In this document: piece after piece, positions 1-64,000 of the stretch
How positions within the stretch are numbered: the stretch's first letter is position 1
Layout: the number at the start of each line of letters is the position of its first letter
DNA from: Octopus sinensis
Lineage: Eukaryota
Length of the DNA: 64,000 nucleotides
NCBI RefSeq assembly: GCF_006345805.1
Contig: NC_043023.1
Coordinates: 558,001 to 622,000, forward strand
Direction: 5' to 3'
Program-made: the position numbers and the translations under genes
Notes under the pieces: model-generated
The model's input: only the letters and a program-made list of their open reading frames with translations
The model's database searches: none
Told to the model about the DNA's origin: nothing

Positions 1-55
1 TCAGCAAGAAATCGCAGAACCATTTTTCTCAGTCTACGAGGGACTGCCACTAGCA

Positions 56-125
56 GCACCATCCTCCTCCTTCTCCTCCTCCTCCTCCTCATCATCATCA
101 TCACCATCACCATCACCATCACCAC

Positions 126-170
<45 letters not shown>

Positions 171-306
171 TATCATCATCATTATCTTCATTATCATCAT
201 CATCATTATCATCATCATCATTATCATCATCATCATCATCATCATCATAATTATCATCATCATAATTATCATCATCATCATCATCATAATTATCATCATC
301 ATCATT

Positions 307-340
<34 letters not shown>

Positions 341-345
341 TCACC
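56..345. repeat. (TCC)n/(ATC)n microsatellite
   Basis: Direct trinucleotide runs; explains the poly-Asp/Glu ORF 34..378. Confidence 0.95.
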
Positions 346-936
346 CTCGTGTGTGTGTGTGTGTGTGTTAGTCTGCAAGAGAATTCTATAGTGATGAATG
401 GTGATCTTGAGTAGGGTTAATCTTTTCTACTGTGTGAAGAAGTCCTGTCCTGCTGCGTGCTTCAAGTGCTACAAGTCCTCAACCACCACACACAAAGTCA
501 TCTAAAGTAGGTTCCTGGTTTCTGTTGTCGCCTCTGCTCAAGATTCGCCTAAATCCGGTTCTGGTGTTTTTCTCTCCTCACTTCAAACTATTTCAAGCAA
601 GTGAACCACGTTGTTCTCTGTTCGTTTTCTCTTTTCAGCAAAGTTGTGGCTAATAAGGTATCAAATGACGGACAAAGATCCCTGTTGAAAAACCCCTGCT
701 ATTTAAAAACAAGGGGGTTAACACTTACGGTATTCAAATTATTGGCTCCAATTTTTTGTAGTTATTGTAATTATTGAGTATATAAACCATTTGGCTTGTT
801 TCTCTGAGATTGTTCAAAGTGATGCAGACACCTCTGATGAGAATCCAGTAAGATTACAAAATCGATGAAGGTTGGTCATCACTAAAAAGAATACTGATAG
901 AAGCTTAATTAGCCCTATTTATAAAGGTACTATATA

Positions 937-1349
937 CTCTTTACTCTTTACTCTTTTATTTGTTTCAGTCATTGACTGCGGCCATGTTGGAGCACCGCCT
1001 TTAATCGAGCAACTCGACCCCGGGACTTATTCTTTTGTAAGCCAGTACTTATTCCATCGGTCTCTTTTGCCGAACCGCTAAGTAACGGGACATAACACAA
1101 AAACCAGCATCGGTTGTCAAGCAATGCTAGGGGGACAAACACAGACACACAAACACACACACACGCATATATATATATACATATATACGACGGGCTTCTT
1201 TCAATTTCCGTCTACTGAATCCACTCACAAGGCTTTGGTCGGCCTGAGGCTACAGTAGAAGACACTTGTCCAAGATGCCACGCAGTGGGACTGAACCCGG
1301 AACCATGTGGTTCGTAAGCAACTTACTTACCACACAGCCACTCCAGCGC
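937..1349 (-). mobile_element. SINE-A (tRNA head, CORE-like centre, GAGTAAAA-type tail), near full length, flanked by ~50 bp direct repeats
   Basis: Minus strand: A box TGGCTGTGTGGT, B box GGTTCAGTCCC, tail repeats; flanks 884-936 and 1350-1400 nearly identical. Confidence 0.9.
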
Positions 1350-2077
1350 AAAAAATACTGATAGAAGCTTAATTAGCTCTGTTTATAAAGGTACTATATA
1401 GGTTACATAAATTTTATCATTTGATACTGTGTGCATAAAAAACCTTATTGATTGACCTATGATGTTTAAAAATAATGTTAGCACTTGGTAATCCTAGTTT
1501 TCTGTAGCTATGCTAAATGTTGATTATATAAACAGATTGGCCCCTTGTCTCTCTGGGATTGATCAAATTGATGAAGACTCCTCTGATGAGAAACCAATAA
1601 AGTCCGAAAATCGATTTTTTTCAATCCACTGAGAAACAGCTGTAAAAGCCTGGTTAATTGCATATGATAATAGACATATACCGTGAATGCTCAGTTCGAA
1701 TTTGTGCCTAAACTCTAGTTTTAGGTGAAGGGTAATATGATACTTACCTAAATAAAGATTGGCTCTAGCCAACGTGTATCTGTCGAGTGGTTGTATATAT
1801 AACGGAACAATAGAATAAACAGGCAGTCAAATGGTACCAAGTGAGTTTATGAAATATTCATATTAATATTACATATTGAAGCGGAATATAAACCACAAGT
1901 CAGAAGGTATGAGAGGTGAATATATTCATTTAGTCATGCTTAGGGTTACGGCCGTTTCGCAGCCTTCGTCATGTGATTATACTTTTAGTATAGAATACAT
2001 TATATTTACATGTCTGCGCTAATATACATGCTACGCATTATACAATACAATTGTATATTTACAAATAAGGGCATATA

Positions 2078-2640
2078 CAGGGTGGGTGAAAAGTAAGTAG
2101 GCATTAAATATTGGTTATAAAATCCAAATTCCTTTTCCAAATTTATTGAAACCAATGCTACATGTTCTTTATAATACGGAAAAATGGAAGTAAATCTTCA
2201 TATTTCAACATAAGCACCTCAAATGGCCCCAGGGATGGAATGAACGACCTTCTGAAGGACATCGTCTGGGATATCATTGAAAACCTCCTGAATCCGTGTC
2301 TCCAAGTCCTCAAGTGTGCGAGGTTCTGTCCTGTACACCTCCTCTTTTGTGTAACCCCACAGGTAAAAATCACATGGAGTGAGATCTGGACTTCTGAGGT
2401 CACAGTCTTCACAGTCTGACCCGTAATGGAATTTCCATGGACAAAGATTCAATTTTTCATGCAACACCATATGTATTGTATGTCTTGTTAGTCCTCTTCC
2501 ACGAGCTGCTTGACATGTTGAATTTTGCAGGATGTCATTAAACATTTCCTGCACTGTTGCCACGCTCTCCGCTGATCAGGATGTGGTTGAACGGCCACTT
2601 CTTGCATCGGTCATCAGCATTGCATGGCATCTGGCCGTAG
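2078..2640 (-). mobile_element. Internally deleted Tc1/mariner transposon remnant
   Basis: TA-CAGGGTG terminus at 2076-2084; minus translation has SGRSTTS, HTIHMVLHEKLNLCPWKFH and the C-terminal RSPDLTPCDFYLWGYTKEEVY motif; catalytic core deleted, stop codons present. Confidence 0.88.
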
Positions 2641-3611
2641 TGTCGTATGCTTACCTTTCCATGCACGCCACCATCTCTCAACCAAAAACAAAGGAATTCC
2701 ACACTTCTTATCGCGGAACGGTCCAGCGACCGGTCATCTGGAAAATAAGAAATAAGGAATAAGACAATAAGAAAATAAGAAAACCCCATTAATATTGTCT
2801 GTTCAAAAAATGTTTCCGTCATGTAAACATTCAACTACGACAGGAGTTGAATATTCTCAAGGCCGCAATTTCCTCAAACACAGCATCTTTCAGGGCTTGT
2901 CGCTAATTCAGTTCTTAACCAAATTGAAAGCTGTTAACAATTTTTAAGACGACTGTTCCTTAGCTACATTTTGGCACAAAAAATTGAAATCTGATCTAGT
3001 AGAAAATAAGTTTACATCAAAATTTGTAGCAACGTTATAGAAGAGTAAGTAACGCCTCCAATCAAGTTTAGATCTAAATAACTTCTTTTATTGTAAAAAC
3101 AAAATATATTTATCTTAGCTTCAATGATAGAAGAAAGCATGAAGAATTTCATAGTTTTGTTCCCATGCAACAAAACTTTGTATAAAAAAAGTTGTGTACA
3201 TACACGGAAAAATGTGAGACAAAAATTGGATTTAAGTATAATTAAGTTTTTTAGTTTAAAAACAAATAATATTTTAATAAAGCTTAAATGATAGATCTCA
3301 ATTCGATGAATTTCATGGTATCAACCTCATGCAATGAAGATTTAAAAGAAAAAAGATATGAATGTTTGTTTCTCAATTTTGAATGTGATAACAAAGTTCT
3401 CTATTTTTTTAATGAATATAGTTCTATAAGGGACTTTTAATATATGTCCCCGGCATCATTGAGGTAAGGAAAAAATTATCAACGACACCGCTAATTGACA
3501 CATTAATTAGCATAATAGCATAACATGGAAAAAACATGGAAAAATACAAGCAAGAGAAATGATACTCATAATATTTTTAAGATTATAAACCTGGAAAAGT
3601 ACAGGACAAGC

Positions 3612-3786
3612 TATTTATTTCTTTATTGCCCACAGGGGCTTAACATAGAAGAGGCAAACAAGGACAGACAAAGGGATTATGTCGATTACATCGACCTCAG
3701 TAAGTAACTGGTACTTATTTAATCGACCCCGAAAGGGTGAAAGGCAAAGTCACCCTCGGCGGAATTTGAACTCAGAAAGTGCAGAC
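3612..3786 (-). mobile_element. SINE-B, 5'-truncated
   Basis: Matches body and tail of the complete SINE-B copies at 19029 and 21091. Confidence 0.85.
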
Positions 3787-3819
3787 GTATGCATATACAA
3801 TCTTGAAATCACAAGTGTG

Positions 3820-4123
3820 CATGCGTGTGTGTGTATGTGTGTGTGTATTCGAGGCGTAACCTTGTTGAATGCATACCGTACAATGCATGCCTATGTGTGT
3901 GAGTGTGTGTACGAGTGTGTGTATGTGTGTGTCTGTGCATATGCCAAATTATATTTTGGTACAAATGTTTCATATCTATGAGAGACAGATGAAAAGAAGT
4001 TACATACAATAAGCATGCATCTTACAGGGGAGATGTTGCTTTGATTTTTTAAAATAGAAGACTCTCGCTTAAATACGAGACGACGCCTCAACTAGATTAA
4101 TTGTGCGTATGTATATATATATA

Positions 4124-4168
<45 letters not shown>

Positions 4169-4411
4169 ATATATGTATATATGTGTGTGAGCGTATATAA
4201 TATATATATTTATGTATGTATATATATGTATATATATACATATATATATATATTGTATTATATAATATGTAGGTATTTATTAACACACATATTTATATTA
4301 ACATGTTTGATATATGTACTGTATACATACATACATATATATATATATTATATATATATATATATATACATATACATGTATATGTGTATGTATATATATA
4401 TATATATACGT

Positions 4412-4454
<43 letters not shown>

Positions 4455-4554
4455 GTATACATGTATTATATATGTGTATATAATATAACATATACATATG
4501 TACGTATATATATGTATACATATATATATGTGTACACACATACACATATGTATG

Positions 4555-4626
<72 letters not shown>

Positions 4627-5338
4627 TGTACGTGCATTATACATCATACATCATCCATACATACTTATACATCCGTGCATATATGAGTGGTTATAGATTA
4701 TTTCCGGTTCATGTATGATGGAGAAAGGGTGAGGCAGAAGAAAAGAATCAAAGGTGTGTTGAATGTTACCCAGACTGTTAATCAGTTTGTATAGACGCAT
4801 TATACACACGTACATGCACACATACAAACGAACATAAACACCCTCACACAAACATACAAACACACACACACATATATATACTCGTTCATCCATCAACATA
4901 TACGTAGATATATTATTATATACTTACACACACACACGCACATACACGCACTTATACATACATGCGTACACATATTAGACAGACAGACAGACAGAGGGAC
5001 TGACACGCAGACAGACACAAAGACAGACAGGCAGACACGTTGTTAGTGATGACATGAACACGAAAAAAGGGAAGTTAAGATCGTTAGCCATGGAGATAAT
5101 TTTCAAATGGAATGTTGTATATACGTGTTTGCGTATGCATGTATGCGCATGCGTGCGCTTATGTATGCTGCAGTGTATATAGGTGTGTATAATGTACATA
5201 CATACACACATTCATATACATACATATATATACATATATATCTATATATACATATATACACACACACGCACACACATATATATATATACATATATACATA
5301 CATACATACATACATATATATATATTTATATACATATG

Positions 5339-5381
<43 letters not shown>

Positions 5382-5660
5382 GTATATATACATATATATA
5401 TATATACTTATATACATATATATATATATACGTATATATACATATATACACACACACATACATACATACATACATACATACACACACACATAGGAGTATT
5501 ATGATTGTGTATATGTAACATATATGTATATGCACATATTTCTACATCTATATGTATGCATATATAGATATTGTATATGAATATATATGCTTGTGTGTGT
5601 GCATGTATGTATGTATGTATGTATGTATGTATGTATGTATGTATGTATGTATACACCCAC
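3820..5660. repeat. Compound (AT)n/(AC)n/(ATAC)n microsatellite field
   Basis: Direct reading. Confidence 0.95.
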
Positions 5661-6064
5661 ACTCACATCCTGTTCATGCTGCGTTCATATACTTAGTCTA
5701 TTAATTTCACGCAACACTTCTGAAAATAGCGTTTAACATATTACATATTGTAAGCCAAGCTACACATAGACACACGTACGCATATACAGTGTTAAAATCA
5801 CACACATACACGAATAGACATTTTCATATATACACACACTTACAAGAACAATAACACGAACGGCAGGGGGGAAAACTAATATACGCCGTGGCCATCCCCA
5901 CAGATGGGGTATGTAGTATTACATTGCATGTATTGTTCTTGTGTAAAATTGATGGATGTTATTTGTGGGAGATTTGGCTGCTGTTTCTAGTCAGCCTTAG
6001 TACCATGTAGGGGCTCATTCCTTGGCTTATACATACATATATACATATATAAGACAGTAGAGCT

Positions 6065-6387
6065 TGATTTGAGGGAGATTACGGGGACGTAAACATATCA
6101 ATACCGGTTTTCAAGCACAACGACACATACACATACCTTTACATGTGTGTGTGTGTGTATGTATGTATGCATGTACGTATATGTTTGTGTGTCTGTGTTT
6201 GTCCCCCACCATCACTTGACAACCGATGTTGGTGTGTTTACATCCCTGTAAACTAGCGGTTCGGCAAAAGAGTCCGATTGAATAAGTACTAGGCTTACAA
6301 AGTTACGGGGACGTAAACACACCGACATCGGTTATCAAGGGATGGTAGGGGCCAAACACAGACATATACATACATATATATTCACTC

Positions 6388-6433
<46 letters not shown>

Positions 6434-6530
6434 TCACTCACACACATGTATATGGCTGTATATGTTTCTTTGTGCTTGATAGCCGGCGTTGATGGGTTTA
6501 TGTCCCCGTAAACTCCCTCAAATCACACCC
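6065..6530. mobile_element. SINE-A fragments in both orientations, bounded by two inverted SINE-A/module-X chimeric pieces
   Basis: 6065-6130 and 6460-6530 are reverse complements that share the junction GAGGGAG(A/T)TTACGGGGAC. Confidence 0.7.
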
Positions 6531-6676
6531 TTCTTATATATATATATAAGTTCAGCAACAATTTAGATTCAAATGAATATGGTACTTAATTTAGATGCAC
6601 CAGAATTCTGTATGGTGTTATCCATAAAAATCCGTGGGGTGATTATAATTAAAATAACCAACAAGAATGACGCCGG

Positions 6677-6769
6677 TAATTTGGTACGATCGTTTCGTAC
6701 TACATCATTTTATTAAATGTTGTAAGTATTACAACAGTTTTAAAATGATGAGTACTCATCAGCCAATTA
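6677..6769 (-). ncRNA. Type I hammerhead ribozyme (minimal stem III)
   Basis: TAATTGG-CTGATGA-GTACT CATCATTTTA...TAAAATGATG T AGTAC-GAAA-C GATC G-TA/CCAAATTA; all core nucleotides present. Confidence 0.85.
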
Positions 6770-6973
6770 TAGAGGTTTTCTATTAATACACTTGTTCTTC
6801 ATTCTTAGAACCTTTAAGTAGTTTGGGACAACTGAATCTTAGTCAGTCAGTTTGATGAGCTCCACTACCTCAAATGTTCTTAAAATTTAAATCCAGATCT
6901 TTGTCTATGTATCTACCTTCTCTATAATATTGCCACTTGATATGAAAATTTTTGTATTAATGGAAAACCCCTA

Positions 6974-7066
6974 TAATTGGCTGATGAGTACTCAGCATTT
7001 TAAAACTGTTGTAATACTTACAACATTTAATAAAATGATGTAGTACGAAACGATCGTACCAAATTA
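6974..7066 (+). ncRNA. Type I hammerhead ribozyme (minimal stem III)
   Basis: CTGATGA 6981-6987; stem II GTACT/AGTAC; GAAA 7047-7050; C-GATC-G; GTA with predicted cleavage after 7058; stem I TAATTGG/CCAA(A)TTA. Confidence 0.85.
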
Positions 7067-7090
7067 CCGGAGTCATTCTTGTTGCTTATT

Positions 7091-7130
<40 letters not shown>

Positions 7131-7434
7131 CTTTTTATGTGTGTCTGTATATGCATGTGTGTATGTATGCCGTTTCTCCCACCTACATAGGTAAAACCTT
7201 GAACAAATCTGCAGTCGAATGTCTACCTTGGATGAATATGAACTGTAAATGATTAAATTAAAATTACCTAAATGTACACGGATGCAACACCCAGCGGAAA
7301 CACGTATCGGATTGGAATTTGATGAGAATCATACTTTAATACACAAAATTTTATGATGCATAAATTCCCCTTTCTTCATCATGATGTGTTGTAAGTACAC
7401 ACACACACACAACACACACACACACACAGACACA

Positions 7435-7514
<80 letters not shown>

Positions 7515-7518
<4 letters not shown>

Positions 7519-7990
7519 GTGTCCCCCAAAATCGGACATCATTTGAGATGTCCATACCGGAGTGACGACATGGTCAAAAGAAATTAAACTTAATAGTCTT
7601 AATTTTGAACGTAAGTTGTGTTCTACAGATTTCCAGCGAAAATTTCTCTGAGACGATAATTTTATAATGTTCCAAAGTTATCCCTTTTGATGAGCCCCTT
7701 TCGTGTTCAGTTGTGTCATGTGGATTTTCTTCGCCCCAAATGCGAACATTTTGCTTCTTTGCCATTCGTATGGAATGTGGCCTCGTCGCTGAAAAGAAGT
7801 CGGTTTTCAAAGTCGTCATTTTCAAGTTCTCTTGCATATCTTCAAAGAACGTTTTATGCTTTTGCTCCTCAGCCGGGTTTAAAGTCCGCAGAAGCTGAAG
7901 CTTGTAGGGGATCAGCCACAAGTGTTTTCTTATGATACACCAAACAGTTGACTTGGGGATCTGGGTTTCCATGGGTTGCTCTTCCCGGCA
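7515..7990 (-). mobile_element. Tc1/mariner transposon, 3' part
   Basis: ETQIPKSTVWCIIRKHLWLIPYKLQLL; frameshifted LENDDFENRLLFSDEATFHTNGK; QNVRIWGEENPH; terminus GGTGTCCCCCAAAA near 7517. Confidence 0.88.
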
Positions 7991-8042
7991 TAAACACATC
8001 AACGCCGGGTATCAAGCACAAAGACACATACAGACATATACA

Positions 8043-8105
<63 letters not shown>

Positions 8106-8225
8106 TCACAATCAAGGAACGGCCATAATAGGCCATTCACCCACTATAAATAACAGCCAAAGCTTCAACCGCAAAATAACATCAATTCCGCAAACCAGGA
8201 GAAAATTAAAAAACATTTACCTGTA

Positions 8226-8332
8226 ATTTCTTATACGATGCACCGTTTCATCTACTGTTTAATGGTAAACTAACCTGATTAAATTAAATCAAGCCAATCT
8301 TCCATAGGCCCTTAGATTCGTCAGTAAGAAAT
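8226..8332 (-). ncRNA. Type I hammerhead ribozyme, array unit 1
   Basis: ATTTCTTA-CTGACGA-ATCTA...TAGAT-GAAA-CGG TGCA TCG-TA/TAAGAAAT on minus. Confidence 0.88.
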
Positions 8333-8719
8333 AGCCAGATTGGAACAGATATTTTCACGAGGCATTTCTGTCCCTGCCTCGGCAATATCTGACCTAAAAT
8401 TTTCAAATCATCGCACTCGCGCCAAATTTATCGGCAGCAAATAAATATAAGCCGCCGATTCCATTACGGAATCAACCAGAAAATTCATAATTAATTAATA
8501 TAGGGTGGCAAAAAAAAAAAAATTTTGTAGAATTTTTTTGCCACCAGCGGCCTAGTGGGAAAAAATTAAATAGTCATAGACCATTTATAAGTTCAACATC
8601 ACAATCAAAGAACGGCCATAATAGGCCATTCACCCACTAGAAATAACAGCCAAAGCTTCAACCGCAAAATAACATTAATTCCGCAAACCAGGAGAAAATT
8701 AAAAAACATTTACCCTGTA

Positions 8720-8824
8720 ATTTCTTATACGATGCACCGTTTCATCTACTTTTAATGGTAACTAACCTGATTAAATTAAATCAAGCCAATCTTCCATAGG
8801 CCCTTAGATTCGTCAGTAAGAAAT
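8720..8824 (-). ncRNA. Type I hammerhead ribozyme, array unit 2
   Basis: Same core and stems; small deletions only in the stem II insert. Confidence 0.87.
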
Positions 8825-9207
8825 AGCCAGATTGGAACAGATATTTTCACGAGGCATTTCTGTCCCTGCCTCGGCAATATCTGACCTAAAATTTTCAAAT
8901 CATCGCACTCGCGCCAAATTTATCGGCAGCAAATAAATATAAGCCGCCGATTCCATTACGGAATCAACCAGAAAATTCATAATTAATCAATATAGGGTGC
9001 CAAAAAAAAATTTGGTAGAATTTTTTTGCCACCAGCGGCCTAGTGGGAAAAAATTAAATAGTCATAGACCATTTATAAGTTCAACATCACAATCAAGGAA
9101 CGGCCATAATAGGCCATTCACCCACTAGAAATAACAACCAAAGCTTCAACTGCAAAATAACATTAATTCCGCAAACCAGGAGAAAATTAAAAAACATTTA
9201 CCCTGTA

Positions 9208-9314
9208 ATTTCTTATACGATGCACCGTTTCATCTACTGTTTAATGGTAAACTAACCTGATTAAATTAAATCAAGCCAATCTTCCATAGGCCCTTAGATT
9301 CGTCAGTAAGAAAT
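9208..9314 (-). ncRNA. Type I hammerhead ribozyme, array unit 3
   Basis: Same core and stems intact. Confidence 0.88.
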
Positions 9315-9930
9315 AGCCAGATTGGAACAGATATTTTCACGAGGCATTTCTGTCCCTGCCTCGGCAATCTGACCTAAAATTTTCAAATCATCGCACTCGC
9401 GCCAAATTTATCGGCAGCAAATAATATAAGCCGCCGATTCCATTACGGAATCAACCAGAAAATTCATAATTAATCAATATAGGGTGGCCAAAAAAAAATT
9501 TTGTAGAATTTTTTTGCCACCAGCGGCCTAGTGGGAAAAAATTAAATAGTCATAGACCATTATAAGTTCAACATCACAATCAAGGAACGGCCATAATAGC
9601 CATTCACCACTAGAAATAACAACAGCCAAAGCTTCAACCACCGCAAATAACATTATTCCGCAACCAGGAGAAAATTAAAAAACATTTACCCTGTAATTTC
9701 TTATACGATGCACCGTTTCATCTACTGTTTAATGGTAAACTAACCATCTTTTTGCCACCCTATATTGATTAATTATGAATTTTCTGGTTGATTCCGTAAT
9801 GGAATCGGCGGCTTATATTTATTTGCTGCCGATAAATTTGGCGCGAGTGCGATGATTTGAAAATTTTAGGTCAGATATTGCCGAGGCAGGGACAGAAATG
9901 CCCCGTGAAAATATCTGTTCCAATCTGGCT

Positions 9931-10034
9931 ATTTCTTACTGACGAATCTAAGGGCCTATGGAAGATTGGCTTGATTTAATTTAATCAGGTTGTTTACCAT
10001 TAAACGTAGATGAAACGGTGCATCGTATAAAATT
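9931..10034 (+). ncRNA. Type I hammerhead ribozyme, inverted arm unit 1
   Basis: CTGACGA 9939-9945, GAAA 10012-10015, GTA 10025-10027; one-base deletion in the 3' strand of stem I. Confidence 0.8.
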
Positions 10035-10416
10035 ACAGGGTAAATGTTTTTTTAATTTTCTCCTGGTTTGCGGAATTAATGTTTTTTGCGGTTGAAGCTT
10101 TGACTGTTATTTCTAGTGGGTGAATGGCCTATTATGGCCGTTCCTTGATTGTTATGTTGAACTTATAAATGGTCTATGACATTTAATTTTTTCCCACTAG
10201 GACGCTGTGGCAAAAAAATTCTACAAAATTTTTTTTTTTTGCCACCCTATATTAATTAATTATGAATTTTCTGGTTGATTCCGTAATGGAATCGGCGGCT
10301 TTATTTATTTGCTGCCGATAAATTTGGCGCGAGTGCGATGATTTGAAAATTTTAGGTCAGATATTGCCGAGGCAGGGACAGAAATGTCCCGTGAAAATAT
10401 CTGTTCCAATCTGGCT

Positions 10417-10523
10417 ATTTCTTACTGACGAATCTAAGGGCCTATGGAAGATTGGCTTGATTTAATTTAATCAGGTTAGTTTACCATTAAACAGTAGATG
10501 AAACGGTGCATCGTATAAGAAAT
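10417..10523 (+). ncRNA. Type I hammerhead ribozyme, inverted arm unit 2
   Basis: Stem I ATTTCTTA 10417-10424 / TAAGAAAT 10516-10523; CTGACGA 10425-10431; stem II ATCTA/TAGAT; GAAA 10500-10503; predicted cleavage after 10515. Confidence 0.9.
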
Positions 10524-10752
10524 TACAGGGTAAATGTTTTTTTAATTTTCTCCTGGTTTGCGGAATTAATGTTATTTTGCGGTTGAAGCTTTGACTGTTA
10601 TTTCTAGTGGGTGAATGGCCTATTATGGCCGTTCCTTGATTGTGATGTTGAACTTATAAATGGTCTATGACTATTTAATTTTTTCCCACTAGGCCGCTGG
10701 TGGCAAAAAAATTCTACAAAATTTTTTTTTTTTTGCCACCCTATATTGATTA

Positions 10753-10784
<32 letters not shown>

Positions 10785-10929
10785 GTATGTATATGTTTAT
10801 GTGTCTGTATTTGTCCCCTATCATCGCTTGACAACCAATGTTGGTGTGTTTACGTTCCCGTAAGTTTGTAAGCCTAGTACTTATTCAATCGGACTCTTTT
10901 ACCGAACCACTAGATAACACGGATGTAAA

Positions 10930-11300
10930 CACACCACCATCTCTTCTGAAACTGCTGGTCGTCCAGATCCTTTTTTCCAACACAAACAGCTTTCTTCTTA
11001 AAACTTCTCATGCTAAATTCAAATCTGCCTCCCTGTTGGCGCTTGTTTATGAAATCTTCTTACAAATACACGTTGCATATACACGTTTGACTGAGTTTGG
11101 GCGTACTTCAGTGCACAAAACGCCTTTTCTGTTGCAGTAAACGGCATGTCTAATATTCAAAAGAAAATCATACGAAAGGTCATGTTTTAAAAATGTATTG
11201 AATTCTAGACATACTACTAAAATTTGAGACAATTTGGACGAAAATTGTTCACGTTATTATGTGATGAAACGATGTCAAATGTTTTGGGACACCTTGTATA
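10930..11300 (-). mobile_element. Tc1/mariner transposon, 5' TIR and N-terminus (likely same copy as 7515-7990)
   Basis: Terminus TACAAGGTGTCCCAAAA on minus; MPFTATEKAFCALKYAQTQSN...GSGRPAVSEEMV with stops. Confidence 0.85.
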
Positions 11301-11689
11301 TAACATCATAGATACGAAAAAGTTTGGCACAAACATGCTCGTTTCTCTTTGGACAATGTGCTCGCGTTTCGTGCAAGTGTGCGCTCGTCAGTTAAGCAAA
11401 AAGGAATTTGTGGCCAAACAGATCTGTTTCTTTTAGTTGAAAGAATACAATATGCTACATTTATATTTGTAAATATATTTGTGAAACAGATTTCGCTTAT
11501 ATAAATATCTATATAGGTCCTGACTGGATAGAACATTTCTATATTTGCAATGCAGCACACAACCTAAAGGATAGCTATCTACATAAACGAAGAGAAAATT
11601 GAGGGATTTGATAAATATCCTCGGATTCATGAACTCAACGTATGTCTCCGTAAAGAGCATTTTAAGAAGAGTAACATATGACGGTGTTG

Positions 11690-24919: not shown

Positions 24920-25111
24920 GTATTCCCTTTCTTCCCCTCATCTTTTATGTAGCCTCAAACACAAACTGTAAACTATCCTCTCTGTAATGTCCTTATCCTT
25001 ATGCGCCTGTGGCAAAAATTATTATAATTATTATTATCATGATTGCTGTTGTTGTTATTGTTGTTGTTCTTCTTCTTGTTATTATTATTATTATTATCAT
25101 TATTATCATCA

Positions 25112-25169
<58 letters not shown>

Positions 25170-25684
25170 AGCTCACCCCACACCACACACACACACGGAG
25201 CTTTCCTTGTGACTAACATTATCGTCTCCTCTCGAAAACACTACATCAAACGAAGCAAGAAGCATTCCATTCCATTCCACTCCACATTATTTTCTACTTG
25301 ACATTTCCTGAAGAAAAAAAAACTGGAAAGCAAGCACAAACCAGAAGGGTGGAAGGACAGCTCGAAAAATCTTGCTGGCAGCAGACAATCTCCGTTATAC
25401 ATAAGAGTATTTGGTTGGCTGTTTTCGGATGGTTTGGACAGATTGGTGAATGAGTCGGTGGTGGTTGTTGAGGACGGAGTTATATATGGCGCTTTAAGTT
25501 GTTATTGTCATTAGAGGCATTATTGTTAATGGTGGTGGTGATGGTGGACTTCCGTCATCTCTGTGCATCCCACCAGAGATTAATAATACAACAGTGGTAA
25601 GAATGACCGCTGCATGATTGTTGTTGATGATGATGTTGATGTTCACATTGATTCTGCTTTTGTTATCAGTATTGTTACTGCTGG

Positions 25685-25955
25685 GTGTTGTTTAGCCCCA
25701 GGTCAGTCTTGATCCAGCAGAATTATGATCAAATATGGCCCAGCTGTGACCAATCCATGTTATATTCAGACATAGTGTATCTAGGACTACATTATTCAAT
25801 GTATAGCATAGTAGTTAATATCGATGGCTATGTTTGTTGTTGTTTAGTCTCTGGTCAGTCCTGATCCAACAGACATATAATCAAAGAGGCTCCAGCTGTG
25901 ACCATCCCATCTTTTATTCAGACATAGTGTATCTAGGACTACATTATCTAATGTG
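25685..25955 (-). repeat. Two units of the ~150 bp repeat
   Basis: GTGTATCTAGGACTACATT, reverse complement of the 30968 array unit. Confidence 0.8.
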
Positions 25956-26067
25956 GCTGTGTGGTAAGAAGCACATGGTTCAGGTTCAGTCCCGCTATGT
26001 GGGCCTTTGAGTGGATGGATTGGTAGGCAGAGAGTGAAAGAAGCCCATCGTACATAATATATATATA

Positions 26068-26122
<55 letters not shown>

Positions 26123-26150
26123 ATATATATATATGTATTATATATATATA

Positions 26151-26556
26151 GGCGCAGGAGCGACTGTGTGGTAAGTAGTTTGCTTACCAACCACATGGTT
26201 CCGGGTTTTGTCCCACTGCATGGCACCTTGGGCAAGTGTCTTCTACTATAGCCCCGGGCCGACCAAAGCCTTGCTAGTGGATTTGGTAGAAGGAAACTGA
26301 AAGAAGCCTGTCATATATATGTATATATATATGTGTGTGTGTATTTGTGTGTCTGTGTTTGTCTCCCCAACATCGCTTGACAACCGATGCTGGTGTGTTT
26401 ATGTCCCCGTAACTTAGCGGTTCGACAAAAGAGACAAATAGAATAAGTACTATGCTTACAGAGAATAAGTCCTGGGGTCGATAATCTCGACTATAGGCGG
26501 TGCTCCAGCATGGCTGCAGTCAAATGACTGAAACAAGTAAAAGAGTAAAGAGTAAA
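26151..26556 (+). mobile_element. SINE-A, full length
   Basis: Head to GAGTAAA tail. Confidence 0.92.
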
Positions 26557-26668
26557 CGAATATTATATATATATATATAAATTAGAAAAAACGACCTTTT
26601 ATTAGAAATTTGATTTAGTATTTCTAAATTGAATTTTTCCCTGTAAGTTTGGAATAATATTCCCTCAA

Positions 26669-26711
<43 letters not shown>

Positions 26712-26731
26712 TATATATTAAATATATATAT

Positions 26732-27102
26732 TCTCTCTCTATATAAACGGCAGTTTGTCTGTGCGTGTTTCTGTGTGTCTGTTTCTCGTACCCTCACTCT
26801 GACCACGGCTTTCAACCGATTCTGATGAAACTTGACACACACATAGCCCAATGTCATAATTCAAAACTGACGCAGCGAAAATTTTGAAAAGTTCCCCCAG
26901 TTCTGAAAAAAACCGAATAATTCGACATGGGGTCGAGAATCAGAAACACAAACCACAGACCGTCTAGGGGCGCAACTCCACCTTTTTAACTCTGGAAAAA
27001 AATTACCATCATTTTTTTTCTTTTTTTGGCTATAACTCTCTAAAAAATGCTTTATAGTTATTTCCCTTACAAACCTGAGCAAAACGCGGGCGATACTGCT
27101 AG
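26732..27102 (+). mobile_element. Non-autonomous Helitron
   Basis: 5' TC..TATATAAA start; subterminal hairpin CCTGAGCAAAACGCGGG; 3' CTAG followed by T. Confidence 0.75.
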
Positions 27103-27479
27103 TATATATATATAACGTATGTTGGTGTCGTTTCTGTTTGTGCTTGTCCCCCACCTCTACCTGACAACAGAGTTGTTTGTTTACATCTCTGTAACTTAAA
27201 AAAAGGACCAAGCTTTAAAAAGTAGTGGGGTCAATTTGACTACAAAATTTTAAGGCAGTGCTCCAGGATTGCCACAATCTAATCACTAAAACATAAAGAC
27301 ATAGCAATTAGTATTAGTGATTATAATCACTGTTTAACCCCAAGTCAGTCCTGATCCAGCAGACCTATAATCAAAGATGTTTCAACCGTGACTATGTGGG
27401 GGGGGGGGGTGGCATGTGTGTGTATATATATGTGCGTGTGTGTGTTTGTGTGGTCTGTGCTTATACGTGTATGTTTGTG

Positions 27480-27860
27480 TATGTGTGTGTTCTGTTCCTG
27501 TGTTCTTATATGTATGTGTGTATGTTTGTGTGTGTGTATGTGAATGCACGTGTGTGCGTTGTGTTTCTGTGTTCTTATATGTATGTGTGTATGTTTGTGT
27601 GTGTGTATGTGAATGCACGTGTGTGCGTTGTGTTTCTGTGTTCTTATATGTATGTGTGTATGTTTGTGTGTGTGTATGTGAATGCACGTGTGTGCGTTGT
27701 GTTTCTGTGTTCTTATATGTATGTGTGTATGTTTGTGTGTGTGTGCATGTGAATGCACGTGTGTGTGTATGTGTACTTGTGTGTATGTTTGTGTGTGTGT
27801 GCATGTGAATGCACGTGTGTGTGTATGTGTACTTGTGTGTATGTTTGTGCGTCTGTGTGT
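27480..27860. repeat. 69 bp minisatellite built from GT-rich simple repeat
   Basis: GAATGCACG recurs at 27542, 27611, 27680, 27751, 27807. Confidence 0.85.
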
Positions 27861-28852
27861 GTCAGGTTTTGCATGTCTGTATGGGTTGGTATATGTCTGT
27901 GCACATGTGCTCTGCAGTGTGCGCGTGTGTGTATAAATGTGTGTGTGTGTGCGTGTGTGCTTTGGTGTGTGTGTAGGATTTAGTTTTTGTATGTGTAACC
28001 AAGTTTTGGAGACATTTTCATCAGGCCCATAGCCATGACCTCTCCATCAGCATCGTCTGTCTGCCCATGCTGGAGTGCCTCTACCCTCCTTCTCTTCATT
28101 CTGCCAGAGTTCAAGCCCAAGGCTAAATGCATTCATTAAGTTAATGCGAACGTGATTGTTTATTCACGTATCATAGGTTTAAACTCCTTTACACTAACAC
28201 CAGAGCTACAACCCCACCACGCACTACCACCATCATTAGCATCACTACCATCACTACCGCCACCACCATCGTCACCAACACCACCACCGCCACCACCATC
28301 AGCATCATCACTACCACTACCACCACCACCACCACTACTACCACCACCATCACTACCACCACCACTACCACCACCATCACTACCACTACCACCACCACTA
28401 CTACTCCCTCCACCGCCACCATTGCCATCATCAGCACAACCACCACCACCACTACCACCACCACTACTACCACCACCATCACCACCACCATTGCGATCAT
28501 CACCCCCACTATCACCACGACCATCAACAACACCACCAACACCACTACCACTGCCACCACCACCATCATCACCACCACTACCACCACCACCACCACCACC
28601 ACCACCACTACCACCACCACCACCACCACCACCACTACCACCACCACCACTACCACACGTGAAACGCCACTCCACACCACTATGATGCCATTACAACTTC
28701 TACAATATTTTCCCTATCCTTTCTCAGTCCCCTAACCATTGCGCTTCCTCACTCACATGTGTAGACAGGTAACCTTGTCTATATATGTTCTCTGAATATG
28801 TGTGTGTGTGTGTGTGTGCATCTACCTAGCTAGCTATTTAACTATCTACATA

Positions 28853-28912
28853 TACAAGGGGTGGACAAAATAATGGAAGCACCTAGTATTATAACATCAT
28901 AATTTTGAAATT
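28853..28912 (+). mobile_element. Tc1-like TIR fragment
   Basis: TACAAGGGGTGGACAAAATAATGGAAGCACC; ends at the LINE tail. Confidence 0.55.
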
Positions 28913-29395
28913 TTTTTTTCTTTTCTTTCTAGTTTCAGCTCAGAGTTGTGGCTATGCTGGAGCACTGCCGTTTTGCTATACTGTTATTACTAAGAGCCTC
29001 CTCTAATATGTGACACTTGGTGAAGATTGGAGTTTGATATAGCTACCCTCATTTGTATCTCTTGCCGTGAGGTAGGTTCATCTGGGACTCTCGACAGGAA
29101 GAGGTCCAGCTTTGATTTAAAAACCCCTATATCTACTTTGTGCAAGTTCCTCAGACTCTTTGGGAGAATATTAAAAAGCTGTCGGCCCTTGAAACCCAGG
29201 CTGTTGCAGTAGCTGGTCTTGAAGCGTGATGGCATTGCTGGGATCTTTGGCACTAAGCAGTGTTGTCCCGTTCTAGCATTGGTGTAGCTTTCAATGCCAA
29301 AATTTCGCACAATTCCTTCGAGAATCTTCCGGATATATATTTCTGCATACCTCTCCCGTCTTCTCTCCAGTGAGTAGAGTCTTAGCTGTTTCAAC
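28913..29395 (-). mobile_element. CR1-group LINE 3' end (ORF2 C-terminus and 3' UTR)
   Basis: LRLYSLERRRERY..KILEG..GRQLFNILPKSLR..FKSKLDLFLSRVPDEP, typical CR1/L2-group post-RT region. Confidence 0.85.
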
Positions 29396-29529
29396 CTTTC
29401 TATAAAACCATCACAAGCTTGTTTATTTTTATGTTTTTTTCATTTATTATTAGTGTTTCTTAATACGTTTTGCTAAATATATCGCACCTGTTTCAAACCT
29501 CTTACCTACTTCACAATTGCATTTCTAGC

Positions 29530-29715
29530 TCTGCCTTGAAGGAAGCTTTATTTCTTGGACTCACGTTTTTGTGCACAACGAATGTTGTTAACCCTCTGTA
29601 TGCAGGTCCTTTTCATTTTCTTTCATGCACAGGTAGGTTTTTCACTATAGACCTTATGGTTGTAAAGACACTATATCAGTGGATAGACTAAAAAAGGCCT
29701 TCATAGAGAAAACTG
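29530..29715 (+). mobile_element. Gypsy/Ty3 integrase C-terminal remnant
   Basis: Frameshifted WTHVFVHN..PLYAGPFHFLSCTGRFFTIDL-GCKDTISVDRLKKAFIE, resembling the Gypsy GPF...IDRLK region. Confidence 0.7.
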
Positions 29716-29995
29716 TCCCTGTTCCCACTGCAGACAACACACACACAGCAGTACACAGCCCAAATACCCACCATCACATTCCATGACTACCATTGGGATC
29801 GATCAGGTACCGGACAAGGATTCTGGATTATTTTTCCGGATATTTTACTTAATTTTTGAGAGTGGTTGGGTTCATTTTTAGTATTCTCGTTTGTGAGAGC
29901 AGTCGAGTTTATTTCAGATATTCTCATTTTAAAAATCATCTCCAGATAATTATTGAGATGATGTTGGTGTTCCCTTGTTGTTGTTATTGTTGTTG

Positions 29996-30045
<50 letters not shown>

Positions 30046-30967
30046 TCTTAAAGTACTAGTAAAAGTAGTGGTAGGAGGAGGAGTTGTTGTTTTAGTAATA
30101 GTAGCATTGTTAGTTATAGTGATAGTAAGTGTTGTTGTTGTTGGTGGTGGTGGTGCTGGTGGTATCGTTTGCAAAATGGTTGACTTAACACAATCTGAAG
30201 AAATTCCTCACTGAAGTTATCGCTTTCCATTCCAAACCGATTGTTCCTTGGTATCGCTATCACTGTCCTACCAACGGTGGCACCATCACCACCACCACCA
30301 TCATCACCACCACCACTACCAACTCCATCACCACTAACACCACAACAATTGCCAGTACCACTGGCAATGCCCCTAACTACAAAGGACATTATCATAACTA
30401 CCACCACAACCACAACCATCACCACCGTAACCACCACCACTACCACCACCTCTACCAACATTCATCACCACCACCACTACAACCACCACCATCACCAGCA
30501 CCACCACCACCATCAGCACCATCAGCACCACCATCCTTGGTATCGCTATCACTGTCCTATCAACAGTGGCACCACCATATCCACCACCACCACCACCACA
30601 CCACCACCACCACCACCACCACCACCACACCACCACCACCACAACCATCACCATAACCATCACCATTACCACCATAAGCATCACCAATGCCACAACTATC
30701 ATCATCAGCACCATCACCATCAACACCATCACCACCACCATCACCACCACCACTATAAGCATCACCACTACCATCATCATCACCACCACAACCATCACCA
30801 TCACCATAACCACCACCATCCATGCCAACTAAACTAGAACCAAGTCCACCTCCACCACTACCACTACTATCTCCACTACCGTTTATACCATAGCCTGTAC
30901 AAGCATCACTAACCACCAAGGGGCCACCATCAACCCTACAACCAGCACCTCACTCTGTCAACACCAT

Positions 30968-32356
30968 CACATCTTTGATCATAGGTCCATGGGATCAGGA
31001 CTGACCTGGGGCTAAACAACAAAAACAAAAACCATAACCACTAATTACAATACTATACATTAGATAATGTAGTCCTAGATACACTATGCCTGAATAAAAG
31101 ATGGGATGGTCACAGCTGGAGCAGCTTTAATCATAGATCTGCTGACCTGGGGCTGAACAACAATAACAACTACAACCACCAATACTAATCATTATACTAC
31201 ACATTGAATAGTATAGTCCTAGATACACTATGGCTGAATGATAGATGGGATAGTCATAGCTGGGACATCTTTGATCATAGGTCTGCTGGATCAGCACTGA
31301 CCTGGGGTTAAACAATAACAACAGCTGTAGCCACTAACGCTAACCACTACACATTAGATAATGTAATCCTAGATACATCATGTCTGAATGATAGATGGGA
31401 TGGTCACATCTGGAACATTTTTGATCATTGGTCTGTTGGATCATGATTGACCAGGGGTTAAGCAATGACCACAAATATCACTAATGCTAACTGATACATT
31501 ATACATGAGATTAAGTAGTCCTAGATACACTATGCCTGAATAAAAGACGGGATGGTCACAGCTGGAGCAACTTTGATCATAGTTCTGTGTGGACAGGACT
31601 CACCTGGGGCCACACAGCAACAATTATAACCACTAATACTAACTACTTATATTGTACACTAAATAATGTAGTCCTAGATACACTATGCCTGAATAAAGAT
31701 GAGATGGTCACAACTGGAATATCATAGCTCTGTGTGGACAGGACTGACCTGGGGCTAAACATCTGCAACTATAGCCACTGATACGAACTATTATACTTTA
31801 CATTAGGTAATGTAGTCCTACATACACTAAGCCTGAATAAAAGATGGGATGGTCACAGGTGGAGCAACTTTGATCATAGGTCTGTATGGACAGGACTGAC
31901 CTGGGGCTAAACAGCAACAATTATAGCCAATTATACTAACTACTTATATTGTACACTAAATAATGTAGTCCTAGATGCACTATACCTGAATAAAAGACGG
32001 AATGGTCACAGCTGGAATATCATTATATGTTAGATCAGGACTGACCTAGGGCTAAACATCTGCAACTATAGCCTCTGATATTAACTACTATATTATACAT
32101 TAGATAATGTAGTCCTAGATACACTATGTCAGAATAAAAGAAGGGATGGCCACAGCTGGACCATCGTTGATCATAGTTCTACTGGATCAGGACTGACCTG
32201 GGGCTAAATAACAATAGCCTTAAATATTAACTACTATACATTAGATAATGTAGTCCTAGATACACTATGTCAGAATAAAAGATGGGGTGGTCATGGTTGG
32301 AACATCTTTGATCGTTTGGTCTGCTGGATTAAGACTAACCAGGGGCTAAACAACAG
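30968..32356 (+). repeat. Tandem array of ~141-153 bp units (9 anchors)
   Basis: GTCCTAGATACAC-type anchors at 31072, 31216, 31366, 31518, 31671, 31815, 31968, 32112, 32253. Confidence 0.92.
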
Positions 32357-32806
32357 CGGATAACCCAGGATGCCTCTACATGGTTACTTGTTCTTACAGA
32401 AATAGCAGCCAAATGACCTTCAGAATCACACAGCAACTTTCTTAAATGAAGCAAGACGGATTGGATAGTACAGCCGCTGGAATGGTCATGGCTGGAACGC
32501 TGTGAATGGAAAGAACAACTCCTGTGGGACTAACGGCAACAACTGCAATAACTTCTACAATCACCACTGCAACTGCAACCGCTACTGTTACAAGTAACAC
32601 AACTATCTATAAAACTACTACCAGTACTACTACCACCACCACAACCACTGGTACTACGTCATGCTGCCACTGCTGCCTATACTGTTACATAAGCCACGTA
32701 TTAATCAGTGGTTACTACTACCACATATACATTATATGCCATACAGTGTCGTCACTACCACTCACCTAATGGTACCTGCCAATTACATTTACTACCGCCT
32801 CTACTG

Positions 32807-32846
<40 letters not shown>

Positions 32847-33548
32847 AATAACTACTACTACTACTACAAATACTACTACTACCACCACCTGTACCATTTC
32901 ACCACTAGCACAGCAACAACGGCCCAACCACATCATCACTACCACCAGTACTACATCTAATACAGTACAATTACCTGTACCACCACCACCGCCACCATCA
33001 CCACCACCACCACCACCACTACTACTACTACTACAAAGATTACACAACCACAACACCACTATTTCAACCACCACCACCACCACCACCACAAATATTTCAT
33101 GACCACTACTACTTCAACTACTACTACTTCTACAGCAACTAGTACTACTACTACAACCACCACCACCACCACCACCACTACTACTACTACTACTAGTAGT
33201 TTGACCAGAGATGTCACTTCAACAACAAAACTACCACCACCACAACCACCACCATCACCAACATCATTCCACTAAAGTCACCACCACCACAACCACCACC
33301 ACCACCACCACCATAGCTATCCACCACCACCACCACCATCGCTACCCACCACCGCCACCACCCTCGGCACCACCACCGCTGCCCCTCCTCGATATGTCTT
33401 TTGATCATTCAGCGTTTTAATTAATCATTTCCGCGTATCTTTTCCAGGGATTCACGTTCAACCTCTCCATAAACCCCGCCTCCTCCCCCACCCTCATTCC
33501 ATCGCCCCCACCCTAACTCTACCGACGTGCCCACACTCTACTCCGAAC

Positions 33549-33582
<34 letters not shown>

Positions 33583-33647
33583 CTACATAGACACACACAA
33601 TACAATCATATACACACACCTCTCTCAAATCATTTAAGTCACAATAT

Positions 33648-34995
33648 AACACCAACGAAGGAAATCTCTACATGGTAGCCAGATCTGCTAGAAACAGCAG
33701 CCAAATCAACCTCAAATCCAACCTACAAACGTATGTATATATGTATGCATGTATGAGCCAATGAAGGAGACCTCTACATGGTAGCTAGACCTGGTAGAAA
33801 TAGCAGCAAAATCACCCTCAAATCCCACCTACATACGTATGTATATATGTATGCATGTATGAGCCAATGAAGGAGACCTCTACATGGTAGCTAGACCTGG
33901 TAGAAATAGCAGCAAAATCACCCTCAAATCCACCTACATATGTATGTATATTGTATGCATGTATGAGCCAATGAAGGAGACCTCTACATGGTAGCTAGAC
34001 CTGGTAGAAATAGCAGCAAAATCACCCTCAAATCCCACCTACATATGTATGTATATATGTATGCATGTATGAGCCAATGAAGGAGACCTCTACATGGTAG
34101 CTAGACCTGGTAGAAATAGCAGCAAAATCACCCTCAAATCCCACCTACATACGTATGTATATATGTATGCATGTATGAGCCAATGAAGGAGACCTCTACA
34201 TGGTAGCTAGACCTGGTAGAAATAGCAGCAAAATCACCCTCAAATCCCACCTACATACGTATGTATATATGTATGCATGTATGAGCCAATGAAGGAGACC
34301 TCTATATGGTAGCTAGACCTGGTAGAAATAGCAGCAAAATCACCCTCAAATCCCACCTACATACGTATGTATATATGTATGCATGTATGAGCCAATGAAG
34401 GAGACCTCTATATGGTAGCTAGACCCGGTAGAAATAGCAGCAAAATCACCCTCAAATCCCACCTACATACTATGTATATATGTATGCATGTATCAGCCAA
34501 TGAAGGAGACCTCTACATGGTAGCTAGACCTGGTAGAAATAGCAGCAAAATCAACCTCAAATCCCACCTACGTAGGTATGTATATATATGTATGCATGTA
34601 TGAGCCAATGAAGGAGACCTCTACATGGTAGCTAGACCTGGTAGAAATAGCAGCAAAATCAACCTCAAATCCCACCTACGTACGTATGTATATATGTATG
34701 CATGTATGAGCCAATGAAGGAGACCTCTACATGGTAGCTAGACCTGGTAGAAATAGCAGCAAAATCAACCTCAAATCCCACCTACGTACGTATGTATATA
34801 TGTATGCATGTATGAGCCAATGAAGGAGACCTCTACATGGTAGCTAGACCTGGTAGAAATAGCAGCAAAATCACCCACAAATCCCACCTACATACGTATG
34901 TATATATGTATGCATGTATGAGCCAATGAAGGAGACCTCTACATGGTAGCTAGACCTGGTAGAAATAGCAGCCAAATCTCCCTCAAATCCCACCT
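33648..34995 (+). repeat. 106 bp tandem array (12 homogeneous units plus a diverged first unit)
   Basis: ATGAGCCAATGAAGGAGACC at 33753, 33859, 33963, 34069, 34175, 34281, 34387, 34492, 34600, 34706, 34812, 34918. Confidence 0.95.
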
Positions 34996-35009
34996 ATTGT
35001 CTTATGTAT

Positions 35010-35207
35010 GGCTGAGCCTGTGTGGTAAGAAGCTTGCCTCCCTAACCTCATGGTTCCGGGTTCAGTCCCACTGCATGGCAACTTGGGCAAGTGTCTTCTA
35101 CTATAGTCTCTAGTTAACCAAAGCTTTGTGAATGAATTTGATTGACGGAAACTGTGGGAGGCCTGTCTCACACACACACACACACACACACCACACACAC
35201 ATATATA

Positions 35208-35263
<56 letters not shown>

Positions 35264-35855
35264 CTCTTTACTCTTTTACTCTTTTACTTGTTTCAGTCAT
35301 TTGACTGTGGCCATGCTGGAGCACTACCTTTAGTCGAGCAAATTGACCCCCAGGACTTATTCTTTGTAAGCCTAGTACTTATTCTATGGGTTCTTTTTGC
35401 CGAACCGCTAAGTGACGGGGACGTAAACACACCAGCATCAGTTGTCAAGCAATGCTAGGGGGACAAACACAGACAAACAAACACACACACACACACACAT
35501 ATATATATACATATATACGACAGGCTTCTTTCAGTTTCCGTCTACCAAATCCACTCACAAGGCTTTAAAAATGTGGCTTGGTGCTTAGGTTATTCGACTC
35601 ACGAATCATGAGTTCGATTCTCGAAAGTCCGTGCTCCAGTCTGCTTCGCCAGCAAAAATATGGAGTGCCTGTACTTCAAAGGGGCCAGCCTTGTCCCACT
35701 CTGTGTCACACTGAATTTCCCCGTGAACTACGTTAAGGGACCATGTGTCTGTGGGGTTGATCGGATCAACTGGACCTGTGTGACAAATGAGCCAACGAAG
35801 AAGACCTCTACATGGTTGCTAGACTAGCTAGAAACAACAGCTAAATCTCCCTTAT
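35010..35855. mobile_element. SINE cluster: SINE-A head (+), truncated SINE-A (-), degraded SINE-C (+) running into module X
   Basis: Family matches. Confidence 0.75.
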
Positions 35856-36501
35856 CTGTCGAATGCATTTCTCATCTTATGACTTATAAAAACTGTAATG
35901 GACGCGTGGACTACGTTTGGTGAGTGGAAGGAGGAGGAGGATTGACGTGAGGGAAGTAGCTAAGTGGTAGAGGCATGGTAAGACGCATTCTGCTGTTCAT
36001 CACATACACACACACACACACATACAGAGTCACACACACACATACACACACATACACACACAGTCATACACTCTCGCACAGGTTTACGTGAGCACAACTT
36101 CTCACTCTTTTTCCGTCTTTGTCTTTCATATGCTTTCACTCTCGTCTCTTAGCCCTCTCTTTCTCTCTCCCTCTCTCTCTCTCTCTTTCTTTCTTCCTTT
36201 CTTCGTCTCCGCCCACACTTCCACACACACACATATGGGTATTTAACTAACACTGTTTAAACCGGAACGATCCGGAAACAACCGAAGCATTCCTTTTCCA
36301 TTTATGAGCAGACGTAATGAAGTACGGCTTGTTAATTGCTTAAAATCTTTCCACGAAGAAGACGTGTAAAGCCAACATCGAAGGTGAGGTACCTTATTAA
36401 ATTCAATGAAAAATATTCATTTCTGTTTTTAGTACTTATTAATGTAGAATGACAGGCTTCTAAGGAGGAAATGGGTCTTGTTCAACCGCAAAGTGTTTGG
36501 T

Positions 36502-36921
36502 GGGTTCTTTTAATTTGAACGGCAGTTTTTTTAAATAATTTCCACGTAACTAAACACTTTTAAACTTCGTATACTGGTAGAATGTGTTTATAAAACATCG
36601 TTTTTCTCTTGGCTTTATTGAGAAAATTCTATAGTTTGTAAGAGACTTGTTGCTTTTTTTCTTCAATTTCTGCAATTTCAACCAATGACAACTATTGAAG
36701 TGAAAACATTCTGTGCTGTATGAATATGTCCCTCGTTTAAGAAACAGATTGGGTTTATTTACATTTGTGAAGAAAATAAAGATACCCTTCCCCCCACCCC
36801 TAAACCTAACCCTAATCCTAAAACAGATAGAAATGCAATAGATCGATACTAGGGTCATAATAATGGGTGACAATTTCATATGACACCGCTAGAAAAACTG
36901 CCATTCAAACCGAAATGATCC
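36502..36921. mobile_element. MITE with ~17 bp TIRs and internal CCCTAA-like repeats
   Basis: TTTGAACGGCAGTTTTT (36514) vs AAAAACTGCCATTCAAA (ends 36909); interrupts a degenerate ~100 bp direct repeat (36390-36485 / 36995-37092). Confidence 0.75.
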
Positions 36922-37596
36922 GTTTGGTGTTATAATAGTCAGTCGCGGTTCCGTTCGCGTAGAAGCTACTTAACGTTTAAACTGCAGGCAAAGTAGCTTA
37001 TTAAATTCATTGAAAAATATTCATTTCTGTTTTTTAGTACTTATAAAGCTATAAAGACAAATTTTTAAGGAGGAAATTGGTATTATTCAAACCCTTATCG
37101 ATCACCGTCTACTTCACGAGAAGCCATCGAAAGTTTAAACAGAAGCTAAAGTAGCTTATCAAATTCATTGAGAAATATTGAACAAAATCATATTAGCTTA
37201 TATCTCTTCTATAAAGTCATGGTTGATGGTAACTGCGGGCTCAGAACTGTGTCACTCTTGCTCAAAAACAGCATAAATAACAGAACTCTTCGAGAATATC
37301 CCGTACAGCACACATTTGCAATAATGTCTTGTGTTATTCAGGCAGTTATTTTAACTGGTTGTTTTATGGGAGGAGAGGTTTATTTTCAAACTACCCTTGA
37401 CTCTGTCTGACAGAAATTTCTTTCGTATTCAAAAGGCTACAATTTCCAATAGAATTTAGTTTTTGCTTCGTCTTTAAATCTCAGGAACAAATTTTATCTG
37501 TTGCTGAGGTATAACTGGAAGAACATTATTTCTTCTATGGGCAACAGCATGTAGTATGGACAAGAGTTGCAAGTCCACAAAGTTTATATATATATG

Positions 37597-37645
<49 letters not shown>

Positions 37646-37669
37646 GTATATATATATGTGTGTGTGTGT

Positions 37670-37703
<34 letters not shown>

Positions 37704-37707
<4 letters not shown>

Positions 37708-38089
37708 TATACTAGCCATATCAATATGGCTAACCACTAAGGGTGGGTGTTACTGTAGCTTGTAGCCCCAGGAGATCATCGTCTCCAGCTGGCTTTAGGC
37801 ACACTTTCTGTGCCCTTATGGTATTTGCAAAAGGAGGTCACCCTTCCCTCGTCAACCTAAGTGATACGCACGGACTGCAGTTTCTAGGTTTTGACCTGTC
37901 CTCAGCGTACGACAATCACCAGTTTTCGATGAAGGGAGGTCGCAATGCAAATTCTTCTCCCTTTGCAAATACCATAAGGGCACAGAAAGTGTGCCTAAAG
38001 CCAGCTGGAGACGATGATCTCCTGGGGCTACAAGCTACAGTAACACCCACCCTTAGTGGTTAGACATATTGAGATGGCAAGTATACCTC
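37704..38089. mobile_element. Fold-back MITE with ~130 bp TIRs
   Basis: 37704-37836 is a near-perfect reverse complement of 37957-38089. Confidence 0.9.
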
Positions 38090-38145
38090 ACATTGTCGTG
38101 CAGTTACTGTTTACTGTTTATATCTCGTTCAGAGATTTATTATTG

Positions 38146-38184
<39 letters not shown>

Positions 38185-38227
38185 ACATATGCTCCTTCTA
38201 GAAAAAAAACGTAATATAGTTTATAAG

Positions 38228-38415
38228 GAAATTCGGCACTACTTAAATACAGACGTCCCGATGCATCTACGTAACGATATGAAAGGGAGGGTTAGTTTTA
38301 GGGTTAGCTTTCAGGACTGGTTAGGGTTACGGTTACGGTGTCATTACACGTCCACACAGCGTACTTTTAAAATGTTTTGTACGTAACACCTGTATTTAAG
38401 AAGTACCGGAAATTC
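38228..38415. mobile_element. Small MITE with ~25 bp TIRs and TTAGGG-like core
   Basis: GAAATTCGGCACTACTTAAATACAG vs CTGTATTTAAGAAGTACCGGAAATTC. Confidence 0.7.
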
Positions 38416-38580
38416 TTGGTTTACACTGAAAAGGGAATAAGAGGAAGAAATAACACACTTGTAAGGTGAAAGGTGCTAGGGTACCGAAATATGAAACTTA
38501 GAAATAAAACTCGTTTTCTTGTCTTATTTGGGCGACTAAGACCAGGTAACGCTGAAATACATACATACACACACACACAC

Positions 38581-38755
38581 ATATTTCTTTATTACCCACA
38601 AGGGGCTAAACATAGAGGGGACAAACAAAGACAGATAAAGGGATTAAGTCGCTTACATCGACCCCAGTGCGTAACTGGTACTTTATTTATCGATCCCGAA
38701 AGGATGAAAGGCAAAGTCGACCTCGGCGGAATTTGAACTCAGAACGTAACAGCAG
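38581..38755 (-). mobile_element. SINE-B, 5'-truncated
   Basis: Family match. Confidence 0.85.
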
Positions 38756-38774
38756 AAGAATATATATATATATA

Positions 38775-39148
38775 GGCGCAGGCGTGGCTGTATGGTAAGG
38801 AGCTTGTTTCCCAATCACATGGTTCTGTGCTCAATCCTACTCCGTGGCACCAAGGGCAAGTGCCTTCTAATATAGCCTCAGAACGACTAAGGACTTGTGA
38901 GTGGATTTGGTAGACGGAAACTGAAAGAAGCCTGTCGTATATATGTGTATATATGTGTGTGGGTAGGTGTGTCTGTGTTTGTACCCCCGCTATCACTGCT
39001 TGACAACTGGTGTTGGTGTGTTTACGTTCCCATAACTTAGCGGTTCGGCAAAACCACTATAGAATAAGTCCTGGGGCGAATTATTCGATTAAAACCCTTC
39101 AAGGAGGTGCTCCAGCAAGGCCGCAGTCAACTGACAAACAAGTAAACA
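38775..39148 (+). mobile_element. SINE-A
   Basis: Family match. Confidence 0.88.
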
Positions 39149-39160
39149 AATATATATATG

Positions 39161-39402
39161 GTTGCTATTATGCAAAAGTATCGTAAGTCCAAAACATTTT
39201 TTTTTTCAGAAAACGAAAACAATATTTTCACCATTCCATAGCAAAACCATTGTAATACACTTTGACAATTCTTGATATCTTGGCATCTGAAGCAGCTGGA
39301 GATACAATAGTTTGACGAAAAAAACCGACTATTGTAAGCAAAAATAAATATTGAAAAAAACGAATTTGGCCAAATTTGGATATATAACAGTTTAACATTA
39401 TG
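39161..39402. mobile_element. ~240 bp MITE (copy 1)
   Basis: Colinear with 45275-45517; TIR GTTGCTATTATG/CATAATAGCAAC reconstructed from the two copies. Confidence 0.75.
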
Positions 39403-39409
39403 TATGTTA

Positions 39410-39917
39410 CTTTTACCTGATTCAGTCATTAGACTGCGGCCATGTGGGGGTACCGCCTTGGGGATTTTTAATTGAATAAATCGATCAGTACTTAATCTAT
39501 CGGTCTCATTTTTTCCACACTGCTACTTGATGGGGACGTAAATACACCAACACCGGTTGTCATAGTGGTGGGGGACAAACACACTTAGTGACACACACAC
39601 ACATAGATAAATATATACAATTTTTTAAAAACTTTCTGTCTGCCCAATTCATTCCCAAGGCTTTGGTTGGCTCGAGGCTAAAGGTGCCGCAGGATGGTAT
39701 TGAACCCAAAACCCTGTGCCTATATTTTATCTTTTACCTGTTTCAGTCATTTGACTGCGGCCATGCTAGAGCACCACGTTGAAAAGCTTTTGTTGAACAA
39801 ATAGACCCCAGGACGTTTTTTTAAATCCTAATACTTATTCTGTCGGTCTCTTTTGCCGAACTCTTAAGTTACAGAGACGTAAATAATCCAGAAACGGTTG
39901 TCAAGCCATGGTGGAGA

Positions 39918-39949
<32 letters not shown>

Positions 39950-40880
39950 CACACCTATATACACGCACGGCGCAATTCGTTTAGTTTCCGTCAACCGATC
40001 CTCTCACCCCACTTTTGGCCTGCTTAGGGCTACAGTAGAATACATTTGCCCAAGGTGCCACGTTGTGGGGCTGAACTCGAAACCATGGGGTTGGGAAGCA
40101 AACTTCTTACCACACAGCCATGCCATATATAATCACAACGTGACACCTTGAGCAAGTAGCTTCTACCATAGTCTCAAGCTGACCAAGTCTTGTGAGTGGA
40201 TTTGGTAGATGGAAACTGAAAGAAGCCTGTTGTGTGTGTGTGTGCATTTGTCTTTGTGTCTGTCCTCTACCACAGCTACACAACCAGTGGTGGTATGTTG
40301 ATGGCCCCGTAACCTTGCGGTTCGGCTGAAGGGTTCGATGGAATAAATACAGGCTTTAAAAGAAAGTACTGAGGTTGATTCATTCGACTGAAATCTCCTC
40401 AGTGATGCCCCAGCATGGCCGCAGTCTAATGACAAAGATAGAAGATATATATATATATAGGTGAAGGAGTGGGTGTGTGGTAAGTAGCTAGCTTACCAGC
40501 AACATGGTTCCAGCTTCAGTTCCACTGCATGGTACCTTGGGCAAGTGTCTTTTACTATAGCCTTGGGTCGACCAAAGACTTGTGAATGGATTTGGTAGAT
40601 GGAAACTGAAAGAAACCCGTCGTATATATGTATGTATATATATATGTGTGTGTGTGTGTGTGTATGTTTGTGTGTCTGTGTTTATCCCCCCAATTTCGCT
40701 TGATAACCGATGCTGGTGTGTTTATGTCCACGTAACTTAGCGGTTCGACAAAAGGGACCGATAGAATAAGTACTAGGCTTCCAAAGAATAAGTCCTGGGG
40801 ATGATTTCCTTGACTAAAGGTGGTGCTCCAGCATGGCCACAATCAAATGAGTGAAACAAGTAAAAGAGTAAAAGAGAGTA
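39410..40880. mobile_element. Cluster of four SINE-A copies (two minus, two plus)
   Basis: Family matches. Confidence 0.85.
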
Positions 40881-40992
40881 AAAAGAGTATATATCAATAC
40901 GTAAGTATGGATGGATGGATGGATGGATAGAGAGGTGGATAGATAGACATACAGATAGATAGATACATACATACATACATACATACATACAT

Positions 40993-41024
<32 letters not shown>

Positions 41025-41523
41025 GAGGGAGGGAGAATGAAATGAGCAGGCGTTAGAGAATGAGAGAGAGAGAGGTGAAGATGGGTACGTTTGGGGTGAG
41101 ATGAAAGGGAAGACAAACGGGTATCGGGGTGTAGTGTGGTGCGATAGAATAAGTGAAACACGGAGGTAATGTATACACGGGTGCAGGGTAGAGATATTTT
41201 ACTAATGAGTACCCTTCACGAGTGAAAACGATCTGATATTTTTTAGCAACATATACCCCCATCTCTCCTCCGTTCGGGCTGTGGAGGGTACGTATATATA
41301 TTTATGGGTGTGTGGACGCGCAAATATGAGTTTATAAAATATATGGTTGTATGTGTGTGTGTGTGTGTACATGTGTGTATATATATACATGTGTGTATAT
41401 ATACATGTGTGTATGTTTGCATACCCGTATAGACATATATATAATTACTTATACAATAATATACACATATATGTATATAGACATATAGGCATATTCTTAT
41501 ACACGTTTATATATAATCAGCAG

Positions 41524-41562
<39 letters not shown>

Positions 41563-41914
41563 TTTGTATGTATCTATATATAAATATGTATATATATAGA
41601 TATATCTTCTTACAAACTTATACACACACACACCACCCCTAAGCAAGCACAAATCCAGCCACATGCCTTGACGTACCTCTGTAGTTCTTTGAAGATTATG
41701 CCTGGATATATATTTACAGTTACCTACCCTGGACAAAGCATCTCGGGTACTCACTCACTGAACAATATGTATCCGTACACACACACCCACATACTCTCTC
41801 TCTCTCTCTCTCTTTCTTTATCTCTCTCTCTCTCACACACACACACACACCTATGCAAGGAGAGATAATATAAATAGAATTTGAGAGACGTGCAAATAAA
41901 CTGATAAATAGATA

Positions 41915-43050
41915 TGTTTCTTTATTAGCCACACAGGGCTGCACACAGACAGGACAAATTACAAGGTAGAGCTGTTCTTTTGGGGGTAAAAAAAGGGGGG
42001 TCTCGTTTTCGATCAAAAGGGATCGTAAAAGGAAAGAAAGAGGACAAAAAAGGGGGGGGGGATAAAATTTTTTTTTTTTAATTTTAAAAGGCGGGGAGGA
42101 AAAAAGGGAAAGGAAAAAAATTGATCGTTATCACAGAAATGTCAATATGAAGTGTAAAGGAGAGGACAGGTGAGGTTTACCCGTGGAAAGAAAAGCCTAC
42201 GGAAAAGACCACGGTAACCTCGGTCAATGAACATGTTATATTTCTTTTTTTTTTTTGGCAAATAAGCAACTCTCTGTATTAATTTTTACGGTTCATAGAA
42301 TCATAGTCAAGGTGGCTTCGTCATTCATACGTGCCATCCTTGCTACATTCACCCATCTTTTTTTAAAACATTCACTAGACAAAACTTGCCTCTCTACTCT
42401 CACTTTCCTCTTCAAGTGATACTTGAAGAAGTTGATGAGAGATTGACCAGAGAGGAAAGTGTTTGTCTCCAATCCTTTCAGACGCGTCCACCAGATACAT
42501 TCTTTCGCCATAGCCACAAGTATGATAAAAATAGTTCTTCCTTTCCGTTTGAAGGAAGGAGGCGTGACGATATTAACGATAGACTCGGCTGATAAACCGA
42601 CACGTCCCACACGTGACAGCAGTCGTTCGACATAAGCCCACAGGTCGGAGATTGTTGGACACTGCACGATTGCGTGCAGAGCGGTTTCGTCGCTCTGCCC
42701 GCATCTCGGGCAGGTCGGCCCCGTGTTTCTCGAGCCATGCCTATAGAGCTTATCCCGAACGGGTAGCGCTTCTCGGTAGCACCGCCAGGCCAGGGATCTC
42801 TGGAAGTTGTCCATAGGTCCCGGCCCGAAAGTCGTTTCAAACAGGCGGGTCAGGTATTCCTCGTCGACGCCCAGGTTTGCTCCAAGATCGTCGTCGTACC
42901 TCCCCTCCACTAATCCCCTATAGAATGCTTTGGTTGTGTTGAAGTCACTCTAGGCCAATAAAATTTTCTTGTTCCTGACGGTTGTTCTTTATACCTACAA
43001 CGGACTGCTCGAAGCTTACAAACTTTCTACACTCAGATCCTTAGATCTTA
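41915..43050 (-). mobile_element. Tx1/L1-clade LINE 3' end (zf-RVT region of ORF2 plus 3' UTR), 5'-truncated
   Basis: ORF 42293..42910: LAWRCYREALPVRDKL...CPRCGQSDETALHAIVQCP (C-x2-C...H-x4-C); 3' UTR ends AATAAAGAAAC. Confidence 0.88.
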
Positions 43051-43068
43051 AAATTACATATATATATA

Positions 43069-43475
43069 GGCGCAGGAGTGGCTGTGTGGTAAGTAGCTTG
43101 CTTACCAACCACATTGTTCCGGGTTCAGTCCCACTGCGTGACACCTTGGGCAAGTGTCTTCTACTATAGCCTCGGGCCGACCAAAGCTTTGTGAGTGGAT
43201 TTGGTAGACGGAAACTGAAAGAAGCCCGTCGTATATATGTATATATATATACGTGTGTGTGTTTGTGTGTCTGTGTTTGTCCCCCTAGCATTGCTTGACA
43301 ACCGATGCTGGTGTGTTTACGTCCCCGTCACTTAGCGGTTCGGCAAAAGGAGACCGATAGAATAAGCACTGGGTTTACAAAAAGAATAAGTCCCGGGGTC
43401 GATTTGCTCGACTAAAGGCGGTGCTCCAGCATGGCCACAGTCAAATGACTGAAACGAGTAAAAGAGAGTAAAGAG
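43069..43475 (+). mobile_element. SINE-A, full length, near consensus
   Basis: Intact head, core, hairpin and tail. Confidence 0.93.
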
Positions 43476-44194
43476 CATATTCTGCAAAGTGCACTAGAAG
43501 GCTCAACTTGTTACCAAAATATCTGGTCTCATTAGAGAATTCTGCACTCTACTCACTCCTATATTTAGCACAGTTTAGCAATAACAGTTACATCCCTATA
43601 GTAATAAAAAACATTCATACACCCAAAGAAAAAGACTTAATTGGTGTTTTTAAGCTTTGTATAACCCATACGTGTTTCTCTAAACTGATTGTTGCTGTTA
43701 CGTAAGCCCATTGGTACTGCCATTTTAATTAAAAAGCGCTTAACACCGACGTAGGCGAATTTGATATAGCTATAGGGTCTTCAGACTTGTTGGTCTGTAT
43801 ATACTTTACAAACTAAAGGAAAGTTTTCTGAAGCTGATGGGTTAACTTGATAAGGGTTGGTCTTATGAATTCCTGGCCATTTCTAAATAGTCACAGACAG
43901 AATTGAAATGATTGAGGAACTATCAACACGGTATTTTTTAGGCTGCTGTCTTTCCCATCTTCTGTATATATACGTGTGCTGATACGAGTGTGTGTGAGTA
44001 CACACGGATCTATCGGAATGTGTACGACGGTGGGCGTGGCTAGAAAAGCATTATCTCCCCTCTATCATCCCTCTCACACAATCCTACTATCTCATACGCT
44101 CTCTCCATATTGACTGCTACTCCAAATAAATAACGCTTAATTTGCACGTCTGAGGTGTAGTCACGCATATATCTTCACATTGTATTTTTTGCCG

Positions 44195-44287
44195 ATAATG
44201 CCGAAGAAGTAAGTCAATTGTATTATGTAATGGAGCCAGTTGGCTTACGTAATGACGACAATCGATTTACGAAAACGTGTATGTTAT
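44195..44287 (+). ncRNA. Degraded hammerhead ribozyme motif
   Basis: ATAATG-CCGAAGA-A-GTAAGTC A ATTG...CAAT C GATTTAC-GAAA-ACGT G TA/TGTTAT; core U4 changed to C and stem III C missing; inverted partner at 43635-43708. Confidence 0.5.
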
Positions 44288-44560
44288 ATAGTTTTAAAAC
44301 ACCAATTAAGTTTTCTGTGTTTATAGCTGCAAATGGTGAAAGTCAGCTCGTGATGGAGTAAGACCGCTTCCTAAAGTCTGTCCGTGCAAATATTCTGAGA
44401 ACCCACGAAGTTCCTATGCGTAAATTTGTTTCGAGTAAATAGTGTTGCGTAGCACAGAAGCGGCATTTCAGAGAAAACAGCTCTAAAACTAGCGGCACAA
44501 CAGAGGTTGAGATGTCCAGAAACCAACGGTACTTCAGGGTTTTTTTTCCTACTTGACTTT

Positions 44561-44613
44561 AAAGGACCCCTAGTTAAAACTTCCTTCTAGGAAGTTTTAA
44601 CTAGGGGTCTTTT
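44561..44613. repeat. Perfect 21 bp (extendable to 25 bp) inverted repeat, 3 nt loop
   Basis: GACCCCTAGTTAAAACTTCCT 44565-44585 / AGGAAGTTTTAACTAGGGGTC 44589-44609. Confidence 0.9.
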
Positions 44614-44824
44614 ATTTCCATTGGTTCAATAGCTAGTGAGCCCGTGCTGGGCCCCTGACAAGTGCTACTGCTCTGAGTTAGAGTAGACCTGGAACAATAA
44701 TAGCTAAGAGCTGGGTTCACAATCCTCAAAACCCTGGAAATCCTAAACCAGTGTGTGTGTGTGGTGTGTGTGTGTTTATATATATGTGTATGTGTGTGTG
44801 TGTGTGTGTGTGTGTATGCTTAAT

Positions 44825-45200
44825 CTACATTACTCTGTAAGGTACATAGGGCCGCTTTACCGGTTTCTCTGACCTAAATATTCCTCCCTGGACGGGACTC
44901 CAGTTCATCGCAGGAATACACATTTTTGCCAGCTGAGTGGACTGGAAGTGAAATGAAGTGTTTTGCTCAAGAACACAATGTATTACCTGGTCCAGGAATT
45001 GAAACCACAATCTTCCAATCATGAGTCCAACACCCTAACCTCTAAGTCATGCACCTTGACATCCAGGCATTTAAGAGAGTCTCTTTCTGGAGTGAAATGA
45101 AGTGTTTTGCTCAAGGACACATTATATTGCCTAGTTCAGGAATTGAAACCACAATCTTACAATCATGAGTCCAACACCCTGATCACTAAGCAACATACCC
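44825..45200 (-). mobile_element. SINE-C head/core with ACAGAAACC-type tail, plus a duplicated head fragment
   Basis: TTTTTGCCAGCTGAGTGGACTGG core; GGAATTGAAACCACAATC head occurs twice. Confidence 0.7.
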
Positions 45201-45274
45201 CTCACCACCACCACCACCACCACCTTGCATACACGCACACATACACACATGTATGTCTGTATATATATAAACTG

Positions 45275-45517
45275 CTGCTATTATGCAAAAGTGTCGTAAA
45301 TCCCAAACGTTGCCTTTTCAGAAAACGAAAAAGTAGTTTCTCCATTCCATAGCAAAACTGTTGTCCTACACTTTGACAACTTTTGATATCTTGGCATCTA
45401 AAGCAGCTGGAGATACGATAGTTTGACCAAAAGTACCGACTATTGCAAGCAAAAATGAATATTGACAAAACGCATTTCGCCAAATTTGGACATACGACAG
45501 TTTAACATAATAGCAAC
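45275..45517. mobile_element. ~240 bp MITE (copy 2)
   Basis: See 39161-39402. Confidence 0.75.
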
Positions 45518-45544
45518 GAAGTATATACGAATGTGTGTGTACAT

Positions 45545-45622
<78 letters not shown>

Positions 45623-45639
45623 TACTGTAATGTATCTTA

Positions 45640-45861
45640 TACTTGTTTCAGTCGTTAGACTGCAGCCATGCTGGGGTACCGTCTAAAAGAAGTTTTAGTT
45701 GGATGAATCAACTCTAGAACATTTTTAAAGACTCATACTTATACTATCGGTATCTTTTGCCGAACTGCTTAATTAAGGAGACGCAAACATACCAATACCG
45801 GTTGTCAAGCGGTGGTAGGGGACATACACACACACATATATATATAATATATATGCTTATA

Positions 45862-45901
<40 letters not shown>

Positions 45902-46021
45902 GAAGGTTGAAAATGCAATTTTAAAAGATGTATATTTACTTTTATTTACTTTTAAAATTGCATTTTCAAACCTTCTTTCATATATAATTCTACTCGTGCG
46001 GTGCCTTACAACTTCACTTTG

Positions 46022-46088
<67 letters not shown>

Positions 46089-46237
46089 GACAGGCTTCTT
46101 TCAGTTTCACTCAAAAGGCTTTGGTTGGTCCTAGGTTATAGTAGAAAAACCCCTACCCAAGGTGCCACGCAGTGGGACTGAACCTGGAACCATGTGGTTG
46201 AGAAGCAAGCTTCTTACTACACAGCCATGCCTGCGCC
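45640..46237 (-). mobile_element. SINE-A broken by AT repeats
   Basis: Tail part 45640-45830, head part 46085-46237. Confidence 0.75.
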
Positions 46238-46394
46238 AAAAGTGGCTAGCAAGCCTCAGCAAAGAATCGAACCCGGCACCACTCCATTTTCAGCTGAGTG
46301 CTCAGTACCATTAAGCTAAGAGACTCTCCCCGCATCTGAATTTTCACAAGATAACTAAAAATTCATAAGGGATCCATTATCTGAATTAAAGGTG

Positions 46395-47255
46395 GGACGG
46401 TTACAGATAGAATGTCTTTGATCATAGGTTTGTTTGGTCAGGATTGACCTAAGGTTCATCAAGAACAACAACAAAAACAACTCTAGTCTCTGATACTAAC
46501 TGCTACGCTATACATTAGATAATGTTGTCCTAGATACACTATGGCTAAATAAAAGATGGGATGGTCACAGCAGGAACATCTTTGATTAAAGGTTTGCTGG
46601 ATTAGCACTGACCTGAGGCTAAACAATAAAAGCTATAGCCACTAATACTAACTGATGTACATTAGAAAATGTAGTCCTAGATACACTACGTCTGAATAAA
46701 AGATGGGATGGTCACAGATGGAACATCTTTGGATGTTCTGCTGGATCAAGACTGACCTGGGGCTAAACAACAACAATTATAGCTACGAATACTAACTACT
46801 ATATTGTACATTGTGGAGGGGTAATGGCCCGGTGGTTAGGGCAGCACACTCGCGGTCGGAGGATCGCGGTTTCGATTCCCAGATTGGGCATTGTGTGTGT
46901 TTATTCAGCGAAAACACCTAAAAGCTTCACGAGGCTCCGGCAGGGGTTGGTGGCGACCCTGTTGTACTCTTTCGCCACAACTTTCTCTCACTCTCTCTTC
47001 CTGTTTCTTGAGTAATGCTGCAATGGACTGGCGTCCCGTCCAGCTGGGGGGGGGGAAGACATACGCCACAGAAACCGGGAAACCGGGCCCACGAGCCTGG
47101 TTAGGCTTGAAAAGGGCGCAGAAATTAGTAATATTGTACATTAGATAATGTAGTCTTACATAGACTGTGTTTTAATAAAAGAAAGGATGGTCACAGCAGG
47201 AAAATCTTTGATCGAAGGTCTACTGGATGAGGCCTGGGGCTAAACAACAACGCTA
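46395..47255 (+). repeat. ~150 bp repeat array interrupted by SINE-D
   Basis: Same unit as 30968-32356. Confidence 0.85.
46814..47120 (+). mobile_element. SINE-D with ACAGAAACCGGG-type tail, 12 bp TSD
   Basis: A box TGGCCCGGTGG, B box GGTTTCGATTCCC; TSD ATATTGTACATT at 46801-46812 and 47131-47142. Confidence 0.88.
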
Positions 47256-47816
47256 CCAAGAATAATGAAAGAAAGCGAAACCCTGCGCCACCATCATCAC
47301 CATGACCACCACCACTCTCTCAACAGCTGAACGTATCATATGAAAATGTTTCTCCACTGCCGGATTAACGACCAGCTGAAGCGGATTATCCTGTTCCATT
47401 CTCAAAGATACGATTACAATTCTTTAATTCTTTCTCTTGTTGGTCTTAAGCACTTTTAACAGTTTCACAGTCCTTCGTGTTGGTATAATAGTGGCGGTGG
47501 AGGTGGTGGTTGTAGTACTAGTTCTGGTGGGATGATGGCGGTACTTGTGGTGGTGGTAGCAGTAGTAGTAGTAGTAGTAGTAGTAGTAGGGTGGTGGTGG
47601 TGGTGGTGGTGTTAATGGTGTTAGCTGTGGTGGGGGTGGTGGCGCTGATGGTGGCAGGCGTCATAGTAGTGGTGGTGGTGGTGGTAGTAGTACAAGTTCT
47701 GGTGGGATGATGGCGGTACTTGTGGTGGTGGTAGTAGTAGTAGTAGTAGTGGTGGTGGTGGTGGTGGGGGTGGTGGTGTTAGCTGTGGTGGTGGTGGTGG
47801 TGGTGGTGGTGGTGGT

Positions 47817-47863
<47 letters not shown>

Positions 47864-48159
47864 GGTGTTGGTGTTAATGGTGTTTGCTGTGGTGGTGGTG
47901 GTGGCGCTGATGGTGGCGGGTGTCATAGTACTGGTGGTGGTGGTAGTAGTAGAAATTGTAGTAGTGGTGGAAGTTTTTGTTTTTGTATAAGTTTGGATAT
48001 ATTTTCAGTACGGTTACATGTTTCGGTTGTAGTTTTGTAATAGACTTGTAGTTTTCTCTTGTGTGTGTGTATGTGCGTGTGTCTGTGTGTGTGTGTGTGT
48101 GTGTGTTGTGTGTGTGTGCGTGCGTGTGCGTGTGTGTGGTGTGTGTGCGTGTGTGTGTG

Positions 48160-48905
<746 letters not shown>

Positions 48906-49329
48906 TATATATATAAGAGATAGGTAAGCAGAAGACGTACAGACAGACAGGTGAGAATCGGGTTTGGGAGTTGATGAAGTAATAAAAAACATACCTTATA
49001 ATATAATTATATATACGTAGTACTTAATATGAAAATGAATATACCAAAATCTGCATGTGTTTAGAAAGTGTATGCATGTATGCATGAGTGTATGTATATG
49101 TTAATGTATGAATGTACGTAACTATGTCTGTGAGCATGTGTGTGTGTGTATGTGTTTTTGTGTGTAAATGTATGTATTTATATATATATATATATATACA
49201 CACATGCAATATTGTTAATAAGTCGTTAATCCGGGTGTATTTATAAAACTACTTTAAATCATAATATGAGCTGGTCTTCATCATAATTGCGTTAAATTTA
49301 AGACGAATAATTTGTACGTAACTATTTAT

Positions 49330-49680
49330 ATTAGCAATATAGGAATCAAATGTGAAGTTGGTATATTTTGAAAACATATCCTAGTGATATTAGGATATTC
49401 TTGAAGAATCTTGCAAAATAGCCTTGGTGGTCCCATCTCAAACATCTCACCAGATGAAGGAATGTTCAATCTTGCAGCTCCTTATTATGATATTGTTTTG
49501 AAAGAGAGTGGTCTTCTCCGCAAAAAAAAGGATATATCAACCAGTTCTACTTTGCTTAACTGAAACAGTGACCACATAAGTGCGATACATCATGGTTTAA
49601 CCCCACTTTCAGTTTAAATGTATCATCTTACGCTACCAAAAGGTTTCTTATGCTTGTTACAGAGGCACATACTTATTGCT
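49330..49680 (+). mobile_element. Penelope-like retroelement remnant (RT to GIY-YIG linker)
   Basis: ILKNL..; NISPDEGMFNLAAPYYDIVLKESG; WFNPTFSLNVSSYATKRFLMLV, matching the PLE WFNPP(F/Y)S motif. Confidence 0.75.
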
Positions 49681-49814
49681 TATTGTTACCACTAAATATT
49701 TAACAGGAACATTATTACAGTTTGGTTTGCTGGCAACGAGTTGGCCTGGGGTTATAAAACCAACAACAACTATAGCTACTAATACTAGCGACTAAACGGT
49801 ACATTAGACAATTT

Positions 49815-50060
49815 AGTGATACTCATTTACTCATTTACTTGTTTCAGCCATTTAGCTGTGGCCATGCTGGAGCACCGCCTTTAGTCGAGCAAGTCGCCCC
49901 CAGGACTTATTCTTCGTAAGCCTAGTACTTATTCTATCGTCTCCTTTGCCGAACCGCTAAGTTACGGGGACGTAAACACACCAGCATCGGTTGTCAAGCT
50001 GGGATAAACACAGACACACAAACATACACACACATATATACACACACACACACACATATA

Positions 50061-50101
<41 letters not shown>

Positions 50102-50240
50102 TACGAAATCCACTCACAAGGCTTTGGTCGGCCCAAGGCTATTGTAGAAGACACTTGCCCAAGGTGCCACGCAGTGGGACTGAACCCACAACCATGTAGT
50201 TCGTAAGCAAGCTACTTACCACACAGCCACTCCTACGCCT
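49815..50240 (-). mobile_element. SINE-A inserted into the ~150 bp repeat
   Basis: Family match. Confidence 0.88.
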
Positions 50241-51035
50241 AGATACGAGTATGATAGAGTATATCAATATGAAAGATAGGATGGTTATTGTTGGAACGCC
50301 TTTGATCATCAGGACTAACCTGGGGTTAAACAACAAGTATAACCTCTAATATTATCTCTTATACTATAAATCGCAGAATGTAATTCTAGATACTCTGTCT
50401 ACATAATTGATGGGATGGTCATAGATGGAACACTTTTGAACTGCTGGGTCAGGACTGACCTGGGGCTAAACAGCAACAATAACGATTATAGCTACTAATG
50501 CTAACTTGTATACTGTACATTAGATAATGTAGTCCTAGATACACAATGCCTGAATAAAATATGGGATGGTCATCGGTGGAATATCTTTGATCATAGGTCT
50601 GCTGGATCAAGACTGGCCTAGGGTTTAGCAACAACTATAGCCACTGAAACTAACTACTATACTGTACATTAGATAATGTAGTCCTAGGTACACTATGTCT
50701 TTGATCATAGGTCTGTTGGATCAGGATTGATCAGGGTCAAAACAAAGACAACACCCCTATACATTAGATAATGTAGTCCTAGATACACTATGACAGAGTG
50801 AAAGATTGTATGATCACTGCTGGAGAATATCTGATGATGGATGTACTGGACCAGGACAAACCTGGGCTAAACACCAGCTACAGCCTCTAATACTAACTAC
50901 CATACTGAACATTAGATGATGTAGTCCTAGGTGAACTGCATCTGATCTGAATAAAACATTTGATGGTCACAGCTGAAACATCTTTGATCATAGATCTGTC
51001 GGATCAAGACTGACCTGGGGCTAAACAGCATCATC
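50241..51035 (+). repeat. ~150 bp repeat array (5-6 diverged units)
   Basis: Repeated CATTAGATAATGTAGTCCTAG. Confidence 0.85.
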
Positions 51036-51507
51036 ATCATCAACATCAGCATCATAAACCTATCCTACTAATTTCACTACAATGATGACATCATCCTAAG
51101 CTAACCAACAGGAATTTCTGGGAAGAGAACGGAAAACAAAATGGCGGCCGTATAATATTTGTATTTTATCGGAAACTTGACAATAAATGTTCGGATTTTG
51201 CCGACATAAATTAGTCAAAAACAATTGTTGGAAATGGAATGACATTTAACTTCAAATTTATAAACCTATTTGTATTTCGTTAATAGATTGATAAATGTAT
51301 TTGTGTGTGCGTGTGTCTCGCTCTCTCTCCCTCCCTCTCTCTACATACACACACATACACATATGTGTGTGTGTGTATGGAATAGAACTTCACACCATCG
51401 CAAACAAATGTATGTACGCATTGTGTGTGTGGGTGTTACTGTGTGTATGTATATTCAGAAACGTATACATATAGATGAAAAACAAACATATATATATATG
51501 TGTGTGT

Positions 51508-51550
<43 letters not shown>

Positions 51551-64000: not shown

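What the first reader, a model, noticed from the sequence alone, without database searches (positions are those of the whole stretch)
8104..10754. Tandem ~488 bp repeat with a complete hammerhead ribozyme in every full unit: candidate retrozyme / circular RNA element
Seen: each full unit contains ATTTCTTA-CTGACGA-ATCTA-(58 nt)-TAGAT-GAAA-CGG-TGCA-TCG-TA/TAAGAAAT, i.e. an 8 bp stem I, CUGANGA and GAAA core, a 5 bp stem II, a short stem III with palindromic UGCA loop and a GUA cleavage triplet. There are five complete copies plus a half copy. Predicted cut sites are 488-494 nt apart, so a read-through transcript would release unit-length monomers. Established: non-LTR retrozymes of metazoans are non-coding tandem monomers with one type I hammerhead that accumulate as circRNAs, usually somewhat shorter than this. 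Inference: this is an octopus retrozyme-like element, non-coding and probably mobilised by Penelope-like RT. I cannot tell whether it is already catalogued.
Basis: partly seen in the sequence, partly recalled or inferred. Interest (0 to 1): 0.92.

Follow-up and report, generated by a model that had tools for sequence, protein, structure and literature searches.

The report
Octopod hammerhead retrozyme array, inverted arms
A 2.65-kb block of 488-bp non-coding repeats, each carrying a self-cleaving hammerhead ribozyme motif, sits inside a (TA)n microsatellite of an octopod genome; it looks like an ordinary animal 'retrozyme' (small circular-RNA retroelement) whose two head-to-head arms carry the insertion signature of Penelope-like retrotransposons.

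Summary
The repeat and the hammerhead motifs are real and at the stated coordinates. The block is not a one-direction tandem, though. It has two head-to-head arms: 8104-9745 (3.4 units, ribozyme on the minus strand) and 9749-10754 (2.1 units, plus strand), joined by a 3-nt filler. Five motifs have a complete catalytic core. Four are intact, and one (9931-10035) has lost 2 nt of helix I. A sixth is a 3' half cut by the junction. Such a motif never appeared in 1000 simulated 64-kb windows, yet no Rfam hammerhead model detects it, even at E<=10 on 131 nt. Likely reasons are A10.1-U11.1 instead of G-C and a 56-58-nt helix II extension. The monomer (488-494 nt between cut sites, 36% GC, no ORF over 61 codons, circle fold z=-5.5) meets every sequence-level criterion of metazoan non-LTR retrozymes. 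A paralogous repeat copy (6225-6502) is an empty site, so the array is an insertion into a (TA)n core. Both arms point their sense 3' ends outward, the twin-priming / Penelope-like architecture. Cleavage, circles and dispersal could not be tested. Verdict: new member of a known kind, moderate interest.

The parts
8053..8103 (.). Left half of the target microsatellite, (TA)25
   Evidence: TRF, 100% matches. It abuts the first unit base at 8104.
8104..9745 (-). Left arm: 3.36 units of the 488-bp repeat. Sense (ribozyme) strand is the minus strand, with the sense 3' end at 8104 next to (TA)n and a 5'-truncated end at 9745.
   Evidence: TRF period 488, 3.4 copies, 96%; unit alignment; motif positions.
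8226..8332 (-). Hammerhead m1, intact. Helix I 8 bp, CUGACGA, helix II 5 bp + 58-nt extension, GAAA, helix III 4 bp with UGCA loop, GUA. Cuts after 8234.
   Evidence: Descriptor hit; element coordinates.
8720..8824 (-). Hammerhead m2, intact (56-nt helix II extension). Cuts after 8728.
9208..9314 (-). Hammerhead m3, intact. Cuts after 9216.
9704..9745 (-). 3' half of a hammerhead (part of the helix II extension, GAAA, helix III, GUA). It lacks the CUGANGA box because the arm is truncated at the inversion junction, so it is presumed inactive.
9746..9748 (.). 3-nt filler (ATC) at the head-to-head junction. No microsatellite is left between the arms.
   Evidence: (junction context)
9749..10754 (+). 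Right arm: 2.06 units in sense on the plus strand. The 5'-truncated end lies inside the T-tract at 9749, and the sense 3' end at 10754 adjoins (AT)n. This end lies 112 nt further along the unit than the left arm's end.
   Evidence: Inverted repeats I1-I8, 97-99% complementary to the left arm; alignment.
9931..10035 (+). Hammerhead p1: core complete, but helix I is reduced to 3 bp by a 2-nt deletion (TAAAATTA), so it is probably crippled. Nominal cut after 10027.
   Evidence: (fails the descriptor)
10417..10523 (+). Hammerhead p2, intact. Cuts after 10515.
10755..10794 (.). Right half of the target microsatellite, (AT)~21
   Evidence: TRF 10753-10794
7989..8052 (.). Left part of the host repeat copy that was interrupted by the insertion
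   Evidence: 90-91% identical to 6502-6439; colinear alignment.
10795..10941 (.). Right part of the interrupted host repeat copy. The family is about 340 bp with an internal microsatellite and has at least 20 copies in the window.
   Evidence: 89% identical to 6364-6225
6225..6502 (-). Paralogous 'empty site': the same repeat with left part, microsatellite and right part contiguous and no array.
   Evidence: Local alignment of the joined flanks against rc(6200-6530), colinear across the junction.

Best explanation
This is a genomic copy of a metazoan non-LTR retrozyme in an octopod. It is a non-coding, AT-rich 488-nt unit carrying one type I hammerhead ribozyme.

Inferred life cycle: a multimeric sense transcript folds its hammerheads. 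This probably happens as double hammerheads between neighbouring units, because helix III is weak as a hairpin but forms a 12-bp duplex between two copies. The transcript cuts after GUA every 488-494 nt. The 5'-OH / 2',3'-cyclic-phosphate monomers are then ligated by a host ligase into highly base-paired circles. Those circles, or uncleaved multimers, are reverse-transcribed by a Penelope-like RT/GIY-YIG endonuclease at a nicked (TA)n microsatellite.

This locus looks like one such event. Both strands of the staggered break primed cDNA synthesis (twin priming). That gave two multimeric arms whose sense 3' ends abut the microsatellite and whose 5'-truncated ends meet head-to-head.

Shown here: the motif, the repeat anatomy, the lack of coding capacity, the fold, the insertion relative to a paralog, and the arm topology.
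Inferred: cleavage, circularisation, the RNA intermediate, and the identity of the mobilising enzyme.

At this locus the minus-strand transcript of the left arm could release two monomers (9215-8728 and 8727-8234). The right arm could release one only if the damaged p1 still cuts.
For: Complete hammerhead core and type I topology in 5 units, 4 of them with all helices intact. There were 0 chance occurrences in 1000 simulated windows.

The active fold is only 2.1 kcal/mol above the MFE. The helix III region forms a 12-bp self-duplex (-19.5 kcal/mol against -1.2 for the hairpin) with a palindromic UGCA loop. This is the trait of metazoan type I hammerheads that act as dimers (PMC4209133; PMC6155905).

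Monomer properties: 488-494 nt, GC 36%, longest stop-free stretch 61 codons. Circular fold -138.6 kcal/mol, z=-5.5 against dinucleotide shuffles, 64% paired, with helices I and II retained. These match the published definition: tandem monomers, GC<45%, no LTR/PBS/PPT, self-paired circRNAs (PMC7229834). Length range 51-972 bp, and most families have at most 7 units.

Insertion: the joined flanks align colinearly at about 90% with a paralogous repeat copy that has an uninterrupted microsatellite.

Architecture: the arms are 97-99% complementary. Both sense 3' ends face outward at different unit positions, the 5' ends meet with a 3-nt filler and no residual (TA)n, and GC skew flips. Partial tandems plus an adjacent inverted 5'-truncated copy, and a (TA)n insertion bias, are described PLE features. 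Octopus spp. carry PLEs (PMC8557442; PMC13282606).
Against: No Rfam hammerhead covariance model reports the motif, even at E<=10 in a 131-nt search.

The pair closing helix II is A10.1-U11.1, whereas G10.1-C11.1 is 'highly conserved' in canonical hammerheads (PMC4209133). Helix I (8 uninterrupted bp) and helix II (5 bp plus a 56-58-nt extension) show no recognisable loop-loop tertiary contact. Activity may therefore be low or dimer-dependent.

The copies are 97-99% identical, so core conservation and covariation are uninformative.

Only one locus is seen. There is no other unit fragment in the 64 kb, and no relatives in any reachable collection. Dispersal and mobility are therefore unshown.

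No PLE ORF was seen in the window (one search was limited).

Three variants fixed between the arms and a few shared across arms do not fit a single homogeneous circular template without extra assumptions.
Confidence: 0.74

Rival explanations
1. It is ordinary satellite or tandem DNA that carries a decayed or never-functional hammerhead-like motif. It is amplified and moved by DNA-level processes (unequal crossing-over, replication slippage, extrachromosomal circular DNA reinsertion), with no self-cleaving RNA or circular RNA intermediate.
For: Rfam models do not recognise the motif. The A10.1-U11.1 pair is non-canonical. There is only one locus in the window. Arm-specific fixed variants could reflect within-arm homogenisation by unequal exchange.
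Against: A full core with three correctly placed helices is not expected by chance (0 of 1000 simulated windows). Historically, hammerhead-bearing 'satellites' (newt satellite 2, pDo500 of cave crickets at about 500 bp) proved to self-cleave (PMC2837043; PMC6155905). A single internal head-to-head junction with both sense 3' ends at the target is what twin-primed reverse transcription gives. An inversion inside a pre-existing array would leave two junctions.
Confidence: 0.14
2. The units are pseudo-LTRs of an autonomous octopus Penelope-like element, that is, a solo or partial-tandem pLTR remnant whose RT/endonuclease body was never copied or was lost. They are not an independent non-autonomous family.
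For: PLE pLTRs carry hammerheads and form tandem/inverted structures at microsatellites (PMC8557442; PMC4209133). In Xenopus, retrozyme families are sister to PLE pLTRs.
Against: The insertion bounded by the empty-site flanks contains only unit sequence with no ORF over 61 codons. Animal PLE hammerheads are usually minimal, with helix III absent or 1-2 bp, whereas this one has a 4-bp helix III and an 8-bp helix I. Since pLTR-derived arrays are what the 2026 preprint calls non-LTR retrozymes, this is more a question of origin than a distinct mechanism.
Confidence: 0.08
3. The inverted arrangement is an assembly artefact (a chimeric or foldback long read, or mis-joined repeat copies), and the real locus is a simple one-direction array.
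For: The unit next to the junction (9216-9703) has a cluster of small deletions that could be poor polishing. The assembly is scaffolded, with a 100-N gap at 18540-18639.
Against: The junction is not a mirror. The left arm stops in the helix II extension and the right arm starts in the T-tract, with a 3-nt filler, unlike a foldback chimera. The arms carry their own fixed variants. The two outer flanks are in the correct mutual orientation relative to the paralog.
Confidence: 0.04

Closest known systems
Metazoan non-LTR retrozymes (Cervera & de la Pena 2020, NAR, PMC7229834; e.g. Mytilus galloprovincialis, Acropora millepora, Ambystoma mexicanum)
   Same: Head-to-tail tandem monomers, one type I hammerhead per monomer in one polarity, GC<45%, non-coding, no LTR/PBS/PPT, monomer predicted to be highly self-paired. 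The mussel hammerheads also lack the archetypal loop1-loop2 contacts.
   Different: The monomer is longer than the 170-400 nt circles first described, though inside the 51-972 bp range of the 2026 survey. The hammerhead has A10.1-U11.1, an uninterrupted 8-bp helix I and a 56-58-nt helix II extension, and it escapes the Rfam models. No cephalopod example was found in the searchable literature. Expression and circles are untested here.
pDo500 satellite of Dolichopoda cave crickets (about 500-bp repeat with a hammerhead; PMC2837043)
   Same: Nearly the same unit length. One hammerhead per unit, processed in a double-hammerhead form. Helix III contains a G-U pair. Changes at 10.1/11.1 are tolerated through compensation.
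   Different: Insect rather than mollusc, with no sequence relationship tested. pDo500 is a high-copy satellite, whereas only one short array is seen here.
Newt/salamander satellite 2 hammerheads (about 330-bp repeats)
   Same: [quoted passage not shown]
   Different: The newt helix III is 1-2 bp with conserved loop1-loop2 contacts and G10.1-C11.1. Here helix III is 4 bp (including A15.1-U16.1 and a G-U) and no canonical tertiary motif is evident.
Penelope-like elements and their pLTR hammerheads (Cervera & de la Pena 2014, PMC4209133; Craig et al. 2021, PMC8557442)
   Same: Insertion architecture: partial tandems, an adjacent inverted 5'-truncated copy and a (TA)n microsatellite target. Type I hammerhead with a palindromic helix III/loop 3.
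   Different: There is no RT/GIY-YIG ORF in the insertion. Animal PLE hammerheads are 'minimal' (no or tiny helix III, helix I 4-5 bp, an extra base between positions 9 and 10.1, G10.1-C11.1). No 30-40-bp 'tail' is present at either end.
L1 twin-priming inversions
   Same: One internal head-to-head junction, both sense 3' ends at the target flanks, and both segments 5'-truncated.
   Different: The template here is multimeric or circular and the presumed enzyme is a PLE, not L1. There is no poly(A), and any target-site duplication is hidden in the microsatellite.

Membership tests
Hammerhead ribozyme, type I | Conserved core C3U4G5A6N7G8A9 ... G12A13A14 ... A15.1-U16.1, H17 at the cleavage site | tested here: met
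   CUGACGA, GAA, A15.1/U16.1 and GUA are identical in all five copies.
Hammerhead ribozyme, type I | Three helices around the core, with helix I open and helices II and III closed | tested here: met
   Helix I 8 bp, helix II 5 bp plus extension, helix III 4 bp with a UGCA loop in 4 copies. The constrained fold is 2.1 kcal/mol above the MFE. p1 has only 3 bp of helix I.
Hammerhead ribozyme, type I | G10.1-C11.1 pair closing helix II (highly conserved in canonical hammerheads) | tested here: not met
   A10.1-U11.1 in every copy. Conservation statement from PMC4209133. Compensated changes at these positions occur in pDo500.
Hammerhead ribozyme, type I | Loop 1 / loop 2 tertiary contacts with typical helix sizes (I about 6 bp, II about 4 bp) | tested here: inconclusive
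   There is no internal loop in the 8-bp helix I. An A-rich internal loop follows the 5-bp helix II. Mussel retrozyme hammerheads also lack the archetypal contacts.
Hammerhead ribozyme, type I | Recognised by the Rfam hammerhead covariance models | tested here: not met
   No hit at gathering score, at E<=10 on 3.1 kb or at E<=10 on 131 nt.
Hammerhead ribozyme, type I | Helices supported by compensatory changes among copies | tested here: inconclusive
   The copies are 97-99% identical and there are no substitutions in helices I-III. No relatives could be retrieved.
Hammerhead ribozyme, type I | Mg2+-dependent self-cleavage after H17 | not testable with these tools
   Requires in vitro transcription.
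Metazoan non-LTR retrozyme | Head-to-tail tandem monomers of tens to hundreds of bp | tested here: met
   488-bp period, 3.4 + 2.1 units. Published range 51-972 bp, with most families at no more than 7 units.
Metazoan non-LTR retrozyme | One type I hammerhead per monomer, in one polarity only | tested here: met
   The descriptor finds one motif per unit, always on the same unit strand. No other ribozyme family appears on either strand.
Metazoan non-LTR retrozyme | Low GC (<45%), non-coding, no LTR/PBS/PPT | tested here: met
   GC 36%, longest stop-free stretch 61 codons, no tRNA-like part. The insertion consists of units only.
Metazoan non-LTR retrozyme | Monomer RNA highly self-paired | tested here: met
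   Circular MFE -138.6 kcal/mol, z=-5.5, 64% paired.
Metazoan non-LTR retrozyme | Accumulates as monomeric circular RNA | not testable with these tools
   No transcriptome is reachable. Peptide and exact-ORF routes into public assemblies found nothing.
Metazoan non-LTR retrozyme | Mobile: several dispersed genomic loci | tested here: inconclusive
   No other copy in the 64-kb window. The array is an insertion relative to a paralogous repeat copy. The host genome is not in any searchable DNA collection.
Metazoan non-LTR retrozyme | Co-occurs with Penelope-like elements in the same genome | not tested
   Literature only: Octopus spp. have Naiad PLEs and O. vulgaris has 30 'Penelope' families. 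No PLE ORF was recognised in the window (limited scan).
Autonomous Penelope-like element | ORF encoding RT plus GIY-YIG endonuclease between pLTRs | tested here: not met
   The insertion delimited by the empty-site flanks holds only 488-bp units with no ORF over 61 codons.
Autonomous Penelope-like element | Insertion architecture: partial tandem, inverted 5'-truncated copy, microsatellite target | tested here: met
   compared with the description in PMC8557442.
Viroid-like / deltavirus-like circular RNA replicon | RNA-only replicon with ribozymes in both polarities (or a delta-antigen ORF) | tested here: not met
   It is encoded in chromosomal DNA between host repeat flanks, has a ribozyme in one polarity only and has no ORF.

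The most novel reading that the evidence does not exclude
The locus is the footprint of a single retrotransposition event. A microsatellite-targeting Penelope-like RT/GIY-YIG enzyme copied retrozyme RNA, either circles by rolling-circle reverse transcription or uncleaved multimers, from both sides of a staggered (TA)n break. If the same head-to-head, 3'-ends-out, microsatellite-embedded architecture recurs at other loci, it would supply the structural 'motif' that de la Pena et al. 2020 said was missing for assigning animal retrozymes to their autonomous partner. The ribozyme would then define a hammerhead subclass (A10.1-U11.1, long helix II arm) that current covariance models miss, which would imply that cephalopod, and perhaps other, retrozymes are under-counted.
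Probability: 0.3. Interest if true: 0.6.

Novelty: new member of a known kind. Interest (0 to 1): 0.45.

Why it matters
Animal retrozymes are a recently recognised source of abundant small circular RNAs. Their link to Penelope-like elements rests so far on co-occurrence and pLTR similarity. This locus adds three things:
(i) a cephalopod example, which I could not find in the searchable literature;
(ii) a hammerhead variant invisible to Rfam-based annotation, a warning that surveys based on covariance models or canonical descriptors under-count such elements;
(iii) a clean insertion with an empty-site paralog, whose twin-arm, microsatellite-embedded anatomy is what PLE-type integration predicts.

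A side consequence is that the two 1-kb inverted arms would form long double-stranded RNA if the locus is read through. That is relevant in animals with very active RNA editing and small-RNA pathways, but it is speculation and was not tested.

It remains one short array with untested activity, so the finding is useful but not surprising to specialists.

Tried and rejected
1. Rfam 15 cmscan at gathering score on the whole window, at E<=10 on 7900-11000 and at E<=10 on 10405-10535. There was no hammerhead or other ribozyme hit. The only matches were microsatellite-driven miRNA-like noise in the (TA)n flanks.

2. Reaching other copies through protein databases. A query of all 14 stop-free peptide stretches of the unit gave no hit among 3702 candidates. 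Exact look-ups of four unit ORFs gave nothing on record.

3. Exact 20-mer (GATGAAACGGTGCATCGTAT) scans. There were 5 metagenome hits, 0 viral hits and 4 bacterial-genome hits. All are chance matches in bacterial-type contigs, with no CUGANGA upstream and no further similarity. Octopod host DNA does exist in some metagenome assemblies, so a differently chosen pattern might have worked.

4. Pfam scan of 10 non-repetitive ORFs. Only a LINE-type zf-RVT at 42296-42949 was found, with no RT/GIY-YIG near the array.

5. A first descriptor search with exact dinucleotide shuffling timed out, and a rerun crashed on the window's N run. I replaced the shuffles with 1000 first-order Markov simulations.

6. 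Rejected: the unit as a tRNA-derived SINE (no tRNA); a protein-coding gene; a foldback-read artefact (asymmetric junction); and two independent insertions (no microsatellite left between the arms).

7. Unit variants could not decide between a rolling-circle template and a linear multimer. There are 3 sites fixed between the arms but also polymorphisms shared across arms.
Full report
OBSERVATION

The window contains a 2651-bp block (8104-10754) built from a 488-bp unit. Tandem Repeats Finder reports 8104-9745 as 3.4 copies of period 488 with 96% matches. It does not extend this array to 10754. The reason is that from 9749 onward the sequence is the reverse complement of the same unit. The repeat finder gives inverted pairs of 180-282 nt at 97-99% complementarity between 8208-9368 and 9749-10754, and the GC skew changes sign at about 9700.

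Exact searches for the two conserved halves of the ribozyme place CTGACGAATCTA at 8313, 8805 and 9295 on the minus strand and at 9939 and 10425 on the plus strand. TAGATGAAACGGTGCATCGTA lies at 8234, 8728, 9216 and 9704 (minus) and at 10007 and 10495 (plus).

The predicted cut sites (after 8234, 8728, 9216 and 9704, and after 10027 and 10515) are 494/488/488 and 488 nt apart. Three details differ from the description:
- The block is two head-to-head arms, not one tandem.
- One of the five motifs (9931-10035) has lost two bases of the helix I 3' strand and keeps only 3 bp of helix I.
- The insert in helix II is 58 nt in three copies and 56 nt in two.

IS THE MOTIF MORE THAN CHANCE, AND IS IT A HAMMERHEAD?

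I wrote a type I descriptor: helix I at least 5 bp, CUGANGA, helix II at least 4 bp with up to 100 nt between the boxes, GAAA, helix III at least 3 bp including A15.1-U16.1, then UH. It finds exactly the four intact copies in the window and nothing else. It found nothing in 1000 simulated 64-kb sequences with the window's dinucleotide transition frequencies, both strands.

The anatomy of the intact copies is:
- helix I of 8 bp (AUUUCUUA/UAAGAAAU)
- C3-A9 = CUGACGA
- helix II of 5 bp (AUCUA/UAGAU), continued after an internal loop by a long imperfect hairpin
- G12A13A14
- helix III = A15.1-U16.1, C-G, G-C and G-U, capped by the palindromic loop UGCA
- cleavage triplet GUA

ViennaRNA keeps helices I and II in the minimum-energy fold of the 117-nt region. 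The fully canonical fold is only 2.1 kcal/mol higher (-28.1 against -30.2). Helix III is weak as a hairpin (-1.2 kcal/mol). Two copies can instead form a 12-bp intermolecular helix III (-19.5 kcal/mol). This is the double-hammerhead arrangement described for newt and other metazoan type I ribozymes (PMC4209133; PMC6155905).

No Rfam 15 hammerhead model reports the motif at gathering score, at E<=10 on 3.1 kb, or at E<=10 on 131 nt around the best copy. Two features probably explain it: the 56-58-nt extension of helix II, and an A10.1-U11.1 pair where canonical hammerheads have a 'highly conserved' G10.1-C11.1 (PMC4209133). Helix I also lacks the internal loop that contacts loop 2 in the classical animal ribozymes.

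I therefore treat it as a structurally complete but atypical hammerhead. Its activity is plausible, most likely in dimeric form, but unproven. Because the copies are 97-99% identical (apart from the deletion-rich unit L1), neither the invariance of the core nor the lack of covariation is informative.

THE UNIT

Measured from cut site to cut site, the monomers are 488-494 nt with 36% GC. The longest stop-free stretch in any frame of a multimer is 61 codons antisense and 47 codons sense. The unit has no tRNA-like part, and no other Rfam family matches on either strand.

Folded as a circle, the sense monomer reaches -138.6 kcal/mol, against -110.3 +/- 5.2 for dinucleotide shuffles (z=-5.5). It is 64% paired and retains helices I and II.

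The sense strand contains a run of 9-13 T. By general knowledge such a run would terminate RNA polymerase III, so sense transcripts are more likely to be Pol II products. This is inference.

THE LOCUS

The block is flanked by (TA)25 on the left (8053-8103) and (AT)~21 on the right (10753-10794). The sequences just outside these tracts belong to one copy of a very abundant repeat of about 340 bp with an internal microsatellite, present at least 20 times in the window.

Its closest relative, at 6225-6502 on the other strand, aligns colinearly at about 90% with the left flank, a microsatellite and the right flank, and it has no array. This paralogous empty site shows two things. The array is an insertion into the (TA)n core, and the insertion consists of unit sequence only. 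It is therefore not embedded in a larger coding element. Any target-site duplication is hidden by the microsatellite.

In sense orientation both arms have their 3' ends at the outer boundaries. The left arm ends ...CCTTGATTGTGATG|(AT)n. The right arm ends ...CCCTATATTGATTAAT|(AT)n, 112 nt further along the unit. Their 5'-truncated ends meet in the centre. The left arm starts inside the helix II extension, the right arm starts inside the T-tract, and 3 nt (ATC) lie between them with no residual microsatellite.

One internal head-to-head junction with both sense 3' ends on target DNA is what results when both 3'-OH ends of a staggered break prime reverse transcription. This is twin priming, known from L1 (my own knowledge). 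It is also the structure Craig et al. 2021 describe for Penelope-like elements: partial tandems with an adjacent inverted 5'-truncated copy, and a strong bias for microsatellites, (TA)n for Naiads (PMC8557442).

Alternative origins fit less well. An inversion inside a pre-existing array would leave two junctions. Two independent insertions would leave microsatellite between the arms. A foldback assembly artefact would be mirror-symmetric, and this junction is not.

WHAT THE VARIANTS SAY

Of the variable alignment columns, 46 are private to one unit, 3 are fixed between the arms (T6/T7, GGCTG/GACTG, CCTCG/CCCCG) and 9 are shared in other patterns, including a G/A site polymorphic in both arms.

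A single homogeneous circle copied by rolling-circle reverse transcription would give identical arms. The pattern therefore needs one of three things: two template molecules, a heterogeneous linear multimer, or later within-arm homogenisation. I could not decide between these.

The unit next to the junction (9216-9703) carries a cluster of 1-2-nt deletions. These may be real decay or poor consensus polishing.

WHAT THE LOCUS COULD PRODUCE

A minus-strand transcript of the left arm contains three intact ribozymes and could release two monomers (9215-8728 and 8727-8234). The half motif at 9704-9745 lacks the CUGANGA box. A plus-strand transcript of the right arm contains one intact and one damaged ribozyme.

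Sense transcription of the two arms is divergent from the centre. A transcript crossing the whole locus would instead pair one arm with the other as a roughly 1-kb double-stranded hairpin. This is speculative.

HOST AND LITERATURE

The only good coding remnant in the window is a LINE-type zf-RVT ORF at 42296-42949. Its only named relative is from Argonauta hians (55% identity). Closer unnamed relatives sit on metagenome contigs that evidently contain octopod DNA. An octopod origin is therefore supported, but the species is not determined.

The defining description of animal non-LTR retrozymes (PMC7229834; PMC7761336) and the 2026 preprint that derives them from PLE pLTRs (10.64898/2026.07.22.740005) fit the unit on every sequence-level criterion. 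None of these papers mentions a cephalopod hammerhead or retrozyme. Neither does the 2026 Octopus vulgaris repeat annotation (PMC13282606), nor a full-text search for 'hammerhead ribozyme' plus 'octopus'. I could not check Repbase or Dfam.

LIMITS

No animal genome or transcriptome could be searched by DNA. Routes through peptide fragments, exact ORFs and a 20-mer found nothing relevant. Copy number, dispersal, covariation, expression, circularity and cleavage therefore remain open.

VERDICT

This is a real, well-delimited insertion of a hammerhead-bearing 488-bp non-coding repeat. It is best explained as an octopod non-LTR retrozyme integrated by a Penelope-like, twin-primed mechanism into a (TA)n microsatellite (confidence about 0.74). 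It is a new member of a known kind, with an atypical ribozyme variant and an informative insertion architecture. Interest is moderate (0.45).

Noticed in passing
window 11954-12300, 6143-6502, 54347-54658, 40558-40878, 35261-35566 and about 15 more: A very abundant repeat of about 340 bp with an internal microsatellite (CA/TA type), at least 20 copies in 64 kb at 70-89% identity. Parts of it are inverted copies of each other (foldback-like). It is the host of the retrozyme insertion.
   Followed up: partly
window 33652-34996: Tandem array of a 106-bp unit, 12.7 copies, 96% matches, with a higher-order period of 425. The hammerhead descriptor and the Rfam gathering scan found no ribozyme in it.
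   Followed up: no
window 30973-32353: Tandem array with a 152-bp period (also 297 bp), about 8-9 copies, 74-76% matches, flanked by long trinucleotide (ACC/CAC) tracts.
   Followed up: no
window 19078-19443, 19870-20239, 21090-21457: Three separate dimers of a 184-186-bp unit (91-92% matches). The first consensus appears to be in the opposite orientation to the other two. Their translations recur all over the window, so they are SINE-like.
   Followed up: no
window 22063-23592 and 4108-4623: Very long microsatellites: (TCA) x about 504 (1.5 kb) and (TA) x about 261. The window as a whole is extremely microsatellite-rich, with 162+ TRF rows.
   Followed up: no
window 42296-42949 (-): 218-codon open frame with a Pfam zf-RVT domain (E=1.8e-08), the C-terminal part of a LINE-type reverse transcriptase. 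The best named relative is from Argonauta hians. 80% and 68% relatives lie on ENA and JGI metagenome contigs, which shows octopod host DNA in those metagenomes.
   Followed up: partly
window 14062-14549 (+), 7577-8011 (-), 2222-2575 (-): Open frames that by eye look like mariner/Tc1-type transposase remnants (e.g. ...HHDNIWPH...YSPNIAPSDYHLF...). Pfam gave no hit at E<=0.01. The one at 7577-8011 lies directly left of the array.
   Followed up: partly
window 46251-46325 (-): ARAGORN calls a tRNA-Phe (GAA), but the Rfam gathering scan of the window reported no tRNA there. It may be a degenerate tRNA or a SINE head.
   Followed up: no
window 18540-18639: A run of 100 N (scaffold gap), so the source is a gapped assembly.
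   Followed up: no
window 9216-9703: The unit next to the inversion junction carries many more 1-2-nt deletions than its neighbours (about 10 indel columns against 1-6). This is either local decay or imperfect consensus polishing near the inverted repeat.
   Followed up: partly
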